From Dictyostelium discoideum (lineage: Eukaryota): DNA of 64,000 nucleotides. The notes beneath the pieces were generated by a model that worked only from the letters and a program-made list of their open reading frames with translations, ran no database searches and was not told where the DNA came from. Location: assembly GCA_000004695.1 (NCBI GenBank), contig CM000153.2, positions 2,432,001 through 2,496,000 on the forward strand. Direction: 5' to 3'. Positions 1 through 64,000 of the stretch are shown here, in pieces. How positions within the stretch are numbered: position 1 is the first letter of the stretch; every line of letters starts with the position of its first letter. A program made the position numbers and the translations under genes.

Positions 1-400
1 TTTAGGAGATGAAGATTGTCCAATAATGCATACACCAAAAATGCAAGCTGAATTATTAAAAGTTTTAAATGAAATGAAATTTAATGAAATTGATATAATG
101 GTACCAAATTTATTATCATATGATGATCAATTCGTTATAGAATCATATATACCCTCACAAGATTTGAGTGAAGTCTTTTCAAAACCATCACAAATGAATG
201 ATACTCAAATCAAACAAGTATTTACAAAGATTGGCACAATTTTGAAAAGAATTCATTCAAAATCCACTCCATCTGCTTCATATGGTAGTTTAAAAAATGT
301 ACAATTACAAGGTTCACTTTCAAATTGGAATGATTATTTTGAAATTGATTTCATTAAACAATTTGATACAATGGAAATTAATATAGAAATAATTAATAAT

Positions 401-434
<34 letters not shown>

Positions 435-895
435 TTAAAGATAGAGAAGAAGTTATAAATCGTTTAAAAGGATTTTATTATGGTGATGTAAAAAAGTACC
501 TTTTAGAATTCAATAAACCAACTTTAGTTCATGCTGATTTATGTAGTAATAATATTAGAATCAATAAATGTAAAAATAAAAATAATAATAATGATGATAT
601 TAAAGTAACTGGTATTATTGATTTTGCAGATTCAATTAGTGGTGATGGGTTATATGATATTGGTAGAATTCTATCTCATGTTTATGGTGATTGGAGATTT
701 ATTGATGCAATTGAAATTGGTTATTGTGAAAATTCATCACCATTCAATCAAACTCAATTAAAAATGATCATATTCTATGCATTGTCATTTTGTTGTTGGT
801 TATTAGATATCTCTGACACTGAAGATGATATAATAAAATATAATCAAATTTTATCATCTTTATTAAACCATTATAAAAACAAAATAAATAAATAA
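1..895 (+). CDS. APH/choline-kinase-like phosphotransferase family protein, 5'-partial (reading frame open from nt 2; gene continues upstream of the window)
   Basis: The translation contains the Brenner catalytic motif LVHADLCSNNIRIN (HxDxxxxN). It is followed by IIDFADSISGD (DFG-like Mg-binding motif), typical of the PF01636 aminoglycoside/choline kinase fold. The frame is open upstream of the listed ATG at 26 to the window edge. Stop at 893-895. Confidence 0.6.
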
Positions 896-932
896 AAAAA
901 TAAATGATAATTTATTGAAACAATTATTATTT

Positions 933-2591
933 TTAATCTTCAATTAATGATAAATATCTTTTTTTATCAAGTTGAGTAAGTTTTGATTGTTCATCATAGT
1001 TTGTTGGAATGATTGATTGTGAGATTTTAAGGAATTCAGAGAGTGGACACATACCATCTACCTCTTTATCTTTACATGGTCCAATATGAATTGGTTTATG
1101 ATTATAGATAACTTTAACATATTGATGATTGATTAATTCCTTTTCGATTGATTTTGTGATTTTCACAACTTCTGGTTCTTTGTAATCTTTATCTTGCATT
1201 AAAAGGAATTCTAAAGTTGATGAAGTCACTGGATGAATTTTATCTTCATACATATCGTAACCCACTAATAATGCTGCCAATGTAGTATCGTGACCTGAAT
1301 ATAATGAAAGTTTTAAATCTTTTACTGATGGATCATTACGTGCTTTCAATTTTAATTCTTTATTTAAATCATCAACGAATCTACCAATACCCAATATCGA
1401 CATCTCTGGGAAATATCTTGCACTCTTAAATTCTTTTGCACTCTCTTCATACATTCTTTGAATAATATCTTTTGTTAATCCTTTTGGAATTGGTAAACCA
1501 TTATTTCTAAAACAATCAAATGAATTCACTAATCCTGCATATGATCTAAATCCTCTAGCTCTAAACTAAAATTATTTATTTATTTATTATTATTATTAAT
1601 CTATTATTTTTTTTATTTATTTTTTTTTTCCAACTTTTACATACACTTGATTCTTCTGGTTTACTATTTTCAAAAATTTTATTAATTTTTTCAGTAAATT
1701 TTTCTAATTCACTTAATTGATTCTCTTTAATAACTTTTGGATGTTGTTTAATTAAATTTTTTAAAAATACCTAATTAAAAAAAAAATAATTAATAAATAT
1801 TGAAAATGTTGTTTGGAGAAAACAAAAAAAAAAAAAAAAAACATTACTAATTTTTTTGAATTTCTTGGATACATATTCTCTTCATTATCTGGTTTCACTA
1901 AAAATGAAGAATGATGTGGTGATTTCTCTTGTTCATCAGTAAATGAACCACCATAAAGACCATGCATTAAAGACTTTTTTTTTTTTTTTTTTCAAAAAAT
2001 TTAAAAATGTTAATAATAATAATAATAATAATTGTTAAAAAAAAGAATATAAATAATGTATATAATTTATATAAAAATTACTCTGGCAGAAGAAATTGTT
2101 CTTGTTGTATTTGTGGATCTAATAAAGATTTGATCTTTGTTATATTGAGAATCAAGGAAACCAAGATGATCAATAAATAATTTTCTATAAATTTTACCAA
2201 CATTAATTTGATCAACTATACCAAGTACAGTTAATTGACCTGGATTACAATTTGGTCTTGGTGAATCTTTATTTGAGATTAAATGATCCATTGAATTACA
2301 CATCCACATTGTTAATGGTGTTCTATTTGATTCTGGTGTTCTTCTGCCATGTCTAGTTACGATTTGAATGAATTTCAATTTATATTTTTCATTATCATAA
2401 TCTTCAAGATGAACATCTGTTGATCTCAATGGAGAGAATTTAAATTTTGGATCAGAATGTTCATTCTTTAAATCTCTACTATTAATATTTGTTTGTAACT
2501 CAACTTTTATACCACTACCTCTACCATCACCACCACCACCATTTTGATTTTCTTCAACTTTTTGTTGACTTTTTCTAAAATAACTAAACAT
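933..2591 (-). CDS. Histidine acid phosphatase family protein, copy 1 (4 exons: 2082..2591, 1848..1973, 1645..1770, 933..1565; about 464 aa)
   Basis: Exon 1 carries the N-terminal signature VTRHGRRTPE (RHGxRxP). The last exon carries YSGHDTTLAALL (HD catalytic motif). Introns have GTAATT/GTAATG/GTATGT donors and AG acceptors. Exon lengths are 510+126+126+633, all phase 0. Exons 2 and 3 (42 aa each) align residue-for-residue with copy 2. Confidence 0.7.
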
Positions 2592-2638
2592 TATACCAAA
2601 ATTTTATTTCAAAATTATTTGCGTAAAAACGTTTTGAG

Positions 2639-2674
<36 letters not shown>

Positions 2675-3038
2675 AAAAAAAGCAAAAAATGATAATGATC
2701 AAAACGTTTTGTTTTTTTTTAATTTTTATTTTTAAATTTTTATTTTTTTTTAATTTTAAATCTTTAAAAATCTTCGGCACCAAAAATGAACTGTTTGACT
2801 TTCTTATTTTAAAAAATAAAAAAAAAAAAAAAAAAATTATTATTATTTCGAAAATAAACAGGGGTGTTAATTTTTTATTTATTTATATATTTATTTATTT
2901 ATTTTCCCCCATTCCAATAAATGTAACCAAGAAAAAAAAGAATAAAAAATTTCAAAATATATTTATTTATTTTTATTTTTATTTTTATTTTTATTTTAAT
3001 CTTTTATTTTCAATCAAACAAAAAAAAAATAATTATTT

Positions 3039-3694
3039 TTAGGTTGATTCTTGAATATATTTATTCTTTTCTTCATCAGTAATTTTTGATTGTTCATCAT
3101 AATTTGTTGGAATGATTGATTGTGAGATTTTAAGGAATTCAGAGAGTGGACACATACCGTCTACTTCTTTATCTTTACATGGTCCAATATGAATTGGTTT
3201 ATGATTAAAGATAACTTTAACATATTGATGATTGATTAATTCCTTTTCATTTGATTTTGTGACAACTTCTGGTTCTTTATAGTTTTTATCTTGGAATAAA
3301 AGATATTCCAAAGCTGATGAAGTCACTGGATGAACATTATCTTCATACATATCATAAGCCACCAATAATGCTGCCAATGTAGTATCGTGACCTGAATATA
3401 ATGAAAGTTTTAAATCTTTTACTGATGGATCATTAACAGACTTTAAATACATTTGTTTTGTTAAATCATTAACGAATCTACCAATACCCAATATTGACAT
3501 CTCTGGGAATAATCTTGCACTCTTAAATTCTTTTGCACTCTCTTCATACATTCTTTGAATAACATCATTTGTAAATCCTTTTGGTAATGGTAAACCATTA
3601 TTTCTAAAACAATCAAATGAATTCACTAATCCTGCATATGATCTCCAACTTGGTACATAAAACTAACAATTGTAATAAATATTAATATATAAAT

Positions 3695-3735
<41 letters not shown>

Positions 3736-4644
3736 AAATTTTATTTACTTACAGCAGTATCAAATTTGCTATCTTCAAAAATATTTTTAATCTTTTCAGT
3801 AAATTCTTTTAAATTACTCTTTTCATTTTCTTCAATTACAGCTTTATGTTTTTTTAATAAACCTTTTAAAAAATTCTTTTTTTTTTTTAAAATTATTATA
3901 TAAAAAAAAAAAAAAATTATTATTATTATAATTTTCTTTATATATTAAAATAAATAATAAAAAACATACATATTTTGGAGAAGATCTTGGATACATATTT
4001 TCATCTTTTTCATCTAAAATTAAGAAAGAAGAATGATTTGGTGATTTTTCTTGATCATCAGCAAAAGAACCACCATAAAGACCATGCATGAAAGATCTAG
4101 CACTTGAGATTGTTCTTTCACGATTTGAAGATCTAATAAAGATTTGATCTTTATTATATTTATTATCAAGGAAATGAAGATTATTAATGAATAGATTTCT
4201 ATAAGCTTTACCAACATTAATTTGATCTACAATACCGAGTACAGTTAATTGACCCATATTACAATCTGGTCTTGAAGTATCTTTATTTGTAATTAATTGA
4301 TCCAATGAATTACAAGTCCACATTGTTAATGGATATCTCTTTGATTCTGGTGTTCTTCTACCATGTCTTGTAATGATTTGAACAAATTTCAATTGGTAAT
4401 TCTCTGGATTATATTCATCTATTGGTACTTTAGTTGATCTTAATGCTAAAAATTTAAAATTTGGATCTGTATGTTGATTCTTAAAATCTTCTTCTTTTAC
4501 AAGTGTTTGAAGGTAATCATTAATTTCAATTGAATTCTCTTTATTATTATCATTATTGTTTATATTGTTTTTTAAATTAATATTTGGATTTTCATCTAAT
4601 TTAACAGTACCAACTATTGAATTTAATAAAAAATTAATTATCAT
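3039..4644 (-). CDS. Histidine acid phosphatase family protein, copy 2 (3 exons: 3970..4644, 3753..3875, 3039..3662; about 473 aa)
   Basis: ITRHGRRTPES in exon 1 and LYSGHDTTLAALL in the last exon. The region that is split by intron 1 in copy 1 (…TISSAR|SFMHGLYGG…) is continuous here. The two remaining introns sit at positions homologous to copy 1 introns 2 and 3 (GTATGT and GTAAGT donors). The 3' exon is about 97% identical in nucleotides to copy 1. Confidence 0.7.
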
Positions 4645-5112
4645 TTTCTTTTTTTTTTTTTTTTTCTCCTCTAAAAAAATTATTTATTTAGTGAAAAAAA
4701 TACTATTACACCTTTTTTTAAAAAAATAAAAACAATAAAAAAAAAAAAAAAAATAAAAAATAACAACTTCACAAAAAAAAAAAAATTTAAATTAAAAAAA
4801 AAATAAATAGAAAAATAAAAAAAAAAAAAAAAATGAAATTAATGTTCGGGAATGAAATAAATGTCCGAATTAAGATTTTTTTGAACAATAAAGGTCTGAA
4901 ACTGTTTATCGATGAACAGCACAAAAAACACCGACTTTTTTTTTTTTTTTAAATTAAATAATTTTTTATTTTTATTTTTATTTTTTTTAGAATGCAAGCC
5001 ATAAATAGTTTTTTTTTATTTTAGAATGCAAATTATATTAATAGTTTTTTTTTTTTTTTATTTTTAAAAAGGAGAAAAGATAGATGTTTATGAAAAAAAA
5101 ATATATTTCTAT

Positions 5113-5157
<45 letters not shown>

Positions 5158-5161
<4 letters not shown>

Positions 5162-7674
5162 CTTAATGGACATAAAGAACCATAATGAAATTCAGCATAA
5201 TGAGATAATAATAAAACTTTATCATTTAAAATTTTAGATGGAATGATTTCAATGAAAAAGTTACTTTGACTTTCAACAGAAGAGATGATTGAAATCTTTG
5301 AACCAAAATGTTCAGCAGCAGCCAAGAGAGTTAAATGATCACCCCAATTTCCATTCTTTGACATATCGTTACAATAGTCATCCCAATTATTAGTATTTAC
5401 AAATTGACAAATGGTAGCACCATTTGGAAGTTGAAAATCTTTATTCTTTCTTAACCAATCGACAATTGTTTTTCTAACTTCTTGAGAATGAGATAAATCA
5501 CCATACAACTGATCGGATAAAGCATGCATTTGACAATTGCCATCACCTGGTATCTCTTTACTATTCTTTAGCATATAAAGTTCCAAACGTTCATTCAAAC
5601 GTTGTTGAGCGATTTGCACCTCTTTTGATTGTGGTAATGGATGAAGATTCAATAAAACATTTGAACTAATCAATGAAGCATCATGATTCATATTCTTTAA
5701 TACTAAACCCTCCAATAATAAATTAGTTTTAATTTCACTATACTGATCTTGAACATGTCCTCCAACAATATGTGGTGATGATGAATTACTTTGTTGTTGC
5801 TGTTGTTGTTGCTTTCTTTGTTTATTTAAACGATCATCTTCTTCAATTCTTTTCTTTTTCTCTTCTTCAATTGATTTCATAATATCAACATACCAAGATT
5901 TTGAATGATAATGAGCAATATCTTCATCCAATTGAATCATTGCAGCAGCTGTTACCCTATCAGTAGCTTCATTAATGAAATATTGGATCCAAATTTGAGC
6001 CTTCTCTTCTTGATTCAATAGACAACATGTTTTTGCATAGATTAACCAAATTGTGGAATCGGAGATTGGGACATCCGATAAAGCTCTTGAAAGTTGATCA
6101 TTTGAAAGACTAAGATAATGTAAGAGATATTTGTAGAGATCATCTTTAATTTGTGGTTTCTGTGTGACGAATCTAGCAGAGGTCACTTGGTGATCGGATT
6201 GAATGATCTTAAAGTAAGAATAGCAGAAACAGCCTAAATTATACTTATACTTTGTCTCTGATGTGCATTTCATAACGGTTCGAAAGAGATTATCATAGAT
6301 AGTTTCAAATATTTTATATTTCAATTGTTTGGTTACCTCCTCCCCAATATACCAAAAGTAGCCTCTACCAGTTAACATTGAGAATAGAGTTTGAGTAAAG
6401 AATACCAAACCATTTGATGAAATATCACTAGTTTCAAAATAATCTTTCAATTGTTTAATATTTTCAAATTGTTGATTAAAATAAATAATTATTGGATTAT
6501 TATTTTTTTGTGATGATAAAACTGTTGAATTTGTAATTGACATTGACATAGTGTTGTTGTTGTTGTTGTTATTACGGTTATCTAGTTGTTGTTGAAATAT
6601 TTTTGCCAACATTTCAATCATAAATTTTGATTTTACAGTCATTAAATTGATTTGTTTAGCAAATGATGGATCGACTTGTGACAATTTCATCAATACTAAT
6701 ATTGAGGCTAAACCACTAAGATGATATTGAATAATATCAACCTTTGTAAAGAACTCTGGTGGTTTATAAACCTCTGGTGTTAATGTGAATGGTAATGATG
6801 ATGTATGAATATTTCTATTGTTTTGTAATTTCAATAAAATTGTATTACATTCTTTTGCTATTGGTAATTGAGCATTATTAAATGTAATATTATCTTGTCC
6901 AACATGATTCGTTGTAAATTTATCAAATTTATCTTTAATTTTATTTAAAATATTTTGAAAAGTTTGTTCCATTGTAAATTGTTGAGTTTGTTGTGGTTGT
7001 GGTTGTGCCATATTTGGTTGTTGCTGTATAGTTTGTGGTGGTTGTTGTTGCTGTTGTTGTACTGTATTTGGTTGTTGTTGTTGTTGTACTATAAGTGGCT
7101 GTTGCTGGTATATTACGTTTGGTGGTTGTTGTTGTAGTTGATTTTGTTGTAGTTGTTGTTGTTGTTGTGCTAATGGAAGTTGATTAACATATATGTATCG
7201 TATTGGGAGTGGTTGTAATATTGATGAAATATTTGGTTGGTATGGTTGTGGAATATGTTGGTATGGTTGTTGATTTGATGCTGTTGTTGGTATATTACCA
7301 CTATATTGCTGCTGAGCTAAAAAAGATGTTGGAGATGTTGGGTTTTGTGTTTGTTGTTGTTGTTGTAGTTGTTGTTGTTGTTGCTGTTGTTGTTGTTGTG
7401 CTAATTGAATATATGATGGTGGAGATTGTACATTTACCTTTATTTTTTTTATTTTTTTGTTTATTATTTGTTATTATTTTTATTATTTGTTATTTTTATT
7501 ATTATTTATTAGAATAGGGTATGGTTAATAAAAATAATAATAATAATAATAATAATGAAAGACTTTTAATTTTACAATAAAATAAAATTATGGTGAATTG
7601 CTAGCAATAGTTCACGCTACACACACACACATCTAGTTCTTTAAAATACTTACAAAGTTTGCAGAGTGAGACAT
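5158..7674 (-). CDS. OTU-domain cysteine protease (deubiquitinase-like) with a poly-Gln-rich N-terminal half (2 exons: 7654..7674, 5158..7437; about 766 aa)
   Basis: The C-terminus has the OTU catalytic motif [18 protein letters not shown] and a His-containing tail (HYAEFHYGS). The long ORF is open, with no stop and no ATG, upstream of the listed Met through a CAA-rich segment up to about 7437. A 21-nt first exon ATGTCTCACTCTGCAAACTTT followed by GTAAGT lies at 7654-7674. An …ataaag acceptor at 7438-7439 joins it in phase 0. Confidence 0.55.
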
Positions 7675-9717
7675 GGTGTGTTGTGAAAATAAATGAAAAA
7701 GATAATAATGAATGAAAAAAAAAATAAATAAATAAATAAATAAAAAATAAAATAAAAAAAAAAAAAAAAAACTGTGTGTGAAATTAATTAGATTATTTTT
7801 TTATTTTATTTTTATTATTTTTTTTTTTATAAATAAATTTTAATATAAAAAAAAAAAATAATAATAATAATATCTAAAAGAGTTTTTTTAATTTGATATT
7901 ATTTATTTATTATTTATTTATTTATAAAAAATAAATTATAGTGGAAAAAAAAAGGTCTGTTTTTTTTTTTTTTTTTTTTTTTTTTCTTACTATTTTTTTT
8001 TTAAATTTTTAGGGCAATTTAAATTTTAATTTATTTTTATTTTAATTTTTTTTTAAATTTTAATTTTTTTTTTTAATTTTTTTTTTTAATTTTTTTAAGT
8101 TTTTTTTCTCAAACAATGACAACCCAAGGATTTATTTTAATGTTAATCATGATGGAAGAATTAAATTAAACAAGAAATATTTCTTAGTAATGAATACACC
8201 AAACTTGGTAAGATGTTTGAAAATAAAACCTAAAAAAAAAAAAAAATCTAAAAAAAAAGATCTATTAATAAAAAATCTTAAAAAATAATCTTTTTACTCG
8301 AAAAAATAAAAATAATTTACATATTTCAATATTGGTTAACACAATGGTATATATATATCTAGAAATTAAATTGAATATATAATTAAAAAAAAAAAAATAA
8401 AAAAAAAAAAAAATAAAATAAAATAAAATAAAAAAATAAATAAATAATAAAATAAAATTAATTAAGTATTTTTTTAAAACTTCAATTATTTTAATTTTTA
8501 AAATGTCTTTTTTTCATGGCCAATTTTGTTTAATAATTTTTAATATTAAATTGTAGTTTTAAGTAATTAAACAATAATTTTTTTTTTTGTTTTTTTTTTT
8601 TCCCTTAAATTCCAATGATACCATTTTTAAAATTAAAATTGGTGGTTGTGGTTATTGGGGGGAGAATTAAGAAATTAGCAATAAACAAGATTACTTGTTT
8701 ATTATTAAATCGCAATCAATTAATAATAACTTGCCTTTTCTTATTAGATACGATTATAATATGTTTAAAAATTCAAAACTTTTTAATTTTAAATTTAATT
8801 TTTTTTGACTAGAGATTTCTTGTAAAAGATAAATTCTTATTATGAAAATCTCTATTAATGTACTCAATATTATGAAATTTAATTTAACATTACAATTTAT
8901 TATTAAAAAAAAATAAAAAAATAAAAATAAAATAATTTTAAAAAATAAAAATAATTTAAAAGATTATAGTAATTTTTATTTTTTTAAATTTAATATGAAG
9001 TTCGATTTGATTTGATTTGGTTTTTTTATTTTAATATATTATTTTTATTATTTTTATTATTTTTTTATTATTTTTTTTTTATTTATTTTTTTTTTTTCAA
9101 TGAAATGAATCTTAAAATATTAATTTTAAAAATAATTATTATTGTTATTGATAATATTATATATAATTATATAAATATATATATATTTTAACCTTCATCA
9201 ATATCCAACCATTAACGGAAAGACACAGACCTTTCTTAAAATTTTATAACTTTCCTTCTTCGTTAAAGGAAAAAAAAAAATTTAATTTTTTTGTTTTTTT
9301 TTAATTTTTTTTTTTTTTTTTTTATTCCAATTTTGATATTCTATTTTTAATTTTATCAAAAAATAAAATTATATTAGCAAATAATAAAAATAATAATAAA
9401 AAAAAAAAAAAAAAAAAAAAAAGATAAAATTTAAAAAAAATGGGGGTTGGAAAAAATTAGGAAAAAAACCAATTGGGATGTTTTTGAGATAGAAATTTTT
9501 GTAAATCTAGTTTTGATTCTTTTATCTCGATAATATGAGATTATCATCATTGAAAAATATTTTATTGGAATATTAAAAACATAGAGTAACACAAACGGAA
9601 TCATGTATATTTTTCTTTTTTTGTTTTATTTGTGTATATTTATATAATTTTTTTAATTTTTTTAATTTTTTTTTATTTTTTTTTATTTTTTATTTTTGAC
9701 AAAATTGGTTGATACTC

Positions 9718-9790
9718 TCACACACACAATAATTAACCACACTCCCATCCCACACACCCCACTCCCCCGCTCACCAAAATTACCAAACAT
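9718..9790. promoter_or_regulatory. CA-/C-rich element (CACACAC…CCCACACACCCCACTCCCCCGCTCACC) in an otherwise more than 85% AT spacer, about 450 bp upstream of the psi-family gene
   Basis: A compositional outlier. It resembles the CA-rich elements (CAEs) described in Dictyostelium post-aggregative/prespore promoters. Confidence 0.35.
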
Positions 9791-9865
9791 CAACATATAA
9801 AACATGTGTGAGTTAGTTGGATGTGTTTATTTTTATTTCAAAAAAAAAAAAAAACAAAATTAAAA

Positions 9866-9896
<31 letters not shown>

Positions 9897-10204
9897 AAAA
9901 CAAAAAAAAAAAAAAAAAAAAAAAAGAAAAGAAAGGAAAAAACAACCATTTATTAATTTTTGTATGATTATTATAATTCAAATTAAAAATATATTATATA
10001 AATATATATAAATATATATTAAATAAAAATAATAATAAAATAAATTTAATATAATAAAAAATTTTTTTGAGAAAAAAAAAAAATAAAAAAAAAAAAAAAA
10101 AAAAAAAAACCAAAAAAAAACAAAAAAAAAAAACCAATAAAAAAAAAATAAAAAACAATAAACAAAATTATATTTATTAAATAATTATAATCAATACAAA
10201 TAAA

Positions 10205-10758
10205 ATGAAAAAAATAAACAATAATAAAATTTTTGTTTTATTTTTGACAATATTATTATATTTATTAAATATTACAACTGCGCAAAAGCCAGGTAAATAT
10301 AAATAAATAAAAAAAAAATAAAATATTTTTATAATAATAAATATTTTAATTAATTTATTAAATTTTACTAATTAAATTTTTTTTTAAAAAATCATAATAA
10401 ATAAATAAATAAATAAAAAAAATACATTTTTTTTTTTTTTTTTAGTGTCAATAAATATAAAGATATTTGATCAATTACCTTTATATAATGATAATTTTGG
10501 TTCACAATCAAGAGCAGCAACCATTAAGAGTATGGTTGCAACATCATTAAATACAACATTTAAAACTCCAAGTTTAGGATCAGCCACCTCAAGCTTACCA
10601 TCACCACAATTATTCCAATATTGGTTTCAATCAAATTTTGCCAATGAAACAAAAAACTCTGGTTTAAATGCCCCATTAACAAGAACAATTACCTTAAACT
10701 ATGATTCTGACAGTGGTAATTATATTTTCAACAATCCAAATTTCTTTTTAAGTAGGTA

Positions 10759-10802
<44 letters not shown>

Positions 10803-11299
10803 TTTCTAAACTAATTTTCTTTTTTTTTTTTTTTTTAATTTTTTCTTTTTTTTTTTTTATATTTATTAAATTAAATAGTTGATACAGATGGATTCGATAA
10901 AACAGCATCAAATCGTATTTATAAAGATTCAACTGGTACATATCATAATTACCATTATTGTGTTGCCTTTAATTATGTTTTTAAACCAGACGGCCAAGGA
11001 AAAGAAATGTTTAAATTCACTGGTAATGATGATGTTTGGGTATTTGTAAACAATAAATTATTATTAGATGGCGGTGGTGTTCGTTCACCAGAGGCAACAA
11101 CAGTTGATTTCACAAAAGCTGGACTTGTTAAAAGTCAAGAAACTCCATTAGATTTCTTTTATTGCGAACGTAGTACAAACTCTCCTCCATCATTTAAAAT
11201 TGAAACTAATCTTGGCGGATTATATTGTAAAGCTTATGATTATTGCGGTGTAAGTATTATTTATTTTTTAAATTAATATTAATTAAAATTTAATTATAA

Positions 11300-11358
<59 letters not shown>

Positions 11359-12694
11359 ATATTTAAAATTAATTTTAGGTTTGTAATGGTGATGGTGGTA
11401 CATGTTGTAATCCACAAACAGATTGTTTAACTCAATTAGAAAATGGTACATTAATTAATGATAAATGTACAATACCAATTTGCCCACCTTTAGATACACA
11501 AATTGATAAAAATCTTGGTATTGGTTTCTTCTGTCAACATTCTCAAATTCCAGATCCATATGCTGGAAGTTTATGTGAAAAGGGAGAATGTGATTCATTA
11601 ACTGGTATTTGGACTAGAAATACAAGTATTTGTCCAACTGATAAGGATCTTGCACCACAATGTAGAAAACAAGCTACATGTGATCCAAAATTAGGTTGTC
11701 AATCAACTTACTTATGTAACAATGTTTGTGATATTGGTACATGTAACAATGGAACTTGTACCCAAAAGACATCGAATGATTGTGTCCAAGAGTTGGATCG
11801 TGGTGTTGAAGATAAATGTTTCACTTATAAATGTGTTCCAAATGTTGGTTGTTCCAAAACTCCAATTTGTCCAAGAGGTACTGATCCATGTAAAAACTAT
11901 ACCTGTTCTGGAGGTATTTGTGGAACTGTTGATATTCCTCAAAGTGAATGCAGTTGTCCTTGCCCAGGTTTAAACAAATGTAATACCAGAATTTGTAATC
12001 CAGATAATACTTGCACTCTTTTCAATCTCACTGAGATTAACGATGGTAACCCATGTACTGATGATTTATGTGACCCAGTCACCGGTGACATCACTCATGT
12101 TATGACCACTAGATGTTCAGGTTGTAACACTTGTGATGTTAAGACTGGTAAATGTGTAGCTCAAGATTCTCATTGTGATGATGGTAATCCATGTACTGAT
12201 AATGCTTGTGTCGCTTCAGCTAATAGTACCGCCAATAGCCAAGTTGGTCAATGCACTCAAACTCCAACTGCTAAATGTGATTTGGGTGATAAATGTATGG
12301 TTTACAGTTGTACCTTGGAAGGTGGTTGTAATGCAACTCAACGTGTTTGTCCAAACTCTGGTGCTTGTAAAATTGGTTATTGTGAACCTGGTTTCGGTTG
12401 TAAATTAAAGGATAGAGTTTGTTCTTCCGATTGGTATTGTATTGAAGCTCAATGTGATGCAAAATATGGTTGCATTCAATTCGATAGAAGATGTGCTCCT
12501 GATAATAGTAAATGTCAAGAAGGTGTCTGTGTAAACAATACTGCTATCGGTAAAAATGATGGAAAATGTATTTCTGAAGATTATGATCCAAAACCATTTG
12601 TTTGTCAAAAAGCTGCTTTAGTTTCAACTGCTGTTATTGCAAGTGTTGTTGTAGTTGGTGCTGTTGTTTTAGGTGCTGCTATAGTAAGTAATCT

Positions 12695-12738
<44 letters not shown>

Positions 12739-12922
12739 AAATTCTAATACCTTATTTTCTTTTCTTTTTTTTTTTTTTAATTTAATAAAGTTTGCGGGTA
12801 AGAAAGGTTATGATGCTTGGAAAACAAGTCAAGGAAATGTTATGGCAGCTTCACAAGCTAATCCATTATATACTCAATCAAGTAATGGAGGTGAAAATCC
12901 ACTCTATAACTCACCAACATAA
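10205..12922 (+). CDS. psi-family-like type I membrane protein (signal peptide, PA14 domain, Cys-rich repeats, C-terminal TM) (5 exons: 10205..10292, 10446..10751, 10879..11249, 11379..12683, 12791..12922; about 733 aa)
   Basis: Exon 1 encodes MKKINNNKIFVLFLTILLYLLNITTAQKP (signal peptide) and ends G|GTAAAT. The PA14 core is NDDVWVFVNNKLLLDGGGV…DFFYCER. A long Cys-rich region follows (C-x-C spacing). The TM segment is ALVSTAVIASVVVVGAVVLGAAI. GTAGGT/GTAAGT donors and AG acceptors are all phase-compatible. The exons total 2202 nt, which is 734 codons. Confidence 0.65.
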
Positions 12923-13041
12923 ATCCAAAAACCTAATTTATAAAATCATGTATTGTTTTAATTTTAATTTTTTTCCAGTCTTATTTTCATAAAAATGCGC
13001 CTCAAATATATAATGTACAAAAAAAAAAAAAAAAAAAAAAA

Positions 13042-13072
<31 letters not shown>

Positions 13073-13241
13073 ATTAAAATAACCAAAAAAAATAAACCTT
13101 TTTAATAAACATAAAATATAATTTTTTAAAAAAAAAAAAAAAAAAATTGTTTTTATTATTTTATTATTATTTTCTATAAATCATTGGAATAATATTATTG
13201 TTAGAAATAAAAATATTAAATGTACAATAGAATATCCTTAA

Positions 13242-13279
<38 letters not shown>

Positions 13280-13393
13280 TTAATAATAATTTTATATTAC
13301 AGTGCTTAATTATACAAAATTTTAAAATAAATAATAATAATAATAAAAATAATAAAGCCAATTTCTTGTTATAAGTTATTTTTGTTGAAAATT

Positions 13394-14427
13394 TTATAAA
13401 TCATCATCATCACCACCATTTTTTGAAACTTCAACACTAAACATTGAAGTATTGAATTGATCAGAAGTATTATTTGTTGAAGTATTATTCTTTGTAGTTG
13501 AAGTTGCACCAACACTTGAAATTTTAGAACGAATTGCTTTAAAGTATTTATTATTCACAAGATCAGATTCTAAAATTATATTTTTTGAACGAGAATTAAT
13601 ACCATAGAAAATGCAAACTTCAATACCTAACAAACGTAAGAAAAATAAAAATATAAATTGAGTTGCATAAGGTACGGCTTTTGGTAATGGACAACCATCT
13701 GATGAACCTGTTGTTTGAACACAAATTACCCAATCTGTAATATTTTGTGTGAATTTCTCTGTATTTTCTTGAACCCAAAAATGATATACAAATAAATAAA
13801 TATATTCTATAAAAATAAATGAAACTATACCAAATAATCTTGCATTTGCTAATATAATTGAAATTCCTGATCTACCAACATTTTTAAAAACTTTAACAAT
13901 TTCATAAATAATTAAACAAATTGAAACTGCTCCAATTAATAAACATATTAACATTGGTATCCAAAAACAACCATTTTGAACTGAATTACTCATAATCCAA
14001 CAACTGTTTTTTTTTTTTCAAAAAAAAAAAAAAACAAAACATCTTAATTAATATTAATTAAAAAATTAAAAATTAATTTTTTTAAGAAAAAAAAAAAAAT
14101 ACAAACCCAACACCTCCAAAACCATATCCATAATCATCCCAAGCTAATGGTACAGTTGTAAATAATAAAGCTAAAGTAAAAATTGCAGCAACAAAATATT
14201 TAACAGTAAATGCTGGTAATGATAATTTTTTAATAACTAAATATAAATCAATTGCCTAAAAATTAAAATAATTAAAAATAAAAAATTAATTTTTGATTAT
14301 AAAAAAAAAATAAAAAAAAATAATAATAATTAAATAAATAAATACCATTGCTGACCAAAACATTGTTGTACAAACTGCACCCTATAATAATTTTAAATAA
14401 ATATAGTGTTAATAATATTAATTTTAC

Positions 14428-14471
<44 letters not shown>

Positions 14472-15839
14472 ATACCCATTGAAAAATTATACCATTTGCA
14501 ACACATCTTGAATCATGAATTCTTGCAAATCTACCAGGTTCAGGACAAACTAAAGAATAATCTGGACTTGAAGCGACAATTAAATCTGATAACATACAAC
14601 ACCATAAAGAAAATGATAAACATAAAATACCAATTGTATGTCTATCATGTTTTTTATTTAAAAAACCATATATGAAAATATTGAAAAATATACAAACAAA
14701 TGAAATTACACCAGTAACTGTTGTTAAATCTTTAAATTGGTACCATTCATTCTCTGTAAAGAATGGTACTGGACAGGGTAATAAACAATCGGAGGTTTCG
14801 GTAAGATATTGGTAACCTTTTTTAATATCATCTTCTCTATTGGTTGAATTTCTATAAACTAAAGGATAAACACATGTTTGATTAACAATTACAGTTTCAT
14901 TATTTGAAATATAGGTACCATTTAAATTACCTGCTTTCATCGTATCAATATTTAAACATTGTAAATCATAATTACTTGGTCCACCCAATGATGAAAGATC
15001 AAATACATTTGATGTAACTGGAAATTTATAAATTGTTGGTTCTGTGAATGTACCTGTGCATGGGGTAATTGATTGAGTTCCACAAATACCATTACCATAA
15101 TCACATGATTCTCTACATGGTCTTAAAGGAATTGCTATAGTTGATGAATTATCTGTTTTTGAAATTGGAACACAAGTTTGGAAATATTGATTACATATTA
15201 ATCTATAAGTTGATGGAACTTGGCATGTTGATGGGAGCATTGAAAAAAATCCCAACAAACGTTTTATTTCTAATTCTATACTTTCTTGTGTTGTTGTTGA
15301 ATTAAAAATATAAATTGAATCTGGATTTGAGAAAAAAAAAAAAAAAAGATTTTTTTTAAATTAGATTTTTTAATTTTGGGCAAAAGTGTTTAAAAAAAAA
15401 AAAAATTTTATTCATTTTTTTAAATGGGGGAAATTTCAAAAATAACCACAATTATATAATAATCAAAATAAAGGATTAGATATTTAAGTAGATTTTTATT
15501 TTGATTATTTTTTTATGATTTTTTTTTTTTTTGGTAAAGGTAAATTTTGTGTATTATCATATAAAATTAAATTAATTGAATTTAATTTAATTTAATAATA
15601 AATTTCATTTTTTTTTTTAATAAGATAAAGAGTTTTGGTTATATATAAAAATAAAAAATAAAAAATAAAGTATTAAAAAAATAATAATATTCACCTGTAT
15701 TAAATAAATATGGGTCACATATGGATGTTATAGTTTTCTTTTGGCAAAATGCATCCGAATTTATTGCTTTTTGTGAATTTACATAATTATAAAAAATAAA
15801 AAATATTATAAAAAAAAGTGATTTTCTAATATCCACCAT
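13394..15839 (-). CDS. Frizzled/Smoothened-like 7TM receptor with N-terminal Frizzled-type cysteine-rich domain (5 exons: 15695..15839, 14476..15320, 14346..14381, 14107..14255, 13394..14003; about 594 aa)
   Basis: Signal peptide MVDIRKSLFFIIFFIF. The CRD-like Cys pattern ends …LRPCRESCDYGNGICG (compare Fz CRD PCRSLCE). Seven hydrophobic helices are spread over exons 2-5. The exon sum is 1785 nt, which is 595 codons. The exon 4 donor is a weak GTTTGT and the 36-nt exon 3 is tentative. Confidence 0.5.
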
Positions 15840-16743
15840 TTTATGTTTATTATATTTTTTTAATTTTAAATTGAATTAAAAAAAAAAAAAAAAAAAAAAA
15901 AAAGATTTGGTTTGATTTTTATTTTTATTTTTTTTTTTTTTTTAAAGGAAAATCAGTAAAAAAATAAAAAAAATAAATGTAAATATATTTATAATAAAAA
16001 AATATAAAAAAAAAAAAAGGTGGGAAAAGGATTACGGGGTGGGAAAAAAAAAATGATTTGCCTATAAAAAAATAAAAAAAAATTTAAAAAGAGTAAAATT
16101 AAAATAAAAAAAAAAAAAAAATAAAAAAAAAAAAAAAATAATATTTGAATAACTATAGGGTTCAGTTTTTACTTTTTTGAAAGATTTTTACCTCGACCGT
16201 TGATATTTTTGGTGCTATAATAAAAAATATCTAAAAAACAAAAAAAAAATAAAAATAAAAATAAAAATAAAAAAAAAAAAACAAACAAAACGGTTTTGTT
16301 GCACGAAATTGAAAAAAAAAAAAAATGCGTACAACCATATCATCAGTAAACTTCTGGAATAATAAAATATAATGTTTGGTTTATTATTTAAACTCTTTTT
16401 TTTTTTTTTGTAATTGTTGTCCTTTATTTTTTTAATGATTTTACCTTTCACTCTTTGTAAAAAATATCTACAAGAAATTATAAATTTAATATCTCATTTA
16501 AGAAACATATTTATTGAAAATTAATAATAAAAAAAATAAAAATAAAATGATAATAAAAAAAAATGAAACAATTAATATAAAAATGAAATAATAAAAAATT
16601 AATGATAAAATTGTAAAGAAAAAAAAAAAAATAATAAAAATGAAATAATAAAAAATTAATGATAATTTGAAGTGAAGCAAAAGCTTTTTTTTAAAAAACA
16701 AACAATAGAAAAACTATTTTGTTTTATTATTATTTTTTTATTA

Positions 16744-18010
16744 TTATAATAATAATGATAAAATAATAAATATAGCAGAGAAACATAATGAAACTTTAAT
16801 GGTGTTACCAAAAGATGAATCTTTTTCTTTTGGGATTGTTTGATGTAATGATGAATCATAGATATCAGAACCAAGAACAAGATTATTAACTTTTAAACCT
16901 GAATGAGTGTTAACATTGATTGAACATTCAACATCAGAGGTTTCACATACAACATTATCTCCAACACAATGAATTGATGGACTTGGAGAAGAACAATTAA
17001 TGGTACCATTAATATTATCAGTTGAACAAGTTGACCCACCACTTGATGTACACATTATTGGACCATTACCTTTACAATAAATTGGTTGAGGACTATTAAC
17101 AGTAATACCATTATTTGTTACACTGCATAAAATTTTTGAAGGCTTTGGTGTTTGGGTTGGTGTATGAGATGGTGTTTGGGTTGGTGTATGAGATGGTGTT
17201 TGGGTTGGTGTTTGAGATGGTGTTTGGGTTGGTGTATGAGATGGTGTTTGGGTTGGTGTATGAGATGGTGTTTGAGTTGGTGTTTGAGATGGTGTTTGAG
17301 TTGGTGTTTGAGATGGTGTTTGAGTTGGTACTTGAGTTGGTGTTTGAGTTGGTGTATGAGATGGTGTTTGAGATGGTGTTTGAGATGGTTGTTGAGTTGG
17401 GTTTGGAATTGGACAAGCATATTGACTTTCAATAAAAAAGTTGTAGATACATTTAGGACTTTCACTTAATTCTTTGATTAAGAATCTAACATTTGGGTTA
17501 CATTTAAATGAATATGTTGAATTTCTATGTCCTGCATTGCCACAACCGGTAGTAGGTTGTTGTTGGGAATTATAGTAGGTAATTTGAATTGTATTATTTG
17601 GACTTGGATTAAATAGATAGACTACATTATTAACATTACCAATTTCAAAATTAGACACTCCCTCTGTTTGACATGATTGTGTACCCTCTAAAAGTGTAAC
17701 ATTATTTTCACAAAAAATATTTTTTGAGCATAAATTGAAATTATACTAGTAAAATAGTATGGGTTAATTTTTATTAATTTTAATTAAAAAGAAAAAAAAT
17801 AAAATAAAATAAAATAAAAAAATTTACAGAATAAATTCCACCAGATACTTGATTATATGGTGCTCTGAAAAAAAATGATTGGTTTTTTAATGGAGATAAA
17901 TCAATTGTATAATCAGAGTTATTAAAAATACATGAATCTGAAGTTGGACTAGATTTCACACTTCCAACAATAGCAATCAATGAAATAATTAAAATAAAAT
18001 AATTTTTCAT
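16744..18010 (-). CDS. Secreted/GPI-anchored protein with an MRH (mannose-6-phosphate receptor homology) domain and a Thr/Pro/Gln mucin-like repeat (2 exons: 17828..18010, 16744..17745; about 394 aa)
   Basis: Signal peptide [18 protein letters not shown]. The MRH-like start [15 protein letters not shown] and the MRH-like end [14 protein letters not shown] are present. There are 8-aa repeats ([16 protein letters not shown]). The C-terminus is hydrophobic ([14 protein letters not shown]), typical of a GPI signal. Intron 17746..17827 has a GTAAAT donor and a …tactag acceptor. Confidence 0.55.
17145..17400 (-). repeat. 24-nt tandem coding repeat (ggtgtttgrgttggtgtatgagat)n encoding ([16 protein letters not shown])n
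   Basis: About 10 units are directly visible. They produce overlapping spurious ORFs in four other frames. Confidence 0.8.
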
Positions 18011-18299
18011 TTTTTATTTTATATTTTTTATTTTTATTTTATATTATTATTATTTTTTTTTTCAATGTTGAAAAAAACAAGAAAAATATTTAATATTAAA
18101 AAAAAAAAAAAAAATAAGAAAAAAAAAAAAAGAGTTGTTGTACTGATTAAAATTTTTTTTTTTTTAAAAGTTTTTTATTTCCTCCAATTTTCTTTATTTT
18201 TTTTTTTTTTCATAAAACCAAAAATAAAATTAAAAAAAAAAATTCCTAGCTTTCCAAAAAAGCCGTGTTTTAAGAAAATAAAAAAATTAAAGTAAAAAA

Positions 18300-18366
18300 A
18301 AAAAAAGGCCACAAACACCCACCAGCGCCGCACAAAATCACTTTTCACCAAGAAATTTTTACACCC
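18300..18366. promoter_or_regulatory. C/CA-rich element (GGCCACAAACACCCACCAGCGCCGCACAAAATCAC…ACACCCAACCGC) about 300 bp upstream of the MRH-domain gene start
   Basis: A second compositional outlier of the same CA-rich flavour as 9718-9790. Confidence 0.3.
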
Positions 18367-18677
18367 AACCGCTTTTTTTTTTTTTTTTTTTTATTTGCCA
18401 AGAATTTTTTACAAAAATTACAATAATTTAAAACCTTTTTTTTTTGTTTTTTCATTTTTCAATTGGCTTTTTTTTTTTAATTCTAGTTCTTAAAATTGAA
18501 AGTAATATTTTTTTTTATTATCACAATCTCAATTTAAACTTTGAATAATAATAATTATAATAATAATAATAATAAAAATGAAATAATTGTTGTAAAAAAA
18601 AAAAAAAGACTATTTTTATTTTTTTTTTTTTTTGCTTCTATTTTTTTATTTTATTTTTTTTTTTATTTTTTTTTTTT

Positions 18678-19292
18678 TTAATTAATGCAAGTTGCTTTAT
18701 ATTGAGCATCAAAACATGTAGTTAAATGGTTTGTATTACAGGAATTAGAATTATCACCACAAATTGTGATGTATGGAATTCCTTCTACACAAGTAAATTC
18801 TTGAGTTGAACTTTGATTATCATAATCAACTGTTGTACCATTTGTTACAAAAGTAAAGTTTTGATAATTATCAATACTACATGGGTCACCAAAACTACCA
18901 GATTTACTCCATACATTAAATTGTAATGAATTTTTTGGTAAATCAGCATTCAATTCAACTAAATAATAACCTTTAAAATAGGTTGAATATTGGCATGTAT
19001 TAAAATTGAATATCTCTGTAACATAAGGTTTTCCATTTGAACCAAGTACGCTCATCTTGAGTTGATCACTTTTTGTTGATTCAGAGAAATCTAAAAGGTC
19101 ATAAAAATTTCCAAAAACTTGAATTAAATTTGAATTCATAGATGTCAATTCTGGCATATAACCATAACCAATACCACCACCAACTTGAGTGCATTTTGAA
19201 TCTCTGAATGGAGTTAATACAATTGTTTCATTTTTTGAAAAAACTGAGTTAATTGAAAAGATTAAAAATATAATTGAAAATAAGAGTTTCAT
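18678..19292 (-). CDS. Small secreted Cys-containing protein of unknown function (single exon, 204 aa)
   Basis: ATG-initiated. N-terminal signal peptide MKLLFSIIFLIFSINSVFS. 12 Cys. Flanked by poly-A/T spacers. No recognisable domain. Confidence 0.5.
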   Translation of the reverse strand: MKLLFSIIFLIFSINSVFSKNETIVLTPFRDSKCTQVGGGIGYGYMPELTSMNSNLIQVFGNFYDLLDFSESTKSDQLKMSVLGSNGKPYVTEIFNFNTCQYSTYFKGYYLVELNADLPKNSLQFNVWSKSGSFGDPCSIDNYQNFTFVTNGTTVDYDNQSSTQEFTCVEGIPYITICGDNSNSCNTNHLTTCFDAQYKATCIN

Positions 19293-20497
19293 TATTTTTT
19301 TTATTTTTTTTTTATTTACTACTTCAAAATGAGCAAGATTTTGAAAGATGGTGGTAAAAAAAAAAAAAAAAAAATTTAATTTATACTAATAAAAAAAAAA
19401 AATAAAATAAAATAATAAGGGATGGTTTTCAAAATTGATTGATATTTTTTTTTTTTCTTCACACTATTTTTTTTTCAAAAAAAAAATCTTTAGAACGTTT
19501 TTGTACAATGGAACAAAATTTTAATTTATTTTTTTTTTTTTTTTTTTTTGGTTTTGAATTAATATCTTTTTTTTTTAATTTTTTTTTCCACAAAAAATCT
19601 TATTTTCAAAGAAAAAATGACCAAGTGTTTTATTTTATTTTTATTTTTTTAGAATCTGGATTAATTCCAAAATAATAACAGTTTGGAATCCACCCAGATG
19701 ACATGGAATGAAGATATTTATAATAATTGGTTCAAAAATATTTTCGTTTGACTTTTTTTATAACTTTTTTTTTTTATTTTTTTATTTGTAGTATTTAAAA
19801 AATAAACAACTTATAATAATAAAATTTTTTTTTTTAAATAATCTAAATGAAAAAATTGTTAGAAAAAAAAAAAAAAAAAAAAAAAAATAAAGAATATTAT
19901 AAATTAACAAAAACAATTATATTTTTATTTTTGTTTTTATTTTTTGTTATGTTTTTTGACAAACCAATTATGGTTTTTATTTTTGTTTTTATTTTTGTTA
20001 TGTTTTTTATTTTAGTAATACCTTTATTTTATTTGTTTTTTTTTTATTTTTTTTTTTTATTTAATATTTTTTTATTTTGTCCTTTTTGATACCAGGAAAT
20101 TAAGATTAATTGTCAATAGATCTTGAATATTTTATATTCAAAAAATTAATCTTCGAAGGTGCCTTATATTTTCAGAAAATTTAAAAGTTGGATAGGCTCC
20201 GTCTTTTTAAGGTTTTAATGAGGAATAAAGCATTTCTGTACTTTTGTATTTTTCATATTCAGCCGTGCTATCATAAAGTCCTTCATATGAGGCACAATAA
20301 TTAAAATCATACTGGAAATTCATATTTTTTTTGCTTTTCCCCAAGGTGTAATTTTTTTTATTTTTATTTTCACTTTTGCCGCGCTGTTTTTTTTTTTTTT
20401 TTTTATTTCAGATATTTTTATTTTCAATTGTTTTATTTTTATTTTAACTTTTAACGCACTGTTTTTTTTTTTATTTTTTTTTTTTATAAATAAAAAG

Positions 20498-20978
20498 ATG
20501 AAATATGGGGTTAAATATGAAATTGATCAATCTATTCCAAACGATTTGCCTGATTTTCCATTTATAGATGAAAAAGATTATCCATCTGAACGATGGGAAA
20601 TTACACTAAAAGATCAAGACACAATAATATTTTCTTTTAATTTTCTTTATGTTTGTATTTTATATTGAAAACAAAAAATATATCAATTAAAAATAAAATG
20701 TCAAAATTATTAATAATAATAATAATACCATTTGAAACAATAATTAGATTGGGAAATTTTTAAATGAAATTAAGAGATATTGTAAAAACAGAATAATTAC
20801 TTTTGAAACAAACATTCCAAAAGAAAATAATTTTTATTTATTATATCATTTTATTATTTGGAAAAATAAAAATAATTGGTGTGAAGATTCCAAGGTTTTA
20901 ATCTTTAAAAACTCAATGATATTTATTTTTTGTGAAACTCGAATTAAAATTGATATTGATAATAATGAAATTATAATT
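20498..20978 (+). CDS. Possible 5' coding exons (20498..20650 and 20748..20978) that could splice into the OLD-family gene via an acceptor at 21065
   Basis: ATG at 20498 is preceded by TATAAATAAAAAG. Exon A (51 codons) ends at a GTTTGT donor. An …aattag acceptor gives a phase-0 77-codon exon B ending at a perfect ATT|GTAAGT donor at 20979. The only frame-compatible acceptor into the 21105 ORF is …tattaaag| at 21065. The alternative is that these are unrelated ORFs and the gene starts at 21105. Confidence 0.3.
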
Positions 20979-21009
20979 GTAAGTTATTAATAACAAAAAA
21001 AAAAAAAAA

Positions 21010-21046
<37 letters not shown>

Positions 21047-21104
21047 AACTTTTTTAGTATTAAAGAAAAGTAATCCAAAAACAGATACAACTTTAGAATT
21101 AAAA

Positions 21105-22910
21105 ATGAGTAAATTTTTAGAAAATTTAAAAGAAAAACCATTGCAAGTAAAAAATTATTATTATTTTTTCACAATACTTTCTAAAGTTTCAAACTCTGTA
21201 CTTATTAATGATGATGGTTTCGATATTTGGATTTATTCATTAGAGTATCCATTATTTATAATTGCAAAGAATGGTACAGGTAAAACTAGATTTTTAAAAA
21301 AGGTTTTCACAAACTCTGGGATTCTTAAATGTAAACAATCAATTTATTTGAATGAATTTATGGTTTTATCATTTAGTAATGGCGTAAATAATGAAGAGGT
21401 TAAATTCTTTGAAGAGTTTTTAAATGTTTATAAAGCACATTCGATGTTATCAACTCTAAATAATAAAGGATTCTTAACGAAATATATATGGAATTCAATT
21501 AATGAGGTATTAAAATCGAATAATTTACCTTTCTCATTATTACCATCGGATTTAAAGAGTGATAGATTATTATTTAAAATGGATGATGTAACACTTTATT
21601 ACCATGATTTATCATCCGGTGAAAAAACATTATTTATAGTGTTTGCTTTAATTGTATTCTATCAAGATAATTATTCAGGTATTGCTGATGAAGAAGTTTT
21701 GTTATTATTAGATGAAATTGAAACAACATTGCATGCTCAATCATTAAGAGTTTTATTTAATGCAATTCATAAACAAAGAAATAATTTGAAAATTATAATG
21801 TCAACTCATAATTCAACATCATTAAGAATTGCATCAGAGTATGGTTTTCATTATTATTTATTAGAGAAATCTTTAACCATATCGGATGGAAATTCTGTAA
21901 AAATTAAAGAATTAAAATCACATGAAAATGCAATTAGCTATGTTAGTGATGGAATGTTATCAGTTGTAGATAGTTCAAAACTTGTATTTGTTGAAGACGA
22001 CGATGATAGTAAATTCTATGAAATTGCATATAAAAAACTATTTAATTATCCACACACAACTAGATTAGTATTTTGTAATGCTGGTATAAAAAATAATAGT
22101 CAACATGATCTTAATCAAGTATCATTAATATTAAAGAAAATGGATGGAAATGATGAAAATGTCAAATCCATTCAAAAATTAATTAATACCCTAAAAGAAA
22201 CAAATACAATCGGTGGTAAAACATCAGTTAAAGAAAAGGTTAAATTACTATCTGAAAAATCAGTTACTGAAGAATCATTCAGATTAGGTAATTCTCAAAT
22301 CATTGGTTTATTAGATAAAGATGATGGTAAAAATGAAGGTGAATTTTTAATAACAATTGATTACTATAGTTATGAGATGTTTTTATGTTCTCCTTTAGTA
22401 TTATTTTATATGATAAAAAATGAATTTTTAAAAACATCTCCAGATTCACATTTATCAACAATAACAACAACAACACCATCATCACAAGAAATAAATACAA
22501 ATTTATCACAACAAGATATGGTTTGTTTTGTTATTGAAAAGTTAATTGAAAAAGAAGTTGAAACTAAAAATAGAGAAACAAATAAAACTTGGAAAGAATA
22601 TTTGGATATTTTTTATGAAGGTATACGTTCAACAACATTGTTTGATGTAAAATTAGAAAACCAAGCAATAATCAAAGTACCTGAAATTTTTATAAATGGA
22701 TTTGGTAAAAAAGGAAAAGGTCATAATCTCTTTGATACTTTGGTTAGAATATTTGCATTTGGATTAAATATGCAAGAATCCACTGAAAAATTAAAAATAA
22801 AAACACTTGAAGCTTTTGAAAAAATGTCAACTGATAATATTCCATCATGTTTAAGAGATACATTTTTAAAAGTAATGAATTACTCTTTAAAAAAAATTAC
22901 AAATAATAAC

Positions 22911-22944
<34 letters not shown>

Positions 22945-22955
22945 TAAAAAATTAA
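21105..22955 (+). CDS. OLD-family (overcoming lysogenization defect)-like nuclease: ABC-type ATPase N-terminal domain + C-terminal TOPRIM domain (616 aa in this exon)
   Basis: Walker A IIAKNGTGKTRFL. ABC signature HDLSSGEKTLF. Walker B/D-loop VLLLLDEIETTLHAQ (compare OLD DEPExHLHP). H-loop MSTHNST. TOPRIM motifs KLVFVEDDDDSKFYEIAY (conserved Glu) and IIGLLDKDDG (DxD). Confidence 0.7.
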
Positions 22956-23883
22956 AATTATTGATTACATTATTATTATTATTATTTTTTTTTTTTTTTT
23001 TTCTTTTTTTTTTTTTTTTTCTTTTCAAAAAAAACATAATTAATTATTATTGATCAATAAAATATTCTAATTTAATTAAGAATTTTTAAAAAAAATCTTT
23101 TGTTTCTGGAAAGTATATTTTGGTAGAGAATCTTTAGAAGATAAAAAGAAAAAAAAAATTCAAAATAAAATTCCAATTTGGTTTTATTTCAATAATTTAT
23201 TTATTTTTATTTATTTTTTTTTTTTAAAAATAGTAATAATAAAAAAGAAAAAAATAAAGTATGGGTGCTTTTAGAAAAAAAATAAGAAATAATTAAAAAA
23301 AATTAAAAAAAAATAAAAATAAAAATAAGAAAAAAATGGTTTTAAGATTATTATAATAATCTTTTTAAAGATGATGACGCCCCTGTGGGCTGGTCGGTCG
23401 GTGGGAAATTATAATATTTTTTATTTTTTTTAATTTTTTTTTTTTTTTTGAAATTTCAATTTAAACATCATCAAAATACCTTTTTTTTTATTAATTTTTT
23501 ATTTTTTTTTAATTTTTTTATCTTTTTTTTATTTTTTTTTAATTTTTTTTTTTATTTTATTTTGTTTTTTTTTTTTTTTTTTTTAATTTTTTCCTTTGTT
23601 CTTCATACACAAAAAAGAATTTAAAATAATCTTTAAACAGAAAAAAAAAAAAAAAAAAAATAAAATTAATATAAAAAGGTATTTTAATTTCTCAATTCTT
23701 TTTTTTTTTATATTACATTTTATAATAACTAAAAATATCAAATTATAAGATATTATTATAAATGAAATAGATTTAAAATAAAATTTTATTTTACAATAAA
23801 AAATAATAAAATTAAAAATAAAAATAAAATAAATAATAATAATAATAAAAAAAAAAAAAAAAAAATAAAATAAAATAAAATAA

Positions 23884-23926
<43 letters not shown>

Positions 23927-24086
23927 AACACACTGACATACCACATTCCCACAGACGATAAAATTATATATATATAAAAAAATAATAATAATAATAAAAA
24001 AAGAGAAATAAGAAATAAAAAAATAAAAAAACAATCTTTTTTTAAAAATAACAGTTAATAAAAATAATAATAATAATAATAATAAA

Positions 24087-27084
24087 ATGACAAAAGTTTA
24101 TTCATTAGGTATTAGAAGAGAAGATAAGAATCGTTGGGAAAGAAGAGCACCATTAGCGCCATCCCATGTTGAAGAATTAGTTAAAAAAGGTATTAAAGTT
24201 ATTGTTCAACCATCAACTCTTAGAAATTATCCAAATGTTTTATATGAGAAAGCAGGAGCAATCATTCAAGAGGATTTAAAAGAGTGTGATGTAATTGTAG
24301 CAGTAAAAGAAGTACCAAGTGAATATTTATACAATGATAAAACCTACATTTTCTTCTCACACACCATCAAAGCTCAACCATACAATATGGCAATGTTGGA
24401 TGAAATTAACAAAAAACGTATTCGTTTAATCGATTATGAACGTATCACTGATGATCAAAATAGAAGATTAGTTCGTTTCGGTTCTTTTGCTGGTTATGCT
24501 GGTATGATTGATATGCTTCATGCATTAGGTGATCGTTTATTAGCAAAAGGTTTTTCAACACCATTCTTGGTAAGTTATTGTTATTAAATTTATAAAAAAA
24601 AAAAAAAAAAAAAAAATCATATTTACTAATAATTAAAATTTTAAATTATAGCATGTTGGTTATTCATATGTATATTCAAAACTTGAAAGTGCAATGGAAG
24701 CAGTTAAAGCAATTGGTGAAGAGATTTCACAAGTTGGTTTACCAGATGACCTTTTACCATTTACTTTTGCTTTTACTTCAGATGGTGCTGTATCACAAGG
24801 TGCACTTAAAATCTTTAAATTATTACCACATAAAATGGTTACACCAGATGAAATGGTTGAATTAGTTAAAAATAAGAGTAAGTTTTAATAATAATAATAA
24901 TTATTGATTTATTTATTAATTTATTAATTTATTTTTTATTAGAGGGAGAAAGAGGTATTTTATATGGTACAATTATTACATCAGAACACATGGCAGCACC
25001 AATTGATCCAGAAAAGAAATTTAATAAAGCTGAATATTATGCAGATCCAAGTAAATATAAACCAATCTTTTGTGAGAAATATGCACCATACATATCATGT
25101 ATTATCAATTGTATGTATTGGGATGCCAAATATCCACGTTTAATCACAATTAGACAAATGGAAGAATTGGTTGAAACTAACAATAGTAGATTGATTGGTG
25201 TTGCTGATATCTCTGCCGATGTAAATGGTTCATTGGAATTCTTAATGACAACCACTTCAATCGATTCACCACTTTATATCTATGATCCAAGAACTCAAGA
25301 AGTTCATGATCCAACCACTGATCAACAATATATGTATCGTGATGGTATCTTATTTTTAGCAGTTGATAATTTACCAACTGAATTCCCAAAAGAAGCAACT
25401 CAATGGTTTGGTGATCATCTTTTAAAATTTATGGAACAAGTTGTATGTATTAATATTTAAAACAAAAAATAATAATAATAATAATAATTTATTATTTAAT
25501 AATAATAATAATAATTAAATTAACTTTAAATTTTTATTTTATTTTTTTATTATCATATGATAGGTTAAATCAGATCCAAAATTACCATATGAAAAAATGA
25601 CAGATATTGCACCAGAAATGAAAAGAGCAATTATTACATGTCATGGTTCATTAACACCACCATTTGAATATATTACTGAACTTAGAAAGAAGAGAGAAGA
25701 ATTAACAACTAGAATTTTAATTTTAGGAGCAGGTTCAGTATCATATCCAACCATTTCTTATTTAGCAAGAAATCCAAGTCATAAATTGACAGTTGGTGAT
25801 GTTTCAATTGAACAATCAAAGAAGGCAGCATCCTATGATCCAGAATGTCAAACTGTAGTTATCGATGTTAATGATCAAGAGAAATTGGATGAAATTGTAA
25901 AGAGACATAGAGTTGTTGTGAGTTTACTTCCAGATGAACTCACAATATTGGTAGCCAAATCATGTATTCGTCAAAAGAAACATATGGTTTCACCAGGTTA
26001 TATGAGTAGCGAGATGGAAGCACTCGATAAGGATGCCAAAGAAGCTGGTATCACTCTCTTGAATGAAATGGGTTTGGATCCAGGTATCGATCATTTGGAA
26101 GCTTGCAGAGTCATTAACGATGCCACAAACAAGGGTGGTAAAGTCAGAACTTTTGTCTCTTGGTGTGGTGGCTTACCTGCACCAGAATCATCCGATAATC
26201 CATTGGGCTATAAATTCACTTGGTCACCAAAAGAGATTATCTCTGGTGTTACCAATGATAGTAAATTCCGTCGTGATGGTCAAGATATCTACATTCCAGG
26301 TAGTGAGGTCTATAAAAGAGTTCAACCAGTCGATATCTTCCCAGCATTGTCATTAGAAGGTGTACCAAATAGAGATTGTCTTCATCTTACCAAGACCTAT
26401 GGTATTGAGAGTGTAAATACTCTTTTCCGTGGTACCATCCGTTATAAAGGTTTCTGTCAAGTCATGGAAGCTGCCGTCGAAATTGGTCTATTGGATACCA
26501 CTAGCAAATCACATCTCGCCCCATCCGCCCCACCAATGTCATGGAATCTCGCAATGCGTCATATCTTACCAATTCCTCAAAGTGAAGGTATTCCAACTCA
26601 AGAACTTTTAAGAAGAAAACTTAGAACTAGAAGAGGTTATCCTTCAAAAGGCTATGACGATGATAAGATTACCTATATCCTTTACGTCTTTGAGTGGTTA
26701 GATATCTTTAGTGAAAAGAATAATGTCGCTCAATGTGGTAACTATTTCGAAGCTTTCACAGAGTTATTGAAAACTAAACTCAATCTCTTACCATCAGAAA
26801 GAGATTTAATCATTTTACATAATGTCGTTGGTATCGAATGGGATGGTGGTAAACATGAAACTAAAACTTCAACACTCGTTTACTATGGTTCAAAAGATCA
26901 ATCTGCTGTTAGCACTGTAGTTGGTTTACCAGTTGCTATCGCAGCTGAATTATTGGTTGAAAATCAAATTAAAGAAGTTGGTGCAATTAGACCAATCACT
27001 AAAGAATTTTATAAACCAATGTTAAAATCACTTCATAATGAAGGTATTTCTTTTATTCATAGAAGTGAATTTGATAAAATTTAA
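24087..27084 (+). CDS. aass: Bifunctional lysine-ketoglutarate reductase / saccharopine dehydrogenase (alpha-aminoadipic semialdehyde synthase) (4 exons: 24087..24569, 24652..24877, 24943..25442, 25564..27084; about 909 aa)
   Basis: The N-terminal LKR (AlaDH/PNT-like) domain contains MTKVYSLGIRREDKNRWERRAPL…. The C-terminal SDH domain has the Rossmann ILILGAGSVSYP and …GLDPGIDHLEA. Donors are GTAAGT ×2 and GTATGT. Acceptors are tatag/attag/gatag. The phases are 0/1/0 and consistent. The symbol is by orthology only. Confidence 0.85.
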
Positions 27085-27438
27085 ATTAAAATTTTAATTT
27101 AAAAAAAAAAAAAAAAAATGTATCCTAAAAAAATAAAAAAAAAAAAAAGTAATAATAATTTTATATTAATATTACTGTTTCAAAAAAAAAAAAATAAAAA
27201 AATAAAAAAATCTATTTCTGTTTATTTTTTTTTATTTATTACCAAAAAAAAAAAAAATTTATTTCTGTTTTTTTTTTTTTTTTTTTTTTTTTTTTGATTA
27301 TTAAAAAATTTATTTTTAGTTTTTTTTTTTTATTTTTATTTGATTGGGGTATTTATACAAAAGGTGTGTTATTTTGGAATTAAGAATAAAAAATAAATAG
27401 CAAAGTTTTTGTTTTTTTTTTCTTGATTTTAGGGGTTT

Positions 27439-27470
<32 letters not shown>

Positions 27471-27477
27471 CAAAATT

Positions 27478-28002
27478 TTAAGATTTTAAAGCTTTCAAAC
27501 GATCAAGTAATTCACTATCTTCTTGTTTTTCTTGAACAACTTCTTCTTGTTGATGAGTTTCTAATGGTGCTGAACTAACTTGTGGACCAGATACTAAAAT
27601 CTCATCCATAATTTTATTAACTTCCATTTCTGCTTCCTCTTCAAGATCTTCACCTTGCATATCGAATACATCAGAAATCATCTCTTCCATTATACCTGCT
27701 TTTGTCATCTCTGAACCCATTGCCATCATAACTTTATTTAGTTCGGGTAATTTAATGAGATCATTCATCATTTTCATAATCTCTGTTGATTTTGCTAAAT
27801 TTCCTTGAACTTTTGTCATTGCTAAATTACTTTGTAATTGCATTGATACTGAATTCATTTGTGCTTTTGCTGTATATATTCTTTCTTTTGCTTTTCTACT
27901 ATTTACAATCTCTTTTGCTAATGTTTTTGCACTCTTTTGATCTCCTGCTTTAACTCTTTCTTTAATCATTCTAACTGTTTTCTTTTCTTGCATATCAATT
28001 GC

Positions 28003-28093
<91 letters not shown>

Positions 28094-28314
28094 AAAAAAA
28101 AATAAAAAACAACAATTGGTTAAAATTATTATATTTTTAACATATTATAATATGTAATAATTTTTATATTATTTTTTTTTTTATTTTTGAAGTTTTAAAA
28201 AAAAAAAAAAATACCTCTTAATTGAGTATCTAAACCTCTATCTTCTCTTCTTAATTCTCTTTTCCATTTCTTTACTAACTCCTCTGGAGTAGGTTTCTTT
28301 AAAAAACTAAACAT
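27478..28314 (-). CDS. vps24: ESCRT-III subunit Vps24/CHMP3 (2 exons: 28215..28314, 27478..28001; about 207 aa)
   Basis: Exon 1 encodes MFSFLKKPTPEELVKKWKRELRREDRGLDTQLR and ends G|GTAT. Exon 2 aligns along its whole length with CHMP3 (…LAKEIVNSRKAKERIYTAKAQMNSVSMQLQ…KSTEIMKMMNDLIKLPEL…MTKAGIMEEMISDVFD…EEEAEMEVNKIMDEIL). The 212-bp intron contains an (AAT)n microsatellite. The symbol is by orthology only. Confidence 0.8.
28006..28088. repeat. (AAT)n microsatellite inside the Vps24 intron
   Basis: About 27 perfect triplets. Confidence 0.9.
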
Positions 28315-28550
28315 TTTATTATTAGTTTATTCTTAATCGTTTATATATGTGAGAAAAATTAAAAAATAAAAAAAAAAAAAAAAAAAAAAAAGAAAAAAAA
28401 AATTAATTAAAAATTTGAGATACATTTTTTCCTCATAAAAAATTTTATTTTTTTTTATTTTTATTTTATTTTTTTTTTTTTTTAAATTTTCAAAACATAA
28501 AACCCTTGTTGGTTTGTTTTTTAAAAAAAAATAAAATAAAAAGTGATAAT

Positions 28551-28581
<31 letters not shown>

Positions 28582-28921
28582 AAAAACAAATCAAAATTAA
28601 ATAAAAAAAAATTGGAAGATTAAATAAAAAAAAATAATTTGTTTTTTTTTTTATTATTTTTTTTTTTTTTTACTAAAAAAAAGTTATAAAACACATTTTG
28701 GAAATAATTTTTTGATGGGAGCTTCCACTTCGACTCTTTTTTTTATTTTTTAATTTTTTTTATTTTTTGAATTTTCTAGTGCGGATGAACAAAATGAGAA
28801 GCTTCTCAGTTTTTATATGAAAAATATAATCCAATAACACAGCGGTGTGCGCGCTTTTGTGAAAAAAAAAAAATAAAAAAATTCTCTTCACTTTTTTTTA
28901 AACCCAAACACCAATTTTTTG

Positions 28922-28953
<32 letters not shown>

Positions 28954-28989
28954 ATAATAGTAATAATAAAAACTATATAATATTATATA

Positions 28990-30924
<1,935 letters not shown>

Positions 30925-31264
30925 GAAAAAAAAATAAAAATAAAAAAAAAAAAAAAAAAAGAATTACAGTGAAATATTAATTTATTTCGCTTGGAAAATT
31001 CAATTTTAATAATATATAATAATAACAAGTACAATAATAAAAAATAAATAATAATAATAATAACAATAACATATTATTAATTATAAGGTTGCACATAGGT
31101 TTATGGATGTTGTTGTCAACATAAAATAAAAAAAATAGAAAAATAAAAAACACAACATTGCATATGCAAATATTGTTTTTTTTTGGAAGAATTAAACCGA
31201 ATTGATGGAAAATTTGTTTCTAAAAAAAGATCACGAAAAAGTTTTATTCTTTTTTTTTTTTTTT

Positions 31265-31303
<39 letters not shown>

Positions 31304-31895
31304 CAAAACCAGTAAGTAGCCTTGTCATAGGGTTTTTTACTTAATTATTTTAAGTTTTTTATTTTTTTTTTTTTTTTATTTTTTTTAAATGTCAAAATAA
31401 AACCAGTTATCATATCATATGGTTTTTTAATTAATTTAGTTTTTATTTTCCTTTTCTTTTTTTTTAATTTTTTGAAATGGTTTTGATCACGAAATGGTGT
31501 GGGTGTGTTTTTTGTTGAATTTTTTTTAATTTTAATTTTTTTTTTTTTTTCTTTTAATTTTTTTTTTTCCCTGAGTCGTTGAGATGACCGACCAACGAGG
31601 AGGAGTTATTTTTTTTTTTTTTACAATTATTTTAAAATAAAATAAAATAAAACAAAACAAAAAAGTTTGACACTCAAAGGGTAAAATTTAAACAAATAAT
31701 GATTTAATATTATTATTATTATTATCTTTTTTTTTTTTTTTTTTTGTTTAATGTTTTGTTTAATTAATTAAATTTGTTTTTTTCTTTTTTTTTTATGTTT
31801 TTTTGATTTTTTTTTTTTTTTTTTTCATTTGCAACGACTTTTTTTTTTTTTTTATTTTTCAAAACAAATCACCAAAATTTGTGTAACTCCCATTT

Positions 31896-31932
<37 letters not shown>

Positions 31933-32134
31933 ACTTTTTTTTTTTTTTTTTTTTTTTTTGTTTTTTTTTTGCGGGTATCTGTTTGTGTATATATTTTTAG
32001 ACAACTATTAATAATTTTTAAAAGTAAAAATAATAATAACTAAAATAAATAATAATAACTAAAATAAACATATAGTAATAAAAATAAAAAAATAAAATAG
32101 TAATAATAATAATAATAATAATAAAAATGTAAGT

Positions 32135-32171
<37 letters not shown>

Positions 32172-32379
32172 GACTGAAAACAAAAAAAATAAAAATAACA
32201 ATAATGTTATTTTATTGTGCTTTTTTTTTATTATTCACCTATTCTATAAAATAAATTTATGGTTGGTGCTTATTTAATTTTGTGTTATTTATGAATCGTT
32301 TTCTTCCACTCGTTCTCATATATACATTAAAAATAAAAATAAAAATAAAAATAAAAACAAAAATAAAATTAAAAAAAAA

Positions 32380-32389
<10 letters not shown>

Positions 32390-32411
<22 letters not shown>
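32390..32411. repeat. (CA)11 dinucleotide microsatellite in a 4-kb AT-rich intergenic desert
   Basis: cacacacacacacacacacaca. Confidence 0.8.
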
Positions 32412-32413
<2 letters not shown>

Positions 32414-32877
32414 CACATATACACATATAGAATATCGATCAAATTGGTGATGGAGAAAGTTTACTACAGTTTGATCTCAATACAAATATGGATATATTAA
32501 AGTTTTATTTTAAAATAATACATTGATTAAATAAAATAAAATTAAAAAAAATAAAAAAAAAGAAATAAAAAGAAATAAAAAGAAATAAAAAATGAAAAAA
32601 AAAAAAATAATAAAGTGTTTAAGAAAAAAAAAAAAAAAAAAAAAAAAAAACCAGGAAATTTAAAAAGGAAAAAAAAAAAAAAAAGAAAAAAAAAAATTGA
32701 AGTAATGGAGTGATAATCAAAAACAATTTAAAATAATTGTCATTTAATTAATTTAATAACGTGATATATAATCATTTTTTTAAAATTAAAATATTTTTTT
32801 TTTGACCCAATTTTATTTATATAATAATTATTGTTTCCTTAATATTAAAAATAATAATAATAATAATTTAAATTATT

Positions 32878-32908
<31 letters not shown>

Positions 32909-33113
32909 TTATTATTCTTCTTTACTTTGTTTCCAATAATAAGAAGTAATTGATGCAAATACCAGTTTATATTCGTGAGGGGTTTGTGTGTTGTGTTTTC
33001 CCCCATTTTTACAACAAATTTTGTTTATCTTTTGTTTTGTTTTGTTTTTGTTTTGTTTTGTTTTGTTTGGTAAAATTTTTTTTTTTTTTTTTTTTTTGGT
33101 TTGTTTATTTGAA

Positions 33114-33145
<32 letters not shown>

Positions 33146-33306
33146 TTTATTATTTTAAAAAATCAACCTTTAATGATACAAAAATATTCAATTCATCAAT
33201 TTCCAATTCGCCTCACTAATAGGTACACACTATATATAACTTTGGCGAAATAAATAAAATCCAATTTTACACTCACATAAAAAGTAAATCTTAAAGTTTG
33301 CACTCA

Positions 33307-33342
<36 letters not shown>

Positions 33343-33458
33343 TCATTTCAATCAAATCATGTATGGGTGTTTATCATTATTGTTGGATTTTAAATTAATA
33401 TTGGTATTATAAAAAAAAATTAAATAAATAAAATAAATAAATAAATAAATAATTAAAT

Positions 33459-33492
<34 letters not shown>

Positions 33493-33507
33493 TTGTGGTT
33501 ACCCCCC

Positions 33508-33539
<32 letters not shown>

Positions 33540-33701
33540 AAATAAAAAAAAAAAAGTATCACACTACAGCCAAAAATAATTTAAATAACAATATAAATTT
33601 ATCCTCACTATTTTATAAATAAATATTATAATACATATATTTATTTTTATTTATTTTATTTATTTATTTATTAAATTTATTTTATATTTATTTATTTATT
33701 T

Positions 33702-33749
<48 letters not shown>

Positions 33750-34361
33750 TTAATATATTAATATATTAAATGGAAATAAAGTTTTAGAGTTTCTTTTTTT
33801 TTTTAAAAAAATAATAATAGTAATTATAAATCAGAACTTTTTTTTTATTTTTATTTTTTTTTGACAATTTTTTTTTTTCATTAATTTAATTGTAAAATAT
33901 CAAAAAGTTTTATTTTCACAAAAAAAAAATCTTATTTTCAGCTTTTCAATCAAAAAAAAAAAAAAAAAAAATTTTATTTTTTTTATTTTTTTTTTATTTT
34001 TTCTTTTTTTTTTTAGTTTCAATAATAAAAATAATTTAAATTAAAATCCAAATTAAACCTTAAGGTTTATAATAATAAATATTTAAATAATAGTTTGTTC
34101 ACTTTATTAAAAAAAAATAAAAATAAAAATTAAAAAAATAAAAAAAAAAAAAACTGGCATGTGTGTAAGTCACTTGATATTTTTTTTTTTATGTAGATCT
34201 AAAAAAAAAAAAAAAAAAAAAAAAAATTATTATAAATGAATTAATTTATAAACGCACACACATATCACACACACATCATATCATTATTTTTTATTTTATT
34301 TTATTTTATTTTTTTTTTCTCTCTAAAATCACACTGCCCCAAATTAATTTGTTATACAGGA

Positions 34362-34406
<45 letters not shown>

Positions 34407-34632
34407 AAAATAAAATAAAAATAAAAATAAAAAAATAAAAATAAATTTTTGATGTTTTTTTTTAAAATTTTTAAAAAAAATTTAAAAAAAAAAGGGGTTT
34501 TTTTATGGCAAAAAAAATTTTTTTTCCCAAAAAATTTAAAAAAAAAAAAATTTTTTAAATATTAAAAAATTTTTTTTTTTTTTTTTTTCAAAAAAAAAAA
34601 AAAAAAAAAAAAAAACCCCAACTTTTTTTTTT

Positions 34633-34670
<38 letters not shown>

Positions 34671-35018
34671 AATAGTAACAAAGATACAGTCACAACAAAT
34701 CGGAACATATAGAAATAATAATAATAATAATAATAATAATAATTAAAGTAATAGTAAATAATAATAAATAAATAATAATTTAAATTATTAATAGTTTTGT
34801 AGTATAATAAATTGTATTTTTAAGTCAAATCTCTATATTTAGAAATCAAATAGAAAAAAAAAAAAAAAAGAAAAAAAAAGAAATAAAGAAAGAAATAAAA
34901 GAAATAAAAAAAAAAAGAAATACAATATAAAATTTTAAAAAAAGAAAATATAATATAATTTATATATATATTATATATAAAAAATATATATATAAATAAA
35001 AATAAAAATTAAAATTAA

Positions 35019-36467
35019 ATGACAAAAGAAAAAACAATTGTTGTTGAAGAAGATGAAGATGATGAAATAGAGTCAGTGAAAGGGCCAACAAGAAGTAGTC
35101 CATTTCATTTATTAGGAGCATTTTGTTTTATAACGGCTATTATAGCAGCAGTAGTTTGTTGTTTAGTATCGACATTGATAAAGGGGATTTCATCACAGAC
35201 TAGAGGATATATATTTTTTGCAACATTTGCAACCTTTATAGTGTTGTTATTCTTTTGTCTCTGCTGTACCTATTATTTGGGTGCATCAAGAGAGGCATGG
35301 GAGACACCACAACATACAGACGTTCGTTGGAATTTCACCAATATCGTGGCAATGGCAGGTTTGTTTGTAGAGTTTGTTCAGATTTGTTCATTTTCATTCA
35401 ACGAGTCGTTTGGGCCTTACATGGGTTCCTATATATTTAGATATTTCAATTACACAGCAACACCCTATCCAAAGGGGCCAGGCTTTGAAATCGCCTATTG
35501 GGTTATGTTTGTTGTGGCTTTCTCGCCCTATATCTTTGTAATTGCAATTCGTATCCTCATCTATATGTATGGCATTAAGAAGGGTGCAGACTCTGCCGCT
35601 GGTGTGGTCGAGCGTTATCAAGATAATATCTACTCTGTACTTTGGTTCCTTGTAAATACTTTATATTTCCCAGTCATCACAATGATGTTAACAGGTACAA
35701 GTTGTACCTTTTCAAAGAGTGATAGTGAAGAAGACATCATATCGTCACTTTCAAGTGCTGGTAGTTCTTTAATTAATTCAACCATTGGTAGTAGTAGTTC
35801 TTATTTACCAACATTGGATGCAAATAAAGATATCGTATGTCTTCAAGGCAAACATGTAGCATTTTTGGTTTGTACAATGATTGCATTGATCATCTATTAT
35901 CCTGCCGCCTCTTTTGCTCAATCTCAAACTCAAAACATCTCTGATATCAAATTTAAACCAAAGGTTGTGTTTGTCATGTTGCAAGGTAAATTCCTTTTGG
36001 GTGCACTTTGTGTAAGTTTTGGTAATAAACAATACGTTGTCTATCTCATAACGGTGGTGGTAATCAATTTCTTCTTTTTGGTTCTAAACGTTTGGTTCCA
36101 ACCTTGTCTATTACCTTGGGTTAATCGTCTACGTACTCTCTTCTTTAGTTTATCCGCTTGGGCTTCTTTGGTTCTTGTCATTAGTCATAGAATGTATTAT
36201 CCCGCTAAAGATGTTGATAATCGTGTACTACCTCTCATTCTTTTATTGGTTGGTTGGGGTATAATTATAGCGTTTTTAGTCGTTTTCTTTGCTGGTTACT
36301 CTAAATTCTTAAATAGAACTAGAGATTTATTCAATAAGAAATTTAAAAATCAACGTGGTACTAATATTCAAGCTAATCAACAACAACAACAACAACAACA
36401 AGCTAATCAACAACAACAACAACATCACCACCACCATCAACAACAACAACAACAACAACAACACCAA

Positions 36468-36510
<43 letters not shown>

Positions 36511-36599
36511 CACAAAATAATTATAATATAAAAGATGATTCCTCTGATGAATCAATGGAGATGGAAGATATGAGTGGTGCTAATGTACGTAGTCAATAA
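35019..36599 (+). CDS. Multi-pass transmembrane protein of unknown function with acidic N-terminus and poly-Gln/His C-terminal tail (single exon, 526 aa)
   Basis: ATG-initiated long ORF with 8 or more hydrophobic segments. The C-terminal (CAA)n tract generates an antisense spurious ORF. No family recognised. Confidence 0.55.
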
Positions 36600-36690
36600 A
36601 AAAAAAAAACAACAAAAAAAAAAAGTTAAAAAAAGAAGGCATCATTCGAATGTAGAGTTCAATCAAGCATTAGAATTTAATGATAAAAAA

Positions 36691-36741
<51 letters not shown>

Positions 36742-37558
36742 AAAGAAAAAAAAAAAATACTTTGATTTTTACATTTTTACACAAAAATAAAATAAATTAA
36801 ATTAAAAAAAAAATTAAATAATAAAAAATCAAGTTTTATTTCTTTTTTTTTTTGTAAACCTTTTTTTTTTCATTTTTATTTTTAGATTTTTATTTTTAGA
36901 TTTTTATTTTTTCAGATTTTTATTTGAAATTATTATTATTATTATTTATTTAATAAACGTTTATTAAAAAAAAAAATAATAAAAATTAAAACCACTTTTT
37001 TCTCTCAGATTATTTAAAATAAAAATCGATTATCTTAATCTAAACATCTACTTTTTTTATAAAAGAAATCAATTTTTTATTATTATTTTAGAGTCATGTT
37101 TGGGGTGTTTTTTTTTTTTCTTTTTTTTAATAATTTTATTAATTTAATATGAATTAAATAGGAACTAGCAAATCATATTAATTCTTTATTATATTAATGT
37201 TTTTTTTTTTTTTTTCCATATAAAATTTTTTTTTTTTATTTTTTTTTGTATTCTAGTGCTTTATCTGTGTGGTTGAGTGGGTGTAATAATCTTTAAAAGT
37301 TATTAATTTTCAATAAAAAAACAATATTTAGTATGAAAGTAATCAAATGATTCTGCTTTTTTTTTTTTTCACATAATATTGAGTTATTTGTTTTTTTATT
37401 TATTAATTTTTTTATTATTTTTTATTATTTTTTTTTTTAAATAAAAAAAAAAAAAAAATAAAAAAAACTATTCCATTCCCTTCTCTTTTTTATTGAATAA
37501 GTAAAATAAAAATTTTTATTATTTTTATTAATACAGATACAGATAAAAAAAAAAAAAA

Positions 37559-39892
<2,334 letters not shown>

Positions 39893-40132
39893 AAATAAAA
39901 AAAATAATAATAATAATACCTTTAATAGTTTTTTTTTTAAGATATTAATATTTTAAAATCTTAGCAAAATAATAAAATATAATCAAGATTCATTTATTTT
40001 TAGATTGGAAAATATAATACAATTCTAAAGATTAAAAGATATTAAATAAAAAAATATAAAAAGTTATTATACAAATTTTTTTTTAATTTTTTATATTTTT
40101 TTTTTTTTTGATTAATTTAAAAATAAAATATT

Positions 40133-40166
<34 letters not shown>

Positions 40167-40578
40167 AGAATGATTACATTCATTTTTTATATTTTAAATA
40201 ATTTTGTGTATTTTTGAGTGTTCTATTTATACATACTAAGTTCATATTAAAAATAAATAAAATTTAATCAAAAATAAAAAAATAAAAAAAAAAATAAAAA
40301 AAAAAAAATAAATGATAAACTTAAATTAATAAAACTGTTTTTAATTTTATCAATATTGATTGTAAATGAAAACTTGAAAATTAATTTTTTTTAAACATTT
40401 TCATAAATATAATTATTTGTTGTAAAAATTCAAAGAATTCGTTGAGTCAAAACTTTTTTTTTTTTTATTTTTTTTATTTTTTTTATTTTTTTTATTTTTA
40501 GGACAAATATAAAAATCTAATTTTTTCAGTTTTTTTTTTTTTTTTTTATATCAAATATATATATATTTTTCACAAAAA

Positions 40579-41541
40579 ATGAAACATAATTATTATATTT
40601 TATTTTTAATATTAATATCAAGTTTATTTTTATCAAATAAAGTTGTTGAATCATATGGACATCGTAATAATAATAAAGGTGGTGATTCAAAGATTTTATT
40701 AAAAGATGTTCAAGTTTTAACATTAAGATCAGGTGAAATGACAAAAGCCCGAAGATCTTCACCAATCCAACAAATGGAATGTATTGGTGGAACAGCAACA
40801 AAGGAATTAGAACTTTATCCAAAAACAATACAATGTTATAATATGGGATCAAATGGTGTTGATGTTCAATGGAAATGTGAAGCAACATTAGATTCAACAG
40901 TTAGATTAGGTACTATCGATGTAAGTTGTGAAGGTTATTCTTATCCAGAAGATCCTTATATCACTGCTGATAGTTGTGGTGTATTCTATCAATTAGAATA
41001 TACAAATGAACAAAGAAGAAAAGCAGCATTAGCTGAAGAAGAAACATCATGGGTACAAATCATTTTTTGTATTGCATTTATAGGTTTAATTTTATATGCA
41101 GTATTTAATTGGTGTGGTTCACCTCAAGGTGATGATGATAGTAATACTGCTCAAAATAATACTGCAACTGATAATAATTATCCAGGTGGTTTCCCAGGTA
41201 ATAATAATAATAATAACAATAATAATAACAATAGTAATAATAACAACTATGGTGGAAATTATCAAGGTTATCCAAATTTAAATAACAATAATAATGCAGG
41301 TGGTTGTGCTCAACCAAATAATGGCGGTGGTGGTGGTGGTGGTTGGTTTCAACCAGGTTTATGGACAGGTTTAGCTTCTGGTTATCTTTTTGGAAGAATT
41401 CATTCAAATAGGAATCATCATCATTATTATAATCCATCACCTTCATATAATAGACCTAGAAGTTCTTATAGTAGTGGTAGTAGTGGTGGTAGTGGTATAT
41501 CTTCAAGTTCTTCCTCTTATTCTGGTACTTCAAGAAGATAA
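40579..41541 (+). CDS. SARAF (store-operated calcium entry-associated regulatory factor, TMEM66)-like single-pass membrane protein (320 aa)
   Basis: Signal peptide. The luminal SARAF domain matches along its length (ILLKDVQVLTLRSGEMTKARRSSPIQQMECIGGTA…IQCYNMGSNGVDVQWKCEATLDS…GTIDVSCEGYSYPEDPYITADSCGVFYQLEYT). One TM segment (IIFCIAFIGLILYAVF). The cytosolic tail has the conserved …GLWTGLASGYLFG… and a Ser/Arg terminal. Confidence 0.85.
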   Translation: MKHNYYILFLILISSLFLSNKVVESYGHRNNNKGGDSKILLKDVQVLTLRSGEMTKARRSSPIQQMECIGGTATKELELYPKTIQCYNMGSNGVDVQWKCEATLDSTVRLGTIDVSCEGYSYPEDPYITADSCGVFYQLEYTNEQRRKAALAEEETSWVQIIFCIAFIGLILYAVFNWCGSPQGDDDSNTAQNNTATDNNYPGGFPGNNNNNNNNNNNSNNNNYGGNYQGYPNLNNNNNAGGCAQPNNGGGGGGGWFQPGLWTGLASGYLFGRIHSNRNHHHYYNPSPSYNRPRSSYSSGSSGGSGISSSSSSYSGTSRR

Positions 41542-41807
41542 TTAAATTATAATAAATAAATAAATAAACCTTTTTGTACATTTATAATATTTGAAATTTT
41601 TTTTTTTTTTTTATTTAATTTTTTTTTAAATTTATTCAATCATATCATTAATATCAACCTTAATTTGTTGATCAGGGAATTCCGATTTTCTAATTCTAAT
41701 ACTAAAGCATACTAAATATATATTAAGAGAAAAAAAAAAAAAATTAATTAATTAGTAATTAATAATTATTAATTTTATTATTATTATTATTATTTTTTTT
41801 TTTTTTT

Positions 41808-42450
41808 TTATATATATTTACATTTTTCAATCTTTTTTAAACTTTCTTCCATTGTATTCATTTTTGAAGTAATATCTTTATTTAAATGACATTTTTTGAA
41901 ACCACTACTCATTGACCTAATGAAATCACAAATTTTAAAACATTCATCGTATTTACCAACAGTGACACAACCAGTTGAATAACGCATAAGTTCACCAGAT
42001 AAATCACAAATACCCAATGCATAATCATCGATAGAGATATTGAATTGACCTAAACTATCTAAATTCAATGCTTCTTTGATTGGTATTAATATTGAATCCA
42101 ATGGTATTAAAGCACCAAACTCTATATAATATTGAAATGAAACTGCTTCAATATATTCTTGAACACCATTTGTAAATGCTTTTTGAAATTTCCAATATTC
42201 TTGTTGATCCAATTCCTTTATAATATTACCAAATAAATTGAAAATTGGTTGAAGATTTTGTTTACTTTGTTTTAATATCTCTTGTTTATCCTCCCATACT
42301 GCACGTTGTAATAATGAAATTACTCTTTTACTTGCAATCGTTATATCTCTACTATTTTTTACAATTCTTTCTCTTCTATCATTCTAAAAAAATAAAATTA
42401 AATAAAATAAAATAATAAAAAGTTAGTGAAAATCTAAGTTTGAATTAGAT

Positions 42451-42527
<77 letters not shown>

Positions 42528-42572
42528 GATTATTACATCTTCATCTAATTTTTTACTAAATGATGAAAACAT
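41808..42572 (-). CDS. tsnax: Translin-associated protein X (TRAX) (2 exons: 42537..42572, 41808..42383; about 203 aa)
   Basis: Exon 1 MFSSFSKKLDED + GTAATA donor. Exon 2 …RDITIASKRVISLLQRA…GVQEYIEAVSFQYYI…DDYALGICDLSGELMRY… matches TRAX (SRDITVESKRTIFLL; GLQEYVEAVSFQHFI; DYLLGVADLTGELMR). The listed Met at 42212 is an internal TTG. The symbol is by orthology only. Confidence 0.75.
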
Positions 42573-43079
42573 TGATTTAATTTTTGGTTCATTAAATATT
42601 GATTCTTTTTCATTATTTTCATTTTTATTATTTTCATTTTTATTATAAATGTTATTTCGATTATTATTGTAGTTTGATCTAAATCTTTTCTCTATTATTA
42701 TTATTATAAATATTTTAGTTTGTTTGTACTTATATTAATAAAATAATAATAGTAATTAACTATAAAAACATACCCTCTCCTTTTTTTAAAGGTTGTTGGT
42801 CATCTCTTTTGTTATTAACATTTGTTGACATTGTTTTTTTTTTTGCAATATTTTTTTTTTTTTTTTTTTTTTTCCCATTTCGCTTTTTTTTTTTTTTTTT
42901 TTTTTTTAAATTATTTTTTTTTTTTTCAATTTTTTTTTTTTTTTTTTTTTTTAACACAAAATTTCCAAATAAATAATTTTCTATAATTAGAATTTTTTAA
43001 CATATTAATGGTATTTTATTTAACTTTGTTTATTTAATAAAAAAAAAAAACTAAAAAAAAATTGTTTTTTTCCAAATTC

Positions 43080-43087
43080 TCCCATAA
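43080..43087 (+). promoter_or_regulatory. DUSE-like motif TCCCATAA ((A/T)CCCA(C/T)AA) 59-66 nt upstream of the tRNA-Sec gene
   Basis: An exact match to the Dictyostelium upstream sequence element consensus at the characteristic distance (about 60 nt) from an ncRNA gene start. It is the only occurrence of the motif in the window. Confidence 0.55.
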
Positions 43088-43145
43088 CTTTTTTTTTAAA
43101 TTTTTTTTTTTTTTTTAAATTAGGAATTTAAAAAATTATTTATTT

Positions 43146-43233
43146 GCGTGTTTGATCGCTATCTGGGGATGCGTGTGGACTTCAAATCCATAGCTCGATA
43201 ACTCGAGAGTTGTTCGATTCAACCTGACGCGCG
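43146..43233 (+). tRNA. tRNA-Sec: Selenocysteine tRNA (tRNA-Sec, anticodon TCA), 88 nt, 9/4 acceptor/T-stem architecture
   Basis: It is the GC-richest 90 nt of the window. The anticodon arm is GTGGA-CTTCAAA-TCCAT (U33, anticodon UCA, A37). There is a long variable arm. T arm GTTG-TTCGATT-CAAC (4 bp). Acceptor GCGTGTTTG / CTGACGCGC (9 bp, 2 G-U, 1 mismatch) + G73 discriminator. A T-rich stretch follows downstream. Blocks CTTCAAA…AGCT…AGAGTTGTTCGATTCAACC resemble vertebrate tRNA-Sec (…GGCTTCAAACC…AGAGTGGTTCAATTCCACC). Confidence 0.75.
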
Positions 43234-43440
43234 TTTATTGTTTTAAAAAAAAAAAAAAAAGAAAAAAATAAAAAGATATCAAAAATTCTATCTGTAATCC
43301 CAAGAAAGAAAAAGATACAGATAATTGATCACTCTAAATAATAATCATATTAATTAAATATTAATAAATAAATAAATAAAAAAAAATAAATTAATATATT
43401 AAACAATTTAAAAAAATAAAATAAAAATAAAATAACTAAA

Positions 43441-43471
<31 letters not shown>

Positions 43472-43499
43472 AAAACTAATGGTTTTTATTATTTTATTT

Positions 43500-45179
<1,680 letters not shown>

Positions 45180-45292
45180 TTTACTAAAATAATTATATAT
45201 ATATACATATATATATATATTTTTTGTTATTGCACACTAGTAAATAATCATTTTTTTTTTTTTTTTTTTTTTTATGACCCTTGGTCACTTAC

Positions 45293-45327
<35 letters not shown>

Positions 45328-45532
45328 AAAAACAAAATTAAGAACTTAAAAAATTAAAAAATCTCAAAAAAATAAAAAAATTTATATTTTAAAAAGTATT
45401 TACGTTTTTTTTTATTTTTGTTATTTTAATATATATCTTATTATTATTTAAGAAGTGAAATAAATTTTATTCCCTCTAAAAATTTTTTTTTTTTTTTTTT
45501 TTTTTTTTCCCACAAAAAATTAAATAATAATT

Positions 45533-45895
45533 TTATTCATTTTTACTGCCATTTGGATATTTTCTTTCACCATATGCTGATATATAGTTTATATCATAGT
45601 CTTTTGATTTAATAATTTGTTTTAATTGTTCAATTTCTTTTAATTTTTCTTTAAGGATTGAAACTACCAAGTTACTGGAGATATGGTAATCACCATTTTC
45701 TAAACCATCCAATTGTGAGGGATGAGTAATATTTTTATATGCATTTGGTTCTTCTAATGGAGTATTTGATAACCAAGTTTCTTTATTATCAAATTCAACA
45801 GAACATAAATTTTTATTTTTTAATGCATCATTTAATTGATTTGTTGTTTCAATTCTAATTTTTAAATTTTTTTTTATATAATTTAAAATATCCAT
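45533..45895 (-). CDS. Small protein (120 aa) paralogous to the N-terminal domain of the 43500..45179 gene
   Basis: The likely true start is MDILNYIKKNL… at 45895 (the listed ORF begins earlier in poly-K/F from AT-rich sequence). It shares …HPSQL…ILKEKLKEI… with the neighbouring gene (…NHPSQLKKYNF…ILSEKLEDI…). Confidence 0.45.
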   Translation of the reverse strand: MDILNYIKKNLKIRIETTNQLNDALKNKNLCSVEFDNKETWLSNTPLEEPNAYKNITHPSQLDGLENGDYHISSNLVVSILKEKLKEIEQLKQIIKSKDYDINYISAYGERKYPNGSKNE

Positions 45896-45906
45896 ATTTT
45901 TTTTTC

Positions 45907-45942
<36 letters not shown>

Positions 45943-46050
45943 GTAATAAAAAAATAAATGAACTAAAATAAATAAATAAATAAATATAAAAATAAAAAAA
46001 AAACAATAGTTCAAAAATTGATTTGGCAAAGATGAAAAATAAAAATAAAA

Positions 46051-46084
<34 letters not shown>

Positions 46085-46885
46085 AAATACAGATTTAACA
46101 CAAATATTGTGTTTTTTTTTTTTATTATTTTTAATCCAAAATTAGTGTGTTTTTATTTTTATTTTTATTTTTTTATACATAATTTAAAATTTTAAGTCAA
46201 GTCTTGAAAAAATGGGTGTTATTATAATAATAATTTCAAATACATTTTTGTAAAAATAGATTCTCATAGATGTAGTGAAGTTATATAATTAAAAGAAAAA
46301 AAAAAAAAAAAAAATTATCTCATTTTTTAATTTTCAAATTTTTTTAAACTACTATTTTTTTTTTTTTTTTTAATTAATATTATTATTTTAATAAAATAAC
46401 CATTATTATTTATTATTTTTAGGATGTTTTTAAAATAATATTAATTTATTAAAATTATAATTTTTTTTTTTTTTTTTTATCCATTACAATTTTCAATAGG
46501 AAATTTCAATTTTTTTTATTTTTTTTTATTTTTTTTTTTTCTCCAAGTTCCAAAAATTCGAAATCGGTGATAAAAATAGGACAATGTTGAAAAAACGATA
46601 ATTTTTTTTATTTTTGTAACTTGGTAACCCACCCAACACACAACAAATAAAATAAAAAAAATATAAAAAAATAAAAAAAATAAAAAAAATAAAAAAAAAA
46701 CAATAATACCACAACAAAATTTAAAAAAAAAACAATAATAAAAAAAACAACAACAAAAATAAAATAAAATAAAAATTAATTAAAAATAATAATTACAATA
46801 TTGTAATTATTATTTTTACAGATTGCTTCCAAAAAAAAAATAAAAATAAAAATAAAAAAAAAAATAAAATAAAATTAAATAAAAA

Positions 46886-46934
<49 letters not shown>

Positions 46935-47164
46935 TCTACCATAATGAAAATATTATTGTTTTATTAATTTTTAATTTTACCATTTTAAATAAAATTAAAT
47001 AAAATTAATTTTTATTTATAATTTGAATAAAATTAATTTTTATTTATAATTTAAATAAATCTTTAAAAAATATAATTTTGGAATTAAATAAAAAAAAAAA
47101 ATCTAAAAAATAAAAAATTTTGTTTAGAAAAAATAAAAAAAAAAATTAAAAAAAAAAAAATAAA

Positions 47165-48976
<1,812 letters not shown>

Positions 48977-49016
48977 TTTAACAAATAAAAAAATATATAT
49001 ATTGTAAAGAAATTAA

Positions 49017-50785
<1,769 letters not shown>

Positions 50786-51004
50786 TCCAATTGATTTTTT
50801 TTTTTTTTATTGAAATTTTTATTTTTCACTTTTTTTTTTTATTTTTTTAATTTTTTTTTTTTTTTTTAATTAATAATGTTAAAAAAAAAAAAAAAAAAGG
50901 TTGTAATGTTGTTACTTTTAAGTAAATTTTTTGAGCGTTGTCATGTTTTTTAGTTTCTAAAACCTCATTTATTGAAACTCGAATGATTTTTTTTTTTTAA
51001 AAAA

Positions 51005-51095
51005 ATGGACCTTGAGGGGATCGATCCCTCCCTGCCAGTTTGCGGAACTAGAATGCAACCTATACATCAAAGGCCCGTTGGGACATGAGCTGCCT
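51005..51095. other. Isolated about 90-nt GC-rich island containing the 12-bp palindrome GGGATCGATCCC; unexplained
   Basis: ggaccttgaggggatcgatccctccctgccagtttgcggaactagaatgcaacctatacatcaaaggcccgttgggacatgagctgcc. Its size and GC content are like a small RNA gene. I could not fold it as a canonical tRNA on either strand, and there is no DUSE motif nearby. Confidence 0.2.
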
Positions 51096-51194
51096 TAAGA
51101 AAAATTTTAAATTTAATAGACATAATTTTAATTAAAAGAATATATAAATAAATGTTTTATTTATTTTTTATTATTGTTAACAATTTTTCTATTT

Positions 51195-51584
51195 TTAATT
51201 TTTAATTTTAAATTTTTCTATTTTTCTATTTTTATTTTTTAAATTTTTCTTGATATGACTAAAATATTCTTTATAAAATTGTTCAAGTTTTAATATCAAT
51301 TGTTCCCTTTCTATTTTCAATTGTTCCCTTTCTATTTTCAATTGTTCCCTTTCTATTTTCAATTGTTCCCTTTCTCTTTTCAATTGTTCCCTTTCTCTTT
51401 TCAATTGTTCAATTATTAATTCCAATTGATCGTTTTCTTGTTCCAATTGTTGCATTTCTTGTTCCAATATTTCCGGTATGTGATTTGAGTAAGTAACTAC
51501 TACTGTATTATTTGTAATATCTATTGTATTTTCAGCAAGGAAAAACAATATAATGAAATCTAAAATATAAAAAAAAAATTTCAA
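51195..51584 (-). CDS. Small protein (129 aa) with N-terminal hydrophobic signal/anchor and a heptad coiled-coil made of (EREQLKI)n repeats
   Basis: ATG-initiated. 24-nt tandem repeat caattgttccctttctattttc ×5 at 51298-51420. Unknown function. Confidence 0.4.
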   Translation of the reverse strand: MKFFFYILDFIILFFLAENTIDITNNTVVVTYSNHIPEILEQEMQQLEQENDQLELIIEQLKREREQLKREREQLKIEREQLKIEREQLKIEREQLILKLEQFYKEYFSHIKKNLKNKNRKIEKFKIKN

Positions 51585-51811
51585 ACTATTAAAATATTTT
51601 TACCCCTTTTATTTTTTATTTTTTATTTTTTTTTTTTTAAATTTTAAATTAATAAATTTAGTAATATCCATTTATATAGTAAATTTTAATAAAGGGTTTT
51701 TTAATTGAAACAGTTGTTTAAAAAGAAAAAATATTATAATAAAAAATATAATAGGAAAATATTAAAAAGAAATACATTTTTATTAATAAGAAATTAGTTT
51801 TATTTATTTTA

Positions 51812-51845
<34 letters not shown>

Positions 51846-51988
51846 AAATACTTTTTATTAATAAGGAATTTGTTTTTTTTTTTAAAATGATATTTCAAAA
51901 ACATAGTTTAAATTTATAAATAAAAATGGGATATAAAAAAATAATTTATTATTTTATTCCATTAATTATTTTAAAAAAAAAAAAAAAG

Positions 51989-54128
51989 ATGAAACAACTC
52001 TTTTTATTTATTTATTTAATATTTGTTTATTTAATTAATACTTCATTTTGTCAAGTTTATCCAAGTGGAGAAATTAAAGATATTCAAGGAAACTGTTTAA
52101 CTTCTCCAAATAATGTGGGTGAAATAATCACAATTGAAAATTGTTTTGATTCTCAATCAACAAATAAGTCACAACAACAATGGATATTCTCATTAGGTAA
52201 TAAAAACGTACCAACTCTTCAATCATTAAATGGATTATGTGCTGAAATTTCAAATAATAATTTAATTACAATTCAATGTACAACAATATATAAATCAAGT
52301 TCATTCTTATCAGTTCGTTATATTGAAGGTTCATTCATAATTAAATCAGTAATGTCTCAATCATGTTTACAAAGTCCTTTTAAAATTGGTGAATCACCTT
52401 TTTTCACATATAATTGTGATGCTGATGAAAATCAAAAGTTTTTTATTGATTTAACTTCTAAATCATTTTGTAAGTAAAAAAAATAGGAACTTTAAAATTT
52501 TTTTTTTTTTAAACATATTAATAATTTTTTATTATTATAAAAAACAGTACCTGTTTATAATCAAAAAAAAATTCCATTGACCATGTCATCAAATATAAAT
52601 TATTTCCTTGATAGTATGGAAGTAAATGCTCAATCTGGTGTATATAAAGGTTGGGAAAGAAAATTACCAGGTTTTTAGTAAAGTTTAATACTGATTGTAC
52701 TCTAACCATTTCTGATGATAATTCAGTTCTTTGGAAAAATGTTGATGAACCACCATCAGTTTGTAAACCTTCTGCTGTCTTAAAATTACATAATGATGGT
52801 AAATTATGTATATATAATCATGAAAATAATCCAGTTTCAAGTTGGTGCTCAGACTCTAAATCATTAGGTGGTCGTTATTACCATATGGTTCTTATGGAAA
52901 AAGTAAGTGAAAATAATAATTTTTTATTTTATTAATTTAAATTTAATTATAAACTTTAAAGTAAAAAAAATCAATTTATTTAATATTAATTACAATAATA
53001 TATATTAAGGATGGGGATTAGTTATTCAATCAGAAAATGGTGCAATGGTATGGGCAAAATGGGGTGAATCAATTTATCCAGATGCAAATTATAATTTAAT
53101 TCCTGGTAGCTACTTTGATGAAAATTATGGAATTAATACTAATAAATATATTACAAATGGAAGGTAAAGTATATTACATGTTCTAAGTTTAAATTTTCAT
53201 TAATTTTAAAAACAAAACTAATCATATTCTTTCATTTTTATTATTAAATTTTAAAAGAGATTTTTTATATTTTAATATAAAATATGGATTACAATATTTT
53301 ATTGGTAATCCAAATATGCAAGGAATACCTAATAGAGCTTGGAGTTCAATACCAGAACCAAGTTATGGTGAACGACCTGTTACATTAACATTATATATTA
53401 ATAATGATAATGTAACTATTCAAGGAAAAAAAATAATAGAAATAAAAACCCGAGACCTTACTGGATGGAAACACATTTTAATAGATGTTACATTATGGAA
53501 TACTCAAATACCATTGAAAGGTTGTAAATTCATTCATTTACCAATTTTAAATCAAAATGATTATGATAATTGGGGTTGGGTAATTAAAAATAAAGGTTTA
53601 AAGATTATATATGGTAATTTTAATTATCAACCTACAAAAATTAGCTCTTCAAATAATTTCTTAATTGGTAGTCCAACCAATCCATTAAATCCAACAAAAC
53701 AATTATATTCAGATATTTTAAAATTCGAATTACGTCCTGATGGTGTTTTAGAATTTAGAAATTTAATTACTGGTGAATTATTGTTCCCATACTCATATTC
53801 ATCTGTTTTAATACCAACTAGTGGTAATGGTACAAATCAATGTCCAAATAGAAAATATTTAGGTTATTGGGATAATGATAATAATTTAAGTATTAAAGTT
53901 GTTGGTTGTGAAAAGTATAGAGATACTTGTAATAAAACTGATTCAATCCAATGTAGAAGTAATCCACAGCTATGTAATGAAAATGATAATAACAAATGTT
54001 TTACTTATTTCACTTTCTTTCCAAATTGTTACCAATTTGGTCAAGCATCATTAGTAATTCAATATGGACTTCCTGAAATTATGTTTATTAGCTATGATAA
54101 TATTTTAGTTTCAAATTATTTGTATTAA
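51989..54128 (+). CDS. Secreted lectin-like protein: ricin-B/beta-trefoil-like N-domain (QxW) + bulb-type (B-)lectin domain + Cys-rich C-terminal domain; 4 exons (51989..52473, 52650..52902, 53010..53163, 53258..54128); the exon 2/3 junction is out of phase, so possibly a pseudogene or a sequence error
   Basis: Signal peptide MKQLFLFIYLIFVYLINTSFCQ. QQQWIF. B-lectin motifs TISDDNSVLW, KLHNDGKLCIYN…NPVSSW, (D)GDLVIQSENGAMVWA. Exons 1 to 2 (phase 2) and 3 to 4 (phase 2) are consistent. Exon 2 ends in phase 0 at a perfect GTAAGT, while exon 3 only reads in the conserved frame if it starts in phase 1. The exon sum is 1763 nt, which is 2 mod 3. Confidence 0.5.
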
Positions 54129-54259
54129 TTTTTTAAAACATGTTTAACATATGTATAAAAATAAAATAAGATAGATCTTTATAAAATAAAACTAATAGTT
54201 TTTGAATTAAAAAAAAAATAAAAAATAAATGATACTAAATAAAGATTTTATTATTATTA

Positions 54260-56180
54260 TTATTGTGGTGGTGGTGGTAAAATATCAACTGGAATAAAAG
54301 TTCTTGGAGGATTTGGAGGTACTCCAATACTTTTGAAATAACTTAATAATTGTCCTGGAATTTCTTTTAAGGTTTCTTGAGCTAAAGCATTAATATTACC
54401 TGAATATTTATTGAATGGTACAAATTGAACGATATCTCTTTTAGCTCTATTACCTTTGTAATCCACTAAACAACCATTATCACCATCTAATAAATTCATA
54501 TTTTCAAATGAACTTAAACCTACACCAACAATTACAACTGATAATGGTAAATTTGATGCTTGAACTAAACATTTTATAGTTTCATCCATATCACAAATTT
54601 CACCATCAGTTATGATTAATAAAACTGTATATTTTTGTTGATATGGTAAACGACTTTCTGAAGCTCTAGCAATTGCTTCTTGAATAACTGATGCAAAATT
54701 AGTTGGACCACTAAATGGAATCTTTGAGATGTTTCTATTATACATTTCTAAAACACCTGCTACACCAAAAGCTGATGGAACATTTGGATCCAATGAAAAT
54801 GGGAAACAATGTGATGTACGACCTTGATATTCACCACCAAATCCAAATACATCAATAAAACCATCAGAATCATATGATGATAAAACACCTAAATTATTTT
54901 AAAAAATTAAAATAAAAAAAATAAAAAAAAAAAGAAAATAAATTAGTAATTAAAAAAAAAAAAAAACTTTAAAATAATAAATAAAAAATACAAACTTCCA
55001 ACAGATGCAATTGAACGTGCATAAGCACTACCACCCTTTTCAAGATCATTATAATGAAGACCTGAAAATGAATTAACTGAACCATTACTACCTGTACAAT
55101 CGATTGCTGTCATTAATGAAATTTCACAACCACCTGCTAAAAATTCTAAAAAGGTATGAGTCTTTTCTAAACGAACTTTATAAAACTTTAAGATACCACT
55201 ATTTTTGTAACCAGATTTTGAGGTTTTCTTTGGATTAATTAATGGATATTCAATGACACCTCTAAGGATTGCATCGGTTGTTGTACGTGTGATACCAATT
55301 AAATCATGTGCACCAATACTATCATAATCATAAACTTCAATTAAAAGCTCTCTAAACATATCACCCCCATTAAATTTTTCCAATTCCATGTGTAATTCTG
55401 GCCAAAGTGGATTAACATTACTTTTAATAACAATACTTTGGAAAACTAATAATTGTTCACCATTTGGATTGGTTTTATAGATTTTATAATATGGATCTGA
55501 TGAAAATAAATCTTTTTTATCAAGACCAATACCTTCAGCACTTAAAAAGATATGATGATTGGTTTGACAAATCTCTTCTGCTGAAATTTCAATTTTACCA
55601 GTAACTTTACTATGATGAATTAAATCTGCAACAATTTTTCTACCAGGTCTTGATAAAATATTTGATAATGATGTTGTCTTTTTTTTATTTAAATAAATAA
55701 ATAAATAATAAAAATAAAAATTAGTAAATAATTTTATTATTATTATTGTTATTTTTTTTTTTATTTTTTTTTTTTTTTAATACTCACAAATTCACCAATT
55801 TTATCATTTTTATCTAAATCACCAAACAATGTGATTTCTTTATCAATATCCATAACAGTGAATGTTAAGGTTTGGATTTCTTCAAAATAATAATCGAGAG
55901 TAATGGTTTTTTTAAATTCTGGTGATAAATTGTTTTTGATTTTTTCAGTACAATCAACAAATTGGAAACCTCCTGGACCTCTCTTTTCACTAATAAAGAT
56001 TTGTGGATCAGATTTACTAACGATATCTAAAATAAATAAAAAATAAAAAAAAAGAATAAGTAAAACATGAAAGTTGGAAAAAAAAAAAAAAAAAAAAATT
56101 GTTTAATTACCTAAATTCTTTAAATGATGACATCTGAATCTTAATTCAACTCTTGAATTTGGTTTTGACGATGGTATCAT
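54260..56180 (-). CDS. Copine (two C2 domains + vWA domain) (4 exons: 56111..56180, 55788..56026, 54996..55677, 54260..54888; about 539 aa)
   Basis: N-terminus MIPSSKPNSRVELRFRCHHLKNL (C2A start). C2B …ELLIEVYDYDSIGAHDLIG…. vWA …LMTAIDCTGSNG…YTVLLIITDGEICDMDET…LSVVIVGVGLSSFENMNLLDGD…RDIVQFVPF. The exon sum is 1620 nt, which is 540 codons. Donors are GTAATT, GTGAGT and GTTTGT. Confidence 0.8.
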
Positions 56181-56251
56181 TTTTATTTATATATTTATAT
56201 ATTTATATGATGCAAGTATTTAATAATTGAAATACAACGAAAAGAATTTTT

Positions 56252-56289
<38 letters not shown>

Positions 56290-56605
56290 AAAAAAAAAAA
56301 AAAATCTACTTTGATCAGTTTTGTGTCAGTTGATTTGAAAAAAAAAAAAAGATATTTATAAAAATAAATTTTTTTTTTTTTTTTTTTTTTATATTTAATT
56401 TTATGCTAATTGGTGTTAGTTTAACGAAAATGTGATAAAAAATCTTAAGAAAAGATTGAATATATTACCAAAAGTTGAGATAAAATTGGGAAATAAAAAA
56501 AAAAAAATTAAAATTTTTTATCCAATGACCAAAAATAATTTTTTTAAAATATTAATTTTACATTTCATCACCAAACTTTTAATTATTAATTTAATGGTAA
56601 TAAAT

Positions 56606-56645
<40 letters not shown>

Positions 56646-56839
56646 TTATTTAATATTACACACATAGGTGAGTTCATATTTTTTTAAATTGTTGTGGTGG
56701 AGATAAATTTAAAGAATAAGAAATTGTTTTACTCTTTTATAAATTTTTTTTTTTTTTTTTTTAACCTAGAGCTTTTATACATTTATTACTTTTTTTTTTT
56801 TTTAAAAAAAGTTTAATTATTTAAATTAATTCTATTATT

Positions 56840-57259
56840 TTAAGACATAAAAATACCTGATGGTTTTTCACCTTTAGCTTGGAGTTGCATTGTTTGTTGG
56901 TGAACAACACATAATGTACAATAACATACTGCACAAGAATCACCACAAAAATTACCATCAATACCATGTTTTTCTCTAATTTGAGAACGAGTTAAGCAAG
57001 TAACTAATGGGAAAAAAAAAGTAGCCAAAAGGCAATCAGTAGCCTCACACTGACGATTATCCACAGTTGCTCTCTGTTGCATAATTTGTAGGCCCTTGAA
57101 ATGAATAATGAAAATTGAAAATAAATATTCATTCTTTGACAATTATTAATATTGTTTGGAAAAATAAATAAATAATTAACTTACTGGCCATAAATAACTG
57201 ATACAACAAACTCTACAATCAGATGTACAATCGCATAAACCGTGTTCCCAATTTGCCAT
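56840..57259 (-). CDS. PLAC8-family (Cys-rich, FCR/cell-number-regulator-like) small protein (2 exons: 57185..57259, 56840..57133; about 122 aa)
   Basis: Exon 1 MANWEHGLCDCTSDCRVCCISYLWP|GTAAGT. Exon 2 contains …DCLLA…CGDSCAVCYCTLCVVHQQTMQ…, the PLAC8 Cys pattern. The intron is only 51 nt. Confidence 0.55.
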
Positions 57260-57685
57260 TTTTTTATTTTTTTATTTATTTTATTTGTGTTTAGATAATG
57301 ATTAAAAATAAAAAAAAAAAACTTTCCTTTTATACTTAAAATTTTTTTTTTTTTTTTGTTTTTTTATTAAATTTTTATTTTTTTCTTTTCTTTTCTCAAA
57401 ATTGTTCTAGTTTTGATTTTCTAAAAAAAAAAATCTTTTTTTTGGGGTTTCAAAAAAAATTTTTGAAAAGGTAAGAATTTTTTTAAAAATTTGCTTTTTC
57501 AAGAAAAAAGGTATGAAAGTCTTTCTTATTGGATGCCAAAATTAAAAAAAAACATAATTAAAAAATAAAAAAAAAAAACAATTGCGATATTTTTAATTTC
57601 GAAACACAAAAAGTCGCTTTTTTTTTGGTTTATAAATTAAAAAAACACTTCAAATAAAAAATTCTAATAAAAGGAGGTGATTTGC

Positions 57686-57728
<43 letters not shown>

Positions 57729-57742
57729 TTTTTTTTAATTTT

Positions 57743-59196
57743 TTAATTATGGTTTTTAGAATTGATTAGATTTAATAATTCAGTGTCCCAATTTAATAGT
57801 TTTGATAGGTTGAGAACTGATTCTTGACAATCACCAATCATTTTGAAATCAAAATTTTTATTATTATTAAAATTGAAACCACCAAAACTATTTTCACCAA
57901 CAATTTGATTATTTATTAATAATCTTGGGATATTTTTAAAATGAGGAAAGAAATGAACCATTGATGCAATTGGTTGAACTTTTAAAGAGGTACCAATCAC
58001 AATTAGACAATCACATCTATTAATATCGTCAAGTATATTTTGATTAAATATTGGTGGTAAAGATTCACCAAAGAAAACAATATCAGGTTTAATTACAGCA
58101 TTATTACATTGAACCACTTTACAACGTGGTACAACACTTTTCAAAGGATCATTATTGAAAATTGAATCTTTAATATATTCTTGAGAATATTCTAAACCAC
58201 AATTTGTACATCTTGAAACTGCAAAAGAACCATGAGCTTCAATTAATTTATCCAATGGTATACCAGCTATTCTTTCAAGTGTGTCAGCATTTTGTGCATA
58301 ATTCCTTAACAGTAATCCTTTATCTGATAAAAGTTTAATAAAATAATGAACTGGTGTACATTTAAATTTACCCGATGGGTAGAGGTCTTTTGAAAGTTGA
58401 TAAAATGGTTCAGGATTGAATTTAAAATAATCAATATCAAACACTGCCTCTTTAAATGGTAATTTAAATTTTGAAACATTTTCATTATTATATAAACCAG
58501 TTTCAACTGATCTAAAATCTGGTATACCACTCGCAACTGAAATTCCAGCTCCTGTCAATACAATAATATTCTTACATTTATCATTTTTAATTAATTTTAT
58601 AAATTCTTTAATTTTATTATTTTCAATTTCAATTTCATTTTCAATTTTAATTTCATTTTTAATGATATTACTATTCTTTATAATATCTTTAATTGAATTA
58701 TCAATTGAGTCGAAATTTTTATTATATTTTAAATTTCTTTGATCATAATAAATGAATAATTTCATTACTTTGAATAAATTTTCAATATCTTTTAATTTTT
58801 TATTTATTAAATCACTATTTTTGGTGCATTTTTCAATCATTGTTGATTCTTTAATTAATTCATTACAATCATTACACCATAATGTTTTATCATCACCATG
58901 AAATATTTTAAAAATTGAATGATTGGAATGTAATTTACAATCTTCCATACAAACAACAATTCCACATTCTAAACAAATTAAAATATTATCTTGACTTGAA
59001 CATTTATAACAATTTGGTATTGTTACTTTTTTTTTTTTTTTTTTTTTTTTTGTTAATTAACAAAAATTTTATTGATTTTTAAATTAAAATATTAATAATA
59101 TAACTTACTATTTTCATTATCATATAATTGAATATCAATTGATTCATAATTTATATTACAATTTTCAATATGTACACATTGTGTTTGTTTTGACAT
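57743..59196 (-). CDS. Sir2-family NAD-dependent deacetylase (sirtuin) with an N-terminal ZnF-UBP-like zinc finger (2 exons: 59109..59196, 57743..59025; about 456 aa)
   Basis: Sirtuin motifs IIVLTGAGISVASGIPDFRS, QNADTLE, HGSFAVSRCTNCGLEY, CKVVQC…IKPDIVFFGE. Upstream in the same frame is CYKCSSQDNILICLECGIVVCMEDCKLHSNHS…WCNDC (C-x2-C…[LI]-x-C-L-x-C-G ZnF-UBP pattern). Exon 1 MSKQTQCVHIENCNINYESIDIQLYDNEN + A|GTAAGT. The acceptor …aaaag| is phase 1. Confidence 0.7.
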
Positions 59197-60640
59197 TTCC
59201 AATTTTATTTGTTTATATGTTCAATCAATAATAATAAAAAAAATAAAAAAATAAAAAAAAATAAAAAAAAATAAAAAAAAATAAAAAAAAATAAAAAAAA
59301 AAAAAGATTTCTCATTTTTTGACCATTTTCAAATGCCTGGCTGATGTCAAATTAAAGAAGTTAAACCAAAGCAATTTGTGGTAATTGATCGCAAAAACGA
59401 TAGACATGTCTATTGCAAAAATCATGATCCAAATCACCATAAAGTTGATCAAGATTCTTCTCTCTCTTAGCGTAGGTTAATCATGCTCTTGGTTGGGCTC
59501 TCACAGCTAATACACTGGAAAACATAATTTAAGAATATTCATCATTTTTTGAGAGATTTTGCTTAGGGTAATTAAAAAAAAGATATTATATTTTAATAAT
59601 ATTTATAACAATAATATCAGTAATTAATAAAATTTAAATAAAAAATAATTAAAAAATGATAAGATTTAAGAATTCTTATTAATAAATAATAATTTATTTC
59701 TCATTTAATAATAAAAAGTTAATATATTTATCATTTTATGAGATTTTATGCTAGGGTAATTTCTCACTTTTTATAACATAATATTATAATTTAATAATAT
59801 TTTAAAACAAAATAATACAAATTATTATAAAAATTAATACATTTATTAGGTTGTAGAAAATTTTACTATTGTAATATCTCATTTTTTAAAATATAATACT
59901 ATAATTTAAAAATATACAAACCAATTAATAAATAAAATATCAAATATTATTAATTTATTATTAAAATATGATAAAAAATAATCAAATTGTAATAAATGTT
60001 TAAAATAATAAAAAAAAAATCAATAAAATATAAGAATGTTAATTTAAATTAAACAATTTTTTTCTTATTTTATTATAAATATTATTAACAAAAAATGTTC
60101 CTAATTTTTTTTTTTTTTTTTTTCCAAAAAGTAATAAACATGTGTGACCACCAAGGATATTATGAATGCTCAAAGAAGTTTGATTTTAACAGGGGATTTA
60201 ACTGGAGACCTCGAAAATTTCCCAGTTATTAAAAAAGAATGTACTGAAGACTGCAAAAAAATGATGATTGAAATTGTTGAAAAAACATTAAGAGATTTTA
60301 CTACCATAGCCACAAATTACTTTAAAGATGCTAAAATTGGAATAAAAAGAAAGGATGAATGTGATGGTGTTAACTATTTCTTTATTGTTGTGGAGAGCTT
60401 GATGATGAAGAAGATCATGAATTTTTAGAAGACGTAGAAAAAGCGATGAATGTTAAAAGAATAAATGGAAAGGTAGTTCATTTAAATAACCAAGAGAATG
60501 ATAACAAATTAGAATCTTCAACCAATAAATAAATAAATTTATATCTCTTATATAAGAGATGTAGTTTATTTTTTTTCTTTAAATTTTTAATTTTTAATTT
60601 TTTTTTTTTTTCTTTTTATTTTTATTTTTTTTCTTTTTTA

Positions 60641-60790
60641 ATTTCTTGCACCTCTTTTACGTGCAAAGTTACCAGGTTTGGGTATATATCGTCGAGCTTC
60701 TTGTGCAGTTGCATAAGTTCTAATTGGCTCTTGTCTTTCTCTGTTTCTTTGCAATCGTCTTCTTTCACTTGTTTTAGTCAAATTTCTATT
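60641..60790 (-). CDS. Possible terminal exon of an unidentified basic protein (…TKTSERRRLQRNRERQEPIRTYATAQEARRYIPKPGNFARKRGARN*)
   Basis: A moderately GC-rich block in an AT-rich spacer. It is a clean minus-strand reading frame ending in TAA at 60641, preceded by an …aaaatag acceptor near 60790. No upstream exon or ATG was identified. Confidence 0.2.
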
Positions 60791-61101
60791 TTTATTTTAT
60801 TTTTAATTTTTTTATTTTTAATTTTTTTTTCTTTATTCCAATGCCACCCAAATTAAAAAAAAAAAAAAAATAAAAATTTAATAAAATAAAATTTTTAAAA
60901 AAAAAAAAAAAAGTTATAACTTTGATAACTTATTTTATTTTTATTATTATTATTATCATCTATTTATTGTTGTTTTTTTTTTTTTATTTTTTTTTTATTA
61001 TTATTATTATTATCATCTATTTATTGTTGTTTTTTTTTAATATTTTATTTTCTTTATTTTCCTTAATTTTGAGTTTAACCACCTGCGGGTAAGATTTAAA
61101 A

Positions 61102-61135
<34 letters not shown>

Positions 61136-61583
61136 CATTTTTTTTTTTTTTTTTTTTTTTTTATAAAATTTTTTTTTTTTATAAAATTTTTTAATATTAA
61201 AAAATAAAAACCAAACAGATTCGCATATACACCCAATCAATCAATAATATCTTTCACTTTTTTTTTTTTTTTTTTAATTATTATTATTATTATTATTATT
61301 TTTTTTTAATGGGGTTTGGTCTAAAAAAAAAAAAAAAATTTTGTTCCAATCTGTTAAAAAAAAAAAAAAAAAATAATACAAAGAAATTTTAAAAAAAAAG
61401 AAAAAAAAAAAATAAAAATAAAGAATAATATATTTATATATAAAAAAAACAAAATTTTCTATTACTACACATAATAATAATAATAATATAAATATAAATA
61501 TAAATATAAATATAAATATAAATATAAATATAAATATAAATATAAATATAAATATAAATATACATATACATATACTGTAATTT

Positions 61584-63453
61584 ATGAGTCGTAAAGAAAA
61601 TTTAAATAGAAGTAGTAGTAGTAATAGTATAGAATTTAATAGAGATAGAGATAGAGATAGTAGTAATATCAGTAATAGTAGTAATATAAATTGTAATAAT
61701 AGTAGTCAAACTCCACCTATTCCACAACATAATAGTTTAAGTGGTAGGTCAAAGCATTCGTCACCAATACATAGTTTAAAGAAAAAAGGTTCATTAGTTA
61801 GACAAGGTATTGAAGATTTATTTAGTTCACTTAGTGTGGATACACATTCAAGTAGTAATAGTAATAATAATAGTAGTAGTAATAATAATAATAATAATAA
61901 TAACCATAATATTAATAGTTCATCGGAATCATCAACTCCTACAACACCAAGATCATCTTTTACACCTCAAGTTACAATGAATAGTAATCAAAGTAGTGGT
62001 AATAATTCACCTCAGTTATCAAGTAGATCTAGTTCACAATCAACTTTAATACCCTCAAATGAACCAACTGTATGTAGTAAATTAATAACCCACCCCACTT
62101 TTATAATTCTCCATATATTTATTTCCTATTACCATATAATTAACTAACAAATAAAATTTATTATTGTTATTTTTATTATCACTAAAAGAAATCATTGGCA
62201 AAATTTTTTTTATTAGCACAACAAGTTGATTATGTTGGTGATTCAAGTTCAACTTTATTACCAGTTGAAAATTTAGGATTATTAAGTATACAATGGAAAA
62301 CATATTTCACAATTGGATTGAATTCAACTACTACTGGATATGACGTTTTAAAATATATATCAATTAAAACTAATAGAGATTTAAAATCATTAACATTGGC
62401 AGATTCAGATGGTAAAATCATTGATAATGATTATATATTAACTCAACAACGTTGTAAAAAATTTGTTGTAGTTGAAGATTTAAATATTGATGATTTAAAA
62501 ATGAAACAATTAAATCATTTACAACAACTACCACCACCATCACAACAACAATTACCACCACCACAATCACACCAACAACAATTATTGCAACAACAATTAC
62601 AACAAAGATTACAAAATCAAAATCAAAATCAAAATAATAATTCAAATTCAAATTCAAATTCAAGCTCAAGTTCATCATGTTCAACACCACAATCTATAGT
62701 ATCACAACAACAAAAATTACATCAAATGCTATTAAATCAACAACAAATTCAATCATCACAAAGTACGACACCAACTAATTCATCACAAAAATCATCACCA
62801 AATAAAGTGACTGATCATCAACATGTTGAGAATTGTAATTTTACATCACCATCACCATCATCACCCTCTTCACCATCATCACCATCGAGTGGTATGATTT
62901 TGGATGGATTCAATTTGGATGGAAATGGTGGTAGACCTACACCATTAATTATAACACCATCTTCTCCATCATCTATGAGAAAGAATCCACCTGCAATTCC
63001 ACCAAGATCACCTTCAAGTTTTAGTGGTGGTAGTCCTTTAAATAATATTTTATTAAATAATACTGAATTAATTTCAGAACCTGTAACAACAACAACAACA
63101 ACAACAACCACCACTTCATCCTCATCATCATTATCAGTAACAACAACAATTTCAAATCCAAATTATACACAAAATTTACCAACAACACCATTATCTAATA
63201 GTAGTAGTAATAATAACAATAATGGATCATTTATAACATTACAAGATACTACAAATAATAAATCAATTATAAATAATAATAGAGAATCACCACCAGAATC
63301 ACCAATGGGTAGTAGAAAATCATCAGGTAGTTCAAATACAACATCATCTACTACTAATACCACTACACCATCATCATCATCATTAACAACATCATCAGGT
63401 AAAGAAAGTAGAGATAGAGATAGTAAAGATAAAGAAAAAGATTTAATTGGTAG

Positions 63454-63511
<58 letters not shown>

Positions 63512-64000
63512 GTTGAAAAAGAAAAAGAGAATTATTGTAAATTTTTAGACGCTGTAAATAGTTTTAATATGGTTGGTAATAATGGTGTATTATTTAATGG
63601 TGAAGCCAATAGGAATATGAAGTTAACCAATGCACAAGAGGAGAAATGTAAGATTTTAGATAATTATTTCAATCATTATTATCAAGAGTTATTTAAATAT
63701 CTTCATCAAAGACATAGAAGAATTAAGACCATTGAGGATTTCACTGTTGAATCTAGAATGGATAGACAGGGTGCAGAACAATGGATGAAGAAACAATTTG
63801 AAAAGGAGACTAATTTCCTTAGGAATAAAAGAGCCGGTATGAAATTAAAAGAATTTAAAATACTAACTCAAATTGGTAAAGGCGGGTTTGGTCAAGTGTT
63901 TTTAGCACAGAAAAAAGATACCGGTGATATTGTAACATTAAAGAGATTAAAGAAACAGACAGTGGAATGGGCCAATCAAAGAAATCAAGTCTCTCAAGAA
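61584..64000 (+). CDS. NDR/LATS-family AGC serine/threonine kinase, 3'-partial (exon 1 61584..62076; exon 2 62217..beyond window end) with a long low-complexity N-terminal region
   Basis: The window ends inside the kinase domain just after the Gly loop and VAIK. The sequence is …KEFKILTQIGKGGFGQVFLAQKKDTGDIVTLKRLKK…. It is preceded by the NDR N-terminal regulatory region (…YFNHYYQELFKYLHQRHRRIKTIEDF…KETNFLRNKRAGMKLKEF). Intron 62077..62216 (GTAAAT…attag) is phase 1 and the only phase-compatible choice. Confidence 0.7.

Follow-up and report, generated by a model that had tools for sequence, protein, structure and literature searches.

ATPase-nuclease systems of the OLD-like kind, PARIS among them, are known as defences of prokaryotes and of phage satellites. 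The definition of PARIS, its single-gene fusions and its mechanism have been described (PMC9122126, PMC11464382), and the substrate of its nuclease is host tRNA. Dot et al. 2023, whose broad classification is cited in PMC11464382, assign PARIS to 'OLD class 4'. According to a 2026 preprint (bioRxiv 10.64898/2026.08.18.745644), no OLD had previously been known from eukaryotes; the OLD-like genes it describes, from aquatic eukaryotes (SAR, Filasterea, chytrids and invertebrates), are compared there with class 1 OLD and GajA, and Amoebozoa, PARIS and DUF4435 are not mentioned. We found no earlier report of PARIS-type genes in eukaryotes in the literature, and papers on eukaryotic defence-system homologues and on horizontal transfer in Dictyostelium leave both PARIS and OLD unmentioned.

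Here we describe a gene in a 64,000-nucleotide stretch of Dictyostelium discoideum DNA (contig CM000153.2, positions 2,432,001 to 2,496,000; hereafter the window, to which all coordinates refer). Judged from its sequence, the encoded protein is very probably of the single-chain PARIS type, an AriA-like ABC ATPase fused to an AriB-like TOPRIM (DUF4435-type) nuclease. Like the aquatic-eukaryote genes, it encodes a prokaryote-type ABC ATPase-TOPRIM protein, resides in a eukaryote and carries introns; it differs from them in host group and in the class to which it compares. A single-chain gene of the PARIS type in D. discoideum would extend the list of bacterial immune modules found in eukaryotes.

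Gene model, motifs and integrity of the reading frame

Positions 20498-22955 are a resident three-exon D. discoideum gene with a predicted in-frame product of 757 aa. A start within exon 2 would shorten the product to 650 aa, and use of the Met at 21105 would shorten it to 616 aa. The features of the locus are as follows.

20498..20650, + strand: putative exon 1, 51 codons (MKYGVKYE...), start codon unproven; placed by frame and junction
20651..20747, + strand: intron 1, 97 nt, GTTTGT...TTAG, 12% GC, non-consensus donor
20748..20978, + strand: exon 2, 77 codons, belonging to an N-terminal extension that is specific to dictyostelids and has a weak internal repeat
20979..21065, + strand: intron 2, 87 nt, GTAAGT...AAAG, 8% GC, phase 0
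21066..22955, + strand: exon 3, 629 codons plus stop, holding the 616-aa ORF that starts at 21105
21222..21890, + strand: ABC ATPase domain of AAA_21/AAA_15 type (Pfam, PADLOC AriA, PDB profile matches, Foldseek, alignment)
21957..22889, + strand: predicted TOPRIM / DUF4435-like (AriB-like) nuclease domain and C-terminal helical region
22080..22289, + strand: predicted TOPRIM helical insertion, from the Glu strand to the DxD strand (spacing, AF2 model)
22902..22940, + strand: poly-Asn tail, a low-complexity tract of host type

The original prediction had proposed two exons upstream of a long open frame, and both introns indeed agree with those annotated in the D. cf. discoideum orthologue (P0012). 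Intron 2 is also implied by another D. discoideum assembly (GCA_054883475.1), where a gene of 650 aa and 2039 nt is called, and the D. purpureum gene is interrupted by an intron at the corresponding position, in the same phase. Exon 1 lines up with the first annotated exon of P0012; the 650-aa call does not use it. A GTAAGT donor had been expected at both introns but is present only at intron 2, intron 1 beginning with GTTTGT; the D. cf. discoideum donor of intron 1 is GTTAGT, and its acceptor, ATAATTAG, is identical. GC content is 17-26% in the exons versus 8-12% in the introns. Exon 2 is weakly similar to the D. purpureum N-terminus (E ~1e-3), and the dictyostelid N-terminal extension as a whole has no Pfam match. 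Two further details of the original prediction need correction: the 616-aa ORF is present, but the long exon that contains it begins at 21066 rather than at the Met at 21105, and the element placed before the ATG, TATAAATA (20485-20492), ends 5 nt from that ATG and thus cannot be the TATA box of a transcript starting upstream of it.

The 616-codon ORF (21105-22955, + strand) is present in D. discoideum DNA of 22% GC. At the window's per-codon stop probability of 0.095, an open frame of this length would arise by chance with a probability of ~1.6e-27. Every motif reported for it previously lies at the place given: Walker A AKNGTGKT (residues 54-61 in ORF numbering, used throughout; 21264-21287), the ABC signature LSSGEK (169-174; 21609-21626), Walker B/D-loop LLLLDEIETTLH (199-210; 21699-21734), the H-loop STHN (233-236; 21801-21812), the TOPRIM motif LVFVEDDDD (293-301) and LLDKDDG (402-408). 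To these we add an S-x-E motif, YSYE (421-424). The acidic residues of the nuclease half are E297 (21993-21995), D301 (22005-22007), D404-x-D406 (22314-22322) and E424 of S422-x-E424 (22368-22376), and all five are invariant in the family alignment, in which the D. discoideum protein keeps every family-invariant catalytic and nucleotide-binding residue.

This conservation bears on an alternative that we consider unlikely, if worth weighing, namely that the gene is a decaying relic of horizontal transfer whose copy in AX4 is open but useless, or is turning into a pseudogene. In the sister species D. cf. discoideum the orthologue is a pseudogene, having lost the ABC signature and Walker B to a ~215-bp deletion and suffered frameshifts, and the gene has a dN/dS of 0.53 versus 0.07-0.14 for the flanking genes; the non-consensus donor of intron 1 and the lack of synteny of the D. 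purpureum copy point the same way. However, the 616-codon ORF is intact where stops occur at ~1 codon in 10, the invariant residues are retained, and an intact D. purpureum orthologue persists with 41% identity and a shared intron position. The high dN/dS is partly explained by pseudogenisation of the partner lineage. Such fast evolution, together with the loss in the sister species, resembles that of conflict genes, and is equally compatible with a dispensable, decaying gene.

Comparison with PARIS, OLD, Gabija and retron proteins

For PARIS ATPases, Rousset et al. 2022 used a detection rule of at least 32 bits with AAA_15 or at least 27 bits with AAA_21 (PMC9122126), and the window protein scores 32.7 bits and 37.6 bits with these models, respectively. 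Among PADLOC models, those for AriA match it best (E=3.5e-10), GajA models reaching 1.7e-4 over a partial stretch. The nuclease half is more divergent: DUF4435 (PF14491) gives 14.3 bits (E=0.035) on the C-terminal half, below the 27-bit threshold, and the PADLOC fused-AriAB model (PDLC02981) gives no match to the window protein. The same models do recognise its ordinary relatives, DUF4435 matching 20 of 75 at E<=1e-3 (best 6.3e-10) and AriAB 74 of 75 at <=1e-10 (best 1.7e-36; 8.9e-28 for P0003). Members of the divergent subclade to which the D. discoideum protein belongs (P0013, P0014, P0024 and P0154) match AriAB at 1e-9 to 1e-15, and a C-terminal profile built from this subclade alone aligns with the ordinary relatives at E=8.8e-40 (hhalign).

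Searched against the PDB by sequence, the protein alone returned only noise and its C-terminal profile returned no match to AriB or to any other chain. With the family profile, AriA (8ux9_B) was found at 5.5e-11; retron PtuA and PtuA scored more strongly, and Rad50 also matched. When the nuclease half of the predicted structure was compared by Foldseek, the two top matches were AriB chains, at TM-scores of only ~0.35; the domain appears to have the AriB fold, a link to AriB that comes from fold comparison only. The AF2 models used here are of moderate confidence (pLDDT 73-74). At the level of spacing, the E-x3-D and D-x-[DE] elements are as in AriB, whose reference acidic residues are E26, D30, D88, E90 and E122 (PMC11464382), with a last spacing of 18 versus 32. 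The likeness to PARIS comprises an AAA_21/AAA_15 ATPase, a TOPRIM domain after it for which AriB is the nearest solved structure, an acidic pattern (E-x3-D, D-x-D, S-x-E) that is conserved in the family and may correspond to that of AriB, and a fused single-polypeptide layout that is also found in bacteria.

The protein also departs from AriAB in several respects, beyond its introns, its eukaryotic residence and its scores below the DUF4435 and AriAB thresholds. First, the ATPase is shortened where the trigger-binding and assembly insertions of AriA lie. The spacing from Walker A to signature is unusually short (~108 aa, ~100-170 aa less than in relatives), so most of the insertion/coiled-coil region of the relatives is missing, and the AF2 model places only two short helices there. 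Second, the TOPRIM domain carries an extra helical insertion of ~45 aa, bordered by conserved LVFxxxGxK and N-x-x-GG-x-x-x-V motifs and modelled as containing two helices (residues 333-344 and 351-365). Glu and DxD lie 107 aa apart in this protein, as against 124-142 aa in subclade members and 60-77 aa in ordinary relatives. Third, there is a new N-terminal extension of ~140 aa.

The original prediction had placed the protein in the OLD / GajA class of nucleases. Since PARIS is itself OLD class 4, 'OLD family' is correct for the superfamily but wrong for the class. It is improbable, and already disfavoured, that the protein is an ATP-regulated DNA-nicking or -cleaving nuclease like class 1 OLD or the GajA of Gabija. 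While AAA_15 and AAA_21 matched as anticipated, PF20469, the OLD-like TOPRIM model named with them, had no match at E<=1 in the whole protein or its C-terminal half, and none in the 75 relatives. Profile and structure scores are weaker against class 1 OLD (P2 Old, Thermus scotoductus OLD) and class 2 OLD/GajA, neither OLD nor GajA was the best match by profile or by structure, and the C-terminal helical region of the family is instead common to AriAB proteins. As had been noted, the gene also lacks the GajB-like helicase of Gabija, none being encoded among window ORFs of at least 250 aa; however, an adjacent GajB partner would be unexpected in a eukaryote, and the missing helicase is therefore weak evidence.

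Retron ATPase-TOPRIM proteins and PtuA (Ec83, Ec78/Eco7, Eco8; Septu PtuA) provide the best sequence and fold matches to the ATPase half. Unlike these, the Dictyostelium gene has no reverse transcriptase, ncRNA or HNH partner, its nuclease half is closest to AriB, and AriAB is the top-scoring model on its relatives. Yet PADLOC ATPase-Toprim_I-B, a retron effector model, matched 75 of 75 ordinary relatives with scores nearly equal to those of AriAB, so PARIS and retron-type OLD-like proteins are not sharply separated.

Two other ATPase families were considered and rejected. SMC, Rad50 and RecN do not fit a protein with ~108 residues from Walker A to signature and no long coiled coil, and SMC_N scores 24.5 bits, below its gathering threshold of 40. 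An ABC transporter nucleotide-binding domain is likewise set aside, as there is no PF00005 match and the C-terminal half is a TOPRIM domain.

Relatives and probable horizontal transfer

Relatives were collected by an exhaustive phmmer search; a word-indexed protein search gave 3 matches for the sequence alone and 22 for the alignment, missing proteins of the query alignment itself. The named members of the subclade are amoebae (D. purpureum, with two proteins, Polysphondylium and Willaertia) and endosymbionts of amoebae (Amoebophilus, Jidaibacter and Holosporaceae), and most members carry the TOPRIM helical insert, P0077 being without it. In a scan of bacterial species genomes, the best matches were in Ca. 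Amoebophilus sp. and Holosporaceae 'Namur'. The nearest relatives include bacteria, a point that the original prediction had left to be checked.

Neighbour-joining (NJ) bootstrapping supports the subclade at 82% and the pairing of D. discoideum with D. purpureum at 100%; in earlier NJ trees, limited to columns common to all 156 sequences, the exact subclade received 28%, or 0% with P0077 mistakenly treated as outgroup. Monophyly of the eukaryotic proteins and monophyly of the dictyostelid proteins each received 0%. The dictyostelid pair and P0077 appear to branch near the base of the subclade in these trees, which are NJ trees only.

A horizontal-transfer origin of the gene, between bacteria and the dictyostelid lineage, is likely. 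Because the named subclade members are amoebae and their intracellular bacteria, the most likely source would be obligate intracellular bacteria living in amoebae, the gene having crossed between domains by transfer from them or by exchange with them. Wild D. discoideum harbour Amoebophilus and Chlamydiae endosymbionts (PMC8518690), so a route for gene transfer exists. Its entry into the dictyostelid lineage most likely preceded the split of D. discoideum and D. purpureum, and the gene would since have gained introns, the N-terminal extension and host composition. With its named members drawn from amoebae and obligate intracellular bacteria, the subclade offers a clean case in which to study gene flow between host and symbiont.

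Possible function and residence in the host genome

PARIS-type identity, horizontal transfer and a defence mechanism, taken together as one account, are the best explanation of the locus, and we hold this combined account to be reasonably probable. The mechanism is its most tentative part: by analogy with PARIS, the protein may possibly be a trigger-gated nuclease in cell-autonomous defence. The ATPase half would then serve as sensor and safety catch, keeping the nuclease inactive until a foreign trigger was bound and ATP was bound or hydrolysed, which would free or re-orient the TOPRIM domain. The predicted two-metal site of that domain (E297/D301/D404/D406/E424) would cleave nucleic acid, for which tRNA, as in PARIS, is a candidate and DNA, as in OLD and GajA, is also possible; the outcome would be arrest of the infected cell. 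Since most of the ATPase insertion is missing and the N-terminal domain is new, the trigger-sensing surface of the dictyostelid protein probably differs from that of its relatives. To our knowledge, no Dictyostelium virus has been described. D. discoideum is genetically tractable, with knockouts, natural endosymbionts and wild strains bearing intact and broken alleles, so the gating of a fused AriAB, and the target of its sensor, are directly testable in a eukaryotic cytoplasm.

Giant proteins of 1200-2700 aa enclose the module in Amoebophilus, Jidaibacter, Holosporaceae and several metagenomic relatives, Aasi_0608 being one of the bacterial examples. Their large extra regions contain repeated Cys-protease-like segments ('CG[LVI][FI]ALK', read from the sequences). 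We think it rather unlikely that the module is a shared arms-race weapon, swapped repeatedly between amoebae and their endosymbionts. In amoebae, which span two eukaryotic supergroups, it would act as a compact cytosolic PARIS-like sensor-nuclease against intracellular bacteria, viruses or mobile elements, and in unrelated endosymbionts (Bacteroidota, Rickettsiales, Holosporales) the same module would work within giant effectors. If true, this would be the first PARIS-type immune system at work in eukaryotes, and an immune module would have moved between the domains in both directions. The giant proteins, with their protease-like repeats, have a layout nearer to host-interaction effectors than to a compact phage-defence gene, which would suit a non-immune role, either as a former part of secreted effectors or toxins of intracellular bacteria, kept as a selfish or toxin-like element, or by co-option into RNA or DNA metabolism. 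This is doubtful at best, as the large extensions of the bacterial relatives have no Pfam match, the copies in amoebae are without such extensions and have the compactness of bacterial AriAB, and the wider family is a defence family wherever tested (PMC9122126, PMC11464382).

The gene is truly eukaryotic and adapted to its host. An origin in bacterial contamination or misassembly, which might be suspected from closest non-dictyostelid relatives that are bacterial or metagenomic, is refuted by spliceosomal introns with AT-rich interiors, by a GC3 of 0.12, like that of neighbouring genes and in keeping with the host composition recorded before, and by synteny between the same two flanking host genes in three independent Dictyostelium assemblies. 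No second copy was found in the window. Neither the 616-aa ORF nor the 757-aa model had an exact match in protein collections; since the annotated 650-aa (GCA_054883475.1) and 451-aa (D. cf. discoideum) products were absent from the search results too, these missing exact matches say nothing about annotation status. A literature search on neighbouring DDB_G identifiers found nothing, and a 'Gad2' (PF26128) mark on the upstream neighbour of the D. purpureum gene was not reproduced for that neighbour's main ORF. The Willaertia, Polysphondylium and D. purpureum homologues lie on large contigs with eukaryotic genes around them. At the D. discoideum locus, a neighbouring ORF is exactly DDB_G0284765 / XP_638392.1, and AASS, named as a neighbour in the original prediction, lies downstream of the gene.

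Gene structure and locus

Within the window, which is ~20% GC throughout, we found a 616-aa open reading frame (ORF) carrying all of the ATPase and TOPRIM motifs named in the original prediction. With stops at 0.095 per codon, the chance of an ORF this long is ~1.6e-27. An in-frame three-exon model extends the product to 757 aa.

Features of the gene and other ORFs in the window
20498-20650, +, exon 1
20748-20978, +, exon 2
21066-22955, +, exon 3
21105-22955, +, 616-aa ORF
ORF residues 54-61, +, Walker A
ORF residues 169-174, +, ABC signature
ORF residues 199-210, +, Walker B/D-loop
ORF residues 233-236, +, H-loop
ORF residues 293-301, +, TOPRIM Glu motif
ORF residues 402-408, +, DxD motif
ORF residues 422-424, +, S-x-E motif
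18678-19292, -, neighbouring gene, exact sequence match to DDB_G0284765 / XP_638392.1
5158-7011, -, OTU cysteine protease
37559-39892, +, GT10 fucosyltransferase
57743-58948, -, Sir2-family protein

The downstream neighbour is AASS; together with the DDB_G0284765 match, this identifies the window as Dictyostelium discoideum DNA. The last three ORFs listed encode ordinary eukaryotic proteins, none related to the gene studied.

Both proposed introns fit the in-frame model. Intron 2 (87 nt, GTAAGT...AAAG) has three independent supports: the same intron is annotated in D. cf. discoideum, an intron occurs at the equivalent position and phase in D. purpureum, and a second D. discoideum assembly (GCA_054883475.1, 99.96% identical across the locus) carries a 650-aa/2039-nt gene call starting from the exon 2 Met. 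Intron 1 (97 nt) shares its acceptor with D. cf. discoideum; because its donor is the non-consensus GTTTGT, translation start at 20498 is plausible rather than established. The element TATAAATA (20485-20492), originally paired with this start, ends 5 nt 5' of the ATG, so near that it is unlikely to be its TATA box. GC content is 17-26% in exons and 8-12% in introns, and GC3 is 0.12, like that of adjacent genes. No protein search returned the gene's own products, including the annotated 650-aa (GCA_054883475.1) and 451-aa (D. cf. discoideum) proteins, so absence from these collections is no evidence that the gene is unannotated. The same collections contain the product of the neighbouring gene from five assemblies.

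A dictyostelid-specific N-terminal extension of ~140 residues, encoded by exons 1 and 2 plus the first part of exon 3, shows only weak similarity to the D. purpureum N-terminus. Within it (window 20498-20978), a motif of the form W-x-[EI]...[IF]F[ST]F seems to recur weakly. Between AX4 and D. cf. discoideum, the middle of exon 1 differs strongly while its ends are conserved.

Relationship to fused AriAB proteins

The gene had been proposed to encode a prokaryote-type OLD / Gabija GajA nuclease. In the ATPase half, Pfam matches to AAA_21 (37.6 bits) and AAA_15 (32.7 bits) both exceed gathering thresholds, and the best PADLOC match is AriA (3.5e-10), with GajA reaching only 1.7e-4. The family profile matched retron Ec83 and PtuA ATPases, AriA (5.5e-11), Rad50, and SMC in the PDB, with TsOLD at only 1e-5, around Walker B; Foldseek with a full-length AF2 model (pLDDT 72.6) recovered the same ATPases. 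The nuclease half is divergent in sequence: DUF4435 matched at only E=0.035, the OLD-like TOPRIM family PF20469 gave no match in the Pfam search, and a C-terminal profile found no match among PDB sequences.

An exhaustive phmmer search yielded 443 relatives. Among 75 ordinary relatives (570-700 aa), AAA_21 and AAA_15 were each present in all 75, DUF4435 in 20 (best 6e-10), and PF20469 in none. PADLOC AriAB (fused PARIS) matched 74 of the 75 (best 1.7e-36), and the match spans the nuclease half too. A C-terminal profile built solely from the divergent subclade described below aligned to the ordinary proteins with an hhalign probability of 100% (E=8.8e-40, 246 columns). Residues E297, D301, D404, D406, S422, and E424 are invariant family-wide, in a pattern that would fit the AriB metal-binding residues (PMC11464382).

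PARIS consists of an AAA_15/AAA_21 ATPase and a DUF4435 protein, encoded by two genes or a single fusion (PMC9122126). Given this definition and the profile matches of the family, we therefore placed the protein with the fused AriAB proteins, from which, judging by sequence, it descends. Under strict profile thresholds, the protein is an outlier, too divergent to be a textbook PARIS member. Since PARIS is counted as OLD class 4 (PMC11464382), the original prediction holds at the level of superfamily, as it does for horizontal origin and the introns, but the class it named does not.

In PARIS, AriA sequesters AriB, the Ocr trigger binds AriA in an ATP-dependent manner, and freed AriB cleaves host tRNA (PMC11464382). 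We infer a similar manner of working here. By analogy, sensing of a foreign factor would release the TOPRIM half from inhibition by the ATPase half, whereupon RNA or DNA would be cut at the two-metal site and the cell arrested. The insertion sequences of AriA that are implicated in trigger binding and assembly lie between Walker A and the signature (PMC11464382). This region is short in the dictyostelid protein (~108 aa, versus 145-280 aa in relatives). A 918-aa relative, P0077, has the same short spacing and lacks the helical TOPRIM insert described below.

A subclade of amoebae and their symbionts

The spacing from the TOPRIM Glu to DxD splits the top matches into ordinary proteins (60-77 aa) and a second group (124-142 aa), with 107 aa here; the longer spacing reflects a helical insertion with conserved motifs on either side.

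Named members of the second group (the divergent subclade)
D. purpureum XP_003285565, orthologue (41% identical, E=6e-95)
D. purpureum XP_003284683, second paralogue
Polysphondylium violaceum KAF2074131
Willaertia magna KAL9642921 (heterolobosean amoeba)
One EukProt protein
Ca. Amoebophilus asiaticus Aasi_0608 (obligate amoeba symbiont)
Ca. Jidaibacter acanthamoebae, two loci (obligate amoeba symbiont)
Holosporaceae bacterium 'Namur' (obligate amoeba symbiont)
Metagenomic sequences

The contigs bearing the amoebal copies span 43-399 kb, and there the copies have ordinary eukaryotic genes as neighbours. Of the metagenomic members, one was on a compact bacterial contig and a second on a contig with sparse coding. 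When 185,579 species genomes of bacteria and archaea were scanned by pattern, the two best matches were Ca. Amoebophilus sp. and Holosporaceae 'Namur'. In neighbour-joining trees, bootstrap support was 82% for separating the subclade (including P0077, despite its missing insert) from ordinary AriAB-like proteins, 100% for the D. discoideum-D. purpureum pair, 26% for P0077 adjoining that pair, and 0% for a single clade uniting the eukaryotic members. This pattern would fit several host-symbiont transfers. Across prokaryotes the wider family is hugely diverse, so its ultimate source is most likely bacterial. Endosymbionts known from wild D. discoideum include Amoebophilus and Chlamydiae (PMC8518690).

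In five amoeba-symbiont or metagenomic relatives (P0017, P0022, P0160, P0011, and P0046), the ATPase-TOPRIM module is part of giant proteins, 1200-2700 aa long. The additional regions gave no Pfam match and contain repeated 'CG[LVI][FI]ALK'-like segments resembling Cys-protease or deubiquitinase effectors.

In our literature search, no paper described eukaryotic PARIS-type genes, and surveys of eukaryotic defence-gene homologues and one Dictyostelium HGT study do not mention them. OLD-like (class 1/GajA-like) genes of aquatic eukaryotes are reported in a preprint (Maaroufi 2026) that mentions neither Amoebozoa nor PARIS/DUF4435.

Evolutionary state in Dictyostelium

The syntenic D. cf. discoideum orthologue (L001 6001-8363, GCA_054859205.1), annotated as two genes of 207 and 451 aa, is a pseudogene. 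A ~215 bp deletion (equivalent to window 21517-21732) has taken out Walker B as well as the LSSGE signature, leaving two stops in frame, and frameshifts occur after Walker A and in a poly-Thr tract. Between AX4 and D. cf. discoideum, dN/dS is 0.53 (375 alignable codons), versus 0.07-0.14 in the flanking CfaA-like and AASS genes. A broken sister copy and high dN/dS are as expected of a dispensable conflict gene; slow decay is also compatible with them. The D. purpureum orthologue (P0010) is intact, without synteny to the D. discoideum locus. Just upstream of it lies a 721-aa gene (L002 2919-5320) whose main 464-aa ORF had no match at E<=0.01 in our Pfam scan and which bears a precomputed Pfam mark, PF26128 'Gad2'.

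Follow-up and report, generated by a model that had tools for sequence, protein, structure and literature searches.

A conserved DUSE at snRNA-type spacing suggests an external promoter for the selenocysteine tRNA gene of Dictyostelium

The selenocysteine tRNA (tRNA-Sec) gene of Dictyostelium discoideum is preceded by an exact copy of the DUSE, at the distance published for the ncRNA genes that carry this element, and both the element and its spacing are conserved in five dictyostelid species. [quoted passage not shown] We also lean towards a more specific reading, in which tRNA-Sec in Dictyostelia would be expressed from the snRNA promoter system with the DUSE as its SNAPc-type proximal element.

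To our knowledge, no eukaryotic tRNA other than tRNA-Sec is known to depart from the internal-promoter rule. According to Aeby et al, 2010 (PMC2943599), its transcription had been left unanalysed beyond vertebrates and trypanosomes, D. discoideum included. The DUSE has been described as a putative promoter element, ~60 nt from the start, for the spliceosomal snRNA genes and the Class I and Class II RNA genes of Dictyostelium (PMC3188802, PMC7919456); the evidence that Class I RNAs depend on it is correlative (PMC7919456). The tRNA and the DUSE are each known, and what appears to be new is their association, which adds a further lineage with an snRNA-type element at tRNA-Sec. Nothing in the searchable literature connected the tRNA with the DUSE; this search did not extend to Hinas 2006, Aspegren 2004, Hinas & Soderbom 2007 and Shrimali 2005, which may hold a prior mention.

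Results

Identity and fold of the tRNA-Sec gene

The region analysed, called the window below, is a 64-kb stretch of chromosome 4 of D. discoideum AX4 with an overall GC content of 21%. Table 1 lists the features of the locus in window coordinates; negative positions are relative to the first base of the mature tRNA (+1).

Table 1. Features at and around the tRNA-Sec gene.
Feature	Position	Strand	Remarks
TRAX (DDB_G0284837; translin-associated protein X; three exons)	41808..42831	-	Pfam Translin 187 bits; context only
Extended conserved block TCTCCCATAACTTTTTTT	43078..43095	+	-68 to -51; 18 nt invariant in four Dictyostelium species
DUSE core TCCCATAA	43080..43087	+	-66 to -59; 58 nt before +1
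TATA-like TAAATTA (tentative)	43116..43122	+	-30 to -24
tRNA-Sec (tRNA[Ser]Sec) gene	43146..43233	+	87 nt + discriminator G73 (43233); CCA not encoded
Anticodon TCA (reads UGA)	43182..43184	+	same in all five species
B-box-like T arm TGTTCGATTCA	43211..43221	+	9/11 to consensus GGTTCGANTCC
T-rich tail TTTATTGTTTT, candidate Pol III terminator	43234..43244	+	T4 at 43241–43244

A preliminary description of this DNA, made from its letters alone, had recognized a 9/4 tRNA with anticodon TCA and a long variable arm, and this identification was borne out by a full-length covariance-model match and by covariation. Rfam model RF01852 (tRNA-Sec) matches 43146–43232 on the plus strand over model positions 1–91 of 91, with 64.2 bits (E = 9e-11; gathering score 47 bits). 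This was the sole Rfam match within the 64-kb window, and a permissive re-scan of 42000–52000 returned nothing credible besides it. The matched segment begins with GCGTGTTTG at its 5' end and closes with CTGACGCGC at its 3' end, followed by the G at 43233.

Helices were segmented by hand along the Rfam alignments, because MAFFT had placed an indel in the acceptor stem. The acceptor stem has 9 bp, comprising eight standard pairs and a U.U mismatch at pair 8 that is conserved between D. discoideum and Polysphondylium violaceum, and the T stem has 4 bp (4/4 paired), giving a 9/4 fold with 13 stacked base pairs. The D stem consists of six standard pairs with one bulged U and the 4-nt loop TGGG (two bulged nucleotides in P. 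violaceum), the anticodon stem of 6 bp, and the variable arm of a 5-bp stem with a 4-nt loop, in which 3/5 pairs are changed on both sides in P. violaceum. D. discoideum and P. violaceum both have standard pairing at 29 of the 30 positions, and 13 of these pairs carry compensatory double changes between the two species under the 9/4 fold. The 7-nt anticodon loop CTTCAAA (43180–43186) is unchanged across five species, and G73 follows the acceptor stem in each of them (5/5). A long variable arm and G73 are identity features for seryl-tRNA synthetase, and tRNA-Sec passes through serylation and conversion by PSTK and SepSecS before it decodes UGA with SECIS elements.

Two other approaches gave negative results. 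ARAGORN with bacterial settings called no tRNA in the window, which we treated as a limit of the tool on 9/4 tRNAs, and a single-sequence MFE fold gave a non-cloverleaf structure (z = -0.57), a result that is uninformative for tRNAs. Both are outweighed by the covariance-model and covariation evidence. The 87 nt of the gene are 51% GC against 10% in the 300-nt flanks, and this contrast (0.41) is the largest in the window. The gene had been called the sharpest GC island, which is correct for contrast but not for absolute GC content, since 51007–51093 reaches 55%.

[quoted passage not shown] A single tRNA-Sec gene has been reported for this species (PMC13063481), as have five selenoproteins, supported by 75Se labelling (PMC2375036). 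The tRNA[Ser]Sec was identified in 2005 by Shrimali et al (BBRC 329:147), as cited in PMC2375036 and bioRxiv 10.64898/2026.03.01.708701; it is the gene studied here, on AX4 chromosome 4 beside DDB_G0284837, with identical RNA. Our analysis leaves knowledge of the RNA itself unchanged.

Genomic setting and orthologous loci

The gene had been described as lying just downstream of TRAX, but the reverse is true. TRAX reads on the minus strand from its ATG at 42831 to its stop at 41808 (protein 100% identical to D. discoideum AX4 XP_638400), so that tRNA-Sec lies upstream of it, 315 nt from the start codon, and the two genes are divergent. The right-hand neighbour of tRNA-Sec is an ORF of 559 aa on the minus strand (43500–45179). 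Its tblastn matches were confined to the D. discoideum complex, and BLASTP against the neighbour in P. violaceum gave no match; this ORF is fast-evolving and could not be traced further.

TRAX was used as a handle for retrieving orthologous loci. Those of D. purpureum, P. violaceum, Tieghemostelium lacteum and Acytostelium subglobosum were obtained by homology search, and those of D. firmibasis, D. dimigraforme and D. citrinum via the D. discoideum TRAX cluster. A further JGI contig, cDNA-like and with only 38 nt upstream of TRAX, was set aside. A tRNA-Sec gene was found beside TRAX in P. violaceum (54.8 bits with the Rfam model), D. firmibasis (61.3 bits), D. dimigraforme (65 bits) and D. citrinum (63 bits), and the divergent layout is kept in all five species, including P. 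violaceum, whose TRAX is 66% identical. In D. purpureum, T. lacteum and A. subglobosum no tRNA-Sec was found at the TRAX locus, even at E<=1; TRAX has other neighbours there, and synteny is broken. The depth of the five-species comparison is therefore that of the D. discoideum complex plus P. violaceum, with the tRNA-Sec genes of D. purpureum and of Groups 1–3 outside it.

Position and spacing of the DUSE

An exact (A/T)CCCA(C/T)AA motif had been noted ~60 nt upstream of the tRNA, at the spacing used by Dictyostelium ncRNA promoters, and both points were confirmed. The motif is TCCCATAA at 43080–43087, with a gap of 58 nt to the gene. D. firmibasis, D. dimigraforme and D. citrinum carry the same 8-mer at the same offset, making the gap 58 nt in all four Dictyostelium species, and in P. 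violaceum the motif takes the form ACCCATAA with a gap of 59 nt. This range of 58–59 nt falls inside the 56–64 nt, measured from the end of the DUSE to the start of the RNA, that a published classifier of Class I RNAs uses (PMC7919456, supplementary file 44). The MEME sites of Class I RNA genes that the output of the same paper lists for species other than D. discoideum lie mostly at 56–61 nt. In dictyostelid Groups 1 and 4 the DUSE would be expected to read WCCCAYAA, whereas Groups 2 and 3 would be expected to carry AACCATAA.

Across the window, [AT]CCCA[CT]AA has four matches on both strands, where shuffles lead one to expect ~10. The motif is not enriched window-wide, so the argument has to come from where it lies and how it is conserved. 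Away from tRNA-Sec, nine matches in 342,278 strand-positions give a background rate of 2.6e-5, from which the chance of a match in the 9-position window 56–64 nt upstream is ~2e-4. The other three matches in the 64 kb look like chance occurrences. One, at 39193–39200 (minus strand), falls within an ORF of the opposite strand and another, at 43619–43626 (minus strand), within a coding ORF, neither being followed by an RNA-like island; the third, at 45508–45515 (plus strand), lies between two minus-strand ORFs with no GC-rich RNA-like sequence after it.

Conservation of the motif and its assignment to tRNA-Sec

The motif is embedded in the block TCTCCCATAACTTTTTTT. Over the 120 nt that precede the gene, no longer stretch is invariant among the four Dictyostelium species. 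Mean pairwise identity in these species is 0.96 over -70 to -53, as opposed to 0.46 distally and 0.63 proximally. In P. violaceum the upstream DNA cannot be aligned apart from the motif itself, which is the sole strict [AT]CCCA[CT]AA match in the 21 kb of that locus on either strand.

Both tRNA-Sec and TRAX could in principle own an element placed between them. The distance from the motif to the TRAX ATG is 249, 538, 234, 259 and 179 nt across the five species. Given that this distance varies from 179 to 538 nt and that to the tRNA is fixed, the motif belongs to tRNA-Sec. Where TRAX occurs apart from tRNA-Sec, in D. purpureum, T. lacteum and A. subglobosum, the 1 kb preceding TRAX contains no strict motif. 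By this comparison, the motif travels with tRNA-Sec and not with TRAX.

We also scanned metagenomes. A dictyostelid-specific pattern gave 0 matches, and a looser scan gave 88 loci, none of them dictyostelid, of which ~50 have a eukaryote-type 9-bp acceptor, many in A+T-rich DNA. The loci served only as a negative control; the ~50 tRNA-Sec loci of eukaryote type showed no DUSE-like 8-mer in the ~100 nt upstream.

Other promoter-region and terminator features

A TATA-like TAAATTA is in register with ATAAATTA / ATTAATAA of the other three Dictyostelium species, its significance being impossible to judge because the DNA is ~90% A+T; P. violaceum has no evident counterpart at -30 to -24. A second conserved block of the activator-like (Staf/Oct) type was absent within -150 in the five-species alignment and within -120 in the four Dictyostelium species.

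Inside the gene, the B box of D. discoideum, termed 'deficient' or deviant by Aeby et al, 2010 (PMC2943599), keeps the key residues, and that of P. violaceum, GGTTCGATTCC, agrees with the consensus at 11/11 positions. The best A-box match, TCGCTATCTGG, read directly from the sequence, begins at gene position 12 and not at position 8; the 9-bp acceptor and the 6-bp D stem put the canonical A box out of register. Downstream, runs of T4–T7 start 1–8 nt past G73 in 5/5 species, which is weak evidence for a terminator considering that such runs are common in A+T-rich DNA. No external B-box-like sequence was seen by eye at 43234–43400.

A model for transcription of tRNA-Sec

In the arrangement that we propose, the DUSE TCCCATAA, lying within TCTCCCATAACTTTTTTT, would recruit the factor used by the genes for spliceosomal snRNAs and Class I RNAs, presumably a SNAPc-like complex. 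The polymerase placed by this factor would most likely be Pol III; it would begin at, or a few nucleotides from, the first base of mature tRNA-Sec and stop in the T-run just past G73, and the B box in the T arm may add activity, as in Xenopus. We infer the requirement for the DUSE, the factor that binds it, the polymerase and the start site alike. The start is placed at or very near +1 on account of the exact DUSE spacing when counted from the mature 5' end, and Pol III is assigned solely because a T-run follows the gene. In vertebrate tRNA-Sec, the mature 5' end is the transcription start site.

The preliminary description had favoured an external promoter rather than internal A and B boxes. 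The conserved DUSE at 58–59 nt speaks for the external element; the exclusion of internal boxes was too strong, given a B box that is largely intact (9/11, and 11/11 in P. violaceum). A mixed promoter of the kind known from Xenopus is just as possible.

Alternative explanations

The DUSE might instead drive Pol II, as it does for U1, U2, U4 and U5, which would make tRNA-Sec a Pol II transcript in the manner of trypanosomes. The element is tied to both Pol II and Pol III genes (PMC7919456), Aeby et al, 2010 floated the idea for D. discoideum in view of its deviant B box (PMC2943599), and P. violaceum has no clear TATA-like element at -30. Against these points, the T4–T7 run that begins 1–8 nt past G73 in every species (5/5) fits Pol III termination, TAAATTA at -30 to -24 is aligned in four species, the key B-box residues have been retained, and outside trypanosomatids Pol III is the rule for tRNA-Sec (PMC2943599). 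We consider Pol II transcription unlikely. Ordinary transcription through TFIIIC and the internal boxes, with the upstream block serving something else such as the divergent TRAX promoter, would account for a B box that matches at 9/11 positions in D. discoideum and at all 11 in P. violaceum, and for a block that sits in an intergenic region common to tRNA-Sec and TRAX. It is harder to reconcile with an A-box region that is out of register (TCGCTATCTGG at position 12, not 8) and with a block that fits the DUSE consensus and spacing exactly, lying a fixed 58–59 nt from tRNA-Sec and 179–538 nt from the TRAX ATG; the TRAX loci without tRNA-Sec are also without a strict motif. In addition, tRNA-Sec is found outside nucleosome-free regions, unlike other functional tRNA genes. 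Taken together, these observations make a purely internal promoter quite improbable.

The motif might, finally, be nothing but a chance 8-mer in A+T-rich DNA, its conservation reflecting recent common ancestry. The ~10 matches per window expected from shuffles and the chance-like appearance of the other three matches in this window are what such an origin would predict. At the relevant position, however, a match is expected at only ~2e-4 per lineage for the nine positions allowed, and the flanks fall to 46% identity even between close species. P. violaceum, which is distant enough for TRAX to be 66% identical and for the upstream DNA to be unalignable, keeps the motif with its offset shifted by a single base. 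Coincidence is thus hardly credible, and an snRNA-type external promoter is the reading that we prefer.

Discussion

Relation to known promoters

The tRNA-Sec locus resembles the DUSE-bearing ncRNA genes in having the same 8-mer on the same strand, a gap within 56–64 nt and conservation across species (Hinas 2006; PMC3188802, PMC7919456). It differs from them in its product: none of the searchable papers counts tRNAs among the classes of RNA with a DUSE.

Type 3 Pol III promoters provide the closest general frame: in these, a TATA element at -30 specifies Pol III, and SNAPc, TBP and Brf2 are needed but TFIIIC is not. Brf2 has been reported only in vertebrates (PMC4671959). Vertebrate tRNA-Sec has a PSE at ~-55 to -70, a TATA element at -30 and a distal activator bound by Staf, with a retained B box and a non-functional A box (Carbon & Krol 1991 and Schuster 1995, summarised in PMC2943599). 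The Dictyostelium gene is similar in its snRNA-type element at ~-60, displaced A box, retained B box, T-run and implied start at the mature 5' end. The likeness between the PSE and the DUSE is one of role, the sequence of the DUSE appearing unrelated to the PSE consensus. The two systems also differ in the distal activator, of which none was found at the Dictyostelium locus within -150, and in the TATA element, which is uncertain here.

The T. brucei tRNA-Sec, which is transcribed by Pol II as part of a polycistron (PMC2943599), shares with the Dictyostelium gene a non-canonical mode of expression and a deviant B box. The trypanosome gene lies inside its polycistron without an upstream element, whereas the Dictyostelium gene has a discrete conserved upstream element and a T-run.

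Two snRNA elements from further afield share a short core with the DUSE. The plant U-snRNA USE (RTCCCACATCG) and the Drosophila PSEA both contain TCCCA and lie at ~-55 to -70 of snRNA genes. This shared core hints that the DUSE could be the SNAPc site of Amoebozoa.

Implications

If the proposed promoter is correct, this would be the first tRNA-Sec coupled to an snRNA-type external promoter outside animals, and the DUSE regulon would gain a tRNA. The hand-over of tRNA-Sec to the snRNA machinery would then be either ancestral to Amorphea (Amoebozoa and Opisthokonta) or repeated, and a repeated hand-over would represent a solution to the displacement of the A box that the 9/4 fold brings about. 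The proposed promoter would, moreover, resolve what Aeby et al, 2010 had left open, namely the way in which a D. discoideum gene with a deviant B box comes to be transcribed. For Amoebozoa, a conserved DUSE at canonical spacing offers a concrete hypothesis that can be tested by mutation. For new dictyostelid genomes, it suggests a simple annotation rule, namely an RF01852 match with a DUSE 56–64 nt upstream.

A further observation on this gene comes from chromatin data. In ATAC-seq profiles of D. discoideum, tRNA-Sec was reported, to the authors' surprise, to be alone among functional tRNA genes in lying outside nucleosome-free regions at all developmental stages, and the closed chromatin was read by the authors as repression (PMC13063481, 2026). 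This exception would also be compatible with a promoter built differently from those of other tRNA genes, and a DUSE promoter may be what sets tRNA-Sec apart in those profiles.

Genomic neighbourhood of the tRNA-Sec gene

The divergent arrangement of the selenocysteine tRNA gene (tRNA-Sec) and TRAX is kept from D. discoideum to P. violaceum. The pair is missing at the TRAX loci of D. purpureum (L001), T. lacteum (L003) and A. subglobosum (L004), in which TRAX lies at 10001+; D. purpureum is among these species even though it belongs to Group 4. In these three, tRNA-Sec has either been relocated or, less likely, been lost. Between TRAX and tRNA-Sec, upstream of the DUSE promoter motif, the intergenic sequence is filled with very long T homopolymers (up to ~30 nt). 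As such tracts may disturb read mapping, they may also affect the conclusion of an ATAC-seq study that places the tRNA-Sec gene in closed chromatin (PMC13063481). The right-hand neighbour is dominated by poly-Q and poly-N tracts, is without a Pfam domain and is conserved only in its C-terminal ~140 aa and only inside the D. discoideum complex (68–84% identity); the gene seems to evolve fast and to be lineage-restricted.

Features of the window around and beyond tRNA-Sec
Feature	Position	Strand	Description
C/CA-rich island	9707-9793		CACACACAATAATTAACCACACTCCCATCCCACACACCCCACTCCCCCGCTCACC; 47% GC; long T and A runs on its two sides
T tracts	42840-42955		TRAX/tRNA-Sec intergenic
559-aa ORF	43500-45179	-	right-hand neighbour, convergent
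DUSE-type 8-mer	45508-45515	+	TCCCACAA, perfect; between two minus-strand ORFs
Second sharp GC island	51005-51102		intergenic, ~95 nt; 55% GC vs 17% in flanks

Other candidate elements in the window

The second GC island has no Rfam match at E<=1, ARAGORN calls no tRNA in it, and DUSE is absent upstream on both strands. Its minus strand gives a loosely cloverleaf-like minimum free energy fold with a 7-bp closing stem and a T-arm-like GAGGG/ATCGATC/CCCTC, the stability of which is not above that of shuffles (z = -0.11). Possible identities for the island are a degenerate tRNA-like element, a small exon and an ncRNA missing from the annotation. The C/CA-rich island likewise has no Rfam match. 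The DUSE-type 8-mer, which is immediately preceded by a run of ~30 T, is probably a chance match, since no GC-rich or Class I-like RNA lies within ~60-120 nt after it.

Tandem tRNA genes in marine metagenomes

Four marine metagenome contigs (L014, L027, L032 and L040) carry a complete tRNA gene (GTCCTCGTGGCCTAATGGATAAGGCG...GGGTTCGAGTCCC...) that is followed, after only ~10-20 nt, by a tRNA-Sec of eukaryote type (GCGTGGATG...). This short spacing suggests a dicistronic tRNA/tRNA-Sec unit in some protist or alga, which, if true, would be a different route around a weak internal promoter.

Follow-up and report, generated by a model that had tools for sequence, protein, structure and literature searches.

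Counterparts of solved structure for the protein family considered here are the monocot bulb-type (beta-prism II) lectins. When the family profile (A1) was compared with the PDB, it matched 1xd5 (E=2.5e-6), 1xd6 (4.9e-6) and 1jpc (5.8e-5), and the similarity to gastrodianin (1xd5) and snowdrop agglutinin (1jpc, 1msa) extended over a stretch of approximately 90 residues that spans the second and third subdomains. Common to both groups are …DC.L…W, …DGNL.IY and a final …WA. However, none of the three QxDxNxVxY sugar-binding motifs of the monocot mannose-binding lectins is preserved in the Dictyostelium family: the respective positions in the 1xd5 alignment read NTDCTLTIS, K(K/H)DGNLCIY and ILPYGSYGKKWGLVIQ, and the third motif is replaced by FNILPYGSYGKKWGLVIQ, with a five-residue insertion. 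Unlike in the monocot lectins, the lectin-like domain also sits within a protein of ~620 amino acids. Because these motifs are intact in no family member, carbohydrate binding by the Dictyostelium proteins has to be regarded as unproven.

The family is small (19 representative proteins in an exhaustive search at E<=1e-3) and has a common layout: an N-terminus resembling a signal peptide is followed by a ricin-B-like region and a bulb-type-lectin-like domain, and then by a hypervariable stretch and a C-terminus rich in Cys. Family proteins carry the motifs …LPG[LF].VKFNTDC… and …GRYFNILPYGSYGK(K/R)WGL[VI]IQ…. In D. discoideum AX4, the family is represented by DDB_G0276437 (UniProt Q86HW3, 626 aa, named 'Bulb-type lectin domain-containing protein'), whose orthologous loci in other genomes (L005 and L006) have MORN-repeat and EMC4 genes as neighbors, and by a second gene, DDB_G0284789, the subject of this work. 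The two paralogs share domain order and length class and are ~60% identical, a value taken from the cluster representative P0009, which is at least 90% identical to DDB_G0276437. DDB_G0276437 reads LPGLIVKFNTDC and GRYFNILPYGSYGKKWGLIIQ, the same motifs as at the two sites discussed below, but it lies at a different locus and its frame is uninterrupted, whereas the DDB_G0284789 copy has lost 1 nt and 10 nt.

We analyzed DDB_G0284789 within a window of 64,000 nucleotides of D. discoideum AX4 DNA (G+C content ~22%). The gene occupies positions 51989-54128 on the forward strand, and the best match of its frame-restored translation was DDB_G0284789 itself (XP_638406.1, Q54P52), publicly described as a hypothetical protein of 577 aa; in the literature searched, none of the identifiers DDB_G0284789, Q54P52 and XP_638406 occurred. 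With Pfam PF01453 (B_lectin) the frame-restored protein scored 22.3 bits, below the curated cut-off of 32.4, as did its relatives, which likewise remained under the threshold. Pfam PF00652 (Ricin_B_lectin) did not match the DDB_G0284789 protein, and its sole ricin-B-related match was a weak one to CDtoxinA (E=0.038), a family that we take to be ricin-B-like. In the distant relative P0014, the region equivalent to exon 1 did match Ricin_B_lectin (38.9 bits, cut-off 29), and one QQQW is visible in the N-terminal region of exon 1. An AlphaFold2 model of the intact homolog P0002, based on a 9-sequence alignment, had a mean pLDDT of 32.9 and was unusable. The locus is flanked by an XLF-like gene and a copine gene, and is syntenic with five other loci (L001-L004 and L007), so that the gene keeps its ancestral position together with three introns bounded by conserved GT-AG sites. 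A GC-rich island at 51005-51090 gave no match in tRNA and Rfam searches.

In our assessment, DDB_G0284789 is very probably a recently inactivated, non-processed pseudogene of this small, fast-evolving Dictyostelium lectin-like family. Its features, all on the forward strand, are as follows (^ marks splice boundaries here and below):

51989-54128 (+): DDB_G0284789, four-exon lectin-like gene, read as a non-processed pseudogene on the basis of synteny and the match to the public protein P0001
51989-52469 (+): exon 1, 481 nt, signal-peptide-like N-terminus and ricin-B-like region with QQQW
52470-52547 (+): intron 1, conserved boundaries, acceptor ACAG^TACCTG kept in 9/9 aligned sequences
52548-52902 (+): exon 2, 355 nt (366 nt when restored), carries both lesions
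52672-52676 (+): lesion 1, net loss of 1 nt, gap between 52674 and 52675, in AX4 alone (1/9 aligned)
52676-52678 (+): premature TAG, reached with the conserved splice sites after 203 codons (stop is codon 204)
52876-52879 (+): lesion 2, junction of a 10-nt deletion, the 10 nt being present in 8/8 comparators
52903-52908 (+): intron 2 donor GTAAGT, conserved in the DNA alignment, phase 1 in intact relatives
52907-52912 (+): non-conserved donor GTGAAA, used by the public models P0001 and P0028, both reproduced exactly
52903-53009 (+): intron 2, 107 nt
53010-53163 (+): exon 3, 154 nt, intact, GA TGG GGA TTA GTT… = (R)WGLVIQ
53164-53257 (+): intron 3, donor GGAAG^GTAAA and acceptor AAAAG^AGAT, both conserved
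53258-54128 (+): exon 4, 871 nt, open as far as the TAA at 54126-54128

The homology-based exons (51989-52469, 52548-52902, 53010-53163 and 53258-54128), which were built from open frames and canonical splice sites, add up to 1861 nt. The ATG and the donor TTTT^GTAAGT of exon 1 are kept in the comparators having a full-length 5' end. Exon 2 encodes the first two-thirds of the bulb-type-lectin-like domain, and exon 4 holds the hypervariable stretch (~53270-53540) and the Cys-rich C-terminal part.

The original prediction had located a single frameshift at the exon 2/exon 3 junction, and most of its local observations held up. The donor GAAAAA^GTAAGT is indeed present (GT at 52903-52904), it is followed by an intron of 107 bp (52903-53009), and exon 3 starts at 53010 as described, with GATGGGGATTAG / GATGGGGATTAGTT. 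Entering this exon in phase 0 leads straight to the TAG at 53019-53021, while the phase 1 reading gives (R)WGLVIQSENGAMVWAKW and is the only one that fits the exon 3/exon 4 junction (…TNG^R^DFLYFNIKYG…, acceptor 53256-53257). The interpretation of this clash changed once the relatives were considered. A protein search retrieved eight relatives, encoded in four diverged and recently deposited genomes of the D. discoideum complex, and we compared these homologous copies with AX4, using the DNA of loci L001-L006 and aligning nine sequences in total. All eight relatives read …LGGRYFNILPYGSYGK(K/R)WGLVIQSE… across the exon 2/exon 3 junction, and at the splice boundary the eight copies and the AX4 paralog DDB_G0276437 read ...GRYFNILPYGSYGK(K/R)^WGLVIQ.... 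In all of them (8/8 and the paralog) exon 2 ends in GGA AAA A^GT, that is in phase 1. The start of exon 3, AAG^[GA]ATGGGG[AT]TTA[GA]TTAT, is conserved as well and is identical to AX4 in W_c2 and R_c2, the copies closest to it, with GGGGATTAG (or GGGG[AT]TTA[GA]) kept in 8/8 comparator copies. Given the conserved exon 3 start and the phase 1 junction in all relatives, phase 1 is the normal state at the end of exon 2. Judged by this alignment, GGGGATTAG is the ancestral sequence at the start of exon 3, which is intact, misses no T and does not read the TAG at 53019-53021 in frame.

These comparisons also bear on the repair that had been proposed for the gene. Exon 2 had been taken to end in phase 0, which holds only in the frame shifted by the 10-nt deletion, as opposed to the phase 1 of the comparators and the paralog. 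The suggested insertion of one T, yielding GGGGATTTAG, is contradicted by the GGGGATTAG-type start in 8/8 comparator copies and in an identical independent assembly; DDB_G0276437 and the other relatives, which read (K/R)WGLVIQ, likewise speak against it. Neither does the added T restore the coding sequence, as the conserved exon model would then comprise 1862 nt. The sum of 1763 nt given for the exons in the original prediction could not be reproduced (1861 nt with the homology-based exons, 1734 nt in the public model). Finally, the 'consensus-like' DGDLVIQ created by the extra T turned out to be a wrong-frame coincidence: the family motif is LP[PY]GSYGK.WG[LI]V[IL]Q, which persists even at ~26% identity, where a relative still reads LLPPGSYGKAWGIVLQ. 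Repairing such genes by eye is therefore risky, given that the wrong-frame DGDLVIQ resembles the domain consensus more closely than the true K/R-WGLVIQ does.

The frame of the AX4 copy is thus broken, as proposed, but it is broken twice and inside exon 2 rather than once at the junction. The first break, which had been overlooked together with its TAG, lies at 52672-52678 (CCAGGTTTTTAGTAAAG), where AX4 carries CCAGGTTT-TTAGTAAAG (14 nt) and the relatives CCAGGTTTAGTAGTAAGG (15 nt in 8/8). The second break falls between GGRY and LPYGSYGK towards the end of exon 2, at a position where the relatives have GGTCGT TATTTTAATA TATTACC and AX4 has GGTCGT TATTACC (GGTCGT-TATTTTAATA-TATTACCATATGG in 8/8 aligned comparators versus GGTCGT-TATTACCATATGG). 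Within the surviving TATT direct repeat, 27 nt upstream of the donor at 52903, the breakpoint can be placed in more than one way, and it is this upstream 10-nt deletion that shifts the frame and causes the phase clash at the exon 2/exon 3 junction. The loss removes FNI, which aligns with the 'YLIL' of the third bulb-type-lectin subdomain (GGRYFNIL against NGNYYLIL in the comparison of the profile with 1xd5), a segment that we take to be a beta-strand of the fold. Both lesions are specific to AX4, which is the only one of the nine aligned sequences without the 1 nt and the 10 nt. Repair of the frame takes two corrections, of +1 and +10 nt (or, for the frame only, two added Ts), after which the AX4 copy contains no stop codon. 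Compared with intact orthologs and paralogs under the conserved exon projection, the frame is hence disrupted by a 1-nt and a 10-nt deletion.

The ancestral frame is thus broken by the 1-nt loss at 52674/52675 and by a slippage-type loss of 10 nt between TATT direct repeats around 52876. With conserved splicing, translation would end at the TAG at 52676-52678 after 203 codons, with two introns downstream, and such an early stop would be expected to expose the transcript to nonsense-mediated decay. We infer the loss of function, the splicing of the transcript and its fate from the sequence.

We then considered whether the lesions could be errors of the reference sequence, which had been suggested in the form of a 1-nt assembly error in a T-run. 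Indeed, lesion 1 falls within five consecutive Ts, and the AGGTTTT ahead of its TAG is loosely reminiscent of a -1 slippery site, as might be used for programmed ribosomal frameshifting. However, the 90% cluster of P0001 contains a second member, P0028 (ACTFIT_006170), encoded in assembly GCA_054883475.1, and at its locus (L007) all 2140 nt of the gene, with both lesions and GGGGATTAG, agree with the window (100% identity); accordingly, the T proposed to be missing at 53010-53020 was not seen there either. Elsewhere in the 18.1 kb compared, L007 differs from the window by five substitutions and several homopolymer or microsatellite length differences, and the assembly is therefore independent and not a copy of the reference. 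As a negative control, we examined the adjacent copine gene, in which all exon indels relative to four genomes are multiples of three, with the remaining indels confined to its introns or to the sequence preceding the ATG. The lesions are thus genuine and do not stem from sequencing. The identity of L007, the conserved start of exon 3 and the non-homopolymer nature of the 10-nt lesion together refute the T-run error. Programmed frameshifting was rejected as well, since recoding would have to occur at two separate sites, the second of which, a 10-nt deletion, has no slippery sequence; in all relatives, moreover, a single frame encodes the protein. We consider either of these explanations, reference error or recoding, extremely improbable. 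For P0001 and the ORFs 53316-54128 and 51926-52477, exact-ORF look-ups in Logan short-read contigs gave no entry.

Holland et al. 2025 (PMC12745789) reported genomes sequenced with Nanopore and Illumina technology, including the laboratory strain AX2-214 and tropical 'possible cryptic species'. The five comparison genomes used here are probably those of that study, from which we also infer that the ACTFIT assembly is AX2-214; on this link between assembly and paper, the independent confirmation of the gene would come from a hybrid long-read/short-read assembly. With ~0.03% substitutions from AX4, L007 probably represents a sister laboratory strain, so that its identity bears on sequencing error rather than on the spread of the lesions in natural populations. 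If the assembly is AX2-214, both lesions would be older than the separate derivation of AX2 and of AX3/AX4 from NC4.

How, then, can a 577-aa protein be annotated at this locus? The public protein P0001 is reproduced exactly by the exons 51989-52469, 52679-52906, 53010-53163 and 53258-54128 (1734 nt). It evades lesion 1 by extending intron 1 to the acceptor TTTTTAG^52679, which lies inside conserved coding sequence, whereby 43 residues, including the start of the bulb-type-lectin-like domain, are dropped. Lesion 2 is evaded by the donor GTAA^GTGAAA at 52907, 4 nt downstream of the conserved one, so that -10 and +4 nt combine to -6 nt and give MEKVRWGLVIQ. The gene could in principle be functional through such lineage-specific splice sites (acceptor 52678, donor 52907) and produce the annotated protein. 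All introns of this model are GT-AG bounded and it translates exactly to the public sequence; the shifted donor brings the 10-nt loss back into frame, the replacement YHMVLMEKV keeps the hydrophobic pattern, and exons 3 and 4 are free of stop codons. Yet the product would miss 43 residues and have an 11-residue stretch swapped for nine others, and the acceptor at 52678 lies in coding sequence that all relatives conserve, so that its use costs the domain resembling bulb lectins its N-terminal part (profile positions ~189-205). The conserved donor GTAAGT also stands 4 nt upstream of the weaker GTGAAA; of these two, GTAAGT is the stronger splice donor in Dictyostelium. The splice sites are conserved across the nine aligned sequences with the exception of the intron 1 donor of R_c2 (GT to TT). 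Furthermore, a second annotation pipeline picked another solution at lesion 1, as the 606-aa model P0028 contains a 44-nt intron (52640-52683). That two pipelines found two different escapes from the same lesion suggests that the sequence holds no unique natural splicing solution. We therefore regard functional splicing of this kind as quite unlikely; the models of 577 aa and 606 aa are artefacts of annotation in which the lesions are bypassed, and neither uses the conserved sites. A mis-set splice site had also been among the options of the original prediction, and the public model does use the donor at 52907, even though the conserved donor is the GTAAGT at 52903. The peptides SFLKFNTDCTLTISDDNSVLWK (at the junction), YYHMVLMEK and VRWGLVIQSENGAMVWAK distinguish the models. 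As regards curation, DDB_G0284789 is distributed as a 577-aa protein, and both this model and the 606-aa model of the newer assembly merit a pseudogene flag, or at least one for disruption.

Alternatively, the truncated ORF itself might be functional, encoding a secreted protein of 203 residues with signal peptide, ricin-B-like region and a short tail, in which case the lesions would amount to the loss of a domain. The 203-codon product retains the whole N-terminal ricin-B-like region, exon 1 is intact with a pN/pS of 0.50 relative to W_c2, and the promoter-proximal region is the same as in L007. Against this, the stop codon is reached in the second of four exons with two introns still to follow, a configuration expected to trigger nonsense-mediated decay, and such a short architecture occurs in no relative, the fragments P0010 and P0011 being partial models. 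In addition, the pN/pS of 0.5 accumulated since the split from W_c2 mostly reflects the time before inactivation. We deem a functional truncated protein very unlikely.

Under the preferred reading as a pseudogene, the inactivation looks recent. The restored frame offers 382 one-step paths to a stop codon, and the AX4-specific synonymous branch measures 0.035-0.042; in a rough equal-rates model, an AX4 branch that was neutral throughout should have gained ~4.5-5.4 stops, while none was observed (P ~0.005-0.012). Because the restored frame lacks the expected stops, inactivation appears to be recent compared with the time at which the nearest of the diverged genomes split off (dS ~0.10). A very young pseudogene had indeed been one of the options proposed for this gene; we favor this option, albeit for other reasons and with other positions than those originally given. 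The changes unique to AX4 comprise 35 nonsynonymous and 9 synonymous ones, and the pairwise dN/dS of the AX4 copy (0.68) falls within the range of the family, intact copies included (0.4-0.8). As the whole family evolves fast, dN/dS proved uninformative as proof or date of relaxation. For the lectin-like part the values were 0.25-0.6, with a pN/pS of 0.4-0.5 between AX4 and W_c2, and for the ~90 codons 336-425 (~53270-53540) pN/pS between syntenic copies was 0.9-1.5.

The AX4 gene is not the only disrupted member of the family. P0002 (ACTFIW_007210) and P0003 (ACTFIZ_000845) resemble the AX4 copy in their position beside the copine gene, their four exons and their splice sites, with protein identities of 85% and 75%, respectively, but both are intact under the conserved exon model, unlike the AX4 copy. 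Under the conserved exon projection, the copies W_c2, Z_syn, R_loc2 and Z_loc2 are intact, and among the syntenic copies only W_c2 and Z_syn are. Copy W_c1 has lost 2 nt, R_c1 combines the loss of 2 nt with a nonsense change, and R_c2 carries a nonsense change and a 1-nt deletion besides its altered donor, while the L004 copy has lost its 5' end (the exon 1 region) in addition to 1 nt; some of the single-base indels in these assemblies may be residual long-read errors, which is less likely for the substitutions. The disabling changes in W_c1, R_c1, R_c2 and Y_syn differ from those of AX4. Two genomes carry a tandem pair (c1 and c2) at this position, compared with one copy in AX4. We considered whether the AX4 copy could be a c1/c2 fusion resulting from unequal recombination and joined at 52801-52848, shortly before the 10-nt deletion. 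At first, the raw informative sites favored such a fusion, and the 3' two-thirds of the AX4 copy clearly group with c2. However, polarization with outgroups identified the 'c1-like' sites in the 5' third as ancestral states, with zero derived states common with c1, and the fusion is not supported.

The family thus combines unusual traits, namely a hypervariable patch, changes in copy number (one versus tandem two) and knock-outs that arose independently in several lineages within the D. discoideum complex. Hypervariability, copy-number change and repeated knock-outs are typical of genes involved in arms races or recognition. One could therefore speculate that these secreted proteins take part in an arms race or in the recognition of bacterial prey, symbionts or other amoebae, and that the AX4/AX2 null would be one state of a presence/absence polymorphism instead of simple decay, although we consider this a tentative and rather improbable suggestion. 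For D. discoideum itself, the inactivation of DDB_G0284789 comes as no biological surprise, since the intact paralog DDB_G0276437 remains in the AX4 genome, and the locus represents an ordinary young pseudogene whose recognition has some value for curation.

In two diverged genomes of the D. discoideum complex, the lectin-like gene DDB_G0284789 is represented by a tandem pair (L001:7245-12155 and L002:7281-12154), while AX4, the syntenic loci L003 and L004, and the second D. discoideum assembly (L007, GCA_054883475.1) each carry a single copy at the position matching 51989-54128 of the window. Several of these copies harbor disabling changes of their own, namely both members of one tandem pair (R_c1 and R_c2), the first member of the other (W_c1) and the L004 copy, which is without its 5' end. 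The locus appears to have been subject to repeated loss. The adjacent gene served as a negative control for frame integrity:

54253-56180, minus strand: copine gene of four exons, with C2 and Copine domains in the orthologous loci

Its identity was 97.3-97.5% to the two nearest diverged genomes and 93.5-95.6% to the other two, and all exonic indels relative to these four genomes were in-frame.

The lectin-like gene contains a hypervariable stretch:

53270-53540: beginning of exon 4, codons 336-425 in the numbering of the intact syntenic homolog P0002

Between AX4 and the closest copies, nucleotide divergence reached 14.5% across 53100-53540, a segment that takes in intron 3 as well, compared with 4-6% in the flanking segments. 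Between syntenic copies, pN/pS was 0.9-1.5 for codons 336-425 and 0.25-0.6 elsewhere. We observed two deep sequence types in this stretch, an 'NDSAVV' type, carried by W_c1, R_c1, the syntenic copy Z_syn and the second locus, and a type common to AX4 and the c2 copies.

Across 18 kb (43981-62166), L007 differed from the window by just 5 substitutions, together with several homopolymer-length differences (e.g., at 56608, 57690 and 61124). There is also a gap of 24 nt in a TAT repeat at 49610, balanced by an equal insertion at 49699, and this pair may be an alignment artefact. The differences would fit either an origin of L007 from a sister lab strain or uncertain run lengths in one of the two assemblies.

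Upstream of the gene, a 21-nt unit (TCAATTGTTCCCTTTCTATTT) is tandemly repeated at 51296-51459 (7.8 copies, 86% matches), in a region whose sequence varies from genome to genome. Its counterpart in L001 (6224-6730, minus strand) is annotated as a 168-aa gene; if this call holds, the repeat would encode a heptad-like protein repeat. A short, relatively GC-rich island (ATGGACCTTGAGGGGATCGATCCCTCCCTGCCAGTTTGCGG…) lies at 51005-51090 within very AT-rich spacer; neither a tRNA nor an Rfam family was found in it, and it is kept in L004, where the annotator took it as the start codon of the protein model P0007.

Outside the window, AX4 retains an intact 626-aa paralog, DDB_G0276437 (named 'Bulb-type lectin domain-containing protein' in UniProt), at the second locus, to which two loci are orthologous:

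L005:8001-10145: ortholog of DDB_G0276437
L006:8001-10134: ortholog of DDB_G0276437

The loss of DDB_G0284789 could be buffered by this paralog.
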